Assembly: GCA_964486335.1 (NCBI GenBank)
Contig: CAZAMB010000001.1
Coordinates: forward strand, 231,979 to 295,978
DNA from: an uncultured Phycisphaera sp.
Lineage (GTDB): Bacteria; Planctomycetota; Phycisphaerae; UBA1845
DNA: 64,000 nucleotides
Direction: 5' to 3'
This document shows positions 1-64,000 of this stretch, in pieces. Within the stretch, counting starts at the first letter, position 1; every line of letters begins with the position of its first letter. The translations under genes were made by a program, and so were the position numbers. The notes under the pieces were generated by a model. It was not told the origin of the DNA, did not search any database, and saw nothing but the letters and a program-made list of their open reading frames with translations.

Positions 1-168
1 CAAAGGATGCTAAATGATTGCCATTGCTGACAGGCAAGTCAAGCTTCGGGTTGTTGGATGCGGCCTGCTCGTCCAATCCAATTCGGAACGCCTCGAAATG
101 CGACGTGGGGGCATGCCGAGAATGGCAACCCATCTGGCAAAGCGAGGCGAAACCGTTACAATGCTCGT

Positions 169-735
169 ATGTCCACAACCACTATCGAAAAAGACTGTAC
201 AGCCAAGATGACCAAGGCCATCGAGTTCCTCAAACAGGAGCTTCGCGGCATCCGCACGGGCCGGGCCCATCCCGGACTCGTCGAACACATCCGCATCGAA
301 GTCGCCAGCTACGGAAGCTCGATGGAACTCCGCGAGCTGGCCACCATCAGCGTTCCGGAACCGAGCACGCTGCTTGTCAAACCGTTCGACCCCGGCACGC
401 TCAAGGACATCGAAAAGGGCTTGCAAACCTCCAGCCTCGGCGTGACGCCGCAGAGCGACGGCAAGGCCATCCGCCTGCCGATCCCGCCGCTTTCGGGCGA
501 GCGGCGCCAGCAGCTTCTTCAACAAGTCAAGAAAATGGCCGAGGCACAGAAGGTGGCTGTCCGCAACCACCGCCGCGACGCCAACAAGGCCGTCGAAGCG
601 GTCGAGAAGGAAAAAACCATTAGCGAGGATCAGGCCAAGGACGCCAAAGACCGCATCCAGAAACTGACCACCAAACACGAATTAGAAATCGACGCCGTCG
701 TCGCGACCAAGACGAAGGAAATCGAAGAAGTGTGA
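169..735 (+). CDS. frr: ribosome recycling factor
   Basis: 188-aa reading frame from ATG 169, inside track ORF 58..735. The full-length sequence is RRF-like (MSTTTIEKDC..LRGIRTGRAHPGLVEHIRIE..IRLPIPPLSGERRQQL..). The 37 upstream codons of the track ORF look non-coding. Confidence 0.93.
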   Translation: MSTTTIEKDCTAKMTKAIEFLKQELRGIRTGRAHPGLVEHIRIEVASYGSSMELRELATISVPEPSTLLVKPFDPGTLKDIEKGLQTSSLGVTPQSDGKAIRLPIPPLSGERRQQLLQQVKKMAEAQKVAVRNHRRDANKAVEAVEKEKTISEDQAKDAKDRIQKLTTKHELEIDAVVATKTKEIEEV

Positions 736-779
736 CCTGATCGACCTTGCGTTTCCGCAGCCGAACTCGGACCGTTCGA

Positions 780-1853
780 CTACTTGGACCGTTCAAAAAC
801 GGCGGGGTCTACGTTGATATTCAACTCCAGTTTGTCGTACTTGCGGGCCAATCCGTCAGCGGCTTTACCATTGAACTGGACAGCGTAAGACAAAGGTAAC
901 GTGATGCCGTCCGAGGTTTGGTGATCGGCGAATGTCCGGACCACGTCACCAATCGTCATGTTCGCGCCCCGGCCGCGAAACGCCGCCGAAATCACCCGCC
1001 CATTCTCCACGTCGATCGCCAATCTGGTCGCCACGGCAGCAAACCAGACATCAACGTATTCCACCGCGCGATCGTTAATAATGCCCCGCCCGGCGCCTGA
1101 GGCAACAAAGCCGACACGAGACCGGGCCTTGAGTATCACCACGGGATCGTGGAACAGCTCCCGTTCCAGGGCCGCACGCTGCTGTCGGTGCATGGACCAA
1201 ACCTCGTCCGAGGCGAAAAATGCGTCATTTTCCGTGATCACGGCCGCCCAGCGCGATTCATTCCAGTCATCGTCGATGCGAAATCGCGAAGGAAAGACAA
1301 TCGTCCATTTCTTGCGGTTCACGTAATCCTTTCCGCTGTGCGTCGTCGTTGATGTTGCGGAGGCCTGCAGGCTCACCAGCGACGCCAGCGCCTTCTCGCC
1401 GCCGACACCATTGACCGCAAGGTCGATCAATTCCCGACCTCTCCGCAGCGCATCGGCATCCGCAATCACTCGCTGGTCCGGTCGATCGAGAAAATCTCCC
1501 GGCGCCGACATGAATCGCTTGCGGCACGCTTCGGAAGCGAAAAGGTAGATTTTTCTGTCATGTACGCCGAAGAGCTCCGTCGTGCCTTCGCCGGTGAGCG
1601 GACCCATGCGGGCGCATGCTCCACCAAGTTGAATCTCATATTTTTCGGGATCGGCGACAAACGCGTCGAGATTCGCCTTGGTCGAAAACTGATATTTGTA
1701 GCGGCCATGTTCCGTGGAGAATTTCGGCTCCCCGTTCACTTCATTCCCAGCGATCAACTCGACCGCGTCCACCTTGAAAATGCGGGTCGCTTCCGACCGA
1801 CCACAAAAAAGCAGGGCACCGATCATCAATGAACTGGTCGCAACGATGTGCAT
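780..1853 (-). CDS. secreted protein with two YHS-like motifs (function unknown)
   Basis: Internal ATG at 1853 gives the signal-peptide-like start MHIVATSSLMIGALLFCGRSEA. Two segments resemble YHS-domain ends (YKYQFSTKANLDAFVADPEKY and IYLFASEACRKRFMSAPGDF). The C-terminal 250 aa are unassigned. Confidence 0.5.
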   Translation of the reverse strand: MHIVATSSLMIGALLFCGRSEATRIFKVDAVELIAGNEVNGEPKFSTEHGRYKYQFSTKANLDAFVADPEKYEIQLGGACARMGPLTGEGTTELFGVHDRKIYLFASEACRKRFMSAPGDFLDRPDQRVIADADALRRGRELIDLAVNGVGGEKALASLVSLQASATSTTTHSGKDYVNRKKWTIVFPSRFRIDDDWNESRWAAVITENDAFFASDEVWSMHRQQRAALERELFHDPVVILKARSRVGFVASGAGRGIINDRAVEYVDVWFAAVATRLAIDVENGRVISAAFRGRGANMTIGDVVRTFADHQTSDGITLPLSYAVQFNGKAADGLARKYDKLELNINVDPAVFERSK

Positions 1854-1954
1854 ATGAAAACGCCTCCTTGCTGGTACGATAGACGGGTTGGCTGTATGCA
1901 ACAAGCAGGGCCGCACCGCAGCCGACGGCCGGGAATGGACCGAACGGAAAAACC

Positions 1955-4762
1955 ATGGAATTGAGAGCAGGACAAATCCTCGGACCCTACGAAATTGCCG
2001 CTCCACTCGGTGCAGGCGGCATGGGCGAGGTTTACCGTGCGAAGGATTCCCGTCTCGACCGCGAAGTGGCGATCAAGGTCCTGCCGGAGGCATTCTCCCG
2101 TGACCCTGAGCGTCTTGCCCGTTTTCAACGAGAAGCCAGGGTGCTCGCTTCGCTCAATCATCCCAACATCGCCGCCCTCTACGGCTTCGAGGAGGCAGAC
2201 AAAAAGAGCTTCCTCGTCATGGAACTCGTCGAGGGCGAAACGCTGGCCGACAGCCTTCGTCGCGGCGTGCTCACCGTCGAAGACGCTTTGGAAATCGCCA
2301 GGCAGATCGCAGAAGCCCTCGAGGCAGCTCACGACAAGGGCGTCATCCACCGCGATCTCAAGCCAGCCAATGTGAAAAAATCGCCCGAAGGCAAAGTCAA
2401 AGTGCTCGACTTCGGATTGGCCAAGGCGATGACGGGAGAGGCAACAGGTACGGACACGGCCAACTCCCCCACGATCACTGCGAACTTCACTCGCCCCGGA
2501 ATCATCATGGGGACGGCCGCCTACATGAGCCCCGAGCAGGCCCGCGGCAAATCGCTCGACAAGCGGACGGACATTTGGTCCTTCGGTTGCATGCTGTATG
2601 AGTTCCTCACCGGCCAGCGGGTCTTCGGTGGAGAGACGACCAGCGACGCAATTGGAGCGATTCTGCACAAGGAACCTGATTGGGGATGCCTTCCGCCGAA
2701 CACGCCGCCCACCGTACAATTGCTTCTTCGCCGCTGTCTGGCGAAGGATCGCAACCAACGCCTGCGCGACATTGGCGATGCGCGGATTGAAATCGCCAAC
2801 GCGATCAGTGATCCGACCTCTTCGTCCCTCGGCCTGGCCGTTTCGGCGTTAACTTCCGACGATCGAAGCCGCAAAGGTCACGGTCGCGCTGCGTTTCGCC
2901 TCATGGTCGTGCTCGCGCTCGCCGTCGCCGCCGCGATCAGCGCCTGGACCCTCAAACCCGCGCCCCGCTCCGTCGGACCGATTCGAGCGGAAATTCCTAC
3001 TCCCCTGGACGCGCGCGTTCTTTATGTAGGAGATTCGGCCGGATCGGCGGTGGTCTCGCCCGACGGAACCATGATCGCCTTTGTTGCCCAGCAACAGGGA
3101 AGTCGCCAACAGATTTGGCTCCGCCGACTTCGAGAATCGGTATCGCGCCCTCTGCGGGACACGGAGCGTGCAACGTTTCCGTTCTGGTCGCCCGACGGAA
3201 AATCTCTCGCTTTCTTTGCCTCTGGAAAACTCAGAAGGGTGGACCTGTTGACCGGAACCGCGATGTCTCTTTGTGACGCTCGCAGCGGACGCGGCGGCGC
3301 CTGGCTTTCCAACGGCACCATCCTCTTTGCGCCCGACGTTCAGGACGGACTGTACGGAGTTTCCGCTACCGGAGGCACGCCGGTACGCGTGACGCAAGTC
3401 GATCCGCAATTGCACACGAGTCATCGTTGGCCGGCCGATGCCGGCGATGGAAACCAGTTCCTTTTCACTGCCATCAATCATGATCCGTCCAAGTCGGAAA
3501 ACGCAGGCATCTACCTCGGTTCACTGGATGCCGCGCTGCCCAAGCGCATCGAGCCAAGTCTGCTGAACGCCCAATATGTGCTCGGCCACATGCTCTTCGT
3601 TCGCGATACCGTCCTGATGGCAGCGCCGTTCGATCCGTCCACCGGAACGCTTCGCGGTGACTCTCTGCCGATCGCCAACGATGTCACGCCGGACCTTTCG
3701 ACCTGGCATGCGGCGTTTTCCGCTTCGCAAGTCGGTGTGCTCGCCTATCACCCCATGGTGAAGAATCAGGCAAGCAAGGAGAAAGCCGCGGGCACCTCGC
3801 TGGGCGGCGGATCCGAAGCCAATGTCGCCGTCAAGTACGATCGGACCGGTCAGGCTCGCTCGCGCATCGCGGAGGGCGTTCGACAAATCGACCTGCGCGT
3901 CGGGCCGAATGCGCTGATCGCCGTTAGCGTCGTCGACAATCGCGAATTCGGCACGGATCTTTGGGTTTACGGATTGGGGGACAGAGGCGCGGCGGCTCCC
4001 GATCCGTCGACCGCACGGCGCGTAACTTCGCTGCCGTTTGTTGAATGCGCCCCGGTCTGGTCGCCCGACGGTACCGAACTGGCATTCAGTAACATGTATG
4101 TCGGAAACGGAGTTGATGCGATCTACCGAAAAAAAATCGGCGGAGGTGTAGAGCACAAGCTGGTGGAATCGCTTAAGAGTAGCGATCAGATCTGGCCGAC
4201 TGATTGGACTCCGGACGGAAGATATCTCCTCTATTCGACGGGGGTGTTCGTGGCCCGGCTGGGCACAGACATTCATGTACTACCACTGGACGGAGGGGAC
4301 CCGATTCCGCTCCTTTGCACGGATCGGGACGAGTCTGACGCACGTGTCTCTCCGGATGGAAAATGGATGACCTACTACTCCGGTGCCGGAGACCAAAAGG
4401 AAGTCTATGTTGTTCCGTTCCAGCCTGAGAACGGCCCGATTCCGCTGGACAAGAACACCGGAATGCCGGTCGTACATTGGCAAATCTCCGTGGGCGGCGG
4501 AAGGGCGCCGACGTGGCGTGGAGACGGCAAGGAACTCTGCTACATCTCGGAAGACGGTGAATTGATGGCTGTAAGTGTCGATACGAATGCTGATTCGTTC
4601 TCGGTCGGCGCCACCACCAGGTTGTTCCAGACCGCATACGAGGCCGGAACGTCGTACGATGTGGAACCGGACGGTGAGCGATTCATCTTCAACGAAGTGA
4701 CCGTCGACGTCGAGACGCCGATCTCGCTGATTCTCAATTGGAACGAGTTGTTGAGACAATGA
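1955..4762 (+). CDS. Ser/Thr protein kinase with TM helix and TolB-like (PD40/WD40-like) beta-propeller ectodomain
   Basis: Hanks kinase motifs are present: GAGGMGEVYRA, VAIKVL, HRDLKPANV, DFGLAK, YMSPEQ. A TM segment (FRLMVVLALAVAAAISAW) follows. SPDG/TPDG repeats then recur (SPDGTMIAF, SPDGKSLAF, SPDGTELAF, TPDGRYLLY, SPDGKWMTY). Confidence 0.9.
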   Translation: MELRAGQILGPYEIAAPLGAGGMGEVYRAKDSRLDREVAIKVLPEAFSRDPERLARFQREARVLASLNHPNIAALYGFEEADKKSFLVMELVEGETLADSLRRGVLTVEDALEIARQIAEALEAAHDKGVIHRDLKPANVKKSPEGKVKVLDFGLAKAMTGEATGTDTANSPTITANFTRPGIIMGTAAYMSPEQARGKSLDKRTDIWSFGCMLYEFLTGQRVFGGETTSDAIGAILHKEPDWGCLPPNTPPTVQLLLRRCLAKDRNQRLRDIGDARIEIANAISDPTSSSLGLAVSALTSDDRSRKGHGRAAFRLMVVLALAVAAAISAWTLKPAPRSVGPIRAEIPTPLDARVLYVGDSAGSAVVSPDGTMIAFVAQQQGSRQQIWLRRLRESVSRPLRDTERATFPFWSPDGKSLAFFASGKLRRVDLLTGTAMSLCDARSGRGGAWLSNGTILFAPDVQDGLYGVSATGGTPVRVTQVDPQLHTSHRWPADAGDGNQFLFTAINHDPSKSENAGIYLGSLDAALPKRIEPSLLNAQYVLGHMLFVRDTVLMAAPFDPSTGTLRGDSLPIANDVTPDLSTWHAAFSASQVGVLAYHPMVKNQASKEKAAGTSLGGGSEANVAVKYDRTGQARSRIAEGVRQIDLRVGPNALIAVSVVDNREFGTDLWVYGLGDRGAAAPDPSTARRVTSLPFVECAPVWSPDGTELAFSNMYVGNGVDAIYRKKIGGGVEHKLVESLKSSDQIWPTDWTPDGRYLLYSTGVFVARLGTDIHVLPLDGGDPIPLLCTDRDESDARVSPDGKWMTYYSGAGDQKEVYVVPFQPENGPIPLDKNTGMPVVHWQISVGGGRAPTWRGDGKELCYISEDGELMAVSVDTNADSFSVGATTRLFQTAYEAGTSYDVEPDGERFIFNEVTVDVETPISLILNWNELLRQ

Positions 4763-7488
4763 GTCTGACGGCGGGCACGAAACTCGGTCCTTACGGAATC
4801 CTCGCTCCTCTCGGCGCCGGGGGAATGGGCGAGGTCTATCGCGCGCGGGATTCTCGGCTCGACCGCGACGTGGCCATCAAGGTCCTGCCCGAGGCCTTCT
4901 CGCGTGATCCCGAGCGCGTTGCTCGTTTCGAGCGCGAGGCCAAGCTCCTCGCGTCGCTCAATCATCCCAACATCGCCGCCGTGTACGGTTTTGAGCAGGC
5001 CGGAGACAAACGGCTGCTCGTGCTCGAACTCGTCGAAGGGGAGACGCTCGCCGATCGACTGAAAGTCGGCCCGATGGCCATCGACGAGGCGCTCGCAACG
5101 GCCAAACAGATCGCCGAAGCCCTGGAGTCCGCGCATGAACAGGGAATCATCCACCGCGACCTGAAGCCGGGCAACATCAAAATCACGCCCGAAGGGAAAG
5201 TGAAGGTACTCGATTTCGGGCTGGCCAAGGCGATGGCCGCGGATGATCGATCGCATACCGCGGTTGCCAACTCGCCGACGATCACAGCCGATTTCACCCG
5301 CCCCGGTGTGATCATGGGCACGGCGGCATACATGAGCCCGGAACAGGCGCGAGGGAAAGCCGTCGATAAGCGAACCGATATCTGGTCGTTCGGTTGTGTG
5401 CTCTACGAATGCCTCGGAGGGCGCAAGCCGTTCGACGGCGAAACCTCCACGGACCTGATCGCCAGGATTCTCGAGCGCGATCCAGACTGGTCGCGCCTGC
5501 CGCCGAAAACACCTCCCACGGCTCAGTTGCTCATGCGCCGGTGCCTGGCAAAGGACCGCAACAAACGACTTCGCGACATCGGCGACGCACGCATCGAGCT
5601 GGAATCGGCACTGGCGGACCCGACGTCCAGCGGCCTCTTGTTCGCTGGCGCGGTCGTGGCCGGCCGATCGGGAAGACGCGGGCGCGGCGTCGGACTCCTT
5701 ATGGGGCTGCTTGTGGCGACGGCTCTGCTGGGTTCTGGTCTCGGATGGTGGTTGCGTGCGTCTCGCGAATCGGTGTCTGCGCCGGCCATCGTCCGTTTCA
5801 ACGTGGATGCTCCTGCGCCGTTTGAGTTTCGCATTGGAGAAAGATACGACTCAAGTTCCTTTTGTTTGGATGACGACGGTACGATGCTCGCGTTTTCCGC
5901 ATTTGCGGAAGGTTCGAGCCGCATCTTCGTTCGCAAGTTCTCCGAAAACGAGGCCCGTGCCCTGCCCGGCACCGAGGGCGGGTGGAATCCTTTCTTTTCA
6001 CCGGACGGCCGTTGGGTCGGGTACTTCATGGGCGGAAAGCTGATGAAAGCGCCGGTCAGCGGCGGGCCGGCGATGACATTATGCGATGCGACGGCCACCA
6101 ACGCGGCATGGCTGGAAGATGGAACAATTGTCTATGGAGACTCAGGCGGGCGCAGACTGCTCCGCGTCGGCGAGATGGGTGGGATGCCGAAGGAACTCGC
6201 GATCGCCGGTCAATCACGCAGATCCGTGGACGGCAAGCAACTTCTACTCGGGTTCCAATCGGTTTGCGCCATTCCGGCGGCGGACTATGTGCTGGCCGGG
6301 GTCTGGGATGGCACGACCATTGAGGATTATGCCATCGTTTCAGTCTCCCTTGCCGATGGAACAGTTCGCTCGTTGATGCAGCACGGGGTCGATCCAAAGT
6401 TCATCGCTCCAGGAACGCTCGTATTTTTGCGAGGGTCTTCGGTCATGGAGGTCCCTTTCGACGCCAAAACAGCCAGTCTGACTGGCGAACCTAGGGAAGT
6501 GATTGGAGGCGTCGTTTGCAGCAAATGGGCTGACGATGCGTTGTTCACGGCTTCCGCAAACGGCACATTGGCTTTTATGCCCGGAGGACGTCAGGGGCCC
6601 GATCGCCGCTTGATTCGCGTTGATTCCACCGGAAAGAGCGAACCGCTAACGGAAACGGCCGATGCCATTGTGGGTGGAATGCGCCTCTCGCCCGACGGGC
6701 GCGATCTGATTCTGATCACCCTGCGACGGAACATCGATCTCTGGAGTTTCAATCTGGCGCGCCGATCCCTGACGCTGGTGAACAACATGGGCGAGAGCTG
6801 GAGTCCCGTGTGGACGCCCGACGGATCGGCCATACTGTTCGGACAGATCGTGCCCGAAAAACCCCGGACCGTGGTTAAGAAACGTGTGGACGGTAGCGCG
6901 GCGGTCGAGCCGGTGCCGATCGAAGGCGATGATGAAATAAACCCAAACTCCTTTTCCGCGGACGGAACCCAATTGCTCGTGACCTTGGACGAAGTATCGC
7001 AGGAACGGCGCAGCGACATCGCTCTCATTCCGTGGGGAAAACCGGGTCCGCCCCAGATTGTCTTGGGCAGTGCCGCCGACGAGTCCAACGCGAAGTTTGC
7101 TCCCGACGGTGCCCATTTCGCGTTTGTTTCAAACGAAACCGGTCGGTACGAAGTCTTCGTGCGTTCCTTGTCGAACTCCGGGTCAAAATGGCAAGTCTCG
7201 CAAGCGGGCGGTCACGAGCCGGTCTGGTCGCGCGATGGCAGGAAGCTCTTTTTTCTGGATCACAAAGGCATCCTGCTTGCCGCCTCCGTGGATTGGGATT
7301 CCGGGCCGAAGTTTTCAGCGCCCGAGAAATTATTCGACACGGCGGGAATCGCCACGACCGACCTTTGGGGCGTCTATGACGTTCTTCCCGACGGCGATTT
7401 CGTGATGGTCCAGCCCGCCGCCTGGGAAAAACAGGCCCCGCGCATCCATGTCGTGCTCAACTGGCGGGAGGAACTCAAAAAACGATGA
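4759..7488 (+). CDS. Ser/Thr protein kinase with TM helix and TolB-like beta-propeller ectodomain (paralog of 1955..4762)
   Basis: Start ATG 4759 overlaps the upstream stop in an ATGA junction (stop 4760-4762). The N-terminus is nearly identical to the upstream gene (GPYGILAPLGAGGMGEVYRARDSRLDRDVAIKVLPEAFSRDPER). A TM segment (LLMGLLVATALLGSGLGWWL) and SPDG repeats (SPDGRWVGY, SPDGRDLIL, TPDGSAILF, APDGAHFAF) follow. Confidence 0.9.
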   Translation: MSLTAGTKLGPYGILAPLGAGGMGEVYRARDSRLDRDVAIKVLPEAFSRDPERVARFEREAKLLASLNHPNIAAVYGFEQAGDKRLLVLELVEGETLADRLKVGPMAIDEALATAKQIAEALESAHEQGIIHRDLKPGNIKITPEGKVKVLDFGLAKAMAADDRSHTAVANSPTITADFTRPGVIMGTAAYMSPEQARGKAVDKRTDIWSFGCVLYECLGGRKPFDGETSTDLIARILERDPDWSRLPPKTPPTAQLLMRRCLAKDRNKRLRDIGDARIELESALADPTSSGLLFAGAVVAGRSGRRGRGVGLLMGLLVATALLGSGLGWWLRASRESVSAPAIVRFNVDAPAPFEFRIGERYDSSSFCLDDDGTMLAFSAFAEGSSRIFVRKFSENEARALPGTEGGWNPFFSPDGRWVGYFMGGKLMKAPVSGGPAMTLCDATATNAAWLEDGTIVYGDSGGRRLLRVGEMGGMPKELAIAGQSRRSVDGKQLLLGFQSVCAIPAADYVLAGVWDGTTIEDYAIVSVSLADGTVRSLMQHGVDPKFIAPGTLVFLRGSSVMEVPFDAKTASLTGEPREVIGGVVCSKWADDALFTASANGTLAFMPGGRQGPDRRLIRVDSTGKSEPLTETADAIVGGMRLSPDGRDLILITLRRNIDLWSFNLARRSLTLVNNMGESWSPVWTPDGSAILFGQIVPEKPRTVVKKRVDGSAAVEPVPIEGDDEINPNSFSADGTQLLVTLDEVSQERRSDIALIPWGKPGPPQIVLGSAADESNAKFAPDGAHFAFVSNETGRYEVFVRSLSNSGSKWQVSQAGGHEPVWSRDGRKLFFLDHKGILLAASVDWDSGPKFSAPEKLFDTAGIATTDLWGVYDVLPDGDFVMVQPAAWEKQAPRIHVVLNWREELKKR

Positions 7489-7599
7489 CCCCGACGGCCC
7501 GAGAATCTCAACCCTTGCGAGTTTGCCTTTGCTTCCGGTGCGTATCGGCGATCCTCCCGGTACTGCCATTCCCTGCCGCCCCACATTTTCGCAGATTTT

Positions 7600-7628
7600 T
7601 TGTGAATTAAACGCAAAACGGCTATCAT
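7600..7628 (+). promoter_or_regulatory. putative sigma70-like promoter upstream of nadA
   Basis: TTGTGA (7600-7605), a 17-nt spacer, then TATCAT (7623-7628). It lies in an AT-richer patch about 85 nt upstream of the nadA ATG. Confidence 0.25.
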
Positions 7629-7711
7629 TATTAGACGAGCGGCGGTTTGTGGGTCAGCATTGCTGGTTCGCCGACATACGTAACGTCGCCGGGCACGGAA
7701 CCGAATTCACC

Positions 7712-8824
7712 ATGCTCTTTCAACCACCGCTTCCGCCCAAGTACGCCTCGCTCACGCCCGACGAGCTCACCCTCGCCGTCGCCGAGCGAAAACGCCAACT
7801 CGGCAAGCGCCTCGTCATCCTGGGCCACCACTACCAGCAGGACGAAGTCATCCAATTCGCCGACTTCACCGGCGACAGTCTGAAGCTGTCGCAAATTGGG
7901 GCAAAGCAAAAAGACGCCGAGTTCATCGTCTTCTGCGGCGTCCACTTCATGGCCGAGTCCGCCGACATCCTCACCGAAGACCGCGTCGCCGTGATCCTCC
8001 CCGATCTCTCTGCCGGTTGCAGCATGGCCGACATGGCCGAGATCGATCAGCTTGAGGAAGCGTGGGAGTTCCTGGTGGATGAGTGCGGAGCCGACGTCGC
8101 GCCCATCACCTACGTCAACTCTGCCGCTTCCATCAAAGCCTTCTGCGGCGGCCACGGCGGCGCCTGCTGTACAAGCAGCAACGCCCGCAAAGTCCTTGAA
8201 TGGGCCTTGTCCCAATCCGAAAAAGTCATCTTCCTTCCCGATCAACATCTAGGCCGCAACACCGGCTACGCGATGGGCATCGCGCTCGACGACATGGTTG
8301 TTTACGATCCGCGCCGGCCAAACGGCGGATTAACTCCTCAACAAGCCCGCGACGCCAAAGTGTTCCTCTGGAAAGGCCATTGCAGCGTGCACGGCCTGTT
8401 CAGCGTCGCCCAATGCGACGACATTCGCCGAACCGATCCCGACTGCCGCATCCTGGTTCACCCCGAGTGTCCGTGGGAAGTTGTCCAGAAGGCCGACCTT
8501 GCCGGAAGCACCGAGTTCATCATCAAGACCGTCACCGAGTCGCCCGTCGGTTCCCGCTGGGCGATCGGCACCGAGATTCACCTCGTCAATCGCCTCGCAA
8601 GCAATAACCCTGACAAAATGGTCCGCTCTCTCGCCGGAATACAGTGTCTCTGCACAACCATGTACCGCATCGACCTGCGGCACCTCTTATGGGTGCTCGA
8701 CGAATTGACGGCCGGGAGAATAGTCAATCGAATTATGGTAGACTTGGAAACGAAGCGACTGGCCCGAGTTGCCTTGGAGCGCATGCTTGCCAATGTTGCG
8801 GCGCAACCGGTCGCCATTAAATAA
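7712..8824 (+). CDS. nadA: quinolinate synthase
   Basis: 370-aa frame from ATG 7712 (MLFQPPLPPKYASLTPDEL..). NadA-like blocks are present: LVILGHHYQQDEVIQFADFTGDSL, VFCGVHFMAESADIL, CSMADM, YVNSAA, CTSSNA, FLPDQHLGRN, HPECP. Confidence 0.9.
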   Translation: MLFQPPLPPKYASLTPDELTLAVAERKRQLGKRLVILGHHYQQDEVIQFADFTGDSLKLSQIGAKQKDAEFIVFCGVHFMAESADILTEDRVAVILPDLSAGCSMADMAEIDQLEEAWEFLVDECGADVAPITYVNSAASIKAFCGGHGGACCTSSNARKVLEWALSQSEKVIFLPDQHLGRNTGYAMGIALDDMVVYDPRRPNGGLTPQQARDAKVFLWKGHCSVHGLFSVAQCDDIRRTDPDCRILVHPECPWEVVQKADLAGSTEFIIKTVTESPVGSRWAIGTEIHLVNRLASNNPDKMVRSLAGIQCLCTTMYRIDLRHLLWVLDELTAGRIVNRIMVDLETKRLARVALERMLANVAAQPVAIK

Positions 8825-8845
8825 GGGGAGGATCGACCGGCTCAC

Positions 8846-9559
8846 GTGCGAAATTACCGGAACATCGCAACCCAACCGCCTGATTCGTCGATGATACCCC
8901 GTGACCGCCCCGACCCGGCGGATCGGGAGAAAACCGCCCAAGACGCGGCTTCCATCATGATCGGCATCGCTTCGCTTACAGGACGCCCCGCGTTTTCCGC
9001 GGCCGCCGTGTCGGATTCGCCCGCTCGCACCGGCGAAATGGCCGCCCCCTGGGCCGCCATTCCCGGCGGCGTCATCGACGGCGGCGAACTGGTACTTCTG
9101 GCCATCAAGCCTTCCATGTGGCGTCCGCTGTTCGACTCGGCCGCGTGGGTCGTGGGCAGTTGGATCGTCGCCGCGGTCGTTGCGGTTCTGGAAAGGCCTC
9201 TGCCCGGTCTCTCCGCCGCGCTGACCATTCAGATCATCCTGACCATCGGCGCGCTCGGCCTGGCGCTGGCCATCGTACGCTGGATTCCGACCTGGTACGT
9301 CCTTACCAACCGTCGCATCATCGACATCGGCGGCATTCGCAAGCCGCGCATCGGCTCCTGCGAATTGCTCGACATTCGCAATACCTACGTCCACGCCTCG
9401 ATCGAAGAAAAAGTGACAAGCCTTGGCACCATCAGCTTCGCTTTCGACAAGCCTGATCACCGCCCGCGCCTATGGCGATCCATCGCTCGTCCGGTCGAGG
9501 TCCACGCCAAGGTCCGCCGCGCCATCGAAAACGCCATCGATCATTACGGCATCGAATAG
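8846..9559 (+). CDS. membrane protein with bacterial PH-like (YdbS/YdbT-type) domain
   Basis: Two hydrophobic helices (AAWVVGSWIVAAVVAVL and IILTIGALGLALAIV) are followed by WYVLTNRRIIDIGGIRKPRIGSCELLDIRN..GTISF, which is typical of bPH_2-type domains. The GTG start at 8846 is uncertain. Confidence 0.6.
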   Translation: MRNYRNIATQPPDSSMIPRDRPDPADREKTAQDAASIMIGIASLTGRPAFSAAAVSDSPARTGEMAAPWAAIPGGVIDGGELVLLAIKPSMWRPLFDSAAWVVGSWIVAAVVAVLERPLPGLSAALTIQIILTIGALGLALAIVRWIPTWYVLTNRRIIDIGGIRKPRIGSCELLDIRNTYVHASIEEKVTSLGTISFAFDKPDHRPRLWRSIARPVEVHAKVRRAIENAIDHYGIE

Positions 9560-9738
9560 TTCCAATTCACGCAACATCCGTTGCGAAGTTCCGCACCGCG
9601 ACCCTCGGCTATTCCCCTTTCCATGGCGGATTAAAGGGCTTGCTTGCTACATTCGACCCATGCTCCGGGTGCCGAAACGTCGCTCTTTGCGCAAAATGCC
9701 ACAAGCCCAGTCTCTGCCACGATTTTCACAAGAAAAGA

Positions 9739-9767
9739 TTGAAATCTGACTGAATACTCGGTACAAT
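9739..9767 (+). promoter_or_regulatory. putative sigma70-like promoter of the triple-module gene
   Basis: TTGAAA (9739-9744), an exact 17-nt spacer, then TACAAT (9762-9767). An AAGGAG ribosome-binding site sits at 9821-9826, 7 nt before ATG 9834. Confidence 0.4.
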
Positions 9768-9833
9768 CGGCCCACCCGAGCCCGCGAGCGACGCACCCAA
9801 CATGACGGTCTCCGTTTCCGAAGGAGTGCGGTG

Positions 9834-12800
9834 ATGACCTCTTCCGTCGATTTCATTGGTCGGATGTTCTTTGTGTGCGTTGGTGTCGCCGTGGCCCGAT
9901 CCGCGCCGCCTTCCCAATGGTCCGATCGGCTCCAGGATCATGCAACGACATCCGTGGCGAGCCTGACGGTGAAACAATCCTTGGCATCCGTCCCAGGCGC
10001 GACGGTCAGCCTCGTCCCGGTTCAACCCTACGTTTCTCTCAATTATGTCTACCCGCCCGGGACGACGATCAATGGCAACACCATCACGCTGGGCTCGGTT
10101 CCCGCGCGAGTGTGGATCGAAGTCCACATCACCGGCTGGCCCGCCGACCCGGGTCTTCGTACCCATCAGGTCTCGATCAATTTATCCGAGCTGAGCGGTG
10201 CAGGCGTTGATTGTCAGGGTGTCCTCGTGCAAAGCGCCAACCTGACCCTCGCGGTCGCACCGTGTACAACCCGCTTCGATTGCCGGACGGCCCTGAGCGG
10301 CACCGCTCCGTGTTGGGACATGTTCCCATCGCTTTGCGTTGCCGGGTTTTGCGAGGCCGGTTTTCAGAACCGATGCCACCCCCGCTGGTTCCAGCCGGGG
10401 GGTCTTTTTGAGCCCAATTTCCTTCCGATTTGCTATCCGAACTTCTGTCGTTTCGGGGGCACTACTGAGGCGAGCGACCCTGTCATCGATTACCATCCGA
10501 CCTACATCGGTACGATGGTGATCGACGTTCCGGCGGGCGCGAAGGGGACGTATTCGATTGACATCGATCCGGCTCAATCCTTTTTTCAGGATGCTGGACT
10601 GCCGATTGCAAACAGCATTCCCATCGAAACGTTTCAATCCGCGATCATCAACGTCCCATGCGGGCGATGCTGCTTTGGATACGGATCGGAATCCGTAGAT
10701 TGCGTGGATCGTGTGTCCACCGAAGAATGCGCCGCACAACCCGCAGGCACCGTCTTTCAACCCGACGAGCTATGCCCTGCCCATGGCGGGCCGCCCTGCC
10801 CCGATTGCGCCACCTACGCCGATTGCGATGACGAACTCGTCTGTACGATCGACTTTTGCCAGCCCGCGGATCATTCCTGCCTGCACGTCGTCGAGCATGC
10901 CATCTGCGACAACGGCCTGTTCTGCGACGGCGCGGAGGTCTGCGACCCTGTCGTCGGTTGTTCGGCCGGTGAACCGCCGTGCCCGGGTCCGTGTGACGAG
11001 GCGCTGGATCAATGCATGGCCACAGAAATCCCCACCGCCAGCGCATGGGGCCTCGTTGTGCTTGCGCTCATTCTCACCACCGCCGCCAAGCTGCGATTCC
11101 GAGGGTTTGGCGCTGCCACTGTCGTTTTGCTTTTCTTGGCCGTGCCCGCGTTCGGCGGGGCGACGGTCAGCTTCGTACCCGTTCCGCCGAGGTCCTCGCC
11201 TCCTTCCGATTATCCTCCGGGCACCACGATCGTTGGCAACGAGATCCGCCTCGGCTCCGTTCCCGCAAGGGTCTGGCTGGAGATCTATGTCACCGGCTGG
11301 CCTGCGGCACCGGGGGTTCGCACGGCACAAGTGACGATCGACTCTTTTGGCTACTACCCCAACCCGTCGCAATGCATCGGTACTCAGTTGATCGGCAGTC
11401 ATCTGTTTTGGGCCGAAGAGTCATGCATCCCGGGGAACGCAGGACGCGTTGCCTGTTCTGCAGCGCTTGCGGGCGGCGGATGCTTTACTTTTCAGAGCGG
11501 GTGCTGGGCGGGGATCAACATTTGTGAATCCGGCTTTCTGGATCGTTGTCACCCACGTTGGATCGCGTCGGGCGTTCCCCATGTTGCGGCCGTGGGAATG
11601 AGTTCCCTTGATTGGGCTTACGGCGTTTCAGCAGATCCGGGCCGAGTTCTTGTTGATTTTCAGCCAAGTTATCTGGGAACACTGGTGCTCGACGTCGATG
11701 CGAATGCAAAAGGAAGCTATACCATCGGATTTGTTGCGATCCAGACTTTCTTGCAGGACGCTACGGTTCCATTTCCTCAAGAGGTCCCCATTGACTCGCT
11801 GAACGCGGCCACGATCGTCGTCCCTTGCGGTCGATGCTGCTATGGATTCAGCGAAGATGAGGCCCAATGCGTGGACGACGTTTCCGCCAACGAATGTGCG
11901 GGCTTTCCGGCCAGCGCGGTGTTTCAAGCCGATGAACGATGTCCGGCGGGCGGCGGGTCGCCGTGTCCCCAATGTGCGCTCGATGAACATTGTGCCGACG
12001 GGTTGTTCTGCAATGGTTCCGACGTTTGCGATGACAACGGTGTCTGCGGTCCCGGTGCATCACCCTGCGAAAGCTACGAAGTGTGCAACGAGGAGTCCGA
12101 CTCCTGCTCGCCGCGCATTCCGACGGTTAGCGCCTGGGGCCTCGTCGTCCTCGCATTGTTGCTATTTACAACCGCCAAACTCAGATTCCGGCGCGTCGGC
12201 GCGTCGGTCGTTTTTCTGTTTGGCTTGACCGTCCCCGCGTTCGCCGGTCCGACCGTCAGCCTCGTCCCGGTTCCACCAAAAACAATCCCCCCTTCCGATT
12301 ACCCTCCGGGCACAACGATCGTCGGCAACGAAATTCGCCTCGGCTCCGTTCCCGCGCGGGTTTGGTTTGAGGTTTATGTAACTGGGTGGGAACCGAATTT
12401 GGTCAACTTTGCGGGAGCCAGTCTTGATTTTCCACTGAGGGGTACCACGGAGTCCTGCGGAGGCGCCGAAACGGCGGGCGAACTTGTTTGGTTTGCGAAT
12501 CAGTCATGTTCTTCGGGTAGTGATTGCCTGAGGGCCTTACAAGGCAGAACGACTCCATGCGCGACGGGGTACTTGCCCCGTTGCTCCTTCGGCGGCTATT
12601 GTGAAACATATTTCCAGGATCGGTGTCACCCGCAGTGGATTGGAACAGGGCTGGAAAACGTCCTAAGTGGCATTGATCCGGATTTTAATGCATTCCAAGC
12701 CTACATTGAGCCACCGAACTTCATAGTGGATTTGCATCCGAGTTATCTTGGGACAGCCGTCGTGGACTTTCCGCCGGGCGCCATGGGCACTTATACGGTG

Positions 12801-13148
12801 GGATACGGCAACTTCGCAACTTACTTGGCCAATACGGGCTCCAACCCGACTCAATATTATCTATATGAAACGATGATTCCCGCAACGATTGTCGTCCCCT
12901 GCGGCCGATGTTGCTACGGAATCGCGGATTCATCGGACCGGGAGTGCATTGATACGATAACCGAGCCGGATTGTGCAGCGCTGGGCCCTGATTCAGTTTT
13001 TGAGGAAAACATGCTTTGCCCAGCGTCGGGAGGTCCACCCTGCTCGCCGCGCATTCCGACGGTCAGTGCATGGGGGCTCGTCATGCTTGCGCTCATTCTT
13101 ACCACCGCCGCCAAGCTGCGATTCCGGAATCCGATCGCCGGCGCCTGA
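9834..13148 (+). CDS. three-module Cys-rich surface-protein precursor; each module ends in an IPTL-CTERM-like sorting tail
   Basis: Single uninterrupted frame (track ORF 9831..13148). ATG 9834 is preferred because of the AAGGAG site 7 nt upstream. There is an N-terminal signal-like segment (MFFVCVGVAVARS). Conserved blocks recur three times: GSVPARVW.E..(I/V)TGW, RCHP(R/Q)W, (H/Q)P(T/S)Y(I/L)GT, VPCGRCC(F/Y)G and IPT(A/V)SAWGLV..LAL..T.AKLRFR. Confidence 0.75.
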   Translation: MTSSVDFIGRMFFVCVGVAVARSAPPSQWSDRLQDHATTSVASLTVKQSLASVPGATVSLVPVQPYVSLNYVYPPGTTINGNTITLGSVPARVWIEVHITGWPADPGLRTHQVSINLSELSGAGVDCQGVLVQSANLTLAVAPCTTRFDCRTALSGTAPCWDMFPSLCVAGFCEAGFQNRCHPRWFQPGGLFEPNFLPICYPNFCRFGGTTEASDPVIDYHPTYIGTMVIDVPAGAKGTYSIDIDPAQSFFQDAGLPIANSIPIETFQSAIINVPCGRCCFGYGSESVDCVDRVSTEECAAQPAGTVFQPDELCPAHGGPPCPDCATYADCDDELVCTIDFCQPADHSCLHVVEHAICDNGLFCDGAEVCDPVVGCSAGEPPCPGPCDEALDQCMATEIPTASAWGLVVLALILTTAAKLRFRGFGAATVVLLFLAVPAFGGATVSFVPVPPRSSPPSDYPPGTTIVGNEIRLGSVPARVWLEIYVTGWPAAPGVRTAQVTIDSFGYYPNPSQCIGTQLIGSHLFWAEESCIPGNAGRVACSAALAGGGCFTFQSGCWAGINICESGFLDRCHPRWIASGVPHVAAVGMSSLDWAYGVSADPGRVLVDFQPSYLGTLVLDVDANAKGSYTIGFVAIQTFLQDATVPFPQEVPIDSLNAATIVVPCGRCCYGFSEDEAQCVDDVSANECAGFPASAVFQADERCPAGGGSPCPQCALDEHCADGLFCNGSDVCDDNGVCGPGASPCESYEVCNEESDSCSPRIPTVSAWGLVVLALLLFTTAKLRFRRVGASVVFLFGLTVPAFAGPTVSLVPVPPKTIPPSDYPPGTTIVGNEIRLGSVPARVWFEVYVTGWEPNLVNFAGASLDFPLRGTTESCGGAETAGELVWFANQSCSSGSDCLRALQGRTTPCATGYLPRCSFGGYCETYFQDRCHPQWIGTGLENVLSGIDPDFNAFQAYIEPPNFIVDLHPSYLGTAVVDFPPGAMGTYTVGYGNFATYLANTGSNPTQYYLYETMIPATIVVPCGRCCYGIADSSDRECIDTITEPDCAALGPDSVFEENMLCPASGGPPCSPRIPTVSAWGLVMLALILTTAAKLRFRNPIAGA
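11028..11105 (+). other. internal IPTL-CTERM-like sorting tail, copy 1
   Basis: IPTASAWGLVVLALILTTAAKLRFRG has a polar signature, a hydrophobic helix and a basic cluster. It is followed directly by the signal-like segment FGAATVVLLFLAVPAFG-G. Confidence 0.6.
12117..12194 (+). other. internal IPTL-CTERM-like sorting tail, copy 2
   Basis: IPTVSAWGLVVLALLLFTTAKLRFRR is followed directly by the signal-like segment VGASVVFLFGLTVPAFA-G. Confidence 0.6.
13053..13130 (+). other. terminal IPTL-CTERM-like sorting tail, copy 3
   Basis: IPTVSAWGLVMLALILTTAAKLRFRN lies 6 residues from the true C-terminus. Confidence 0.6.
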
Positions 13149-13370
13149 CGCGCATGCCCCAACTCGTCCCGCCAACGGGCCGCTTCCGAGAACAGCAAAC
13201 TCGCCGCTGCGCGCGACCCTCAGCCTTCCCTCCCTCCGCAAGGAAGGATACAGGAGAGTCGGTGACCTGCTCTCGGCAACCACGGCCATGCGTTTCTTTG
13301 GCGCTGCGGCCTGATCGATGGCCACGCAATTGACGCTGTCGAGCACGCGATTAGACTTCACGTCCGGCAC

Positions 13371-13454
13371 GCCCGGGTGGCGGAATTGGCAGACGCGCAA
13401 GCTTGAGGTGCTTGTGTCCGTTAGGACGTGGAGGTTCGAGTCCTCTCTCGGGCA
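13371..13454 (+). tRNA. tRNA-Leu (anticodon GAG)
   Basis: Hand-folded cloverleaf. The acceptor stem gcccggg/ctcgggc has one G-U pair. The anticodon stem is caagc/gcttg with loop ttGAGgt. The long variable arm is gtcc-gtta-ggac and the T loop is ttcgagt. The discriminator is A and CCA is not encoded. Confidence 0.9.
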
Positions 13455-13531
13455 ATGGAATCAACGCTGGTGGAGGATTGGAATCCGTCGGACCGTCGGC
13501 TTCACCGGGCATCGATGAGTCAACTTCGTTC

Positions 13532-14116
13532 ATGAACGCCTTCCTCGGCCAACAAAAAACGATCGACCCGCCGCTGACCCTGGAATCGTTCAACCCGGCC
13601 CACGCTCCGCTCATCGCCGGTTGGGTGCGGACCGCCAACGAACTTTGGCAGCTCGCGCCGAGCACGCCGCCTCCGCTCACCCCCGAAAAAATCCTGAAAT
13701 GGCCCAAGCCGGGCGGGCAGGCGTTCATCGGCCGAACCGCCGATCGGCCTGCCCCGATCGCCTACGGCGAACTCAACCCCATGCGCGTCGAAAGGGATCA
13801 ATACTGGCTTGGGCATGTGATCGTCGACCCGCAGGTTCGAGGCGTCGGGCTGGGCCGGCGCTTCGTGGAATTGCTCGTCGCCGAGGCCTTCGAGGAACGT
13901 GCTGCCCGCCGCATTCTGCTGGTCGTGTTTCCTGACAACCCCGCCGCGATTCGATGCTATGAGCGCGTCGGCTTCCTTCGCGCCGGAGAGGAACGCCATC
14001 GCTTTTCGACCGGCGGACCGCTTTTCTCCCTGCTGCGCCTGGAGCTTTCCATTCCGCCTCGTCGCCCGCCCCAGAGCGCAAAATCCGCCAACGAGACTGC
14101 TTTTTTGGCGCGGTGA
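13532..14116 (+). CDS. GNAT family N-acetyltransferase
   Basis: Frame from ATG 13532, because the track ORF start overlaps the tRNA. The acetyl-CoA-binding-type motif HVIVDPQVRGVGLGRRFVELLV and the later NPAAIRCYERVGF are typical of GNAT proteins. Confidence 0.8.
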   Translation: MNAFLGQQKTIDPPLTLESFNPAHAPLIAGWVRTANELWQLAPSTPPPLTPEKILKWPKPGGQAFIGRTADRPAPIAYGELNPMRVERDQYWLGHVIVDPQVRGVGLGRRFVELLVAEAFEERAARRILLVVFPDNPAAIRCYERVGFLRAGEERHRFSTGGPLFSLLRLELSIPPRRPPQSAKSANETAFLAR

Positions 14117-14212
14117 CTTTTTTTCATTTCGAGGCGCACCGTGGGTCCGTTCCTCGGTGGATTCAACCCGATGTCCGTCGTCTGGTCCGAAACGCGCTCG
14201 ATCGTCCGGTGA

Positions 14213-14440
14213 TTAACGGGAGCTGGCCGCACTATTGTCCGACACCGATGGCTCGGGCGCGGCCGCGGCGAAGATCCCATCGATAAACCCGTTGACAATC
14301 AGCGTAACGCCCTGGTGAAAGGCCGGTCCCGCCGCCGCGCGAAAATCACGCCCTACTTCGCACCCCGTGGCCGCCACCGATGCCCCGCCCACCAGAAACC
14401 CGATTCCCATCGATCGAACGATCTTTGAACGGCAGTTCAT
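14213..14440 (-). CDS. small putative lipoprotein
   Basis: The internal start MNCRSKIVRSMGIGFLVGGASVAATGC carries a lipobox-like ATGC. The 75-aa product has no recognised family. Confidence 0.35.
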   Translation of the reverse strand: MNCRSKIVRSMGIGFLVGGASVAATGCEVGRDFRAAAGPAFHQGVTLIVNGFIDGIFAAAAPEPSVSDNSAASSR

Positions 14441-14757
14441 TCCCAATTCTCCCGTTTGTTCACGAGTTCTAAATCTTCGCCAAACCCGTTCGCTATCGAC
14501 ACGGCGATTGAACCGGCGTGAGGTCGTCTCTTCCTGCGCAAGGTCATGCACCGTCTTCGCAGCGCAACTTCCGCGCGTGACCCATCGCGCTCGCTTCCCT
14601 TGGGAAAAATCTCGCTTGGCGCTACTGAAATCGCGGTTTTTTTGCCCTGCAGAGGCGGCTTACGGACCATCGAGGCAATTGCCTTTTTGGCCTCGGCAAC
14701 CTACGATGGCAGGTCTCGACAAGAGTTCGGTTGAATCCGGGAACAAGGCGAACGAAC

Positions 14758-15543
14758 ATGCCACTCGAACACAACCATCTGCTTGCGATCCCGGTGTTCA
14801 ATGAGCAGGCGCATGTCACCGGCGTCCTCGATCAGGCCCGGCAGTTCAGCAGCAATATCCTCGTCATTGATGACGGCTCGACCGACGCCACGCCCACCCT
14901 GCTCGCCGATTATCCGAATATTCAGATCATGACCCACGCCGAGAATCGCGGTTACGGTAAGAGCATCGCCGATGCGTTTCGCTTCGCCATCCGAGGCCGA
15001 TTTCGCTGGCTGGTCACCATGGATTGCGATGAGCAGCACGAAGCTTCGCGGATTCCCGCGTTTCTGGCGGCCGCCGCCGATGACGATGCCGACATTATCA
15101 GCGGCACGCGCTACCCCGGCGGGTTCGACGGCGATGAGTTCGCTCCGGCCGATCGCCGGGAAATCAATCGGCGGATTACCGCAAAGTTAAACGAACGCCT
15201 CGGTTTGAACATCACCGACGCGTTTTGCGGATTCAAGGCCTATCGCGTCGAGTCCCTTTCCGCGCTGACCATTTCCGTGCCGGGATACGCCATGCCGATG
15301 CAGCTTTGGGTGCAGGCGTCCCGGGCCGGCCTTCGCATTCGCGAACTGCCCATCCGCTTGATCTACAACGACCCGAACCGGCACTTCGGCGGTTTGTTGG
15401 ACGATCCCGACGTGCGGCTTCAACACTATCAGAGTGTGCTCGAAAGCGAACTGCTCCGCGAGCACTCTTGGAGCCGCTGCACGGGTGCGTCGACTGCCCC
15501 TCGCTGCCGGCCCACCGACCCATGCTCGACCCTCTCCGATTGA
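14758..15543 (+). CDS. family 2 glycosyltransferase (polyprenol-phosphate sugar transferase-like)
   Basis: AIPVFNEQAHV..ILVIDDGSTDAT..ENRGYGKS..VTMDCDEQH are typical GT2 (DPM1/ArnC-like) blocks. The start could be ATG 14758 or 14731. Confidence 0.85.
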   Translation: MPLEHNHLLAIPVFNEQAHVTGVLDQARQFSSNILVIDDGSTDATPTLLADYPNIQIMTHAENRGYGKSIADAFRFAIRGRFRWLVTMDCDEQHEASRIPAFLAAAADDDADIISGTRYPGGFDGDEFAPADRREINRRITAKLNERLGLNITDAFCGFKAYRVESLSALTISVPGYAMPMQLWVQASRAGLRIRELPIRLIYNDPNRHFGGLLDDPDVRLQHYQSVLESELLREHSWSRCTGASTAPRCRPTDPCSTLSD

Positions 15544-17069
15544 AAACGCCGCCCAATCATGGCGACGTGTTGATCGCGCCGGCTCCCGCCCTCATGGCGG
15601 CGGACGTCGAAAAAAACGCGACTTGTCTTGCCGCATGCACAACGAAATGCGGCCATGCCGCCATCGCCGAATGGCGGCACGCGACCCGCAGATCCGTGCC
15701 GGGCGAGGGGACCGGTCCGATCGTCGTTTTCGGCCATCAGCCCGAGTGGATCCACGCCGGTGTCTGGGCAAAGCATGTCGTCGTCGATCGAATGGCTCGC
15801 GCGCTCGGCGGACGGGCGATCAACCTGGTCGTCGACCACGATACCCCCAGGCAAACCGACCTTCGCGTTCCCGTGGTCTCCGGATCGGCGCTGTCGGTTC
15901 GCAACATCAGCGTCCCGGCCTTAACCTCGATCAAACCTTTCGAGCTTTGCCCCGCGATGGCGTCAGGCGAGTTGGACCAACTTCGCGACGAAGTGCGGGC
16001 CGCCATGGGCGATCGCTTCGATGCTTCGCTCATGCCGCTGCTGTTTGAAGGCCTTTTCAATGCTGAAAACCCACATGGCTGGGTCGACCAGTTGATCGAA
16101 GGGCGACGGCGCGTGGAGGCAGCGCTTGGTCTGACCATTCGCGATGTGCGCGTGAGTCAGGCGTGGTGGTCGCCGCTGTTGGTTCATCTTCTGACGGAGG
16201 CCGACCGCTTCGCCCGTGACTACAACGAGGCCCTGGCGTGGTACCGCGCCGCGAATCGCGTGCGCGGCGCGCGTCGTCCGATCCCCGATCTCGTGAGGCA
16301 GAATGAACGCATCGAAGTACCCCTGTGGGGATTCCGCGACGATGGTCGCCGGCGGCGCATCTTCGTCGCTCGCCAGGCATCGACCGTCACGATCATGGCC
16401 GAACGGGATACCGTCTTTTCGACAACACTGGACCAAATGGAGGCACAACCAGACGCCGTTTCCTTCATTGGGGAAAAATCCGGCTGGCGCATTCGTCCCC
16501 GAGCGTTAACCCTAACACTCTGGGCCCGGTTGTTCCTCGCCGACACATTCATCCACGGAATCGGCGGCGCGAAATACGATCGGATCACCGATCGGATCAT
16601 CGAGCGCCATTTCGGAACCGACCCGCCGGCCACAGCGTGTGTCTCCGCTACCCTGCACGCCGTCCCGGATTGGCAACCCCGCGCGACGGACGCACCTTCT
16701 TTGATTCGGCGAAAGATACGCGACCTGGGCTGGAATCCGCAGCGGCATGGCGCGGACACCCAAGCCGATCCGTCCCTCATGGCGGCCCGCGCCGCCGCCG
16801 TTCAGCGGTCAATCTCGCTCCGCGCGAATGACCATCGAAATCGCTCGGCGAGGCGAGCGAACTTTGACGAAATCCGACGATTGAATCGAGTGCTGGCCGC
16901 CGCGTCGGATCGGTTGAGGGATTACAATCAACTCCTTCGAGAATCGCTGGTTCAGCAAGGCGAATCCGCTATCGCGCGCGACCGCGAGTATTTCTTTGCC
17001 CTTCACTCCCAATCGGAACTGGAAGCGCTTCACCGGGCCCTTCCCGATATCAGCGATTTTCGAGTATAG
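15522..17069 (+). CDS. hypothetical protein with BshC-like motifs
   Basis: The frame from ATG 15522 overlaps the GT2 stop by 22 nt. VVFGHQPEWIHAGVWAKH..LVVDHDT and RPRALTLTLWARLFLADTFIHGIGGAKYD resemble the GGQQ..EDHD and RP..L..GGPGE.SYW blocks of BshC (YllA). The match is at motif level only. Confidence 0.55.
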   Translation: MLDPLRLKTPPNHGDVLIAPAPALMAADVEKNATCLAACTTKCGHAAIAEWRHATRRSVPGEGTGPIVVFGHQPEWIHAGVWAKHVVVDRMARALGGRAINLVVDHDTPRQTDLRVPVVSGSALSVRNISVPALTSIKPFELCPAMASGELDQLRDEVRAAMGDRFDASLMPLLFEGLFNAENPHGWVDQLIEGRRRVEAALGLTIRDVRVSQAWWSPLLVHLLTEADRFARDYNEALAWYRAANRVRGARRPIPDLVRQNERIEVPLWGFRDDGRRRRIFVARQASTVTIMAERDTVFSTTLDQMEAQPDAVSFIGEKSGWRIRPRALTLTLWARLFLADTFIHGIGGAKYDRITDRIIERHFGTDPPATACVSATLHAVPDWQPRATDAPSLIRRKIRDLGWNPQRHGADTQADPSLMAARAAAVQRSISLRANDHRNRSARRANFDEIRRLNRVLAAASDRLRDYNQLLRESLVQQGESAIARDREYFFALHSQSELEALHRALPDISDFRV

Positions 17070-17154
17070 TGATGTCCGATCGGATCGGACGCCCGCTCGC
17101 GACCAGACTTTAGGAGCGTTGGTTGTGCGGGTGTCGCCTCAAGGAGAAATCGTC

Positions 17155-17550
17155 ATGCCGGATGATGGACCTCAGGCCGGGAAACTCCACATTGACAGCG
17201 ATTGGAAGACCGAAGCCGCTCGTGAAAAGCAGCGGCTCGCCGAGCAGGAAAAACAGCGGCCCTCCGCGGCCGATGCCCGGGCATCCACCGGATTCGTTGA
17301 ACTGCTCAACATGCTGGCGATGCAGGCGGTGATCGGATTGGGCGGGTACCAGGGACCCGGCGGCGAGCGGATTCCGCCGAACCCCGCGGCCGCCAAGCAT
17401 CACATCGATCTGCTCGAAGTGCTCGAAAAGAAAACCGCCGGCAACCTGACGGAGGAGGAGAAGCGTACCCTGGACAGCGTGCTCTACGAATTGCGCATGC
17501 AATACGTTCAAGTTGTGGGAGCCACTCGCGGCGCGGGACCGAAGGCCTGA
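17155..17550 (+). CDS. DUF1844 domain protein
   Basis: An AAGGAG site lies 8 nt upstream of ATG 17155. KLHIDSDWK..FVELLNMLAMQAVIGLG..AAAKHHIDLLEVLEKKTAGNLTEEE..L..VLYELRMQYV matches my memory of DUF1844. Confidence 0.75.
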   Translation: MPDDGPQAGKLHIDSDWKTEAAREKQRLAEQEKQRPSAADARASTGFVELLNMLAMQAVIGLGGYQGPGGERIPPNPAAAKHHIDLLEVLEKKTAGNLTEEEKRTLDSVLYELRMQYVQVVGATRGAGPKA

Positions 17551-17610
17551 TCGCCCGTCAAACTCCGTTCAACAATGCGTGGATCATGATGGCATCCATT
17601 CCGTCTCAGG

Positions 17611-18903
17611 GTGGCATCGGGCGATTGGCATGAGGCGGTTGTTTACCTGTTTCTACCTACCGGAGCCGTCGTGCCGCTGATCGTCGTTCCAATTCGAACC
17701 GAGGCCGCCATTCGACGCACTCCGTCAGTCAACTACGCCCTGATGGCGATCAACGTCCTTGCGTTCTTCCTGACCGAACCGCGAATCGGCGGAACTCGCC
17801 TCGCCGCGATGGCCCAGGAGCACCTCTTTTTTCACGCTCCGTCGCCCGCCCTCCACCAGTTCTTCACCTACCAGTTCCTGCACGGCGATATCTGGCACCT
17901 GCTCGGCAACATGCTCTTTCTTTGGGTCTTCGGCAACAGCGTCTGCGGAAAAATGCGCGGCGGTCCCTACCTGTTGTTTTACCTTGCCTGCGGTGTGTTC
18001 GCGGCCTGGGCCAACGCCCTGCTTAAGACCGAACCGTTCAGCCTGATCGGCGCGTCCGGTGCGATCGCCGGCGTGACAACCGCTTACCTCGCCCTGTTTC
18101 CCAGAAGTTACGTCACCGTCATGGTGTGGTTTTTCTTCTTCATCCACTTCTTCGAACTGCCCGCGATGATCATCATCGGACTCAAGATCATCGTCTGGGA
18201 CAACGTGATCGCGCCGGGACTGGGACGCGGTTCCGAGCAGGTCGCCCATCTCGCTCACCTCGGCGGTTATCTGTTCGGCTTTCTGGGCGCGCTGTCCATG
18301 CTGCTCGTGCGAGCGCTGCCCCGCGATCAGTTCGACATTCTCGCCTTGTGGAGTCGGTGGAACCGGCGACGCGCCTGGACCGCCGCGACGAATGACCCCG
18401 CCGGCGCTGCTCGTGCGCGCATCGGCACGGTCGCACACGACGACTCCGCCGATGCCAAAAAACGCGAAATTGAATCGCAGCACCTCGACAAGATCGCCGA
18501 GTTTCGCGGATTGATCGGCCGGCGAATCGACCTCGGCGAGACGTCCGAGGCGATCGGTCTTTATGAACAACTGCAAGCCCTCAGTCCGCGACAAGCCCTG
18601 GCCGAGACGCACCAGCTCGAAATCGCCAGGGAGTATTACCGAACAGGTCGCTTCGCTTCCGCCGCCGAAGCCTTCGAGCGCTTCGTCGAGTGCTACCCCG
18701 ACGCAACGGAAACGCCCAACGTCCGATTGCTCCTTGGCATCATCTGCGCACGCGACTTGCAGCGGTTTGAAGTGGCCGACCGGCTGCTGACCCAGTCCAT
18801 GACCACGTTGCGCGACGACGACCGCCGCGAGCAGTGTCTTTTGTGGCTGCGAAACGTACGATCGGCGTTGGGCCGACCCGCGCCCGATCCAGTGGGTGGA
18901 TAA
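17611..18903 (+). CDS. rhomboid family intramembrane serine protease with C-terminal TPR-like helical domain
   Basis: Rhomboid core motifs are present: FTYQFLHGDIWHLLGNMLFLWVFG, GASGAIAG (catalytic Ser context) and AHLAHLGGYLFG (catalytic His context). The C-terminal 150 aa are helical-repeat-like (..EAIGLYEQL..AREYYRTGRFASAAEAFERFVECYP). GTG start. Confidence 0.85.
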   Translation: MASGDWHEAVVYLFLPTGAVVPLIVVPIRTEAAIRRTPSVNYALMAINVLAFFLTEPRIGGTRLAAMAQEHLFFHAPSPALHQFFTYQFLHGDIWHLLGNMLFLWVFGNSVCGKMRGGPYLLFYLACGVFAAWANALLKTEPFSLIGASGAIAGVTTAYLALFPRSYVTVMVWFFFFIHFFELPAMIIIGLKIIVWDNVIAPGLGRGSEQVAHLAHLGGYLFGFLGALSMLLVRALPRDQFDILALWSRWNRRRAWTAATNDPAGAARARIGTVAHDDSADAKKREIESQHLDKIAEFRGLIGRRIDLGETSEAIGLYEQLQALSPRQALAETHQLEIAREYYRTGRFASAAEAFERFVECYPDATETPNVRLLLGIICARDLQRFEVADRLLTQSMTTLRDDDRREQCLLWLRNVRSALGRPAPDPVGG

Positions 18904-18909
18904 CCAACC

Positions 18910-19755
18910 ATGAAAGAACTCGCATACGTTAACGGTCTGTTCAGCCCGATCGTCGACGCTCGCGTCTCGATCGAAGATCGCGGCTTCCAATTCGGCGACG
19001 GCGTGTATGAAGTCGTCGCCGTCTACAACGGACGCCCGTTTCTTCTCGATCGCCACTTGCGCAGGCTGCGCAACAGCCTGGACGCCATTTCGCTTCGCTA
19101 CGACTTCTCCGCCGCCCCGCTCGAACCGATCATCCTAGACGGCTTGCGGCAGAGTCAGTTGCGCGACGCGCTTGTGTATATCCAAATCACGCGTGGTGCC
19201 GCTCCGCGGTCGCACGTCGTCCCGAAGAACTTGAAACCGACCGTGGTGATGACCTTCAAGCCGCTGCCGGAAGTGTCCGCCGACCTGCGGCGCCGCGGGG
19301 CGAGCCTGATGACCACCCCCGATTCCAGGTGGTCGCGCTGCTTCGTCAAGGCGATTACGCTGTTGCCCAATGTGCTGGCTCGCAACGAGGCCGTTGACCG
19401 CGGGTTCGATGATGCCGTGTTCGTCGCCGCGGATGGGACCGTGCGCGAATGCACCTCGGCCAACATCTTCCTGATTCGCGATGATACGGTAGTCACCCCT
19501 CCATTGACCGAATCCATATTGCATGGCGTAACCCAGAGTTTTCTGATGGACTGTGCCGACGGAATCGGAATGCGTGTGACCGAAGAGGCCTTCGATGTCC
19601 CCGCGCTCTCCGCCGCCAATGAAGTGTTCATCTCCAGCACGTCGCTCGAAGTGCTGGCCGTGACACGGCTGGACGGCCGACCGATCGCCGACGGAACCCT
19701 CGGAAAACGCACCATCCGGCTGTGGGAAGAGTTCCGAGCGCGGTCCCGCGCCTGA
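18910..19755 (+). CDS. dat: class IV aminotransferase, D-amino-acid (D-alanine) aminotransferase-like
   Basis: EDRGFQFGDGVYEV, VYIQITRGAAPRSH, RW.RC.VKAITLLPNV and SSTS.EVL.V..LDG closely parallel the Bacillus Dat blocks. Confidence 0.8.
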   Translation: MKELAYVNGLFSPIVDARVSIEDRGFQFGDGVYEVVAVYNGRPFLLDRHLRRLRNSLDAISLRYDFSAAPLEPIILDGLRQSQLRDALVYIQITRGAAPRSHVVPKNLKPTVVMTFKPLPEVSADLRRRGASLMTTPDSRWSRCFVKAITLLPNVLARNEAVDRGFDDAVFVAADGTVRECTSANIFLIRDDTVVTPPLTESILHGVTQSFLMDCADGIGMRVTEEAFDVPALSAANEVFISSTSLEVLAVTRLDGRPIADGTLGKRTIRLWEEFRARSRA

Positions 19756-19800
19756 ATATCGAACCGGGGAGTGTCCTGAAACCGGCATGGAACGACGCCC

Positions 19801-21090
19801 ATGACTCCTCCCACGCTGCCCGTGCTCATGCCCGATGTTCCCGGCCAACGATGGTCCTGCCACTCGTGCGGCGATTGCTGTCGCGCGCTGGTCGGCCACG
19901 TCTCCCCGGCGGAACGGAAACGCATCCTCGACCAGAACTGGACCGCCGATCTCGGTGCCGATCCGCTGGTTCGCGCGGGCCGCTCATGGGTCCTCAACAA
20001 GCGACCCGATGGCGCCTGCGTGTTTCTGGATTCCCAGAATCGCTGCAAAATCCACGCCAAATACGGCGAATCGGATAAACCGCTCGCCTGCCGCATTTTT
20101 CCATTCTCGGTTCGACCGACGGCGCAAGGATGGCAGACTTCCCTGCGTTTCGACTGTCCCAGCGTTACTGGATCGAAAGGCGAAACCATCGATCGTCATC
20201 GGCATGGGATCGCGGAACTGACCGCGGAACTTGATATCCCGCGACATTCCGTCCTTGCGCCGCTTCAACTTCGACGAAAACTCATCGCCCTTCCGGGAGA
20301 AGCGGAAGCGCTGATGGGTCACTTGCGCGATTGGCTCGAAGACATCTCCATGCCGTTGAACCATCGACTCGTCTCCGCCGCCCGACTCACGACATCCTTG
20401 ATGAACGCTCGTCTCAAGTCCGTTCGCGGCCGACGATTCGAGGAACTGGTGGAGGCGCTCGTGGAAACCCTTCCCGACGAAGACGAAGCGAATCTCCAAC
20501 CGCCGTCATTCAAACAGCGCGGTATGCTTCGGCAAATCGCCTATGCCCATGCCGAGCACGTCACTTTGACGCAATTGCGTGCCGGCGTCTTCGGCCGCGC
20601 TCGTGAACGATGGCGGCAGCTGCGCGAGGCGAGTGCGTTCCTCGCCGGGCGTGGCATGGTCCCTGCAATTCCCGGCCTCTCCTGCGATGTGCCGTTCTCG
20701 GCTGTCGAGACCGTCCGCCCGGCGACCGAACAAATCGCCTCCATCGAAGACCTCATGCGAAGGTATCTTACGGCCCGCCTCGAAGGCGATTCGGTCTACG
20801 GACCGGGCTATTACGGCTGGCCTGTGATAGAGGGCTTGGCGGCCTTGTGGCTTTGCATCGCGGCAGCGGGTTGGCTCGCTCGGCATGAGGCCGCCTCGCA
20901 GCAGCGGACTCGGATTTCGTTGGACGATGTCGCCAAGGCACTGGGTATCATCGACCGTTCCGCGACAAGGCTCCCGGCGCTGGGCACGTGGACCGAGCGA
21001 ACGCGACTGAGTTACCTCTCCGTCGATGACGCCCTCGCACGACTCGTGAAGGCCTATGCCCTCGTGGAGGATCGCGATGAATTCGCCTGA
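19801..21090 (+). CDS. YkgJ-family (CxxCxxCC) cysteine-cluster protein with long C-terminal extension
   Basis: The N-terminus WSCHSCGDCCRA...DGACVFLD..NRCKIHAKYG...PLACRIFPF matches the UPF0153/YkgJ zinc- or iron-chelating domain. The remainder is unassigned. Confidence 0.65.
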   Translation: MTPPTLPVLMPDVPGQRWSCHSCGDCCRALVGHVSPAERKRILDQNWTADLGADPLVRAGRSWVLNKRPDGACVFLDSQNRCKIHAKYGESDKPLACRIFPFSVRPTAQGWQTSLRFDCPSVTGSKGETIDRHRHGIAELTAELDIPRHSVLAPLQLRRKLIALPGEAEALMGHLRDWLEDISMPLNHRLVSAARLTTSLMNARLKSVRGRRFEELVEALVETLPDEDEANLQPPSFKQRGMLRQIAYAHAEHVTLTQLRAGVFGRARERWRQLREASAFLAGRGMVPAIPGLSCDVPFSAVETVRPATEQIASIEDLMRRYLTARLEGDSVYGPGYYGWPVIEGLAALWLCIAAAGWLARHEAASQQRTRISLDDVAKALGIIDRSATRLPALGTWTERTRLSYLSVDDALARLVKAYALVEDRDEFA

Positions 21091-21778
21091 AAGTATTGCC
21101 CCGCGAATTGAACACACACTCCTGAGGGCCGAAGCCACGCCCAACCAGATCGACCGACTCTGTCGCGAGGCCGTCGAATGCCGATTCTTTGGCGTCTGCA
21201 TCCACCCGACGTTTGTTCGGCGGGCAATGCGAAACCTGGAAACGCTTGGCGATGCACGTCCGCGTATCGTCTCCGTCGCGGGGTTTCCCTTGGGCGCCAA
21301 CCGCACGGACACCAAGGCCGACGAAGCCCGCCGAGCCCTCGACGACGGCGCGGATGAAATCGATATGGTTGCGGCCATTGGCGCGCTTGCCGCTGGAGAC
21401 CGTGCGTCCGCCCGTGACGATATCGCCGCCGTGGCACGCGTCGTGCATGGTTTTTCACGGCGAAAAATGTTGAAGGTCATCCTCGAAACCGCCGCCTTGC
21501 CCGATGAGAGAATCATCCTGGGATGCCGGTGCTGCGCCGAGGGAGAGGCCGATTTCGTCAAGACGTCCACCGGATTTCATCCGGCCGGTGGCGCGACCGT
21601 TGAACACGTGCGACTGTTGCACCGCCACGCCTCGCCCATGGGTGTCAAGGCGTCCGGCGGCATCCGGTCGGCGGCGACCGCACTCGCCATGATCGATGCG
21701 GGAGCGACCCGCATCGGAACATCCGCCGGCGTGACGATTCTTAACGAATGCCGGGCCGATCGGACGTCCAATCATTGA
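21077..21778 (+). CDS. deoC: deoxyribose-phosphate aldolase
   Basis: IEHTLL..ATP..I..LC.EA, GFPLGA, GADEIDMV, LKVILET, FVKTSTGF (Schiff-base Lys context) and VKASGGIR. ATG 21077 overlaps the upstream gene by 14 nt. Confidence 0.88.
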   Translation: MNSPESIAPRIEHTLLRAEATPNQIDRLCREAVECRFFGVCIHPTFVRRAMRNLETLGDARPRIVSVAGFPLGANRTDTKADEARRALDDGADEIDMVAAIGALAAGDRASARDDIAAVARVVHGFSRRKMLKVILETAALPDERIILGCRCCAEGEADFVKTSTGFHPAGGATVEHVRLLHRHASPMGVKASGGIRSAATALAMIDAGATRIGTSAGVTILNECRADRTSNH

Positions 21779-21831
21779 CGACCGCGACCCGCCTATTATC
21801 ATGGAATCTCGACCTCTCGGGAGTGCCAGAC

Positions 21832-22350
21832 ATGAAACACGGCCGATCAGAAGACACCACCAGTGCATGTCAGGAATGCGGTGCGTCCGTCTATCGCGAG
21901 CACCTCGATTCCGGCATCGCGCGGTATGAAGATGGACGACTCCTGTGCGCCCATTGCGTGGCCGAATTCGAGGCCAAGCACGACACTAACGACGCCGACG
22001 GCGGCTTTGAGCCGATCGTCTTCGAGGACGAAGTCGGCGGCGACGCGGGCGCGAGCGACGCCCTGTCTCACAGTCGCATCCACGGCGCGACGAAGGCGGG
22101 GCTCAGCACTCCCGGCGCCTGGGACGACAGCAAGTTTCAACGTCCGTTGTCTCCCAAAAGCGCCGGAGCCTCCCGCTGTCGCGTGTTTCATTGCAAGTTG
22201 AGCGAAGGCGCGCTCGAGTTCATGATCAACCAGATCAACGATTGGCTCGACGCCAACGACCAGATCGTCGTCAAGTTCATGAACTCCGCCATCGGACCGT
22301 TCGAGGGCAAACACACCGAGCAGAACCTGATGATCACCGTTTTCTATTGA
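21832..22350 (+). CDS. hypothetical protein with N-terminal CxxC...CxxC zinc-ribbon-like motif
   Basis: Frame from ATG 21832: MKHGRSEDTTSACQECGASVY...LLCAHCV. The C-terminus is conserved-looking (RCRVFHCKLSEGALEFMINQINDWL). No family recalled. Confidence 0.5.
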   Translation: MKHGRSEDTTSACQECGASVYREHLDSGIARYEDGRLLCAHCVAEFEAKHDTNDADGGFEPIVFEDEVGGDAGASDALSHSRIHGATKAGLSTPGAWDDSKFQRPLSPKSAGASRCRVFHCKLSEGALEFMINQINDWLDANDQIVVKFMNSAIGPFEGKHTEQNLMITVFY

Positions 22351-22460
22351 TTCGATCGGAATCCATCCCCGCGGATTGGTCGATGGATAGTCGAGTGCGT
22401 CGGGGACGCGTGCATCGATCGTTCGACGCCCGAAGATCGCTGTTTTCGGTCCGTTTACGC

Positions 22461-23387
22461 ATGACCAACGCCGCCGCTGCAACCCCTGCCGATACCCAGC
22501 CGGTCCGGCTCGCCCGAGCGACAGGCGATGCCTACGGTCAAGCAGCCCGTTCCGCACGCCACAATTCGCCCTGGTGGTACATAAATGGACTGGTGAAACG
22601 CCACCGCAAACCCTTTGCCGATCGAACCGGTCGATGGTGGTGGTTGGTCAAACCCGGATTCGCCTGGCCCTTCGATTTTTTCACTTCATTCACGTCGGCC
22701 GACGGGGTTCGACCCCTAAGGCGGTTGCTCGGCTGGCAGTTTCCGGTGAATGAGCCGCACGCCGACTCACGCGTCCACCTGAATGTCATTCATCAGCTCC
22801 ACGGCTACGACTTGGATCGACTCGAAAACAAGAAACGCCGCAACACCATTCGAAAAGCCCTCCGAGAATTGCTGATCGAGCCCGCAGACCCGTCGGATCA
22901 GCGACTCATCGTTGAGGCGCAGGAAGTGTGGGACAGCCACGTGGCCCGAACGGGCTGGAACAGTCCCATGTCCGTGGAGACGATCGGCGCGTCCTGGCGA
23001 GAGCTTGCCAATTGGCCCGGAACCACTGTTCTCGTCGCCCGCCGCCGTACCGACGGCTCATTATGCGCATGGTTGATCGCTCGAATCATCGATAACACTG
23101 TCTTCATCGACACGCTGACCTCCCATTCCGATCGACTGGAATCGTGCCCCAACGACGGACTCGTGTTTCAGTGCCTTCGATCGGCCGCTCTTCTCGGCGT
23201 GCAACATGCTCACTACGCCCTGAAAAGCCGAATCGCCTCGCTCGAAGCGTTTAAGCAGGCCCTCGGTTTCACCCCCCACCCCTTCCCGACGAAACTGCAT
23301 TTGCGCCCGTTCGTGGGAACCCTCCTCCGGACGATGCGCCCAGCCCTCTACAAGCGACTTTGCGGCGACGAATCATGGAGTGACTGA
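22461..23387 (+). CDS. putative GNAT-fold acyltransferase (FemAB/CelD/BioF2-like)
   Basis: Frame from ATG 22461. The layout KKRRNTIRKALREL...TVLVARRR.DGSLCAWLIARIIDNTVFIDTL.S....ES.PNDGLVFQ.L..A...G...A.Y resembles Acetyltransf_6-type proteins. The assignment is weak. Confidence 0.45.
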   Translation: MTNAAAATPADTQPVRLARATGDAYGQAARSARHNSPWWYINGLVKRHRKPFADRTGRWWWLVKPGFAWPFDFFTSFTSADGVRPLRRLLGWQFPVNEPHADSRVHLNVIHQLHGYDLDRLENKKRRNTIRKALRELLIEPADPSDQRLIVEAQEVWDSHVARTGWNSPMSVETIGASWRELANWPGTTVLVARRRTDGSLCAWLIARIIDNTVFIDTLTSHSDRLESCPNDGLVFQCLRSAALLGVQHAHYALKSRIASLEAFKQALGFTPHPFPTKLHLRPFVGTLLRTMRPALYKRLCGDESWSD

Positions 23388-23516
23388 TTCTGATCCGGCG
23401 AAGGAAAGGTGTGAGGATCGGAGCGTGTCGCCAAGGCGCCGATTCGCTAACGAGGCTTCCTCGCTCGGAAAAGAAACCGCCCAATGGTCGACGCGAAGAG
23501 CCCAACCGCGCCGCCG

Positions 23517-23819
23517 CTATTCATAAAGTACCGTCACCAGCGCGTCAGCGCAGGCCGCGCACGAAACCGCGCACACGCCCCCGCTGAGCCCGTCACAGTT
23601 GCTTTGCAGACATTCAAGAGTGATGTCCGCAAGGGCTTCCAGTTCGGAAGCACCGTCACTCTGCCGAGCCAATGCCCCCGCGTACCAGGCACGAGCCTCT
23701 CTTCGTGTAAACAACAGGCAATCATCCGGCACGACCGGCAATCCGACCACCGTCCCGCAACTGGCCAACCCCACGGCGGCCATCGCCCCAACGATCCGTA
23801 TCGCAAACCACTTCTTCAT
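23517..23819 (-). CDS. small Cys-rich lipoprotein
   Basis: The internal start MKKWFAIRIVGAMAAVGLASC contains the lipobox LASC. The mature part carries 7 further Cys residues. No family recalled. Confidence 0.5.
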   Translation of the reverse strand: MKKWFAIRIVGAMAAVGLASCGTVVGLPVVPDDCLLFTRREARAWYAGALARQSDGASELEALADITLECLQSNCDGLSGGVCAVSCAACADALVTVLYE

Positions 23820-24511
23820 CAATCCGCTCCTGTTCGTGTTCACGCCGGGCGCATCGTATCGCAACTTGGCCGCCAAGGGTACGTCGAATCGCGCCGCCTG
23901 ACATGACCGGCAGAAAGCCCTCGCCTCGGCTTGGATAATTCCTCAAGCTCTGCGGTTGCGTCCTTGACCATTCTTCGAGTTACATTGAAGTGCTTTCGTT
24001 CACGGGCGATTAATTGCAGCGATGATCCGCCGCCGCGAAGACGCGGAAAGACGATTACTTTCCAGTCGGACTTGTTTGGGGGACCGTTTCTGCGCATTTG
24101 AATCTGCAGCACCATCAACAACCCTGCCAGACCGCGAACATCCTATCTTATCGGTTTGATGTGGTTTTGGAGAGTAACTTTCGGACGTTCCAAGTCCTCT
24201 GAACACTCGGAAGCTTGACGCAGTGCCACGCTATTGTCACCACTGGCAGCCAATCGTCGAATTCTCTTGCGGTTATCGCTTGCCGACTGCCGAAGAACTG
24301 GCTACGGTGGTTGAAAGAGGGTTGTTCGTCGAAAGAAGTCACATCCTGTTGATGGCGCGCGATTGCATATTTGTCGCTAGTGGTTCTTGCAGGTGACTGC
24401 GCGATACCTCGCCGTCACCCGAGCAAAGTACTTTGAACCGACTTCGGACCCGGTAGATCTCGGTAAATCGGCGGTCCAAGTCCATTTGGCCACAAGGAAC
24501 GTACTATAAGG

Positions 24512-25933
24512 ATGGCTGAACTACACAGAATCAGAATCGATTCGCTAAAACCGGGCCTGGCTTTACCGGCGGATCTTCTGAACGCCGACGAAACGATTGC
24601 GCTGGCCCGGGATACAGTATTGACCGAGTCGTATCTTTCGGCGCTGCTCTCCGGAGCCGCCTATTTTCTCGGCAATGACGACTGGCCCGTCGGATTTCGA
24701 GAACCCCAGGGAACCAATCTCAGTTCCAGCTCTTCCTCTGATATCCCGCCGCCGCTCGAAACGGATGCGTCGCCGGCGCGCACGATCAACGTGGAAACGC
24801 TCAACGTGGGCATGCGCCTTTCGATGGACATTTTTGATCCCGAAGGCGTGCTTCTTCTCTCGGCGGGTGCGCAGATCAACTCGCGTTTCATTTATTTATT
24901 GCGCAAGCGGGGGATCCGGTTCGTCCACCTTCGCGGACGCAATCCGGAGCCGCGGCCCGAAACGCAGGGCCAGGCGGAATCGGACCGTCCGCCGCCGCGC
25001 GGCCTTGGGCTCGACGACCTGTACAACGAGGCACGAAGCGGCATTGAGCAGCACGTCAAGGCCGGGGACGTCCTCCGCGAAATGAGCGGGACGGTGACGT
25101 CGGGCGGCACGGTTACCGTGGACAAGATGGACGCGCTGGTCAACGGATTCGTCGACCAGATCACCGTCGACCAGGACCTGTTGATGACCCTGATGAGTCT
25201 CAAACAGACCACCGGGGAATACCTTTTTGACCATTCCATCAATGTGGCGCTGATGAGTATGACCATCGGCTCTGAACTCGGGCTGCCCCGGCATCAGTTG
25301 CAGGAACTCGGCCTCGGCGCCGTCTTTCAGGACGTCGGCATGTTGCGCATCCCGGATACAATCCGCATGAAGCCCGGACCGCTTTCCGATCGTGAATGGG
25401 AGCTCATTCGCATGCACCCGGCGCACACGCTGAAATACCTCGAAGGGATGCGAAACATGCCCACCGCCGCCGCCCACGTTGCCTACCAGGCCCACGAGCG
25501 CGCCGACGGCAGCGGATACCCGCGCGGACGACACATTACCACTACGCATCCGTTCGCCAGGGTCGTGGGCGTCTCCGACACCTTTTGCGCGATGACCAGG
25601 CCTCGACCTCATCGACCGGCGTTTCTGCCGCATCGCGCAGTTCAGGAGATTCTGCACCAGGCACGGGCCAACAAGTTTGATCGGAACATCGTGCGCGTTC
25701 TCCTCGATCGCATCTCCGCGTTCCCCGTGGGGAGCATCGTCCAGCTTTCGGACGGCCGCGAAGTCCGCGTCGTGCGCGCCAAGCCCGGAAAGCACACGCT
25801 ACCCGTCGTCGCTGAAATTGACGAAGATGATAACCCCATTGGTGAGACCATCGACCTGTCCGCCCAGTCGGAACTGCGCATCGAGCGCGAACTACGTTTC
25901 ATCCACGGAAGTGCGGACGCTTCGGAGAATTAG
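24512..25933 (+). CDS. HD-GYP domain protein (putative c-di-GMP phosphodiesterase)
   Basis: HSINVALMSMTIG, G.VFQDVGM, HP..TLKYL and HERADGSGYPRG (the HD-GYP signature) are in the C-terminal half. The N-terminal 200 aa are unassigned. Confidence 0.85.
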   Translation: MAELHRIRIDSLKPGLALPADLLNADETIALARDTVLTESYLSALLSGAAYFLGNDDWPVGFREPQGTNLSSSSSSDIPPPLETDASPARTINVETLNVGMRLSMDIFDPEGVLLLSAGAQINSRFIYLLRKRGIRFVHLRGRNPEPRPETQGQAESDRPPPRGLGLDDLYNEARSGIEQHVKAGDVLREMSGTVTSGGTVTVDKMDALVNGFVDQITVDQDLLMTLMSLKQTTGEYLFDHSINVALMSMTIGSELGLPRHQLQELGLGAVFQDVGMLRIPDTIRMKPGPLSDREWELIRMHPAHTLKYLEGMRNMPTAAAHVAYQAHERADGSGYPRGRHITTTHPFARVVGVSDTFCAMTRPRPHRPAFLPHRAVQEILHQARANKFDRNIVRVLLDRISAFPVGSIVQLSDGREVRVVRAKPGKHTLPVVAEIDEDDNPIGETIDLSAQSELRIERELRFIHGSADASEN

Positions 25934-25948
25934 CCCAGTTGTTGCCCG

Positions 25949-26578
25949 TTACGATGCGGCCTGAAGAGCAACCGACGCGGGTCGAACAGGCGACGGCGCG
26001 GCGCGACCCGTGTGGTGCGCTGCCACCGATGCCGGCGCGGACGCGATGGCACGTTGCCAATCCGCTCGCTCCGTGCGCGTGAGAAGTTCTTTCATCGTCG
26101 GTCGAAGGCGATCGGCCTTGCTGCGTGACTTTGCTACGTCCACGATCCGACCGCCGTCAAGCAACCCCGAATCCATCAATCGCGTCAGAATGCCGAACAT
26201 GACCTTGGCCATTTCGGGAGAAATGATGCCCAGGCGCACCTCGCGATAGAGTCGATCCATCGCGTTGCCGACAGCCGCGCGGTTGGTCAGTTTGCGAAGG
26301 TATCCGTCGGGAAGGTGTGACAATCGATTTCGGCGCTTGGCCCGCGCCACCGCGCTGCGCTGCTCGCGGCGCTCCACGAGCGTGGGATCGTGAAGGGGGC
26401 AGAACTCGGTCCCCTTGCGGATGCGACCTCGACACCGCTTGCCCGATTTCGTGATGACGCTGCAACGCGTGTCGTAGGGGAGCCGAACCGCCGTTGTAAT
26501 GGTCTGCTCGCCGGTTCCTGTTCCGGAAAGCTCGCGGCGAACGGGCTTGGTCAACATTTCCCACAGCAGCATGGCCAT
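25949..26578 (-). CDS. hypothetical basic protein with Cys/His knuckle
   Basis: ATG 26578 is preceded by an AAGGAG site. The sequence is MAMLLWEML..RCSVITKSGKRCRGRIRKGTEFCPLHD... No family recalled. Confidence 0.5.
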   Translation of the reverse strand: MAMLLWEMLTKPVRRELSGTGTGEQTITTAVRLPYDTRCSVITKSGKRCRGRIRKGTEFCPLHDPTLVERREQRSAVARAKRRNRLSHLPDGYLRKLTNRAAVGNAMDRLYREVRLGIISPEMAKVMFGILTRLMDSGLLDGGRIVDVAKSRSKADRLRPTMKELLTRTERADWQRAIASAPASVAAHHTGRAAPSPVRPASVALQAAS

Positions 26579-26968
26579 TCTCCTTTGTGCCGAAGTCGGC
26601 ACGCCCGCGGAGATTTCTGGGGCGAGGCGACCAGGCAGGCAGCCCCGCCGCCGACGCCATCCATGCCGTCGGAAGGTTGAGTCGATTGTTCGGTGCCGGG
26701 TGGCGATCCCTCCGTTCATGCAGCAAGCTACATTTGGCTCTGCATGAACTCACGTCGGCACCGACGCGCTTGTGAATTGTACGCCGATTACGGTTGGCCA
26801 CAACCAACCCGAAAAACAAAAGCACGATCGGCGCTGTCGGTGATCTTCCCACACCACATTTCGGGAGATCAGACCTGATGTTATTGAGGGTAGTAGTAGC
26901 CCGGAGCCGCTGTCTCAAAGGTTCGCGTGGCTTTTGGTCGAATAGGCGTATAATTGCTTGCTGCGAAA

Positions 26969-27559
26969 ATGGATAAGGAAAACGTGCTCGCCGGGGCCGC
27001 TATGACCGAATTGCTGCTGACCGGGACCAGATTCTCGGTGGAACGCCGACGCGTGAGGTTGCCGGATGGGACCGCGCTGACCCGTGAAGTGGTCGTCCAT
27101 CCCGGGGCGGTGGTCATTCTCCCCGTCCTCGACGCGAAACGAATCGTCATGATCCGCAACCTGCGGCATTCCGTCGGCGAGGAACTGCTTGAGCTGCCTG
27201 CGGGCACACTTGAGCCCGGTGAACGGGTGGAACACACGGCCGCACGAGAGTTGATCGAGGAAACCGGCTACCGTGCGAGGTCGATCGAACCATTGGGTTG
27301 CTTCTACACATCGCCGGGAGTGATGACCGAGTTGATGCACGCCTATGTGGCGTTTGACCTGGAGTGCGTGGGGCAGTCCCTGGAACCCGGGGAGTGCATC
27401 TCCACCGAGATTGTCGAGGTCGTACGCGTGCGCGACATGCTGGCCAATTCCGAACTGCGCGACGGAAAAACGATCGCCGCGCTCGGATTGTACATCGCGA
27501 AAATCGGACGCCGTGCAGGCGCGCAAGCGAACGCGCATCCGGAGAGAGGTGATCGATGA
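26969..27559 (+). CDS. NUDIX hydrolase (ADP-ribose pyrophosphatase-like)
   Basis: The Nudix box is GTLEPGERVEHTAARELIEETGY. The stop overlaps the next start in an ATGA junction at 27556. Confidence 0.85.
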   Translation: MDKENVLAGAAMTELLLTGTRFSVERRRVRLPDGTALTREVVVHPGAVVILPVLDAKRIVMIRNLRHSVGEELLELPAGTLEPGERVEHTAARELIEETGYRARSIEPLGCFYTSPGVMTELMHAYVAFDLECVGQSLEPGECISTEIVEVVRVRDMLANSELRDGKTIAALGLYIAKIGRRAGAQANAHPERGDR

Positions 27560-28464
27560 GTTGGCGTGATCGAGAATATGCGCGCGGGGCGGAGCGCGTG
27601 CGGCCGATTCCGTTCGGGCGCGGCGGCACGCTTCTCGGCGGGCGCAGCATCGTTACCACGCTGATTTGGGTCAACATCATCGTTTATGTCGTGTGCGTCA
27701 TGACCAGCGGGCCGGGAGGCGGGTTGCAGAGTCCCGTCTTTAACTTGCTGGCTCTTTATACACCCGCGGTCCAAGGAGCCCAGGTCTGGCGACTCATCAC
27801 CGCGCAATACCTTCATTGGGATGCCGGTCACATCCTGATGAACATGATCGGACTGCACTTTCTCGGCAGGCCGCTCGAACGTGAGTGGGGCACGCGGCGG
27901 TTCTTCGGTGTTTATACGATTGCGGGATTGATGGGCAATCTGTTTTATGTCGCGCTGACGCTCATCGGCTGGCTTCCAATCAACGGTGTCGCGGCGGGCG
28001 CGTCGGGCTGCGTGTTGGGTTTGCTCGGCGCCGCGGCCGTCCGATATCCACATGCCGAGGTTTGGATTTACTTTTTGTTCCCCATCAAAATCCGCACCGC
28101 TGCCCTCGCCTTTGGCGGCCTATACGCCTTGAACCTCTACTCACGCGGAAACAACGCCGGAGGCGATGCCTGCCACCTGGCGGGGATGCTTTTCGGGGCC
28201 TGGTGGGCGTGGCGCGGCGAGGGCTGGTGGTTTTCTCGGAATCGTTCGATGCCCCGATTCCGTGTGCGAACAGCCCCTCCGGCGGATTCGACCTTCACCG
28301 AACGAGTGGAACAACGGCGGTCCGATGCCGAAACCGTCGATCGCATCCTGAAAAAGGTCTACGAAACCGGCATTCACAGCCTGACCGAATCCGAAAAAGC
28401 CGCCCTACGCGAGGCCACCGAGCGGCAACGCTCCGTGGAATCGACCCGCCCCGATCGGCTATGA
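27556..28464 (+). CDS. rhomboid family intramembrane serine protease
   Basis: ITAQYLHWDAGHILMNMIGLHFLG, GASGCVLG (Ser context) and CHLAGMLFG (His context). The C-terminal cytoplasmic tail motif is VDRILKKVYETGIHSLTESEKAALREAT. Confidence 0.85.
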   Translation: MSWRDREYARGAERVRPIPFGRGGTLLGGRSIVTTLIWVNIIVYVVCVMTSGPGGGLQSPVFNLLALYTPAVQGAQVWRLITAQYLHWDAGHILMNMIGLHFLGRPLEREWGTRRFFGVYTIAGLMGNLFYVALTLIGWLPINGVAAGASGCVLGLLGAAAVRYPHAEVWIYFLFPIKIRTAALAFGGLYALNLYSRGNNAGGDACHLAGMLFGAWWAWRGEGWWFSRNRSMPRFRVRTAPPADSTFTERVEQRRSDAETVDRILKKVYETGIHSLTESEKAALREATERQRSVESTRPDRL

Positions 28465-28531
28465 TGCTCAGGACGCCGACGGACTGCTCCGCCTGGCGTC
28501 GCCCCTATTCGGACGGAAGGAAGCGCATCCC

Positions 28532-29614
28532 ATGAACCCGGTCGAGAGGCCGCTGGACAATCCGATCAACTGGTCCTTCAGGCTCGGCCGCATGCGCGGA
28601 ATCGACATTCGCGTGCACATCGCGTTCGTGTTGTGTGCCGTCGTGCTTTTCTGGATGGAACTTCCTCCAAAGGAATTGGCCCGAGACATGTCGTTGATAG
28701 ACGTCTTCGGCGGGGCGCTGGGGACCTACGCGCTGTTGTTCCTCGTCGTGTTGCTTCACGAGTTCGGCCACTGCTGGGGGGCGCGGCGCACAGGCGGCGA
28801 GGCCGACGAAATCCTGCTATGGCCGCTGGGCGGACTCGCCAACGTGAACCCTCCGCACGATCCCCGATCGAACCTGATCACCACGCTCGCGGGTCCGTCG
28901 GTCAACGTGATTCTCTGCGCGGTGTGTTCGGCGGTTCTCACGGTCTGGGTCGGCACGCTTGGCGCGGTGCCGTGGAATCCGCTGCATCCGATGTCGCCGG
29001 TAGACGCGCTCGTCATCCCGACGGCCTCGCAGGAATGGGTGATCCGATTGTTCGGTGTGAGCTACTTCCTGCTGCTCATCAACCTGCTGCCGATTTTTCC
29101 CTTCGACGGCGGGCGGGTTTTGCAGGCCGTGTTGTGGTCGCGAAAGGGGTATTTCGCGGCCACGGAGATCGCGACCGGCGTGGGCATGATCGGGGCAATC
29201 GGCGTGGGGCTGTTTGCACTGTTCACCGATCAAAGCTGGCTTTTGATCATGATCGCGGCCTTTGGATACTTGACCTGCTGGCAGACGAGGCGGATCAACA
29301 AGGAGCAGGGTGAATTCGGCGCGGGCGAGTTTGGATATGATTTTTCGCGCGGATTCACATCGCTGGAACGGACCGATACACGACCTCGGCGTCCGGGGCT
29401 GATCGCGCGACGCCGCGCAGCCAAAGCGCTGCGCCGCGCGGAACAGGAGCGCGCCGCGCAAGAGCGACATCAGCAGGCCGTGGATGATATTCTCCGCAAG
29501 GTGGCGCGATCGGGTCTGGCGTCGCTTTCACCAAACGAGCGAGAAGTGCTCGAAGCGGAAACCCGCCGCGTGCGGAGCTGCTCGTCGGATTCGCGCGATT
29601 CGGCGGAGTTATGA
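28532..29614 (+). CDS. site-2 protease family (M50) zinc metalloprotease
   Basis: The HExxH motif is in LLHEFGHCWG, with ILLWPLGGLA and NLLPIFPFDGGRV (second metal-ligand motif). The C-terminal tail motif is VDDILRKVARSGLASLSPNEREVLEAET. Confidence 0.85.
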   Translation: MNPVERPLDNPINWSFRLGRMRGIDIRVHIAFVLCAVVLFWMELPPKELARDMSLIDVFGGALGTYALLFLVVLLHEFGHCWGARRTGGEADEILLWPLGGLANVNPPHDPRSNLITTLAGPSVNVILCAVCSAVLTVWVGTLGAVPWNPLHPMSPVDALVIPTASQEWVIRLFGVSYFLLLINLLPIFPFDGGRVLQAVLWSRKGYFAATEIATGVGMIGAIGVGLFALFTDQSWLLIMIAAFGYLTCWQTRRINKEQGEFGAGEFGYDFSRGFTSLERTDTRPRRPGLIARRRAAKALRRAEQERAAQERHQQAVDDILRKVARSGLASLSPNEREVLEAETRRVRSCSSDSRDSAEL

Positions 29615-29633
29615 ACGCCAAACCTTCGCGTTT

Positions 29634-31007
29634 TCAGGGGTTCGACGGCGTCGTCTCGCCCGCCGCGACGACATGCCCTTTGGTTCGGAAATAAATCGTG
29701 CCGTCCGAAATGGCCGGCGTCGCCATGCAGATTTCGCTCAGAGGGTTCTTGGCCAGTGGCTCATAGACGTCGCCGGTCTTGACCACGTAAACGTCACCTT
29801 CCTCGCTGGTGAAATAGACTTTCCCATCGGCGGCGACGGGTGATGCGGTGAATCCCACGCCTTCGGCCAGTCGCTCGCGGTACTTCTTCTTGCCCGTCAT
29901 TGCGTCGTAGCAGGCCATGATGCCGGAATCGCGGCAACAGTAGAGATTGTCACCGTAGACCAGCGGCGTTTGCATATAGTTGCCGATGCGCATGTCGGCC
30001 CAGGCGATGTGCGAATTGCTGGTTTCCTCGCCGGAGAGCGAGATATCTCCGGTCGCGTCGGTCTTGATCGCATAAACCGGGGCGGCCGGTCCGTGGGCGT
30101 TGGTGATGAAGATCAAGCCGTGGGCGACAATCGGCGTGGGCACAGGAATGTCTCCGCCGCCTTTCATTTTCCATAGTTCCTTGCCGGTGGCGAGATCGTA
30201 TCCGCCGATGTGCTTCCAGCCGTTGGCGATGACCTGCGATCGACCGCCGGACGTATGCACGGTCGGCGAACTCCACGTCGGCACTTCGTCGCGCGCCGTC
30301 CGCCACAGTTCCTTGCCGTCCGTCACATCCAGCGCCGCGATGAACGAATCTTTCTGCACGTCGCACTGCACGATGACCTTGCCGTCGTGGATGATCGGCG
30401 AGCTGCCGAACTCCCACTGGGCAAGCGGAACGGCGTAATAGCCGGCGTCGAGCACGCCGAATTCCTTCTTCCAGAGCAGATCGCCGTCCATGTTGTAGCA
30501 GTAGAGTCCTTCTGATCCGAAAAACGCGACGACGTGCTTGCCGTCGGTGGCGGGCGTGCAGTTGGCATGTGTGGCCTTGGTGTGCCGCTTGACCGCGGGC
30601 TTGCCCTTGTGGGCTTCCTTTTCCCAGAGAATCTTTCCGGTGTTTTTGTCGAGACAGTAGAGCCGCCAGCTTTTTTCGGTGTCGTCGTTGACCGGGGCGA
30701 TATCGCCGTAAAGTCCGACCTTGAGCGAGTCTTCGCGTTCGCTGACCGCTGTCGTGACGAAGAGCTTGTCGCCCGAGACGATCGGCGAGGAGTGGCCCAG
30801 TCCCGGGATCGGCGTTTTCCAGCGAATGTTTTCGCCGGTTTCGACGTTCCACTTTGTCGGCGTGGGCTTGCCCTCGGCCACGCCGCTCGCCGACGGCCCA
30901 CGAAACTGCGGCCAGTTCGTTGATCCCGGTTCGGCAGCGTGGCTCCGCGTTGCGAGCAGGGCGAGGAACATGGCTGCCGAAGTGTTCAGATGGCTGTTTC
31001 GCAACAT
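29634..31007 (-). CDS. secreted PQQ-like/BamB-like beta-propeller repeat protein
   Basis: ATG 31007 gives the signal peptide [29 protein letters not shown]-rich propeller repeats follow ([49 protein letters not shown]). Confidence 0.85.
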
Positions 31008-31145
31008 CGTTTGACCCTTCCGTGAACATTCAATTGTCGGATTTCGCTCGCCCGGTTTCGGTGGTGACCGCATTTTGACCCGGATTCGTCGTGTCGGCCA
31101 GATCGGAGATGTCAATAGTTGCAATGCGATCGAGCACCGAACAAA

Positions 31146-31283
31146 CCAACGTTGGGTAGTGGGTCATTTTAAGTTTGATCGGAGCCGCGACCGTGAGGGA
31201 GCGGGCTTTTCCGCCTCGCGACTGGACGCACCGCTTGCTGACTCGCGCGGCTCGGTTCAAACTGACTCACTACCCAACGTTGG
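31146..31283. repeat. 138-nt imperfect inverted repeat (long hairpin, MITE-like or structured-RNA-like element)
   Basis: The left arm ccaacgttgggtagtgggtca (31146-31166) pairs with the right arm tgactcactacccaacgttgg (31263-31283) at 20 of 21 positions. Inner pairings are gtttga/tcaaac and gagccgcg/cgcggctc. Confidence 0.6.
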
Positions 31284-31314
31284 CGATGAGAGAGGGAAAT
31301 AGCATCGAGCTCAT

Positions 31315-31401
31315 TGGGCGAGGCGGGGATCGAACCCGCACCCGGTTATTCACCAGAGGGGATTTTAAGTCCCCAGCGTCTGCCTATTCCGCCACTCGCC
31401 C
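31315..31401 (-). tRNA. tRNA-Leu (anticodon TAA)
   Basis: The reverse complement folds by hand. The acceptor stem is gggcgag/ctcgccc. The anticodon stem is gggga/tcccc with loop ctTAAaa. The variable arm is 18 nt and the T arm is gcggg-ttcgatc-cccgc. The discriminator is A. Confidence 0.9.
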
Positions 31402-31473
31402 GGCCTCATGGATTCGAGAACCGTCCGCGGAACATGGTATTCGCAAACGTCGCGCGTCCAAACTGGGCCGGGT

Positions 31474-32835
31474 CTAGTTTTTCGGGTTGCCGACCGCGAT
31501 GACATGGCCCTTGGTTCGGAAGTAGAGCGTGCCGTCCGAGATCGCCGGTGTGGCCATGCAGATTTCGCCAAGCGGGTTTTTCGCCATGAGCGTATAGTCG
31601 TCCCCCGCCATGACGACGTACACATCGCCTTCCTCGCTCGTGAAGTAGACCTTGCCGTCGGCGGCAACGGGCGAAGCCGTGAAGCCAACCCCGTCGGCCA
31701 GCCGTTCGCGATATTTTTTCTTGCCGGTGGCGGCGTCGTAACAGGCCATGATGCCCGAATCTCGGCAGCAATAGAGGTTGCCGCCATAGACCAGCGGCGT
31801 CTGCATGTAATTGCCGATGCGGAGGTTGGCCCAGGCGATGTGCGAGTTACTCGTTTCGTCCTCGCCCAGCGAGATGTCGCCTATTGCACTCGTCTTGATC
31901 GCGTAGACCGGGGATTGTCCGCCGTGGGCGTTGGTGATGTAAATGAGACCATCCGCGACGACCGGCGTGGGCACGGGAATGTCGCCGCCGCCCTTCATCC
32001 ACCAGAGTTCCTTGCCTGTCGCCAGATCGTATCCGCCGATGCGCTTGTATCCGTTGACGATCACCTGCGCCCGTTCGTTGCCGACATGGACCGTCGGCGT
32101 AGCCCAGCACGGATCGGGCTCGCGCGGCGTCTTCCAGACCTCCTTGCCGTCGGTGACATTCAACGCCGCGAGGTACGCTTCGTTGCGGACCGACACGAAC
32201 AGGATAACTTTGCCGTCGTGAATGATGGGTGAGCTGGCGAAACCCCAGGTGATATCGTCCGCGCCGGGTGGGCCGGAGTCGAGGAGGGAAAAGTCCTTCT
32301 TCCAAACCAAATCGCCATCCATGTTGTAGCAGTACAGGCCCTCCGATCCGAAAAACGCGACGACGTGCTTGCCGTCCGTCGCGGGAGTGCAGTTGGCGTG
32401 GGTAGCCTTGATGTGCCGCATGACCTTCGGCACGCCGCGATAGGCCGTCTTCTCCCATAGCGTCTTGCCGGTGTTCTTGTCGAGGCAGAGCAGCCGGAAG
32501 TCGTGCTCGACGTTTTCCTCGTGCTTGGGGCTTTCGCCGTAGAGTCCGACCTTGAGATACGGGTCGGGGTCGCTGCTGACCGCCGAGGTGACGAACAACT
32601 TGTCGCCCCAAACGATCGGCGAGGAGTGGGCCAAACCCGGGATCGCGGTTTTCCAGCGGATGTTCTCGCCGGTTTCAACGTTCCACTTCGTCGGCGTGGC
32701 GATACCGTCAGCCACCCCGTTCGCCCCCGTCCCGCGAAACTGCGGCCAATCTCTTGGCGGTGCAGCCGTTGCCGTCCCATGTTGAAATCCGGCCGTCAGA
32801 ATGACGAACGATGCAATCCACCCAGCGGTGCTCAT
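31474..32835 (-). CDS. secreted PQQ-like/BamB-like beta-propeller repeat protein (paralog of 29634..31007)
   Basis: ATG 32835 is preceded by a GGAGGAG site, with signal MSTAGWIASFVILTAGFQHGTATAAPP. Long blocks are identical to the neighbouring paralog ([56 protein letters not shown]). Confidence 0.85.
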   Translation of the reverse strand: MSTAGWIASFVILTAGFQHGTATAAPPRDWPQFRGTGANGVADGIATPTKWNVETGENIRWKTAIPGLAHSSPIVWGDKLFVTSAVSSDPDPYLKVGLYGESPKHEENVEHDFRLLCLDKNTGKTLWEKTAYRGVPKVMRHIKATHANCTPATDGKHVVAFFGSEGLYCYNMDGDLVWKKDFSLLDSGPPGADDITWGFASSPIIHDGKVILFVSVRNEAYLAALNVTDGKEVWKTPREPDPCWATPTVHVGNERAQVIVNGYKRIGGYDLATGKELWWMKGGGDIPVPTPVVADGLIYITNAHGGQSPVYAIKTSAIGDISLGEDETSNSHIAWANLRIGNYMQTPLVYGGNLYCCRDSGIMACYDAATGKKKYRERLADGVGFTASPVAADGKVYFTSEEGDVYVVMAGDDYTLMAKNPLGEICMATPAISDGTLYFRTKGHVIAVGNPKN

Positions 32836-33002
32836 GGTCGTATACTCCTCCAATGGGATGTTATTCGGTTCAACGGAAAAGAATATTCGTTATCGTCGTT
32901 GCGTACAAATGGCGCGCGACGGTGAGTAATGGTCAACTTTGAACCGAGCCGCGCGCATTCGGTATGGGCGCCTCGTCCGGCCGCGGCTTCTCAGCAGAAT
33001 TG

Positions 33003-33308
33003 TCAGATCTGTCGCCCGTCAGCGCCGGGTTGCATCGCCGCCTTACGCGCATCCTCGCGCCCGCACCAGCCCCGAACGCACGACAAGAATATCGCTGGTC
33101 CAAGCAACCCGCCGAGCATGGCCAAGATGTAATCTGATCGAGGCAAGTCCTCCACAATTCCGTGCCCAAGGAAACCGATGGCGACGATGAGAACGACATA
33201 GACCACAACCCATGAAATCACGATGCCGATCGCCACGACTCGGTAAAAAAGCCAGCTCCGTGGGAGTTTTCCTTCGTTATATTTCAGGTTGTCCAGCACG
33301 GCCTGCAT
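33003..33308 (-). CDS. small hypothetical membrane protein
   Basis: The 101-aa ORF has two hydrophobic segments (VVAIGIVISWVVVYVVLIVAIGFLG and ILAMLGGLLGPAIFL). No family recalled. Confidence 0.35.
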   Translation of the reverse strand: MQAVLDNLKYNEGKLPRSWLFYRVVAIGIVISWVVVYVVLIVAIGFLGHGIVEDLPRSDYILAMLGGLLGPAIFLSCVRGWCGREDARKAAMQPGADGRQI

Positions 33309-33380
33309 CCGTCGAATTGAGCCGATGCAGCGGCCAGATGATCGTCTCCAATTCGAGCGGCGATCGACTGTTTTCCGCTA

Positions 33381-33629
33381 TTATCGTTTCCGTCTCGCGC
33401 CGCGTCGGCCTCGACCGTTGCCGAGGGTCTCGATCGACGCGATGTGAAGAAACGGCACGTGCGCCCAGCGCTCGCCGTCGGGGAAGACAACAAACACTTC
33501 GGACTTGAGAAGGGCTGCTGAGTTCGGGCTGACCACTTCGTAGGTCTTTCCGCTGGTCATGACCAGGCGAAACGGCAGGAACGGCTCGCGATCGAGCATT
33601 TCACGGATGTTGTCGGGTGTCGTGCTCAC
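33381..33629 (-). CDS. small hypothetical protein with basic C-terminal tail (paralog of 34286..34585)
   Basis: 82 aa: MSTTPDNIREMLDREPFLPFRLVMTSGKTYEVVSPN...GNGRGRRGARRKR. The product aligns by eye with the 34286..34585 product. Confidence 0.5.
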   Translation of the reverse strand: MSTTPDNIREMLDREPFLPFRLVMTSGKTYEVVSPNSAALLKSEVFVVFPDGERWAHVPFLHIASIETLGNGRGRRGARRKR

Positions 33630-33730
33630 GCAGTAATTCTACCAAGAACACAGCGATCGCGGCAATGGGAGGAGCTTCCTGTTGTCGATCAGGCAGCGGC
33701 GGCATCACCATTGTGCGAAGCAAGTCGTAA

Positions 33731-34249
33731 TCAGTTCAGCGCGAGTTCCTTGGCCTTGGTCTTGAGCGTCTTGGCGCGGGTCTGATGGCGAATCTTGTCC
33801 TGAAGCCGCATGAGTCCTTCGAGCAGCGCCTCGGGACGCGGCGGGCAACCGGGAATGTAAATATCGACGGGCACAACGAGATCGACGCCCTTCACCACGT
33901 GGTACCCGTGTTTGAAGTACGGTCCGCCGCCGACGGTGCAGGCGCCCATGGCCATCACGTATTTGGGTTCGGGCATCTGGTTGTAGAGTCTTTTGAGGCG
34001 GCTGGCCATTTTGTAGGTCACCGTGCCCGCGACGATCATCAAGTCGCTCTGTCGCGGAGTGGCGCGAAACGCTCCCGCGCCGAAGCGGTCGATGTCAAAA
34101 CGTGACGCACCGACGGCCATCATCTCGATGGCGCAGCAGGCGAGGCCGAACGTCATCGGCCAGATGCTGTTGCTGCGGCCCCAGTTGATCGCCCAGTCGA
34201 GCGACGTGACGATCAAACCTTCTTCAAATCGGTTTTCGATCCAGCTCAT
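33731..34249 (-). CDS. nuoB: NADH-quinone oxidoreductase subunit B
   Basis: [41 protein letters not shown] and [25 protein letters not shown] match NuoB/Nqo6 with its 4Fe-4S Cys ligands. Confidence 0.93.
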
Positions 34250-34285
34250 GGTGTTACTCCGCGCGTTCGTTTCTTTTTTGCCGAC

Positions 34286-34585
34286 TTACTTTTTTCGGGT
34301 TCGCTTGCTCGAAGACCTTCCGTTTCGTTTGCCGTCGGGTTCGATGCCTGTTATTTGCACCATGTTCACGATCATCCAATCCTTCACCACGCGATCGCTG
34401 GTCGTGGGCGTCAGGAGGGGTTCGCTTCGTTCCAGCGTGGCAAGACCGATCAACAAATGCCGCTCCGCTACGAACACCTGGTCGGGATGGCGAATCAACA
34501 CGGTACGGCCGTCGGCCAGGCCGATGCGAAGCGGTACAAATTCATCGATCCGCAGGAGCTTTCGAAATTCTTCAGGTCGAATCAT
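34286..34585 (-). CDS. small hypothetical protein with basic C-terminal tail (paralog of 33381..33629)
   Basis: 99 aa: MIRPEEFRKLLRIDEFVPLRIGLADGRTVLIRHPD...GKRNGRSSSKRTRKK. It lies between nuoA and nuoB. Confidence 0.5.
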   Translation of the reverse strand: MIRPEEFRKLLRIDEFVPLRIGLADGRTVLIRHPDQVFVAERHLLIGLATLERSEPLLTPTTSDRVVKDWMIVNMVQITGIEPDGKRNGRSSSKRTRKK

Positions 34586-34624
34586 AACTTATATGTAATT
34601 CTCGCAGTAACCGTGCCCGTTCCA

Positions 34625-35089
34625 TCACGGCTGCGGCTCGGCAGTGGCTGATTTCAACATCGGTTCCTGCTTCTGTGCTCCGCACGCGCGAACCCAGTCG
34701 AGGTAGCCCGATTTCCATTCGTAGAGGAACGGAACAGCGATCAACAGGAAGAAGATGAAAAACGCCCAAAACGCCGGCGCGCCCATCTGCTTGAACACCA
34801 CCGCCCAGGGCCAAAGCAGCGCGATCTCGACATCGAACACGATGAACACCAGTGCGACCGTGTAGAAGCGCAAGTCGAACTGCACCCAGCTTTGGCCGAT
34901 CGCCGGCTCGCCGCACTCATAGGCTGCGAGCTTCTCCGGATGGGCCATCGCCGGACGAGCGAACTTGCCGATCAGCAGACCCGCAAAGACGATCCCGAAC
35001 CCGGCCGCCGTGAAGAGCAGGATGCCGATCACCAGTTCGAGGTTGGTGTTGCCATGCGCGCCGGCGGCAAGAAAACCTGAATCGATCAT
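34625..35089 (-). CDS. nuoA: NADH-quinone oxidoreductase subunit A
   Basis: ATG 35089 is preceded by a GGAGGA site. KLAAYECGEP..G.....FDLRFY.VAL.F.VFDVE and three TM helices match NuoA/ND3. Confidence 0.88.
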   Translation of the reverse strand: MIDSGFLAAGAHGNTNLELVIGILLFTAAGFGIVFAGLLIGKFARPAMAHPEKLAAYECGEPAIGQSWVQFDLRFYTVALVFIVFDVEIALLWPWAVVFKQMGAPAFWAFFIFFLLIAVPFLYEWKSGYLDWVRACGAQKQEPMLKSATAEPQP

Positions 35090-35230
35090 CCGTACGTTCC
35101 TCCAAACTCTCCCGAAGCAAACTCCATTTGGAGACTCACAGTTCGAAGTCCAAAGTGCGAAACCAAGAAAGACCAACCGGCAGCAACTTCGGATCTCGTG
35201 CTTTGAATTTCGAACTTCAACTTTTGAACT

Positions 35231-35890
35231 TCATGCTTCCGGTGCCACCGCCCTGACCATCTCCTCACGACGCCTCGCCGTGTCGCTGCTGAGCTTGTCC
35301 TGCGAATGCTTGTAATCGAGCCATTCCTTCTTTCGCTTGGCAGCCCACTCCGGCGGATTCTCCTGCGTCATCCACAGCGGCTGCGGCGTTTGCAAGCCCT
35401 TCTTCGCCAGATCGGTAAACTCGACGATCATGTCGTTGCGCGTGTAGCCGGACAGGTCGTGCAGGTTGCCCATGTGGATGCACTCCGTCGGACACGGATC
35501 GACGCACAACGCACAGAACATGCACTTGGCATAGTCGATGGCGTAGCGGGTCATCAGTCCGCCCGCCGCAATGCCCGTGTTCTTGTCGATTTTTCGCGGT
35601 CCGGTCTTCTCAATATAAATGCAGTCGACGGGGCAGGCCTTGGCGCACTGGTCGCAGGCAATGCACTTCTCAATCTCGAAAAAGTGAAACCCGCGATAGC
35701 GCGGCTGAAGGGCCGGCGCCACGTCGGGGTATTGGAGCGTGATCGTCTTGGCGAAGCAGTAGCGCAAAGTGATGCGCATCCCGATCAGGATGGTCTTCAC
35801 CGTCATCCAGATGTTGTGAAAGTAGTCCTGAACCGGATTGTTCTGCATCGGTTTCGCGCCCCGCCCGTACCGTTCGATCGCTCTCCTCAT
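35231..35890 (-). CDS. nuoI: NADH-quinone oxidoreductase subunit I-like 2x[4Fe-4S] ferredoxin
   Basis: T.QYP.....P.YRG, CIACDQCAKACPVDCIYI and CMFCALCVDPCPTECIHM. There is a C-terminal extension of about 50 aa. The start could be 35890 or 35848. Confidence 0.82.
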   Translation of the reverse strand: MRRAIERYGRGAKPMQNNPVQDYFHNIWMTVKTILIGMRITLRYCFAKTITLQYPDVAPALQPRYRGFHFFEIEKCIACDQCAKACPVDCIYIEKTGPRKIDKNTGIAAGGLMTRYAIDYAKCMFCALCVDPCPTECIHMGNLHDLSGYTRNDMIVEFTDLAKKGLQTPQPLWMTQENPPEWAAKRKKEWLDYKHSQDKLSSDTARRREEMVRAVAPEA

Positions 35891-36394
35891 TCACCATCCT
35901 ACGGAACGGTAGGTTTTTCGCAACGACAGCAAGTTATCGGTGTAGTACCGACTTTTTTACGGGCCGTGAGGGTAACGGAGCGGTTCCGACAGATTCTCGC
36001 CAGTCAACCACTTGCTGACGCACGCGGCTTCCGTGGGCGTCATCGTGACAAGGGTCGTTTCTTAACGCATATGCTTGGCAGCTGGCGCGTGCATTCTCGG
36101 CAACGGTCTCCCGCGACCAGCCCGCACTTCGCCGTGCACCTCGCAGCCCCAACTCATACGGACCGGCCAAGGACGGATGTCTGCCGGACGATGTCCAGGC
36201 TTTCATTCGTACTCACTCGAACTACGTTTGCAGCCCGGTTTGGCGTGCATCCCAATGAGGATCCTATCATTCGGCGATCGACTTCGAGATTGGCACGCCA
36301 TCCACTCGCGCGCTATGGAGGATGATTCTCGAGGCGATGCAGCTCGCTACGGCTGAATTGAAGGATCGCTGGTTCGAACACATCACCAAACCTG

Positions 36395-36826
36395 TCAGGA
36401 TTCGGAGTGGTTCGGGGGGCGGTCGAGGCGCATGTAGGTCACGGTGGCGACGGCCACCAGCGTGCCGGCGGGATCGTGCAGCTCGACGTGGACGGGGCAG
36501 AGCGTCTTGCCGAGTTTGATCACGCGGGCGGTGGCGGTCACGTCGCCAATGCAGGCGCTGAGGAAGCGAATCTGAAGGTCGGTGGTGGTCAGCGGTTGCC
36601 GTGGGCCGGTGCGCGTCATGATCGCAAAGCAGGCGACGCTGTCAGCCACGGTGGTGAGCAGCCCGCCATGAAACGACTGAAAGATGCCGTCATACCGCCG
36701 ATCGTGGGGGACGACGACCTTGCAGTAGCCCTCGTCGAACTCGAGCACCTTGAACCCGAGCGTTTCAACGATAGGAACGTGTTTGACGGTGTCAAGGATT
36801 TCCTGAGCGAGTTTCGGATCGAGCAT
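36395..36826 (-). CDS. PaaI-family hotdog-fold thioesterase
   Basis: PIVETLGFKVLEF.EGY....V......N..G.FHGGLLTTVADSVA..A is typical of PaaI/YdiI-type thioesterases. Confidence 0.8.
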   Translation of the reverse strand: MLDPKLAQEILDTVKHVPIVETLGFKVLEFDEGYCKVVVPHDRRYDGIFQSFHGGLLTTVADSVACFAIMTRTGPRQPLTTTDLQIRFLSACIGDVTATARVIKLGKTLCPVHVELHDPAGTLVAVATVTYMRLDRPPNHSES

Positions 36827-36956
36827 CGGCCATTGTCCTTTGTCTACATGCGCGGCGGTGAACGCATCATATCAACAAATCGCCTCCGCGTGCTTGTGCT
36901 TATCGATGGGGCAACATTGTCCAAAAGCGGCGGCACGCAGCGAGCGGATCGTTCTT

Positions 36957-38624
36957 TTACCGTGGCGGGTCGGAAGAAGCACTTCTCAAGAGCCGTGGAA
37001 CGCTTTCGGCCGGTTCGCGAATGGCGGATTCACGATGATGTGTGACCGTGGCGGTTTTGGTCGCGGAGAGTTCGCGACGATGACGGAGCCAGTCGCGGAG
37101 CTGGTCTTGATCGACCGGGATGTTGCCGAGCAGGCCGGCTTCGATCGCGGCGACGGCGTTGCCGAGGTAGGCGGCCTGGGTCAATGACGCGCCGGAGGCG
37201 AGCGCGAGCGTGGACGCCGATAGGAGGGCGTCGCCGCAGCCGAGGTGATCCACCGCGTGATCGGCGAAGGCGGGGAGCAGTTCGCTCTGGAGCCTGGCGG
37301 ACCAGTCGGCGGAGTTTCGATCCTGGCTCGGCCGCTCGAAGACGAGCAGGCCGCGCTTTTCGAGCGTGATGAACAGGTGTCGCGCTTGCGTCTCGCGCAG
37401 AAGGTTCCACGCGACGGCGGAGAGTCCGGAGTCGTGGTCGTTGAGCATGGCGCGGGCTTCGCGCTCGGTGGGGCAGAGCAGATCGACGTTTCGGAAACTG
37501 AGCAGGTGCGCCCGGCCGCCGCTGACGTCCGCGGTGAGAATGGGCACGTTTTGTCGCAGCACCGGCAGCACGCGTTGCAGCAGGGTTCCGGTGATCATGC
37601 CATAACCGAAATCGCAGAAGATGACGGCGTCGGCAAGTTTAGACTGTTGCTCGAGGATGACCGCGGCGCGGCGTTCGGCGACGGAGTCGAGCGGCACGCG
37701 GCGGGCGCGGTCGAGTTTGAAGAGCTTGGCGTCTTCGGCGAGGAAGCGAGTCTTCTCAACGACGGCGGGACGGGCGTCGATGAGATGCGATTCGACTTCT
37801 TCCTTGTCGAGCACGTCTCGGACGGCGCGGGTCGTGGCGTCGTCGGAACCGGCGGCGGCGCTGAGCAGAAACGCATGAGCGCCGAGCGCGGCCACATGGC
37901 GCGCTACGATGGCCGCTCCACCGACATAGGTGCGTTCTTCGCGATGAGCGAGCGAGATCATCGGTCCTTCGCCGGCGAGGCCGATGGCGTCGCAGAGGAC
38001 GTAGCGATCGAGAATCACGTCGCCGACGACGAGGACGTGCAGACCGGCGAAGCGATCAAGCAGGCGATCCATTGAATCGGCGGAGATGTCGCGCGCGCGG
38101 CAGAGCGATTGCAGACGATGCGTCTGAAAGTCGCCGGCGCGAGGCCTGCGCCCGACAAGGGCGGTGGAGCTGAAGACGACCTCGCCGCTGGAGTAGATGA
38201 GTCGGCCGCCATACCCCTCGACGGTGTTCTTCTCAGCGAGAAAACCAGGGTCGGTCGAACCTTCGTACTCGCGCCCCTTCACGTAAACATCCGGTCGGAT
38301 GTCGGAAAGCAGCTCCGCGGCCGTCGGATCGACGTTGATGTAAACGAAATCGACGAACATGATCGCGGCGAGATTCTCGGCGCGGTATTCCTGCGGAATA
38401 TAGGGGCGATTGTCTCCCTTGTTGACGTCGAGATCACCGGTCAGCGAAACGATCAGCACGTCGCCCTGCTGGCGGGCGAATTCGAGGTAGCGAATGTGGC
38501 CCGGATGAACGATGTCGAAGCATCCGTGGCACTGCACGATGGACTTGCCGGCCGCGCGGGCCTCCCGCACGGCTTCGAGCAGCCGGGCGTGATCGACGAT
38601 CTTGCGCTTAAACTCGGAGGTCAT
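36957..38624 (-). CDS. bifunctional cytidylyltransferase-like / PfkB sugar kinase (HldE/RfaE-like, reversed domain order)
   Basis: ATG 38624. The N-terminal block GCFDIVHPGHIRYLEFARQQGDVLIVSLTGD is nucleotidyltransferase-type (HxGH). The C-terminal 330 aa are a PfkB kinase (VLVVGDVILDRYV, GGAA.VA, DHLGCGDALLSA). Confidence 0.85.
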   Translation of the reverse strand: MTSEFKRKIVDHARLLEAVREARAAGKSIVQCHGCFDIVHPGHIRYLEFARQQGDVLIVSLTGDLDVNKGDNRPYIPQEYRAENLAAIMFVDFVYINVDPTAAELLSDIRPDVYVKGREYEGSTDPGFLAEKNTVEGYGGRLIYSSGEVVFSSTALVGRRPRAGDFQTHRLQSLCRARDISADSMDRLLDRFAGLHVLVVGDVILDRYVLCDAIGLAGEGPMISLAHREERTYVGGAAIVARHVAALGAHAFLLSAAAGSDDATTRAVRDVLDKEEVESHLIDARPAVVEKTRFLAEDAKLFKLDRARRVPLDSVAERRAAVILEQQSKLADAVIFCDFGYGMITGTLLQRVLPVLRQNVPILTADVSGGRAHLLSFRNVDLLCPTEREARAMLNDHDSGLSAVAWNLLRETQARHLFITLEKRGLLVFERPSQDRNSADWSARLQSELLPAFADHAVDHLGCGDALLSASTLALASGASLTQAAYLGNAVAAIEAGLLGNIPVDQDQLRDWLRHRRELSATKTATVTHHRESAIREPAESVPRLLRSASSDPPR

Positions 38625-38966
38625 CTTCGGTTCAAACCAATCTTTGGCGGTAATGCCGCACCGTGCGATCGCGGCCCCTCGCCGCTGCCAAGGATATCGG
38701 TCAACAAATGATGATGGATTGACGCTTTCCGCCGGATTGGATTCCGATCTGCGACAACCGGCTCGGATCACCGACGGAGTTTGCCAATACCAGCCTTGTT
38801 GACTGGCGCTGTATGTTTAATCCAATATGCGTTGCCGCGCGTTCCCATTGGTAGACGAAGTCGAAACGGGAGTTCGGATGGCTTGGCGGGCTGGGCCGTC
38901 ACAGGAAGCAGGCTCGTAGTTTTTCGGATCGTGGGTACACTTGGCGCTGGCACACAGGAGTGATCG

Positions 38967-41900
38967 ATGGCGTTCGATAAGGTGGATCCGAAGGCTGATT
39001 TCCCGGCGATGGAGCGGGAGATTCTCGTGTTTTGGGAAAAGACGCGGGCGTTTGACCGGCTGCGCGAGATTACTCGTGGAAAGCCGAAGTGGTCATTCCT
39101 CGACGGACCGATCACGGCCAACAACCCGATGGGCGTCCACCACGCCTGGGGGCGGACCTACAAGGACCTTTATCAACGATACCACGCAGCGATCGGCCGG
39201 GAGCTGCGTTATCAGAACGGGTTCGACTGCCAGGGGTTGTGGGTCGAGGTCGAGGTCGAAAAGGAGCACAAGTTCACCTGCAAGAAGGACATCGAAACGT
39301 TCGGAATCGGGCGATTCGTCGAGGAGTGCAAGGCGCGGGCGAAGAAGTTCGCGGCCATTCAAACGCAGCAGTCCATCCGCCTCGGCCAGTGGATGGACTG
39401 GGACAACTCCTACTACACGATGTCCGACGAGAACAACTACGCGATCTGGGCTTTCCTCAAGAAGTGTCACGAGAAGGGGTTGGTCTATCGCGGCTTCGAC
39501 GTGATGCCGTGGTGCCCGCGCTGCGGGACGGGCCTGTCGCAGATGGAGATGAACGAGGGGTATCGCGAAGTCGCGCACACGTCGGTGTTCGCGACGTTTC
39601 CACTGGTCGATCGACCCAACGAGTCTCTGCTGGTCTGGACGACGACGCCGTGGACGCTGAGCAGCAACGTCGCGGCGGCGGTCAAGCCGGAGATGGCATA
39701 CGTCAAGGTGCGTCAAGGCGATCGTTGCTATTACCTCGGTAAGGTGAACTTCGAGGCCGCCCGCTCGCAGCCGATTCAGTCCGCCGAGAAATCGAAAGTG
39801 CCGGGCCTGATGTCCATTCAGGCGATGTTCAAGAACGTCGGGGCGTTTGAGGTTGTTGAGGAACTTCGTGGCGAAGCGCTCGTCGGGCTGAGGTATCAGG
39901 GGCCGTTTGATTCGCTCGACGGGGCGGCGGAGGCGGTTCCCGTTCATCGTGTGATCGCATGGGACGCGGTCACAGAGTCGGAGGGAACGGGCATTGTCCA
40001 CATCGCGCCCGGTTGCGGAGCCGAGGACTACGCGCTGGGCAAGGAGCTCGGGTTGCCGCAGATCGCGCCGCTGTTCGAGGATGGCCGGTTCCGACCGGAG
40101 TTCGGCTTCCTCGCGGGCAAGCGATTCGATCAGGTGGCTGACGAAGTCGTCGCGGACCTCAAGAAGCGCGGCGTTCTTTTTGCGAAGGAACAGTACTGGC
40201 ATCGCTACCCGCACTGTTGGCGGTGTAAAGACGAATTGGTGTACCGCCTCGTCGACGAGTGGTTCATCAACATGAACTGGCGCGAGCGGATCATGGATTC
40301 GGCGCGCAGTGCCCGCTGGATTCCAGAGTGGGGTGTCGAGCGGGAACTCGACTGGCTTCGCAACATGGGCGACTGGATGATCTCCAAGAAGCGCTACTGG
40401 GGACTGGCGCTGCCGATCTGGGAATGCCACCAGTGCAGCCACTTCGAGGTGATCGGCGGGCGAGACGAACTCAAGGCCCGCGCGGTGTCGGGGTGGGACA
40501 AGTTTGACAATCACTCGCCGCACCGACCGTGGGTGGATGAAGTTCGGATTCGTTGCGCGCAATGCGGCGACGAGAACATGTCGCGGATCAAAGACGTGGG
40601 CAATCCCTGGCTTGACGCGAGTATCGTGCCGTTTTCCACGATGGGATACTTCTCGGATCGGGCGTACTGGGAGGAATGGTTCCCGGCGGAGTTTGTCGTC
40701 GAGGCGCTTCCCGGTCAATTCCGAAACTGGTTCTACGCGTTGTTGACGGTCAGCACGATGATAGCCGACCGATCGCCGTTCAGGGTGCTCAAGGGGCACG
40801 GCCTGGTGATGGACGACGAAGGCAAGCCGATGCACAAGTCGTCGGGCAACGCGATCGAGTTCAACGAGGCCGCGGACTCGATCGGCGTCGACGTGATGCG
40901 CTGGTTGTATGCCTCCACGCCGCCGGAGCGCAACGTGCTGTTCGGGCCGCACCATTGCGACGAAGTCCGCCGCGACGTGATCCTGCCGTGGTGGAACGTC
41001 TATTCGTTTTTCTGCAATCTCGCGCGGGTGGACGACTTCCGGCCGGCCGAGCACACGGCCTCGCGCGAGGAGCGATCGCTGCTCGACCGCTGGATTCTCT
41101 CCGACTTACACAAGCTGATCGGAACGGCGCATCAGGCCTATTCGGCGTTTGACGTGGCGAGATTGTGCGAAGACGCCAAACGGTTCATCGACGTGCTGAG
41201 CACGTGGTACGTGCGCCGGTCGCGGCGGCGGTTTTACGGCGATGGCTGGCCGGCCGACAAACGCGCGGCCTATGCGACGCTGTATGAAGTGCTGACCACC
41301 TTCAATCGCGTGATCGCGCCGATCGTGCCGTTTCTCAGCGAGGCGATCTACCGGAATCTGGTGGCCAACCAGGGCGGCGATTGTGCCGCCAGCGTTCATC
41401 ATGCCGCGTTTCCGCAGGCGGATTCGTCGCTCATTGATGAAACGCTGTCGATGCACGTGGCCGCGTCGCTGCGTTTGATTTCGCTGGCGCGATCGGCGCG
41501 CAAGGAATCGAACCTCAAGATTCGTCAGCCGCTGGCAGCGGTGGTTGTCGTGCCGGGCAGCGAGGCCGAGCGTGCAGCGGTCAAGCTGTTTGAGGATCAC
41601 TTTCTGGAGGAACTGAATGTCAAGGCGGTTTCGATTCGTGATGATCGCGACGGGCTGTATTCCGTTTCGGTTTCGCCCAACATGAAGACGCTGGGGCCGA
41701 AATTCGGTCGTCATCTCGGCGATGCGAAGAATCTGATCGCCGCGATGGACGGGCGCGATTTCGAGGCACGCATGGCACGCGGCGAGGCGTTGGCGGTGGC
41801 GGTGCCCGGCGCGGAAGCCGCGATAGCGCCGGAAGATGTCATCGTAACGAAAAACTACGGCAACGATTGGGCCGGAGCGTCGGACGGGCCGACCGTCGTA

Positions 41901-42212
41901 CTCATCGACAAACGCGTTACACCGGAATTGAAAAATGAAGGCCTCGCGCGGGATATTATTCGAAACGTGCAGAATCTAAGGAAAGACGCGGGACTCGACA
42001 TCGCCGACCGGATCCAACTCGGGTTGGAGTCGGAGTCGGAGATGCTGCGCAGCGCGATCAAAGGATGTGAGATTCGCATTAGCACCGAGACGTTGACGAC
42101 TCAACCTATTATCTATTCAGGTCCTATGCCCGGTGCAATCGACGAACGCGTGGTAGAGATAGAACCAAATCACAGCGTTAAAATTCGAATCGCAAAGAGT
42201 GACGGCTCATAG
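38967..42212 (+). CDS. ileS: isoleucine--tRNA ligase (long, type-2-like form)
   Basis: The 1081-aa product has P.TANN.MGVHHAWGRTYKD (HIGH-type region), GFDCQGLWVE, WTTTPWTL, ISKKRYWG and KPMHKSSGNAIE (KMSKS-type loop). Confidence 0.95.
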   Translation: MAFDKVDPKADFPAMEREILVFWEKTRAFDRLREITRGKPKWSFLDGPITANNPMGVHHAWGRTYKDLYQRYHAAIGRELRYQNGFDCQGLWVEVEVEKEHKFTCKKDIETFGIGRFVEECKARAKKFAAIQTQQSIRLGQWMDWDNSYYTMSDENNYAIWAFLKKCHEKGLVYRGFDVMPWCPRCGTGLSQMEMNEGYREVAHTSVFATFPLVDRPNESLLVWTTTPWTLSSNVAAAVKPEMAYVKVRQGDRCYYLGKVNFEAARSQPIQSAEKSKVPGLMSIQAMFKNVGAFEVVEELRGEALVGLRYQGPFDSLDGAAEAVPVHRVIAWDAVTESEGTGIVHIAPGCGAEDYALGKELGLPQIAPLFEDGRFRPEFGFLAGKRFDQVADEVVADLKKRGVLFAKEQYWHRYPHCWRCKDELVYRLVDEWFINMNWRERIMDSARSARWIPEWGVERELDWLRNMGDWMISKKRYWGLALPIWECHQCSHFEVIGGRDELKARAVSGWDKFDNHSPHRPWVDEVRIRCAQCGDENMSRIKDVGNPWLDASIVPFSTMGYFSDRAYWEEWFPAEFVVEALPGQFRNWFYALLTVSTMIADRSPFRVLKGHGLVMDDEGKPMHKSSGNAIEFNEAADSIGVDVMRWLYASTPPERNVLFGPHHCDEVRRDVILPWWNVYSFFCNLARVDDFRPAEHTASREERSLLDRWILSDLHKLIGTAHQAYSAFDVARLCEDAKRFIDVLSTWYVRRSRRRFYGDGWPADKRAAYATLYEVLTTFNRVIAPIVPFLSEAIYRNLVANQGGDCAASVHHAAFPQADSSLIDETLSMHVAASLRLISLARSARKESNLKIRQPLAAVVVVPGSEAERAAVKLFEDHFLEELNVKAVSIRDDRDGLYSVSVSPNMKTLGPKFGRHLGDAKNLIAAMDGRDFEARMARGEALAVAVPGAEAAIAPEDVIVTKNYGNDWAGASDGPTVVLIDKRVTPELKNEGLARDIIRNVQNLRKDAGLDIADRIQLGLESESEMLRSAIKGCEIRISTETLTTQPIIYSGPMPGAIDERVVEIEPNHSVKIRIAKSDGS

Positions 42213-42262
42213 TCGGCAAAGTGCGAACCGGTTGTGCTGCACGCGGATCCGCTTTTCCAATT

Positions 42263-43438
42263 ATGCAGAGTGACCCAATGACCCGATCAAACGCCAATTT
42301 GGACGATTGGAGCGGTGGATTGTCGCCGCGACGACCCCACTGGTTAACGATGATGGCCTTGTGGGTCGCAGCGTTCGTGCTGGCGTGGAACTGGCTGCGC
42401 CCTGAAAACGCGACGCCCCTTTACAATCCCGCCGCCGAACCCCGCGCGGTGACGCCGCGCGGCAATCTCGCCGAAGATGAAAAAGCGACCATCGAAGTGT
42501 TCAAGGAGGCCTCGCCATCCGTCGTCTACATTACCTCGACTGACGTTGCCCGCGATTATTTCACGCTCAACCTGTTCGAGATTCCACGCGGCACGGGAAC
42601 AGGCTTTATCTACAACCGCGATGGGCACATCGTGACCAATCTCCACGTCATCGCCGCCGGTCGCCGCTGGACGGTCACGCTGGCCGATCACTCCCCGTGG
42701 GAGGCCCGCTTCGTCGGCGCGGCCGAGGATAAGGACCTCGCCGTCCTCAAGATCGACGCGCCGTCGGAGCAGCTCAAGCCGATCGCCGTGGGAACATCGA
42801 GCGATCTGGTGGTGGGGCAGAAGGTCTTCGCGATCGGCAATCCGTTCGGACTCGATCAGACGCTCACGACCGGCGTGGTCAGTGCGCTAGGGCGGGAAAT
42901 CTCCTCTCTCAACAACCGACCGATTCAGGACGTGATTCAAACGGACGCCGCGATCAACCCCGGCAACTCCGGCGGGCCGCTGCTGGACAGCGCAGGGCGA
43001 CTGATCGGCGTGAACACGCAGATCGCCAGTCCGTCGGGCGCGTCGGCCGGCATCGGATTCGCCATTCCCGTCGATACCGTCAACCGCGTGGTGCCGGAGT
43101 TGATCAGATACGGCGAAGTCCAGCGACCGATGCTGGGGGTCGCGATCTGGCCGGACAACATCGCGCGGCAGTTGGGGGTTCGGGGCGTGTTGCTGCGGGA
43201 CGTTTCGCCCGGCAGCCCGGCAGCCGAGGCAGGCCTTCGCGGAACGGAATACGATTCGTTCGCGCGGCTGAAGGTGCTGGGCGACCTGATCGTTAAGATC
43301 GATCAGTACCCCACACCCAACGGCGAGACGCTGCTTGGCGTGCTCGGCAACTACAAGATCGGCGACGAAGTGACCGTCACGTTTCTTCGCGACGGACGCG
43401 AGCAGACGACGACAGCGAAGCTCGGCGCGGCGAAATAA
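42263..43438 (+). CDS. HtrA/DegP-family serine protease with PDZ domain
   Basis: A TM anchor (MMALWVAAFVLAW) is followed by GTGFI....GHIVTNLHV, DKDLAVLKI and TDAAINPGNSGGPLLD (catalytic Ser). The PDZ-like part is GVLLRDVSPGSPAAEAGLR. The start is uncertain: GTG 42221, ATG 42263 or ATG 42278. Confidence 0.88.
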   Translation: MQSDPMTRSNANLDDWSGGLSPRRPHWLTMMALWVAAFVLAWNWLRPENATPLYNPAAEPRAVTPRGNLAEDEKATIEVFKEASPSVVYITSTDVARDYFTLNLFEIPRGTGTGFIYNRDGHIVTNLHVIAAGRRWTVTLADHSPWEARFVGAAEDKDLAVLKIDAPSEQLKPIAVGTSSDLVVGQKVFAIGNPFGLDQTLTTGVVSALGREISSLNNRPIQDVIQTDAAINPGNSGGPLLDSAGRLIGVNTQIASPSGASAGIGFAIPVDTVNRVVPELIRYGEVQRPMLGVAIWPDNIARQLGVRGVLLRDVSPGSPAAEAGLRGTEYDSFARLKVLGDLIVKIDQYPTPNGETLLGVLGNYKIGDEVTVTFLRDGREQTTTAKLGAAK

Positions 43439-43473
43439 TTTCTGTGCCAACCATTGTCGTGCGACCTGACCCT

Positions 43474-45210
43474 TCACTCCCCGGCCGGTCGGCCGCCCTT
43501 GCGCGGATCGGACGCCCCGACCCAACCGTCGGTCGTGCGAAGAATCGCCTGTACGATTCCGGTGCGGCGCTTCTCGGCGATAGTGTGACTTCGTTTGCGA
43601 AGGCCGTCGAGCCATTCGTTGGGCGGATCGCCGTCGAAGAAAACTGTATCCGGCTGCCACTGATGGTGAGGCCGGCGGGCAAGGATCGCTCCTTCCAGAC
43701 TCAGTTCACGATCGACGACGCCAAGCAAAACGTTGAGCACGGAGCTGATGATCCTCGGTCCGCCGGACGCGCCGAGCAGCAGGAACGGCTTGTCGCCCTT
43801 CAGCACGATGGTCGGCGTCATGCTCGAAAGCGGGCGCTTGCCGGGTGCGATCGCGTTGCGGTCGGACTGCACGAGTCCGAACGCGTTGGGCTTGCCCGGC
43901 TCGGCGGTGAAGTCGTCCATCTCGTTGTTGAGAATCAAGCCCCACTCGTCGATGGCGGCGAGCGAACCGAACGAGGTGTTGATCGTCTCGGTGGAGACGA
44001 CGACGTTGCCGAATCGATCGGCGATGGAAAAGTGCGAGGTCCCGGCGTCCTTGGGCATTCCGAGAGAACCGTATTTGCCGATCTCCGAGACGCGGTCGGG
44101 CGTGATGTCGCGGGCGAGAGCGCGGGCGTAGGACTTGGACAGCAGCCGCTCGATCGGCAGTTCGACGAAATCCTGATCACCGAGCCACTGCGCTCGATCG
44201 GCAAAGGCGTGCTTCATCGCCTCGACCTGATAATGAACGGCCAGCGGCGCGTCGTTTTTCATCGCCGATGCGAAATCGAGTGTCTCAAGGATGTTCAGCG
44301 TTTGAGCCAATGCGATGCCGCCCGACGAAGGCGACGGCATGAGCACCAGTTTGTAGTCACGATAGGTGGAAATGACCGGTTCGCGAAGCTTCGGGGCATA
44401 GGCGGCCAGATCAGCCTCGGCCACGATGCCGCCGTGCCGTTTCATCTCGCGAGCGATCGCCTCGGCAACCGGCCCGCGATAGAACAAGTCAGGCCCCTTC
44501 AGGGCCAACTGCTCGAACAAGTGACCGAGTTGCGGCTGAACAAGCACGTCGCCGGGCTTTCGCGGAACTCCGCCGCGAAGATGCGTTCGATAGACGTAGT
44601 CGCACGATTCCTTGAGCGACGGATGCTTATCGTAGGTGTCCACGACTTCGCGACTGACGCGGACGTAGTCCTCATCGACAGGAAAACCCTCCCGGGCGAG
44701 GCGGATCGCCGGTCGCAGCGTCTCCGCGAGCGGCATCGTTCCCCAGAGTGTCAACGCCTGACACCGACCGGCCACCAGTCCGGGGATCGCAACCGCCAGA
44801 TAGCCGAACTCGCTCGGCGACGGCGCATTGGGGCGCAGTTCCTTCGCCTTGACGAACATGTCCGACGTGGCCGCGGCGGGCGCCGTCTCGCGAAAGTCCT
44901 GCACGACGATCCGTCCGTCGGCCAAACGACCAATCAGGAATCCGCCGCCGCCGAGTCCGGTGCTGTAGGGGCGGGTGACCGCCAGTGCGAACGAAACGGC
45001 CGCTGCCGCGTCGAACGCGTTGCCACCTGCCCGGAGAATCTCCAACCCGGCCTTCGATGCATATTCGGAATCGGCCGCGACCATGTTCGATTGGCCGCGA
45101 ACGACCCAATCGGGGGTCTCCGGTGGGGAAGACCATGCCGTCGAACCAGCGCTGAGTGAAGAACAGAGGTACACGATACCCGCCGCCAGAGTTTTCATTG
45201 CCGATCTCAT
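43474..45210 (-). CDS. ggt: gamma-glutamyltransferase
   Basis: Start at ATG 45210 or 45198, with signal [42 protein letters not shown] and the autoprocessing Thr context [11 protein letters not shown], plus [11 protein letters not shown], are present. Confidence 0.92.
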
Positions 45211-45285
45211 GCTGCATCCGTCAGCATACTGTAAGCGGTTTTCCCGTCTACTTGCGACGCCGAAACGGCGTTCGATAATTGCGGT

Positions 45286-47226
45286 GTGTCTACATCGACT
45301 TCGCCAACCGCTCCCGCCGCCGTTCGCCATCTGATCCTCGGCACGGCCGGCCACATCGACCACGGCAAGACGTCGCTCGTCCGCGCCTTGACGGGCATCG
45401 ATACCGACCGGCTTCCCGAGGAACAGCGCCGCGGCATGACCATCGAACTGGGTTTCGCGTCGCTGACCGTCGGAGACACGCAGTTCGGCGTGGTCGACGT
45501 GCCGGGCCACGAGAAGTTCGTTCGGACCATGGTCGCAGGCGCGACGGGGATCGACATCGCCGTGCTCATCGTGGCCGCTGACGATTCGGTCATGCCGCAG
45601 ACCCTGGAGCACGTGGACATTCTTCACTTGCTGGGTGTTTCGCGGGGCGTGGTGGCGATCACCAAGGTCGATCTCGTGGATGCCACAATGGTCGAACTGG
45701 TCGAGGAGGAAGTCCGCGAACTTCTTCGGGGTACGCCGCTGGCGGACGCGGCGGTTTGTCCAGTTTCGTCGATGACCGGCCGGGGACTTGAAGAACTCAA
45801 GACGGCTCTCTTGAACGCGTCGCGGTGCGTCGAGCGAAGGGAAGCGAGGCCGCCGTTTCGCATGGCCGTCGATCGCGTCTTCACGGTGCAGGGCCGGGGA
45901 ACGGTGGTGACCGGATCGGTGCTTCGAGGCGTGGTGTCAAGTGGTGACACTCTTGAGGTGCTGCCGAGCGGATTGACCTGCCGCGTGCGCGACCTTCAGG
46001 CGCACGGGGCGGCGCAGGAGTTGGTGCAGCGCGGTCAGCGCGGAGCGATCAACCTGAGCGGCATCGACCGCGACGCCATTCAGCGCGGCATGGAGGTCGC
46101 AACGCCGGGATACCTTCAGCCGGCGCGGATGGTGGACGTGCGATTTCAGTGCCTGGCGTCGCTCTCGCGCCCGTTGCGATCGGGACTGAGCGCGCGGCTG
46201 GAAATCGGCACGGCGGAGCTTCCGGTTCGGCTCGTGCTGTTTGAAGGCGATGCGCTCGCGCCGGGAGAGTCCGGCTATGCCCAGCTTCGCTGCGGCGATC
46301 CGATCTCGGCAGCGTACGGCCAGCGGTTCATCCTTCGCGATGCGTCCAGTCTGCGCACGATGGGCGGCGGCGTGGTGCTTCGCCCGGTGGCGAGGCGGCG
46401 GCGCGGCGATGCCGCCCGCGAAATCGAAGCACTGAAACGACTGGAGAGCGATTGCCCGGCCGATCGCGTCGAAGAAGTATTGCGAACTTCCGGCTTTGCG
46501 GCGCCGGCCGACTTGCAGGTGTGCGCCCGCGCGGGCGTCGAGTTGGAGGATCTTTCGCGGGTTTACGATCAACTCCGTTCGGAATCTCGTTGGGTTTCTG
46601 TGCCTGGGACGGCGGTTCCGGTTGTCCCCGGTGCAATCGACGACCTTTGCGCTCGGTTGACGTCTTGGTTGGAACGCCATCATCGGGCGCATCCCGAGCT
46701 TCCCGGTCGCCTGACCGATGCAGTGCTGGGTTGGCTGGAGCGAGTCACGAACAATCGAACGCTGGCCCGCCCGCTGCTCGATCAATTCGTTCGCGATCGA
46801 AGGATCAAACTGCTTGGCAAATTCGCCTGTGCGCCCGCCTTTGCCCCCGCACTGCCGCCCGCCGACGAAAAACTGCTCAACGCCATGATCGAGGAGATTC
46901 GCAAGGGGCGGTTTCAGCCACCCGCGCCGGGCGAAACCGCCCCGGCCGCCGGCGTCGATCGCAAGCGACTGGAACGTCTGACGACGCTGGGAGTCGCTCT
47001 CGGCGAACTCGTCCGCATCGACGGATCGATCCATCTTCACACTGCGTGCGAAGCCGAAATGCGCGAGATTGTCGCCAAACTCATCGAACAGACGGGCGGC
47101 GTCACGGTGGCCCAGATTCGCGAGGCGCTGGCGTCGAGTCGCAAATTCGTGGTCCCCTTCGTAGAATACCTCGACCGAATCGGTTGGACGAAGCGCAACG
47201 GCGACTTGCGCGTTCTCGCAAAGTGA
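45286..47226 (+). CDS. selB: selenocysteine-specific translation elongation factor
   Basis: GTG start. The GTPase motifs are [21 protein letters not shown] and TKVD. The long C-terminal winged-helix region ends [26 protein letters not shown], which is typical of SelB. Confidence 0.9.
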
Positions 47227-47233
47227 GTCCTGC

Positions 47234-48697
47234 TTGACCACGCCCGCACAAAAACAACTGCTCCGCTCGCTGCCGTCGGTGTCGGCGCTGCTCGAACACG
47301 AGGACGTGCGCGAATGGCTCAACGGCGTGCCCCGTGGGTCGGTCGTTTCGGCGCTGCAGACGGCCGTCGATACCGCCCGCAAGACCATCCTCAGCGCGAC
47401 ATCGCCGGACGCGATCGACCTCCATGACATTCTGTTTCACGCCGAGGAGGAGCTGGTTCGACGATCGATCGCTTCGCTCCGCCGCGTGGTGAACGCCACG
47501 GGCATCGTCCTGCACACCGGCCTCGGCCGCGCGCCGCTCTGTGAATCGGCGATCGAGGCCATCGTCGACGGCGCTTCCGGCTATTGCAACCTCGAGTTCG
47601 ACCTCGTCACCGGCGAGCGCGGTCGCCGAACCACGCACATTGCCGAGCAGCTTTGCGAGATCACCGGGGCCGAGGCGGCCACGGTCGTCAACAACAACGC
47701 GGCCGCCACGCTGCTCATTCTCCAGACCTTCGGCGCAGGCCGCGAAGTCATCGTGTCGCGCGGGCAACTCGTCGAAATCGGCGGCAGCTTCCGCCTGCCA
47801 GACATCATGAGCGCCGGCGGCGTCACCCTCTGCGAGGTCGGCACAACCAACCGCACCCGATTGTCCGACTACGAGTCCGCCATCACCGATCAAACGGCCA
47901 TGCTGCTTCGCGTTCACACGAGCAATTTCCGCGTGATCGGATTCACTGAAGATGTGGCGATCGACGCGCTCGCCACGCTCGCGCATCGCTTCGGCCTGCT
48001 CGCGGTCGACGATCTCGGCAGCGGCGTGCTGTTCGATCCCGTGCTGCACGGCCTGCCGCCCGAGCCGTTCGTCAATGCCTCCATCGTCGCCGGCGCGGAC
48101 CTCGTCTGTTTCTCGGGCGACAAGCTGCTGGGTGGTCCGCAATGCGGCATCATTCTCGGCAAGCGCGAATACATTGACCGCATCAACGCCAATCCGCTCA
48201 TGCGGACCTATCGCGTCGATAAGCTCGTTCTCCTCGCCCTCGAAGCGACGCTTCGCCATTACGCCGACGCGTCCGATGCCTTGCAAAACATTCCGGCGCT
48301 CTCGATGCTCAGTGCGACCACCGACGACCTCGCCGCCCGCGCCCGGTCGTTGTCCGATGCCCTTCGCGCGGCCATTCCCGACGAGCAGTTCTACATCTGT
48401 TCCGATGTCGGCTTTGCCGGCGGCGGCTCCATGCCCGGACAGGAGCTTCCCACGGTGGTGGTTCAATGGAAACCGTCCGATCGGTCCGCCCAGTCGGCCG
48501 TCCGAGCCCTCCGACTCGGCGAGGTTCCGGTCGTCGCTCGCATCCGGGACGACGCCATCTGTTTCGACCTTCGTTCAATTCCCATGGCCGATATGGACTC
48601 TCTGGTCGCCGCTGTTCAAGCCGTTGCAGGGGAGAACGACTCGGCGGAGCATGGCGATTCCGGCCCTCCGACGGGTATTTCACTGCCGATCCTCTGA
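47234..48697 (+). CDS. selA: L-seryl-tRNA(Sec) selenium transferase
   Basis: TTG start 8 nt after the selB stop. LRSLPSV..LL, NATG..LHTGLGRAPL, VNNNAAA..L, SRG.LVEIGGSFR.PD and FSGDKLLGGPQCGII.G (PLP Lys context) are present. Confidence 0.9.
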   Translation: MTTPAQKQLLRSLPSVSALLEHEDVREWLNGVPRGSVVSALQTAVDTARKTILSATSPDAIDLHDILFHAEEELVRRSIASLRRVVNATGIVLHTGLGRAPLCESAIEAIVDGASGYCNLEFDLVTGERGRRTTHIAEQLCEITGAEAATVVNNNAAATLLILQTFGAGREVIVSRGQLVEIGGSFRLPDIMSAGGVTLCEVGTTNRTRLSDYESAITDQTAMLLRVHTSNFRVIGFTEDVAIDALATLAHRFGLLAVDDLGSGVLFDPVLHGLPPEPFVNASIVAGADLVCFSGDKLLGGPQCGIILGKREYIDRINANPLMRTYRVDKLVLLALEATLRHYADASDALQNIPALSMLSATTDDLAARARSLSDALRAAIPDEQFYICSDVGFAGGGSMPGQELPTVVVQWKPSDRSAQSAVRALRLGEVPVVARIRDDAICFDLRSIPMADMDSLVAAVQAVAGENDSAEHGDSGPPTGISLPIL

Positions 48698-48810
48698 TTT
48701 CCGGCCTTCGAAACTCCAACTGGAATCCGTCCCGGTTCGTGGTACAATGGGCCTGTGATCGCTCGGATAGTGGGCCGGGCAGGTAAAAATGGTAGAAGAG
48801 AGTGTTACGA

Positions 48811-48990
48811 ATGCCCCGACCGACCAAAGCGTTTAAACGACAGCGAATCAACGCCGCCTTGGCCTACAAGCGCGGTGAGAAGAAGGAAGCCTACGATCTT
48901 TGGGATAAGGCGGCCCAGGGAATGAAGGAACACCTTGCCAAGAAGCGTAACAAGAAAAAAGCCGCCGAAGACAAGCCCGCCGAGTCCTGA
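48811..48990 (+). CDS. small lysine-rich hypothetical protein
   Basis: 59 aa: MPRPTKAFKRQRINAALAYKRGEKKEAYDLWDKAAQGMKEHLAKKRNKKKAAEDKPAES. It is short, and coding is supported only by the ORF and its composition. Confidence 0.35.
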   Translation: MPRPTKAFKRQRINAALAYKRGEKKEAYDLWDKAAQGMKEHLAKKRNKKKAAEDKPAES

Positions 48991-49099
48991 TACTCCCCTC
49001 CGCGCCACGTTTATCGTTCCGGCTCGAACTTCGATGCCCATCCGCCGATAATATGGGTGGGTAGCGAAGGTTCTGGTTTCGTGACGGAGAGATCGAACG

Positions 49100-50455
49100 A
49101 TGAGTCAATCGACGATGGGCATCGTGGTGGGCGGCGGACCCGCGCCGGGGATCAATGGGGTCATTGGCGCGGCCGCTATCGAAGCGATCAACAACGGGCT
49201 GAAGGTCCTCGGATTCTACGACGGCTTCGGCCACCTCGCTGGCGACGACTTCGATCCCCAGCGCGACGTCCGTGAGCTTCGCATCGCGGATACCAGTCGC
49301 ATTCACTTCGACGGCGGGTCCGTCCTTCGTACGTCGCGCACCAGCCTGCTCGATTCCAAGAAGCTGAAAAGCTCCACCGTCGTCGCGCCTGATCCTGACA
49401 AAGTGAACCGCGTTCACGAGCGGCTGCGGTCGCTCGGCGTCACACACCTCCTGACCATCGGCGGCGACGACACCGCCCTGAGCGCCCGCTTCGTCGCCGA
49501 AGCCAGCGGCGGACGCATTCGCGTGGTGCATGTGCCCAAGACCATCGACAACGACCTGCCGCTGCCCGGCGACATTCCGACCTTCGGTTACGTCACTGCC
49601 CGGCACGAAGGCTCGCAGATCATCGCCAACCTGATGGAGGATTCGCGCACGACGCGCCGCTGGTACATCGTCGTGACGATGGGGCGCAACGCCGGGTTCC
49701 TCGCCCTGGGCATCGGAAAATCCGCCGGCGCGACGCTGACGCTGATTCCCGAGGAGTTTCCGCAATCAACGACCGTTCGCCATCTCGCCGACATCATCGA
49801 AGGCGCGATGCTCAAACGCCGAACGATGAACCGCGCCGACGGCGTCGTCGTGCTGGCCGAGGGGCTTGCCTACAAACTAGGTGACCGCGATGAGCTTTCC
49901 CGGCTTTTGGGAAAAGAAGTTCCCGTGGACGCCGCCGGCCATCCACGACTCGCCGAATTCCCCCTTGCGCAGATTCTCAAGGAGGAACTGCAGCGGCGCT
50001 TCGCATCGCGCGGCGATTCCGTCACGCTCGTCGCCCATGTGCTCGGCTATGAACTTCGCTGTGCCCGACCGACCACCTCGGACCTGGGCTACACGCGCGA
50101 TCTCGGCCACGGCGGCGTCCGTCTGCTGCTCGACCAGAAGAACGGCCACAAGCCCGGCGTTATGGTCACCATTCAGGACGGCGAACTCGTCCCCGTCTCC
50201 TTCGAGGACATGGTCGATCCCCAGACCAATCGCACGCGCATCCGAACCGTGAATCTCGACAGCTACTCCTACAGCGTCGCCCGTGCCTACATGATTCGGC
50301 TTGAACAGGAGGACTTTTCCGACGCCGCATCCCTTCAGGCATTGGCCGAGCAGGCCCACATGACACCGGAGGAGTTCCGCTCACGGTTTGAGCACATTGT
50401 TGAAAACGACGCCCGCTGCTTCCGCGAATTCGCCTCCTGCGCCGGCGAACGCTAA
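49100..50455 (+). CDS. pfp: 6-phosphofructokinase, pyrophosphate-dependent type
   Basis: [21 protein letters not shown] (GGDD rather than GGDGS, which favours PPi dependence), PKTIDNDL and [10 protein letters not shown]. Confidence 0.85.
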
Positions 50456-50622
50456 CCTCTCGGTATTGTCTCCACGTTCTTTACCGGCAAGTCCCCTTTG
50501 ATTCAGCGGTCCGCTTTTGCTACCATATCAGCTTGAACTCGCCGCCGAATCCGGCGGCCAAGGAGCCTTCTCGCGAGTCGCGCCGAGCGCGACGGACGAA
50601 TCGGCCTCGAAGGAACCTCGAC

Positions 50623-52689
50623 ATGGTGTCCATTCGCAACGTCGCGCGCGCCCAGCCCGGATTATTCAATCCAACGCGGTTCGTCCCCCTGACGCTTCCC
50701 GGACGAATGAATCAGTCCAAGGAGGTCGCCGCCTCGCACCGTTGTTCGTCCGATCCGCTGCCCATGACGATGGACGAAGCCCGCCGTCGCGGATGGGACG
50801 AAATCGACGTCGTCTTCATCACCGGCGATGCCTACATCGACCATCCGAGTTTCGCCACAGCCATCCTCGGCCGAGTGCTCGAAGCCTGCGGTTTCCGCGT
50901 CGGAATCGTCGCCCAACCCGATTGGCATTCGTGTGAACCGTGGAAAATTTTCGGCCGGCCAAGGCTCTTCTTCGCCGTCTCCGCGGGCAACATGGATTCG
51001 ATGATCAACCATTACACGGCCAACAAAAAAGTGCGCAACGACGACGCCTATTCGCCCGGCGGACGCATCGGCTTGCGGCCTGATCGCGCCACGCTTGCCT
51101 ACTGCCAGCGCGCCCGCGAAGCCTACAAAGGCGTGCCGATCATCGCCGGCGGCGTCGAAGCCAGCCTTCGCCGACTCGCCCACTACGACTACTGGAGCGA
51201 CACGGTCAAACGCTCGATCCTGCTCGACGCCAAAGCCGACCTTGTCGCCTTCGGCATGGGTGAATCCGTCATCGTCGAAATCGCGCGTCGCCTCGCCGCC
51301 GGAGAATCCGTCCGCGATCTTCGCGACATGCGCGGCGTCGCCTACGCCCTCGGCGCATCCGAATCGACAATCGACAATCGCAAATCGAAAACCCTGACCG
51401 ATGCCGTCGTTCTTCCATCCTTTGAAGAAGTCAAATCTGACAACCTCGCCTTCGCCGAAGCCACCCGCCTCATCCACCTCGAAACCAATCCCTACAACGC
51501 CCGCCCGCTCGTTCAGTTCCACGGCGACCAGGCCGTCGTCTGCAATCCGCCGCGATTGCCGGAATCGAAAGAATCAATGGATTTCTTCTACGACCTTCCC
51601 TACTCGCGCCTCCCGCATCCGAGTTACGCCGAACCGATCCCGGCGTTTCAGGTGGTAAGGGATTCCGTCACCATCATGCGCGGCTGCTTCGGCGGCTGCA
51701 CCTACTGCTCGATCACCACCCACCAGGGCCGGATCATCCAGTCCCGCAGCAAGGAATCGATCGTCCGCGAGGTCGCTTGGATGGGAGCCGACAAGGACTT
51801 CAAAGGCGTGGTGAGCGACATCGGCGGTCCGACGGCCAACATGTACGAAATGCGCTGCGTCCGACCCGAGATCGAAGCCATCTGCCGCCGCTTGTCCTGC
51901 GTCCATCCGAAGGTCTGCCCGCTCCTCGGCACCGATCACGGCCCGCTCGTCGAGGTCATGCGCGAGACGCGCACTCAACCCGGCATTCGCAAGGTCTTCG
52001 TCGCCAGCGGCGTCCGCATGGACCTCGCGCGGCTGTCGCCCGAGTACATGCACGAACTCACCACCCATCACGTCGGCGGCCACCTTAAGGTCGCACAGGA
52101 ACACAGCGACGCCACGACGCTCGCAATGATGAAACGCCCCGAACCGGGCACGTTTCAGGACTTCGATGAAAAGTTCCGCGCCGAATCCGCCAAGGCCGGA
52201 AAGAAGCAGTACCTCGTCCCCTATTTCATTTCCGCCCACCCCGGCAGCGACCTCGCCGCCATGATCGACCTCGCCGTCTTCCTCAAGAACAACGGCTACA
52301 AGCCCGAACAGGTGCAGGATTTCATCCCCGCGCCATTCGACATCGCCGCCTGCATGTACCACACCGGCCTCGACCCCATGACGAAAAAACCCGTCAAGGT
52401 TGCCAAGGGTCTTCGCGATCGCAAGCTGCAACGCGCACTGATGCAGTTCTTCAAACCCGAGAATTACTTCACGGTTCGAAAGGCGCTTCTCGAAGCCGGC
52501 CGCCGCGATCTCATCGGCGACGGCTGCGGCTGCCTGATCCCAGCCCATCCGCCAAAGGCCGCCATCGCCGCCCGCCGTCATAGCGCCGTGCTCGAATCCC
52601 GCGACGGCGACCATGTCCACTCCCGCCGCCGAACACCGGGCCAAGGCTACCGACCGGGCCGGAGGTCCGCGAAACGACGGACGAAATGA
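50623..52689 (+). CDS. ygiQ: YgiQ-family radical SAM protein (UPF0313)
   Basis: [56 protein letters not shown] parallels the E. coli YgiQ N-terminus. The radical-SAM cluster is [11 protein letters not shown]. The start is uncertain: 50533 TTG, 50623 ATG or 50707 ATG. Confidence 0.88.
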
Positions 52690-52777
52690 CAGTATGATCG
52701 TTCTGGCTCAGTAACCCCGCCGCGAAAACTCCCATATGGCAAACACGACCAAATCCGCTGCAACATTGAGAAGCTCC

Positions 52778-53251
52778 TTAACGGAACGAACCAGGCTGGA
52801 ACGCGTCGACGAAATGCTCGACCACCGGTTGGCCGCCGCGGCCATCCAAAACCGTGATCACATCGAAACGAACAGGACGATCGTCAGCGCGGGCGCGGAG
52901 AATGAAATATCGGGCGGCCTGGATGATCCGCTTTCGCTGACTCCAAAACACGGTGTGATCGGCGTCCTGCTCGGACTCAACGCTTCGTGACTTAACCTCG
53001 ACGAAAACGATGGTCGCGCCCTGCGTGGCGATCAGATCAACCTCGCCGACCGGCGAGTCGTAGTTTTGAGAGATGATTCTGTAGCCTTGCCGCCGCAGGA
53101 ACCGGGCGGCCTCACGCTCGCCGCGTGAACCCAGAACGTGCCGAACGTCGCTGTCAGCCTCAGGCCGACGCCGCCGCCAGTTCAGGCTCCGCAGCTTTCT
53201 TTTGGCCCAGCCGAAGTTCACGCAGTTTTCGAGCCTTGCCCAGACGCTCAC
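52778..53251 (-). CDS. yraN: YraN-family (UPF0102) endonuclease-like protein
   Basis: GEREAARFLRRQGYRIISQNY....GEVDLIA.....IVFVEVKSR. The only in-frame start in the track is GTG 53251, which overlaps the rplS 3' end by 92 nt, so the start is unresolved. Confidence 0.7.
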   Translation of the reverse strand: MSVWARLENCVNFGWAKRKLRSLNWRRRRPEADSDVRHVLGSRGEREAARFLRRQGYRIISQNYDSPVGEVDLIATQGATIVFVEVKSRSVESEQDADHTVFWSQRKRIIQAARYFILRARADDRPVRFDVITVLDGRGGQPVVEHFVDAFQPGSFR

Positions 53252-53558
53252 GCAGGTAATACAGCTTCGCCCGTCGAACGCGTCCGCGACGCTTGATCTT
53301 TACGTCCAGCACGTTGGGCGAATGAACCAGAAACGTTCGCTCGACGCCCTCGTTGCCGACGATGCGCCGAACGGTGAACGCCTCGTTGATGCCTCGCGAA
53401 CGCCGGGCAATCACCACGCCGTTGAAAACCTGCGTGCGTTCCTTTTCGCCTTCGACGATCCGCGTCAACACGTCGACCGTATCACCGATGTGAAACTCCG
53501 GCACGCTCGATTTCAGATAGCCCTTCTCGACGACCTCGATCAACGCATGGTGATTCAT
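53160..53558 (-). CDS. rplS: 50S ribosomal protein L19
   Basis: PEFHIGDTVDV..RIVEGEKERTQVFNGVVIARR..G.NEAFTVRRI..GEGVERTF..HSP....V.I.RRG.VRRAKLYYLR. Confidence 0.93.
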   Translation of the reverse strand: MNHHALIEVVEKGYLKSSVPEFHIGDTVDVLTRIVEGEKERTQVFNGVVIARRSRGINEAFTVRRIVGNEGVERTFLVHSPNVLDVKIKRRGRVRRAKLYYLRERLGKARKLRELRLGQKKAAEPELAAASA

Positions 53559-53659
53559 GACAGAAACTCCAATCCGACGGCAAGCCGCCGCGCTTCATCC
53601 GACTCGCCGTCGCTTAATACAATCGCCGACATCGCCCATTGTGGACGACGATAATAGCT

Positions 53660-54355
53660 CTACTCTTCGTTCTCCGGCCTATCCATCAGGTCCGGCCGTC
53701 GGTCCAGCGTCCGCCGAAGCGATTGCTCGCGCCGCCACGCCGCGATTTTTGCATGGTCCCCGGAGAGCAGTACCTCGGGAACCGTCATGCCGCGAAACTC
53801 ACGCGGCCGCGTGTAATGTGGATAGTCCAGCGTTCCATCGCTGAACGACTCGCGAACCGCGGATTCGCCGTCGCCCAACGCGCCGGGCAGCAACCGCACG
53901 ATCGCGTCGATCAGGACGATGGCCGCCGACTCGCCGCCGGACAACACATAATCGCCGATCGAAACCTCCCGGACTTCGACACCCTCGCGAATTCGCTCGT
54001 CGAATCCTTCGTAGTGCCCGCACAACACGATCAGCCATGGCGCAAGCGACAGTTCCGCGACCGTCGACTGTTTGAGCGGTTCGCCCTGCGGTGTCAGCAG
54101 AATCCGAACCGGCTTCTCCTCTTTCCCAGCTTCCAACGATGCCAGGGCGTCGAAGACCGGTTGGCACATCAGCACCATGCCGGGTCCGCCGCCGAACGGT
54201 CGGTCGTCTACCGACCGGTGACGACCTTGCGCAAAACCGCGTAAATCAGTGCAAACAACATCGACGATTCCACCTTCGATGGCCCGTCCGACAATGCTGG
54301 TCTTCAAGAACGGCTCAAACACGCCCGGAAAAAGCGTCAGCACGTCGATTCGCAT
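53660..54355 (-). CDS. trmD: tRNA (guanine37-N1)-methyltransferase
   Basis: ATG 54355 gives [22 protein letters not shown], then [42 protein letters not shown] and HYTRP. Confidence 0.92.
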
Positions 54356-54372
54356 GCGACTTGGCCGCGACG

Positions 54373-54633
54373 CTATTTCTTGCGAACCGCGACCCCTTGT
54401 TTTTCCAGGAGTTTGCGCACCGTATCGGTCGGCTGCGCGCCGACGCTCAGCCAATACTCCACACGATCACGATTCAGAGAGAACTGGAGTTCCGCGTTGC
54501 GGTTGAGCGGATCGTACTGACCGAGTTCCTCAATCACTTTCGTGTCGCGAGTCCGGCGACGATCCACGGCCGTCAGACGATAATGCGGCTGATGCCGACG
54601 ACCATACCTCTTGAGCTTCAAGCGAACAGCCAT
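54373..54633 (-). CDS. rpsP: 30S ribosomal protein S16
   Basis: ATG 54633 gives [39 protein letters not shown]. Confidence 0.93.
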
Positions 54634-54945
54634 TCCGACAGACCTCCGAGCGGGACGCGGCCCCGTGTTGCATTCCAATCCGGCGATTCCGATAGCCGGA
54701 GCCCGGCCAGTATACTGTCGAAGTCCATTCCCGCAAGAGTACAGCCGTTGGGAGAAGATTCAGCGGGTCCGTGACAGTTCCGGCGAGGAATCAATCCGAA
54801 CCCGGAGCGCGAGCGACGGGCCTTGGTTCTCGCGACCTATCATCATTCAAGGCCCCGCGCTGGCGCTTGGCGTTCGGATGGGCGAAGCGCGCCGCCCGCC
54901 GAAAGTGTCACGGACACAGATTCAGCCGCGGAGCGGCATGACGCT

Positions 54946-54987
54946 AAAAAGAAAGCACCGCTCACCCGAAGGCGAAACGGTGCTTTC
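54946..54987 (-). terminator. strong intrinsic terminator (minus strand)
   Basis: The minus strand reads GAAAGCACCGTTTCGCC-TTCG-GGTGAGCGGTGCTTTC followed by TTTTTAG. This gives a stem of about 16 bp with one bulge, a UUCG tetraloop and a U-tract. Confidence 0.7.
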
Positions 54988-55146
54988 CGGAGGGGAAAGA
55001 AGCCTGGTACTGCTCATATTGGGGCCGAAAACGCCCCGTCCCTCTGTGATTTATACCCTCAACATGCCCATTCGGTTCCGTAACAGCCAAACAACCACGG
55101 CACCGATCTATCGGCAGAATCTATCGGCCACCTTTGGTTCGTCAAG
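54946..55146 (-). ncRNA. candidate unclassified small RNA (alternatively a long nrdJ 3' UTR)
   Basis: On the minus strand a TATAAT (55158-55153) and a TTGACG (55145-55140) lie in an AT-rich patch just after the nrdJ stop. About 150-200 nt downstream is the terminator at 54946-54987. Internal hairpins include CGGTGCCGT..ACGGAACCG and GGGGC-gttttcg-GCCCC. There is no credible ORF. Confidence 0.25.
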
Positions 55147-55217
55147 TGAACAATTATAGACCTTTTTTCCAAAAAGTCGACCTGAAATCCGCAATTTTAC
55201 CGGACATTACATTCTGC

Positions 55218-57806
55218 CTAACATTTGGAGAAGCCGCAGCCTTCGCAGGTCATGCATCCTTCGCTGAATCGGAGCATTCCCTGACAATCCGGACAGCGGA
55301 CCTTGTACTGGGTCTGCTGCCAACCGATGCCCTGAGCGTCAAATCGCGATGGCGGCGCTGTCGCGGCAGGTCGCGCCACGGCGGGCTTATTGCCGTTTCC
55401 GTGGGAACCATGTCCGTTTCCATTGCCGTTTCCGCTGCCGTTGGACTTGGGAGCGGCTTTCAAGCGCCCTGCGGCGTCTGCCTCCACTTCGCCATAAAGG
55501 AGCGCACGAAGACCGCAATCCTTCTTGGCACGCATGTACTTCTGCAGACCGCGAGCCAGCCCGTCACCCAGGCTCATGATTTTGCCTTCCTTGGTGGAGA
55601 CCTGAAGGCTCGATCCGATGGAATGAAGCTGATTGATGACGTGGTCCAGAGTACCGCCGGAGCGCAACCACAGACTGATCATCCGGCAAATGGCTTCCAA
55701 ATCGCTGTTGGCCAGATCGCCGCCCTTGCCGAGCTGAGCGAACACTTCCATTTCGCGTTCGGCGCGAGGATCGACCGTGATGTTGATGTGCATGTTGCCG
55801 AACGGGGTCAACTGCCGGACGCGAATGCCGCTGGTGATTTCCGGAAGCGTCGCCGGTTCAAGCGGCTTGTGCGCGGCCCCTTCGATGGGGGCGGCGGACT
55901 TGGACTGGGTCTTGTCGCTGGCTTTAAGCGCCATCGGCTGGTGCTCGCGACAACCGTTGCGATACACCGTCACGCCCTTGCAGCGCATGTCGTAGGCCAT
56001 TCGGTAAATCTGATCGACCTCGTCAACCGTCGCCGCTTCGGGGAAGTTGATGGTCTTTGAAATCGACGCATCGCAATGTCGCTGAAAAGCGGCCTGCATG
56101 CGCATGTGCCACTCGGGCGAGATGTCGTGCGCGCACACGAACACCTGCTTGACGGCGTCGGGCACCTCGGGAATACCAGCGAGGGTGCCGTCCGTGGCAA
56201 TCCGCTCCATCAACCCCTCGCTAAAAAAGCCGTGCTGACGAGCCTCGGCTTCGAAAATCGGATTGATCTCGACCATCGGTCCCTGCCCTTCCGATTGTCC
56301 ACGAAGGACGTTTCGGAAGAAGGCTAGGCTGTACATCGGTTCGATCCCGCCGGAGCAGCCCGCGATGATGCTGATCGTTCCGGTCGGGGCGACCGTCGTG
56401 CAGGTCGCGTTGCGCATCGGGCGATGAAACTTCGTATCATACAGACTGCCTTTCCAGTTCGGAAAGCAGCCTCGCTCAATCGCCAGTTTTTCGCTGTATT
56501 GGTGCGACTCTTCATCGACGAACTTCATGAACCGCTCGCCCCAGAAAACACCCTCGTGGCTGTTGTAGGGCACGCCCATCTTGTAGAGCGCGTCGGCGAA
56601 TCCCATGATGCCCAGGCCGATCTTGCGATTGGCCTTGCAAATGTCGGTGATCTCTTGCAGCGGATAACGGTTCACATCGATGATGTTGTCGAGAAAACGT
56701 GTGGTTTCGTGAACGCAATCGCGCAGGCCGTCCCAATCGACCGAGGCCTCGCTTCCGGACTCCCCGCCGGTGACGAATTCGGCCAAGTTGATGCTGCCGA
56801 GGTTGCACGCTTCGTAAGGCAGAAGCGGCTGCTCTCCGCACGGATTGGTCGCCTCCATCCGGCCGATGTGCGGCGTCGGATTGTGCTCGTTGATGCGATC
56901 GATGTAGACGACGCCCGGTTCGCCGGTGCGATGGGCGTTGCGCAGAATGATGTTCCAGATGTCCGCGCAGGTGTAGAACTCGCCCTGCGGCATCGGCTCG
57001 CCCTCGCGGATCTCCACAAGCGATCGAATGTCGTACTTCCAGATTTCAAGATTCTTGGGAAGCAGATAGGTCCGCCCGGTTCGCGGATTGCGCACCACGT
57101 GCGGCCCTTGAGCATCGCGAGTGAATTGCTCCATCCACGCGTCGGGAACTTTGACCGAAATGTTGTAATTCGTGAACTGGCTCAGGTCTTCCTTGGCATG
57201 GAGAAACTTCAGAATGTCGGGATGATGGATGTACATCATGCCCATGTTCGCGCCGCGACGAAATGCGCCCTGCTGGATGGCGTTGGTCGCTTCGCTGAAC
57301 GCTCGCCAGAAGGAAATCGGACCGCTCGTCGTGCCGCCGCTGCTGCTGATGTAATCGCCGGTGGGGCGCAGTTCATCAAAGGCGAAGCCGGTTCCGCCAC
57401 CGGCTTTCTGGATCAGGGCCGTGTGCTTGATGGAGTCGAAAATCTCGTTGATGCTGTCCCGAACCGGGAGCACGAAGCACGCGCTCAGCATGCCCATCTC
57501 GCGCCCCGCATTCATCAGCGTCGGGCTGTTGGGCATGAACCGGCGACTGACCATCAACGTGAAGAATCGGTCCTCCCACTCGCCGCGGACTCGCGGGTCG
57601 GAACTGTAGAGCGTTTCAGCTTCGGCGACCGCGCTGGCAACCCGCCGAAACAGCTCGTCCGGTGTCTCCGTATACCGGCCTTCCTCGTCCTTCTTCAGGT
57701 ACCGCGCCCGAAGAACCCGCACGGCATTTTCCGAAAAACCGAGCCTCGACTGCCGTGTGTCATCCGTAACACCCAAACCACGATCCTTGACCACCATTTC
57801 CGCCAT
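55218..57806 (-). CDS. nrdJ: adenosylcobalamin-dependent (class II) ribonucleotide reductase
   Basis: ATG 57806 (MAEMVVKDRG..). SENAVRVLRARYL, FMPNSPTLMNAG, LSACFVLP, GGGTGF.F..LRP, NPCGEQPLL.YE.CNLGS and TVAPTGTIS match class II RNR. The C-terminal tail ends in a Cys-rich zinc-ribbon-like motif. Confidence 0.93.
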   Translation of the reverse strand: MAEMVVKDRGLGVTDDTRQSRLGFSENAVRVLRARYLKKDEEGRYTETPDELFRRVASAVAEAETLYSSDPRVRGEWEDRFFTLMVSRRFMPNSPTLMNAGREMGMLSACFVLPVRDSINEIFDSIKHTALIQKAGGGTGFAFDELRPTGDYISSSGGTTSGPISFWRAFSEATNAIQQGAFRRGANMGMMYIHHPDILKFLHAKEDLSQFTNYNISVKVPDAWMEQFTRDAQGPHVVRNPRTGRTYLLPKNLEIWKYDIRSLVEIREGEPMPQGEFYTCADIWNIILRNAHRTGEPGVVYIDRINEHNPTPHIGRMEATNPCGEQPLLPYEACNLGSINLAEFVTGGESGSEASVDWDGLRDCVHETTRFLDNIIDVNRYPLQEITDICKANRKIGLGIMGFADALYKMGVPYNSHEGVFWGERFMKFVDEESHQYSEKLAIERGCFPNWKGSLYDTKFHRPMRNATCTTVAPTGTISIIAGCSGGIEPMYSLAFFRNVLRGQSEGQGPMVEINPIFEAEARQHGFFSEGLMERIATDGTLAGIPEVPDAVKQVFVCAHDISPEWHMRMQAAFQRHCDASISKTINFPEAATVDEVDQIYRMAYDMRCKGVTVYRNGCREHQPMALKASDKTQSKSAAPIEGAAHKPLEPATLPEITSGIRVRQLTPFGNMHINITVDPRAEREMEVFAQLGKGGDLANSDLEAICRMISLWLRSGGTLDHVINQLHSIGSSLQVSTKEGKIMSLGDGLARGLQKYMRAKKDCGLRALLYGEVEADAAGRLKAAPKSNGSGNGNGNGHGSHGNGNKPAVARPAATAPPSRFDAQGIGWQQTQYKVRCPDCQGMLRFSEGCMTCEGCGFSKC

Positions 57807-58051
57807 GAGTACGCCACGCCTCCACCGGCGCAAAACGCCGGACAAGTGAACAAAAAATATCCTTTAGCTGCTTAAGATTGGCAAGTTCCGGATGCAATCC
57901 GAACAGCCGCCGGCCTCGCCATTGGACCGGGTCGTTTCAGGGTTCGCGAAGCTGGAAACTTGAACGCTAACACCCATGATGGGGCCTCGCCGCGATTGCT
58001 GGATACCGGATCAGCATCCTATCTTGATTATCGGCTCTCGTCAACAGAAAA

Positions 58052-58067
58052 ACACCATATATTGTAC
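58052..58067 (-). promoter_or_regulatory. NrdR-box-like palindrome 1
   Basis: acaccatatattgtac matches 13 of 16 positions of the published NrdR-box consensus acaCwAtATaTwGtgt. It overlaps the -10-like element. Confidence 0.45.
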
Positions 58068-58089
58068 ATCGATTTTGTACGTAACACAA
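58061..58089 (-). promoter_or_regulatory. putative nrdJ promoter
   Basis: The minus strand reads TTGTGT (58089-58084), a 17-nt spacer, then TACAAT (58066-58061). This implies a 5' UTR of about 250 nt before ATG 57806. Confidence 0.35.
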
Positions 58090-58099
58090 GTTAATGTGC
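58084..58099 (-). promoter_or_regulatory. NrdR-box-like palindrome 2
   Basis: acacaagttaatgtgc matches 12 of 16 positions of the consensus. Its start lies 32 bp from the start of box 1, which is the typical tandem NrdR-box phasing. It overlaps the -35-like element. Confidence 0.4.
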
Positions 58100-58327
58100 G
58101 ATCGGAGTTTACGAAGGATTTTACAGAATCATTCACAAGGGCCATCCTAGCACCATCGAACCAATTCACAGGCGATCTGCCCTCAACTTACGAACGCGAT
58201 TAGGCAAGAAAGTCTGACTATTGCACTGATTGCGTTAAGCGGTACGAACAAAAATCCTTGGACACGTTATTGCGGGTTAGTTATTCGACGGTTTAAGGGC
58301 GGGAAAACGTCACATGCGGTGTTCAAT

Positions 58328-59116
58328 TCAACGCTTCTGCCCGACAAAAACCAAATCCGTCGAGGTTTCGATACTGAATGGCGTTTTCGTGTAATCGCCC
58401 CATACGGCGACGCAATCCACGCCCTGTTCAGCCAACCACAATCGAAGTTCGCTTTCGGTGACAGGATAGAGTGTTCCCGATTGGGCGCGTTGGTGCCAGC
58501 CGTTGTCACTCCAGAGCGTGATGTTGGTGACCTGGACGAGGTCTTCCATGAAATGGAACTGTCGAACTGAGACATATTCGCGCCCGTCCATCTTGCTGAT
58601 GCGCGGGCCGTTGACGCACGGAATCTCCTTTCGCATCTTTTCGAAATTGAGGACCTGAATCAGCATTTTTCCGCCGGAACGCAGGCATTTCGAGCTTTGT
58701 TCGATCGCGGTGCGAACGGCCTGGCGTGATCCCGCGGCAGCGAGGGAATTGCCCTGGCAATACAACCCATCAAACCCGGTTCCGACGGCTCGGTGCATCG
58801 CCGCGTATGTCGATTCGACGAGTCGAACGGAGGCACCATCGCGAGCGGCTGTCTCTTGCGCCAAGGCAAGCATGGCCGGTCCGGCGTCTATACCAACTAC
58901 TTTGTAGCCTTGTTTGGCAAGGGCGGATGCCTGATGCCCGGTGCCGCAACCCATGTCGATGATGCCGCCGGGTCCGGGCGGACCAAAAAGACCGACGAGC
59001 ACCGGGATTTCTCTTTCTAAACGTGCGGTCCAATTGATGGATCGATCATACCAGCGAGCCCCTTCCTCGGACCCCCATGGGGGATGGGCCATAGGTTGAT
59101 TCGTGGGGTACGTCAT
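58328..59116 (-). CDS. class I SAM-dependent methyltransferase
   Basis: ATG 59116 (MTYPTNQPM..). Motif I is IIDMGCGTGHQASALAKQGYKVVGIDAGPAML, followed by FDGLYCQGNSL and GGKMLIQV. Confidence 0.8.
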   Translation of the reverse strand: MTYPTNQPMAHPPWGSEEGARWYDRSINWTARLEREIPVLVGLFGPPGPGGIIDMGCGTGHQASALAKQGYKVVGIDAGPAMLALAQETAARDGASVRLVESTYAAMHRAVGTGFDGLYCQGNSLAAAGSRQAVRTAIEQSSKCLRSGGKMLIQVLNFEKMRKEIPCVNGPRISKMDGREYVSVRQFHFMEDLVQVTNITLWSDNGWHQRAQSGTLYPVTESELRLWLAEQGVDCVAVWGDYTKTPFSIETSTDLVFVGQKR

Positions 59117-59241
59117 TGCCGTATTCTCTCCAGAAGGTGGAAAGGTGACAATCGCATTGAAACGGCGACCAGTGAGGCGACAACCTCTTACAGAATGATG
59201 TTCTTGACAATTGCCAAATGTCAGAAGTATATTCTTTACAT

Positions 59242-59736
59242 ATGAGTATTGAGAGTACAATCGACGCAACGGATCGCGAAATACTGGCAATTCTTCAGGA
59301 AAACGCCAGAACAACGAACGCGGACATCGCGCGGCGAGTCAACATGGCGCCGTCGGCGGTGCTTGAACGAATCCGAAAACTTGAAGAACGCGGGATCATC
59401 CGCGGATATGCGGCGATTCTCAGCCCGAGCGCTTTGGGTTTGGGCTTGTTGGCCTACGTCGCGGTGCGTTCGGAGGGCGGGGTATGGCAGGGGGATTTCG
59501 CGGCGACGTTGAGCCAGGTCCCCGAAGTTCAGGAGGTTCACCATATCGCCGGCGATGATTGTTTTCTGGTGAAAGTAAGGACAAGCGACACAGGCGCTTT
59601 GGGTGAATTGTTGCGCGATCGAATCGGAGCGCTGCCGTCCGTTCGCTCGACGCGCACGACCGTTGTTCTGGAGACGGTGAAGGAATCGTCGCAATTGCCG
59701 ATCGGGGAACGCAACCCGCCGGGGAAGAATGCATGA
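59242..59736 (+). CDS. Lrp/AsnC family transcriptional regulator
   Basis: The HTH region is DATDREILAILQENARTTNADIARRVNMAPSAVLERIRKLEERGII.GY. A RAM-type C-terminal domain follows. The stop overlaps the next gene's start in an ATGA junction. Confidence 0.88.
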   Translation: MSIESTIDATDREILAILQENARTTNADIARRVNMAPSAVLERIRKLEERGIIRGYAAILSPSALGLGLLAYVAVRSEGGVWQGDFAATLSQVPEVQEVHHIAGDDCFLVKVRTSDTGALGELLRDRIGALPSVRSTRTTVVLETVKESSQLPIGERNPPGKNA

Positions 59737-60752
59737 TGACCCCATCCAAGAGTTCAACGCCGACGTTGCTGGGCGTGGCGGCGGCGTTTGCGGCGATCTA
59801 CCTCATCTGGGGATCGACGTACCTGGCGATCAAGTACGCGGTCGAGACGGTTCCGCCGTTTCTCATGGCGGGAACGCGATTCCTGGTGGCCGGATCGATC
59901 ATGTTCGCGTGGCTGCGATTTCGGGGCGGGGAGCGTCCGACGATGATTCACTGGCGGTCGGCCGCCATCATCGGCGGGCTGCTTCTGCTTGGCGGCAACG
60001 GCGGCGTGGTTTGGGCCGAACAAACCGTGCCATCAGGTGTCACTGCTCTGTTGATCACGACGGTTCCGATCTGGATGGTGCTGATCGAGTGGCTTCGGCG
60101 TGGGGGCGTCCGCCCCGAATGGTCGGTGGCGGGGGGCGTGCTGCTCGGTGTTGGCGGCGTCGTCGTGCTGGTTAGCTCGAACGATCTTGGAGGCGGCGTG
60201 CCGTTCAACCGGCTTGGGGCGCTGGTCCTTGTACTGGCGTCGCTCTCGTGGTCGCTCGGCTCGATCTACTCTCGAAGTGCGCCGCTTCCGCAGTCGCCCC
60301 TGTTGCTGACCGCAATGGAGATGTTGTGCGGCGGAGGACTGTTGCTGCTAGCCGGGCTGGTCAGCGGTGAATGGTCGCGGCTGGACGTTGGCGGCATCAC
60401 GGTGCTTTCCGTGCTATCACTCGCTTACCTCATCGTTTTTGGGTCGTTGATTGCCTTCAGTTCCTATGTGTGGCTGCTGAAGGTGAGCACGCCGGCGCGC
60501 GTCTCGACCTATGCCTTTGTCAACCCGATGGTTGCGGTTCTGTTGGGCGTGCTGGTGGCCGGCGAACCGTTCGGCGGACGGACGCTCGCGGCAACGGTGA
60601 TCATCATCGGGGCCGTTGTGCTGATCACGACGAAGGCCCGGCGTGCAAAGGCTCCGCCCAATATCGTTCCCGACTCGAAGCCGACAGGCGAATCGGAAGC
60701 GCCGTCGCGGTGCGCGGTGATTTCGACCGCACAGGCGGCGTGTGCCGACTGA
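59733..60752 (+). CDS. EamA/DMT-family transporter
   Basis: The product has ten predicted hydrophobic helices and two EamA-like halves (IYLIWGSTYLAIKYAVETVPPFLMAGTRF.. and ..FGSLIAFSSYVWLLK). It forms a classic divergent/overlapping pair with the Lrp-type regulator. Confidence 0.88.
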   Translation: MMTPSKSSTPTLLGVAAAFAAIYLIWGSTYLAIKYAVETVPPFLMAGTRFLVAGSIMFAWLRFRGGERPTMIHWRSAAIIGGLLLLGGNGGVVWAEQTVPSGVTALLITTVPIWMVLIEWLRRGGVRPEWSVAGGVLLGVGGVVVLVSSNDLGGGVPFNRLGALVLVLASLSWSLGSIYSRSAPLPQSPLLLTAMEMLCGGGLLLLAGLVSGEWSRLDVGGITVLSVLSLAYLIVFGSLIAFSSYVWLLKVSTPARVSTYAFVNPMVAVLLGVLVAGEPFGGRTLAATVIIIGAVVLITTKARRAKAPPNIVPDSKPTGESEAPSRCAVISTAQAACAD

Positions 60753-61019
60753 GGCCCCTTTCGAGAGCGATCTCGGCTATCACCGCGCGTGTTCAACCCC
60801 CCTATGTCCCCCCTTGGCAAGGGGGGAGGCGATGCGCGGATACGCCGCAAAACAACCGAGAACGTTCCAAGTTGGAACGCAGAATAATCCACTCAATCGG
60901 CACGCGCCGAAACATGAAATCCGTGGATTTTTCTTCGTTCCGAGGCCGCGCGGGCTAAAGCCCGCGGCTCACGATGGCTTTTTCTCTCTGCGTCTGTACC
61001 TCGAACGGGGGCACGATCC

Positions 61020-62264
61020 TTATTTCGTTGCGGTCCAATTGGCGATGGGCGTCGGGTCGTTGCCTTCAGCATACTGGCCGGTGATCTGGCCGGTCTGGGC
61101 ATCCGCCGTGCCGGTGTAGATTCCGCGGTTAAAGCCAAGTCGTTCCGGAGCGTCGTCCTGGAACTGAACGTTGCCATTGGCGTCGACCGTTCCGGTCAGC
61201 GTGAAGTTCCCTGTTTGCGCCCAAGTGCTGGTTCCGGTGATGTTCCCGTTCTGATCCACGGTGATCGTGAAGCTGTGCACCGCGTTTGCAGGGGTTTGAA
61301 TGCCGCCGCCATAGGTACCGGCGAAATCGGCCGCGGTCTGCTGGCCGCCACCTCCGCCACCGCCGCCACCACCACCGGCGACGAACGGCGGTGGGAGTTC
61401 AAAACCCTGGAGGGCACTTGAGCCAAAGAGGCTGATCATCTCGGCGATGTACTTGGCGTGCACGCCGAAGTTGTTGCTCGCGGCGGCTTGTCGCTGCGTT
61501 TCGATTTCGCCGTTTTGTCCGACGGCCAATACGATTTTAACCGTTCCGGCGTTGTTGGTTGCCACGATTTTTCCGCATCGCAGGATGGCCGATCCGCTGG
61601 TTCCCGGCGTGGTGGGCGCCTGATGCTGGAGGAAGTCGATGTTGTCGGGGGTAATGGCGGACTGATCGTAATTGCGCAGGGCGGTAATGGTTCCCGTGAG
61701 GCCGGTGGCTTGCGGGACCGTGCCCGGAACGACGGGGATGATCTCGTCGACGTCGCCGGGGAATCCGGCCAGTTGAATGGCGTCACCGCGGGCCAGCGTT
61801 TCCAATTCCGTCGTGGAAGCGAGCGTGAGCTTGCTGGGGAGGAGTTCCTGCGACGTAAACAAGCCGACGTCCGGTGAGCCGACCGGGTTTCCCGTGTATT
61901 CCGGGTGGGTTAAGGCGCGGAGCAGCGTCACAATGGTCCCGGTTCCCGATTGAACGGCCAAAACGCGCTTCACATTGATTCCGGTCAGTCCGTTGAAGAA
62001 CTCGGTGACGTGGGCGTTGGTGGCAAGCAGTCGGTCGCCCACGGCGAAGGCGGTCCCCAAGGTGCTGTAGCCCAAGTCATTGGCGTTGGGACCGGTTTGA
62101 ACTTCGAGGACGACGGCGTAGGTGGCGGCATCGAGGGTCCGCAAGGCGTCGCGCTCGGCCGGGCAATCGGTCACCCCAGGGACAACAGCCCCGGGGCAGC
62201 CCGCAAGGAGGGTCAAGCCGCCAATGAAACAACCAATCAGTATGCCCTCGAACTTCCGTACCAT
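61020..62264 (-). CDS. trypsin-like (S1) serine protease lipoprotein with poly-Gly linker and C-terminal beta-rich domain
   Basis: ATG 62264 gives MVRKFEGILIGCFIGGLTLLAGC (lipobox). The catalytic contexts are GTAFAVGDRLLATNAHV (His) and TTPGTSGSAIL (Ser). A run of 11 consecutive Gly is followed by a 115-aa Thr/Gly/Asn-rich domain. Confidence 0.75.
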   Translation of the reverse strand: MVRKFEGILIGCFIGGLTLLAGCPGAVVPGVTDCPAERDALRTLDAATYAVVLEVQTGPNANDLGYSTLGTAFAVGDRLLATNAHVTEFFNGLTGINVKRVLAVQSGTGTIVTLLRALTHPEYTGNPVGSPDVGLFTSQELLPSKLTLASTTELETLARGDAIQLAGFPGDVDEIIPVVPGTVPQATGLTGTITALRNYDQSAITPDNIDFLQHQAPTTPGTSGSAILRCGKIVATNNAGTVKIVLAVGQNGEIETQRQAAASNNFGVHAKYIAEMISLFGSSALQGFELPPPFVAGGGGGGGGGGGQQTAADFAGTYGGGIQTPANAVHSFTITVDQNGNITGTSTWAQTGNFTLTGTVDANGNVQFQDDAPERLGFNRGIYTGTADAQTGQITGQYAEGNDPTPIANWTATK

Positions 62265-62587
62265 ATGCTTGAATCCTCTCTTGTCAGGATGGGACGATTT
62301 GTCCCTCCTCGATTCGTTTCCAAAGTCTGATCGAACCCGAACACCAACCCAGGCGGCGGACCGCCTGATCCAATTGGGCCGGATTATTCCGCGAAGTGCG
62401 GGTTGTTGCAACCGATGAATCGGCGGGACGAGTGACAGGATTACACAATCCATACCTTCGGGCCTCGCACGGACCTTGCTAGGATCAGTTGTCCAAGAGT
62501 GCTTGGGCGGGCCGATAGGGAGGTCGGTTTCCGGACATTGACCGGTCACGGAGGGCAACTCGCTGTTTTCGTTCGCCGTGAGGATCC

Positions 62588-64000
62588 ATGCTTCACCGCA
62601 GTTCCATTCTCGTCGTCGCGCTGCTTTTGTTCTCGATGTCCCGGTCGTCGGCGCAAGCCGAATTGCCCCCGCTGATTCCGCGTGAGGTTTTTTTCGGCAA
62701 TCCGGACCGGACCAACCCGCAGATTTCACCGGATGGAAAGCGGCTGGCGTACCTTGCGGCGGACGAGGGTGTGCTGAATGTCTGGATCCGAACGGTCGGT
62801 CGAACGGATGATCGCGTGGTGACGCGGGACCGCAAGCGCGGCATTCGCATGTATTTCTGGGCCCCGAACAACGAACAGATTCTGTACATTCAGGACAAGG
62901 ACGGCGACGAGAACTGGCGGTTGTACGCGGTGAGCATCAAGACGAATGTCGAACGTGATCTCACGCCGTTTGATAACGTTCAGGCGCGAATTGAAGCGGT
63001 GGATCTGAAGTTTCGAAACGAGATCCTGATTTCGCTCAATAAGCGCGATGCCCGGCTTCACGACGTGTATCGAATCAACGTCGTGACCGGTGCGATGAGG
63101 CAAGTTGCGCAGAACGACCAGGACTTCATCGGCTGGGTCGCGGACCACGACTTTCGCGTTCGCGCGGGGGCGAAGATGGCCGAGGACGGCGGCATCGCGC
63201 TTTGGGGTCGAGAAGACGACGCCACGGCCTGGAAGAAGCTGATTCACTGGGGGCCGGAGGATGCGCTCACCAGCGGACCGGTGGGGTTTACGCCCGATGG
63301 GAAAGGGATTTTTCTCATCAGCAGCGTGGGAAGCGAAACGGGTGAACTTCGCTCGTTTGACCTGGCGTCGGCCAAGGAGAAAACGCTGGCCTCGGACAAG
63401 CAGTCGGACGTCACCGACCTCCTGATTCATCCGACGACGTACGCGATTCAGGCGGTGGCGTTTAACAAGACGCGGCTTTCATGGACGGTGCTCGACGCGA
63501 ACATCGTCGATGATTTCAAAGCGCTGGCGGCGGTGCGGGATGGGGACTTCAAGGTGCTCAACCGGGACCGGGCGGACAAAACCTGGCTGGTCTACTACGA
63601 GGTCGATGACGGTCCTGTTTATTACTATGCCTATGACCGGTCGGCGAAGAAAGCGGAGTTTCTTTTCTCGAACCGGTCCGCGCTGGAGAAGCTCACGCTG
63701 GCCAAGATGAAGCCCGTGGAGTTCAAGGCGAGAGACGGCCTGGCGCTTCATGGGTATTTGACGACACCGCCGGGCGTGGAACCGAAGAACCTGCCGATGG
63801 TGCTGAGCGTGCATGGTGGCCCGTGGGCGCGGGACAACTGGGGATTTGACGGGGCGGTGCAGTGGCTGGCGAATCGTGGTTACGCGGTGCTGCAAATCAA
63901 CTTTCGAGGGTCGACGGGGTACGGAAAGGCGTTCATCAATGCGGCCAATCGGGAGTGGGGCGGGAAGATGCACGACGACCTGGTCGATGGTGTGACGTGG
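62588..64000 (+). CDS. S9-family peptidase (prolyl oligopeptidase/dipeptidyl aminopeptidase-like), 3'-truncated by the window end
   Basis: This ORF is not in the track because it has no stop within the window; I translated it by hand from ATG 62588. The product starts MLHRSSILVVALLLFSMSRSSAQA (signal). ISPDGKRLAYL, YIQDKDGDENWRLY and LHGYLT.P.......PMVLSVHGGPWARD.WGF....QWLANRGYAVLQINFRGSTGYGK follow. The catalytic Ser lies beyond position 64000. Confidence 0.88.
   Translation, partial: MLHRSSILVVALLLFSMSRSSAQAELPPLIPREVFFGNPDRTNPQISPDGKRLAYLAADEGVLNVWIRTVGRTDDRVVTRDRKRGIRMYFWAPNNEQILYIQDKDGDENWRLYAVSIKTNVERDLTPFDNVQARIEAVDLKFRNEILISLNKRDARLHDVYRINVVTGAMRQVAQNDQDFIGWVADHDFRVRAGAKMAEDGGIALWGREDDATAWKKLIHWGPEDALTSGPVGFTPDGKGIFLISSVGSETGELRSFDLASAKEKTLASDKQSDVTDLLIHPTTYAIQAVAFNKTRLSWTVLDANIVDDFKALAAVRDGDFKVLNRDRADKTWLVYYEVDDGPVYYYAYDRSAKKAEFLFSNRSALEKLTLAKMKPVEFKARDGLALHGYLTTPPGVEPKNLPMVLSVHGGPWARDNWGFDGAVQWLANRGYAVLQINFRGSTGYGKAFINAANREWGGKMHDDLVDGVTW

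What the first reader, a model, noticed from the sequence alone, without database searches (positions are those of the whole stretch)
26969..29614. NUDIX-rhomboid-site-2-protease cluster in which both intramembrane proteases share the same C-terminal tail motif
Gene arrangement: three same-strand genes are tightly packed. The NUDIX stop and rhomboid start overlap as ATGA at 27556. The S2P gene starts 67 nt after the rhomboid stop.

Shared tail: the rhomboid is a serine protease and the M50 protein is a metalloprotease, and they are evolutionarily unrelated. Their predicted cytoplasmic C-termini nevertheless align without gaps.
- Rhomboid (nt 28324-28464): AETVDRILKKVYETGIHSLTESEKAALREATERQRS
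- S2P (nt 29468-29614): QQAVDDILRKVARSGLASLSPNEREVLEAETRRVRS
- Shared pattern: VD.IL.KV...G..SL...E...L...T.R.RS, with 15 of 36 positions identical by eye.

Interpretation: a shared appended module on two different intramembrane proteases in one cluster suggests a common regulator, a docking partner or hetero-assembly. Translational coupling to a nucleotide-sugar/ADP-ribose-type hydrolase is also unusual. I cannot name the tail domain from memory.
Basis: seen in the sequence. Interest (0 to 1): 0.65.

Follow-up and report, generated by a model that had tools for sequence, protein, structure and literature searches.

The report
Two membrane proteases share one tail
In a Phycisphaerae (Planctomycetota) genome, a rhomboid serine protease and a site-2 metalloprotease sit side by side behind a NUDIX hydrolase gene and carry the same two-helix cytoplasmic tail of about 35 residues (Pfam DUF6576); the arrangement is real and widely conserved but uncharacterised, and it suggests the two unrelated proteases are docked or regulated together.

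Summary
NUDIX (26969-27559), rhomboid (27556-28464) and M50/S2P (28532-29614) lie on one strand, with an ATGA overlap and a 67-nt gap.

The two C-terminal tails are homologous, not a chance match:
- Both score above Pfam's cut-off for PF20216 (DUF6576).
- Profiles built from one family's tails find the other's (E about 1e-10).
- hhalign gives 98.7% probability.
- Nothing else in the 64-kb window matches.

AlphaFold2 predicts a confident helix-turn-helix hairpin after the last transmembrane helix. No solved structure and no paper matches it.

The cluster is a conserved unit. In rhomboid-centred loci the S2P follows in 53/68, NUDIX precedes in 66/76, and every complete S2P has the tail (48/48). 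Other window neighbours are conserved in 0-1 of 81 loci. Other lineages show NUDIX-S2P-rhomboid or NUDIX-S2P.

A second shared element emerged: an N-terminal MGWQDRDY motif on whichever protease follows NUDIX.

Function is inferred, not shown. The tail is most likely a cytoplasmic docking or oligomerisation handle, sitting where related S2Ps carry CBS domains.

The domain is already catalogued as a DUF. The link between the three genes appears undescribed. Interest is moderate.

The parts
26969..27559 (+). NUDIX hydrolase gene (196 aa), ADP-ribose pyrophosphatase (NudF) type. The Nudix box GTLEPGERVEHTAARELIEETGY is at residues 79-101.
   Evidence: Pfam PF00293, 59 bits. The closest solved relatives are NudF/ADPRases 5c7q, 8wv3 and 1mk1, E 1e-25 to 1e-20. 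The Nudix box regex matches. A homologue sits directly upstream in 66/76 related loci.
27556..27559 (+). ATGA overlap between the NUDIX stop codon and the rhomboid start codon (translational coupling).
   Evidence: Read directly from the sequence. In related loci the gap is negative in 17/67 and 20 nt or less in 47/67. A purine-rich stretch lies 7-15 nt upstream of the start.
27556..28464 (+). Rhomboid intramembrane serine protease gene (302 aa) with a six-TM GlpG-like core. It carries GASG (Ser150), His207, H92xxxN96 and W78-R79.
   Evidence: Pfam PF01694, 84 bits. Motifs were located. The AF2 model has pLDDT 89. Foldseek against E. coli and H. influenzae GlpG gives probability 1.00, TM-score normalised to the target about 0.75.
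27556..27582 (+). N-terminal peptide motif MSWRDREYA (family consensus M-[GS]-W-[QR]-D-R-[DE]-Y-A), predicted to be cytoplasmic.
   Evidence: The motif is nearly invariant in alignments A2 and A3. Amino acids stay fixed while synonymous codons vary across 76 distinct loci. The same motif heads S2Ps of other lineages when the S2P directly follows NUDIX.
28309..28434 (+). Rhomboid C-terminal DUF6576 tail (residues 252-293), a two-helix hairpin.
   Evidence: Pfam PF20216 scores 29.2 bits against a cut-off of 27.3. AF2 predicts helices 247-271 and 278-297 with pLDDT 90-95. The tail-only model has pLDDT 85.5. The tail is present in 78/80 orthologues.
28465..28531 (+). 67-nt rhomboid-S2P spacer.
   Evidence: Read directly from the sequence. 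No terminator-like or promoter-like site falls inside it. The median spacer in related loci is 95 nt.
28532..29614 (+). Site-2 protease (peptidase M50) gene (360 aa). HEFGH is at residues 76-80 and NLLPIFPFDG at 184-193. It has no PDZ and no CBS domain.
   Evidence: Pfam PF02163, 73 bits. Motifs were located. The closest solved structures are MJ0392 (3b4r, E 1e-21) and SpoIVFB (8vjl).
29456..29578 (+). S2P C-terminal DUF6576 tail (residues 309-349), preceded by a basic linker of about 70 residues.
   Evidence: Pfam PF20216 scores 28.0 bits against a cut-off of 27.3. The rhomboid-tail HMM hits it at 35 bits. The tail is present on 48/48 complete S2P orthologues next to rhomboids and on 51/54 S2Ps in the S2P-centred scan.

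Best explanation
SHOWN. The three genes form one co-oriented, tightly spaced cluster in a Phycisphaerae genome. It encodes an ADP-ribose-pyrophosphatase-type NUDIX enzyme, a catalytically intact GlpG-like rhomboid, and a catalytically intact MJ0392/SpoIVFB-type site-2 protease. Both proteases end in the same homologous module of about 35 residues, Pfam DUF6576, which is predicted to fold as a helix-turn-helix hairpin. Most of its invariant or near-invariant residues are what such a hairpin needs: core leucines, a glycine at the end of helix 1, and an S/T-x-x-E capping box at the start of helix 2. The module, the pairing of the two proteases and the NUDIX gene in front of them are conserved across the class, and they recur in rearranged orders elsewhere.

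INFERRED. By homology with GlpG and SpoIVFB topology, both tails lie in the cytoplasm on flexible, basic linkers. I take DUF6576 to be a portable protein-protein docking handle. It plugs two mechanistically unrelated intramembrane proteases into the same cytoplasmic assembly, so they are made together, sit together and are controlled together. The likely purpose is turnover or processing of membrane proteins. The most likely concrete form is hairpin-to-hairpin bundling into a four-helix bundle, giving homo- and hetero-oligomers. The co-translated NUDIX enzyme would be a third component, possibly engaged through the N-terminal MGWQDRDY motif of whichever protease is encoded directly after it. 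In the S2P, the linker plus hairpin occupies the position of the interdomain linker plus CBS domain of SpoIVFB, the part that engages the cytosolic side of that enzyme's substrate.

The confidence given (0.45) is for the inferred docking-handle mechanism. The shown part (homologous DUF6576 tails in a conserved NUDIX-rhomboid-S2P cluster) I hold at above 0.95.
For: Homology of the tails:
- Both score above the Pfam gathering threshold.
- Cross-family HMMs give E = 5e-10 and 3e-11.
- hhalign gives 98.7% probability; the shuffle test gives z = 7.1.

Specificity:
- No other ORF in the window matches.
- In 1.84 billion representative proteins, 4,896 match and the match is always C-terminal. Of the top 148, 42 are rhomboids, 38 are S2Ps and the rest are mostly gene fragments.

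Fold: two helices, pLDDT 85 for the tail alone and 90-95 in the full-length model.

Constraint: tail columns L265, K267, G272, L276 and L284 are invariant, like the catalytic residues.

Conserved unit:
- S2P follows the rhomboid in 53/68 loci; NUDIX precedes in 66/76; all three are present in 44/62.
- Other window neighbours are conserved in 0-1 of 81 loci.
- The cluster survives rearrangement as NUDIX-S2P-rhomboid (L087, L127, L157) and as NUDIX-S2P (L089-L091, L130 and others).

Pairing hint: one rhomboid (P0249) carries two tandem DUF6576 copies, as expected for a unit that normally pairs.

NUDIX link:
- The N-terminal motif tracks the gene position directly after NUDIX (8/13 versus 1/18, Fisher p = 0.0012).
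- That motif is under protein-level selection.

Analogy: SpoIVFB uses its post-TM6 linker, positioned by the CBS domain, to bind substrate (PMC11486902, read).
Against: - No interaction was tested.
- The model coordinates are not exposed, so hairpin-hairpin or N-motif-tail contacts could not be inspected.
- The two tails of one genome are no more similar than tails from different genomes (0.419 versus 0.416, permutation p = 0.28). There is therefore no sign of co-evolution or gene conversion.
- Tailed S2Ps stand alone in 10/26 well-flanked loci. Tailed rhomboids lack a downstream S2P in 15/68 loci, and L086 has neither partner. The tail must therefore work without an adjacent partner gene.
- Foldseek found no significant structural relative (best E = 2.8), so the fold gives no functional lead.
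- Conserved gene order within one bacterial class could partly reflect shared ancestry.
Confidence: 0.45

Rival explanations
1. The same module does the same job independently in each protease. DUF6576 would be a self-contained cytoplasmic element acting within its own protein, for example as a stabilising cap, a membrane-surface or ribosome/translocon-contacting basic tail, or an autoregulatory plug. Under this view the rhomboid and the S2P have no physical or functional link, and adjacency is inherited synteny.
For: - Tailed S2Ps occur alone in 10/26 loci, and tailed rhomboids occur without an S2P in 15/68 loci and in L086.
- There is no intragenomic co-variation of the two tails.
- The flanks are very basic: 22-24 K+R residues lie after the last hydrophobic segment.
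- The conserved residues are largely those needed just to fold a hairpin.
Against: - The rhomboid-S2P-NUDIX cluster is kept while every other neighbour is scrambled (0-1 of 81).
- The cluster persists with the gene order swapped.
- Two unrelated protease families acquired and kept both the same C-terminal domain and the same N-terminal motif, which is hard to explain without a common external target.
Confidence: 0.3
2. A nucleotide-linked switch. DUF6576, as a dimer or together with the linker, would replace the CBS domain of SpoIVFB-type S2Ps as a sensor of an adenine-nucleotide or ADP-ribose-type ligand. The co-encoded NUDIX hydrolase would set the level of that ligand and so gate both proteases.
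For: - An ADPRase-type NUDIX gene lies immediately upstream of the first tailed protease in several lineages and in different gene orders.
- The S2P belongs to the MJ0392/SpoIVFB group, in which a CBS domain normally occupies this position (PMC11486902).
Against: - A 35-residue two-helix hairpin has no obvious ligand pocket.
- No similarity to any nucleotide-binding fold was found.
- The role of CBS and ATP in SpoIVFB is itself unsettled.
- Ten of 26 tailed S2Ps have no NUDIX gene nearby.
Confidence: 0.1
3. A two-step cleavage cascade. The rhomboid would make the first (site-1-like) cut and the S2P the second cut in the same substrate, and the shared tails would co-localise the two enzymes.
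For: - The two genes are co-oriented and closely spaced, with no terminator-like site in the spacer.
- The rhomboid-S2P pair is conserved.
- This S2P lacks the PDZ filter that couples RseP-type enzymes to a dedicated site-1 protease.
Against: - From established knowledge of the families, rhomboids typically cut N-out/C-in helices near the outer leaflet, whereas S2Ps typically release the cytoplasmic N-terminal part of N-in/C-out substrates. A shared substrate is therefore not the default.
- No candidate substrate gene is conserved in the neighbourhood.
- Many lineages keep only one of the two proteases next to NUDIX.
Confidence: 0.08
4. The resemblance is a chance match between two charged, helical, low-information tails.
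For: BLASTP on the two tails alone gives only E = 0.001, with a gapped alignment.
Against: - The shuffle test gives z = 7.1, with 0 of 100,000 shuffles reaching the observed score.
- It is the best of 68,792 window 36-mers.
- Both tails score above the Pfam cut-off.
- Cross-family HMMs give E about 1e-10, and hhalign gives E = 3.5e-16.
- The tail is conserved in hundreds of orthologues of both families.
Confidence: 0.01

Closest known systems
Pfam PF20216, DUF6576 (family of unknown function)
   Same: Both window tails match it above the gathering threshold (29.2 and 28.0 bits against 27.3). Public annotations already list it on rhomboids and on M50 peptidases, and NCBI uses the name 'DUF6576 domain-containing protein'.
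   Different: Pfam gives no function, and no paper in the searched library mentions the family. This work adds four things: the hairpin model, the strictly C-terminal position on two protease families, the link to NUDIX, and the accompanying N-terminal motif.
SpoIVFB / M. jannaschii MJ0392 group of site-2 proteases (M50 with C-terminal CBS domain)
   Same: These are the closest solved relatives of the S2P core (3b4r at E = 1e-21; 8vjl). The window protein shares the HExxH and NxxPxxxxDG motifs and has no PDZ domain. A cytoplasmic linker plus an extra domain follows the last TM helix.
   Different: The group is defined by C-terminal CBS domain(s) (PMC11486902). Here no CBS domain is detected, and the position is taken by a basic linker of about 70 residues plus DUF6576.
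GlpG-type bacterial rhomboids (E. coli and H. influenzae GlpG) and B. subtilis YqgP/GluP
   Same: The window rhomboid has a six-TM core with the Ser-His dyad, the WR motif and HxxxN, and its predicted fold matches GlpG. Extramembrane cytoplasmic domains that tune or couple the protease are a known theme. Bacterial rhomboids acting in membrane-protein quality control are described in PMC7232013 (listed, not read). From my own knowledge, YqgP acts as an FtsH adaptor.
   Different: The known bacterial cytoplasmic domains are N-terminal and unrelated in sequence. A C-terminal hairpin shared with an S2P has not been described. NCBIfam equivalog cut-offs for GlpG and rhombosortase are not reached.
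Eukaryotic RHBDL4 (rhomboid with a C-terminal cytosolic tail that recruits p97/VCP)
   Same: The concept is the same: a short cytosolic C-terminal tail on a rhomboid serves as a docking site for cytoplasmic machinery. This is my own knowledge; RHBDL4 papers were listed but not read.
   Different: There is no sequence relationship. The partner here is unknown, and the bacterial tail is shared with a metalloprotease.
ADP-ribose pyrophosphatase (NudF/ADPRase) subfamily of NUDIX hydrolases
   Same: The best solved matches are NudF/ADPRases (5c7q, 8wv3, 1mk1). The Nudix box is intact, and a proline lies 15 residues after the box. I recall that proline as an ADPRase signature from my own knowledge.
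   Different: Scores fall below the NCBIfam equivalog cut-offs for NudE, NudF and NudK, so the substrate is not assigned. As far as I could find, conserved translational coupling to an intramembrane protease has not been described for this subfamily.

Membership tests
Rhomboid intramembrane serine protease (Pfam PF01694, MEROPS S54) | Significant match to the family profile | tested here: met
   PF01694 scores 84.4 bits against a cut-off of 22.6, covering residues 75-219.
Rhomboid intramembrane serine protease (Pfam PF01694, MEROPS S54) | Catalytic Ser in GxSG (TM4) and His (TM6), plus TM2 HxxxN and the L1 WR motif | tested here: met
   G148-A-S150-G151, H207 (CHLAG), H92-ILM-N96 and W78-R79 are present. 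All are invariant or nearly invariant in alignments A2 and A3.
Rhomboid intramembrane serine protease (Pfam PF01694, MEROPS S54) | Six-TM GlpG-like fold | tested here: met
   The AF2 model has pLDDT 89 with six long helices. Foldseek against GlpG structures gives probability 1.00 and TM-score normalised to the target of 0.75.
Rhomboid intramembrane serine protease (Pfam PF01694, MEROPS S54) | Proteolytic activity on a transmembrane substrate | not testable with these tools
   This requires a biochemical assay.
Rhombosortase / GlpG equivalogs (NCBIfam TIGR03902, TIGR04239) | Score above the curated equivalog cut-off | tested here: not met
   TIGR03902 scores 46 bits against a cut-off of 84. TIGR04239 scores 32 bits against 250.
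Site-2 protease, peptidase M50 (Pfam PF02163) | Significant match to the family profile | tested here: met
   PF02163 scores 72.9 bits against a cut-off of 27.2, covering residues 67-220. MJ0392 (3b4r) matches at E = 1e-21.
Site-2 protease, peptidase M50 (Pfam PF02163) | Zinc-binding HExxH and the NxxPxxxxDG motif with the third ligand Asp | tested here: met
   H76-E-F-G-H80 and N184-LLPIFPF-D192-G193 are present. H76, E77, H80, N184, P187, D192 and G193 are invariant or nearly invariant in alignment A6.
SpoIVFB/mjS2P subgroup of S2Ps | C-terminal CBS domain(s) | tested here: not met
   No CBS hit appears in Pfam at E up to 0.1. The C-terminal region is a linker plus DUF6576. The subgroup definition is taken from PMC11486902.
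RseP subgroup of S2Ps | Periplasmic PDZ domain(s); NCBIfam RseP equivalog | tested here: not met
   There is no PDZ hit. TIGR00054 scores 17.8 bits against a cut-off of 147.6.
DUF6576 (Pfam PF20216) | Score above the gathering threshold, in both proteins | tested here: met
   The rhomboid scores 29.2 bits and the S2P 28.0 bits against a cut-off of 27.3. The isolated tails score 33.8 and 32.2 bits.
DUF6576 (Pfam PF20216) | The two copies are homologous to each other, independently of the Pfam model | tested here: met
   Cross-family HMMs score 35 and 39 bits. hhalign gives 98.7% probability.
NUDIX hydrolase (Pfam PF00293) | Profile match and an intact Nudix box GX5EX7REUXEEXGU | tested here: met
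   PF00293 scores 59.2 bits. The box GTLEPGERVEHTAARELIEETGY is at residues 79-101.
ADP-ribose pyrophosphatase (NudF/NudE) equivalogs | Score above the curated equivalog cut-off, or demonstrated substrate | tested here: not met
   NudE scores 74 bits against a cut-off of 169. YffH/AdpP scores 54.5 against 79.6. ADPRase PRK10729 scores 35.6 against 248. The best solved relatives are nonetheless NudF/ADPRases.
Operon (single transcription unit) NUDIX-rhomboid-S2P | Co-transcription | not testable with these tools
   The evidence is indirect only: same strand, a 4-nt overlap, a 67-nt gap, and no terminator-like site in the gap.

The most novel reading that the evidence does not exclude
Planctomycetota may possess a dedicated three-part membrane-proteolysis system. 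An ADP-ribose-type NUDIX hydrolase would be physically coupled to one or both of two unrelated intramembrane proteases (rhomboid and S2P) through a bipartite cytoplasmic adaptor that the proteases share: the N-terminal MGWQDRDY peptide plus the C-terminal DUF6576 hairpin. This would form a hetero-oligomeric complex, possibly nucleotide-gated. It would be the first case of a common docking module uniting serine and metallo intramembrane proteases.
Probability: 0.2. Interest if true: 0.75.

Novelty: new variant of a known kind. Interest (0 to 1): 0.5.

Why it matters
How intramembrane proteases are regulated, and how they find substrates, is a long-standing open problem. Bacterial rhomboids in particular mostly lack known partners. 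Here two mechanistically unrelated intramembrane proteases carry the same strongly conserved cytoplasmic hairpin, and in other lineages the same N-terminal motif. They are kept next to each other and to a NUDIX enzyme. This gives a concrete, testable handle:
- Find what binds DUF6576.
- Ask whether the two proteases co-assemble.
- Ask whether a nucleotide-metabolising enzyme feeds into intramembrane proteolysis.

The work also proposes a structure and a context for a Pfam DUF with several thousand member clusters. If the tail proves to be only an internal stabilising element, the finding reduces to a domain-architecture note.

Tried and rejected
- A profile search of PDB sequences returned only chance GCN4-adaptor matches (E of 0.065 or higher).
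- A Pfam scan of isolated tails at E up to 10 showed no second family worth considering.
- The test for co-evolution or gene conversion between the two tails of one genome was negative.
- Standalone DUF6576 mini-proteins: short ORFs of 34-88 aa dominate one search, but those on long contigs are frameshift-split S2P genes (L091, L092). They were rejected as a separate architecture.
- Zinc-ribbon+tail proteins: in L074 this architecture is created by a 300-nt direct repeat. P0340 sits on a 598-bp contig. I do not count it as a third architecture.
- The SocA/Panacea+tail (P0285) and Usp+tail (P0323) proteins look like chimeric gene calls.
- L062 appeared to have a tail-less rhomboid, but the region is a masked run of N, so it is uninformative. 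L067 is a genuine tail-less rhomboid, with neither NUDIX nor S2P nearby.
- Literature searches for DUF6576, for rhomboid with S2P in an operon, and for rhomboid with NUDIX found nothing relevant.
- A simple hydropathy scan was too crude to count TM helices. Topology therefore rests on the AF2 model and on homology.


Full report
**What is there**

The region holds three same-strand ORFs:
- a NUDIX hydrolase, ATG 26969 to 27559;
- a rhomboid, 27556-28464 (302 aa);
- a peptidase-M50 site-2 protease, 28532-29614 (360 aa).

The NUDIX stop and the rhomboid start overlap as ATGA. The rhomboid-S2P gap is 67 nt, and it contains no terminator-like or promoter-like site.

Pfam confirms all three identities. 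The catalytic motifs are intact: GASG/Ser150, His207, HxxxN and WR in the rhomboid; HEFGH and NLLPIFPFDG in the S2P; and a complete Nudix box.

Named close homologues are from Phycisphaerae/Phycisphaerales MAGs, so the window comes from a member of that class of Planctomycetota.

**The shared tail is real**

None of 100,000 shuffles reached it (z = 7.1). The S2P tail is the best non-self match to the rhomboid tail among all 68,792 36-mers of the six-frame translation.

Both tails score above Pfam's gathering threshold for PF20216, DUF6576. I also built independent profiles:
- An HMM made only from rhomboid tails finds the S2P tail (35 bits, E = 5e-10).
- An HMM made only from S2P tails finds the rhomboid tail (39 bits, E = 3e-11).
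- No other ORF in the window scores above noise.
- hhalign of the two tail alignments gives 98.7% probability.

The tails are therefore homologous. They are not generic charged helices.

**What the tail looks like**

AlphaFold2 predicts two helices joined by a tight turn. The tail-only model has pLDDT 85.5. In the full-length rhomboid model the helices are 247-271 and 278-297, with pLDDT 90-95, and they follow a six-TM core that superposes on GlpG.

The invariant and near-invariant positions (L, K, G, S, L, E, L, T, R) fit a hairpin: core leucines, a glycine ending helix 1, and an S/T-x-x-E capping box starting helix 2. K267, T288 and R290 remain as candidate surface residues. This reading of the residues is my inference.

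In an alignment retrieved by full-length similarity, five tail columns are invariant, as conserved as the catalytic residues.

I found no solved structure related by sequence or by fold (best Foldseek E = 2.8). No second Pfam family matches, and no paper mentions DUF6576.

**Who carries it**

A profile of 136 tails, searched against 1.84 billion representative proteins, found 4,896 clusters at E of 1e-3 or better. The match is always at the C-terminus. Of the 148 new sequences among the top hits, 42 are rhomboids, 38 are S2Ps, and the rest are mostly fragments of such genes.

Apparent standalone mini-proteins are frameshift-split S2P genes. A zinc-ribbon fusion in L074 is produced by a 300-nt direct repeat. 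One rhomboid from an AT-rich organism has two tandem copies.

**Neighbourhood**

In 82 non-duplicate rhomboid-centred loci from GTDB genomes:

| Feature | Count |
|---|---|
| Rhomboid has the tail | 78/80 |
| S2P follows the rhomboid | 53/68 |
| Complete S2P has the tail | 48/48 |
| NUDIX precedes the rhomboid | 66/76 |
| All three genes present | 44/62 |

The two tail exceptions are a masked stretch (L062) and one truly tail-less gene (L067).

The other genes flanking the cluster in the window (an HD_5 protein, an unannotated ORF, two PQQ propellers) recur in 0-1 of 81 loci. The trio is therefore a conserved unit in otherwise scrambled surroundings. NUDIX-to-rhomboid spacing is an overlap in 17/67 loci and 20 nt or less in 47/67.

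An S2P-centred scan of metagenomes found the tail on 51/54 S2Ps. Among 26 well-flanked loci the contexts were:

| Context | Loci |
|---|---|
| NUDIX-rhomboid-S2P | 7 |
| NUDIX-S2P-rhomboid | 2 |
| NUDIX-S2P | 6 |
| Rhomboid + S2P, no NUDIX | 1 |
| S2P alone | 10 |

L087 shows the swapped order, with an ATGA overlap between NUDIX and the S2P. NUDIX is thus the most persistent companion, and the rhomboid-S2P pairing is lineage-dependent.

**A second shared element**

The rhomboid begins with MSWRDREYA. The consensus M-[GS]-W-[QR]-D-R-[DE]-Y-A is nearly invariant. Its codons vary synonymously across 76 loci, so selection acts on the peptide.

The window S2P lacks the motif. S2Ps of other lineages start with it (MGWQDRDYN and similar), and they do so preferentially when they, not a rhomboid, lie directly after NUDIX (8/13 versus 1/18, p = 0.0012). 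Both protease families can therefore carry the same N-terminal and C-terminal cytoplasmic appendages.

**How it most likely works**

The following is shown: homology, conservation, the predicted hairpin, the conserved cluster, and intact active sites.

The rest is inferred. Both tails are cytoplasmic, by homology to GlpG and SpoIVFB topology. I think they act as a docking or oligomerisation handle that ties the proteases to a common assembly. The most plausible form is hairpin-hairpin bundling; the tandem double tail of P0249 is what a normally pairing unit would give. NUDIX would be a co-translated third component.

The S2P core is closest to MJ0392 and SpoIVFB. That group is defined by C-terminal CBS domains, and its post-TM6 linker binds the substrate's cytosolic part (PMC11486902). 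Here a basic linker plus DUF6576 replaces that arrangement.

Several observations count against an obligatory partnership:
- There is no intragenomic co-variation of the tails.
- Many carriers stand alone.
- No interaction test was possible.

The rivals are independent function in each protease (about 0.3), a NUDIX-controlled nucleotide switch (about 0.1), a rhomboid-then-S2P cascade (about 0.08), and chance resemblance (refuted).

**Novelty and verdict**

The domain and both architectures already exist in public annotation as a DUF, and the window genes are ordinary orthologues of large families. I found no description of four things: the shared module seen as a link between the two protease classes, its hairpin model, the conserved coupling to an ADPRase-type NUDIX gene, and the N-terminal motif.

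I rate it a new variant of known kinds, of moderate interest. It offers clear experiments but no demonstrated mechanism.

Noticed in passing
window 27556-27582; also L088 5001, P0314, P0353, P0290, P0297, P0348, P0377: The N-terminal peptide motif M-[GS]-W-[QR]-D-R-[DE]-Y-A is under protein-level selection. It is shared by rhomboids and by S2Ps of other lineages, and it is enriched on whichever protease lies directly after NUDIX (Fisher p = 0.0012).
   Followed up: partly
L003 8240-9637; L009, L012, L049, L050, L058, L063, L091, L093: A threonine-synthase-like PALP gene (465 aa, with an N-terminal Cys-rich segment) follows the S2P in nine loci, including distant lineages. It may be a remnant of an older, larger conserved cluster. 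It is absent from the window.
   Followed up: partly
L074 7812-8111 and 8258-8557: A 300-nt direct repeat (99-100% identical, 446 nt apart) duplicates the S2P 3' end and fuses it to a zinc-ribbon ORF. This is either an assembly artefact or a very recent duplication creating a zinc-ribbon+DUF6576 gene.
   Followed up: partly
L079 (JANQQE010000024.1, 558-kb contig): The record is titled Alphaproteobacteria but carries the complete Phycisphaerae-type NUDIX-rhomboid-S2P cluster with both tails. This is probably mis-binning or a wrong taxonomic label.
   Followed up: no
L091 3141-4177; L092 3222-4234: Long-read metagenome assemblies split tailed S2P genes by frameshifts. This has produced many short 'DUF6576-only' proteins in public protein sets.
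   Followed up: yes
window 29634-31124 and 31474-32853 (- strand): Two tandem paralogous PQQ/BamB-like beta-propeller genes lie convergent to the S2P. The first stop codon is only 20 nt from the S2P stop. Neither is conserved next to the cluster elsewhere.
   Followed up: no
window 24512-25933 (+) and 25949-26719 (-): An HD_5 (HD-GYP-like) protein and an unannotated 256-aa ORF lie upstream of the cluster. They are conserved in 1 and 0 of 81 related loci respectively, so they are not part of the unit.
   Followed up: partly
P0249 (L086 5001-5966): A rhomboid from an AT-rich, flagellated organism carries two tandem DUF6576 copies and no N-terminal motif. It has neither NUDIX nor an S2P nearby, which shows the domain occurs well outside the Phycisphaerae cluster context.
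   Followed up: partly
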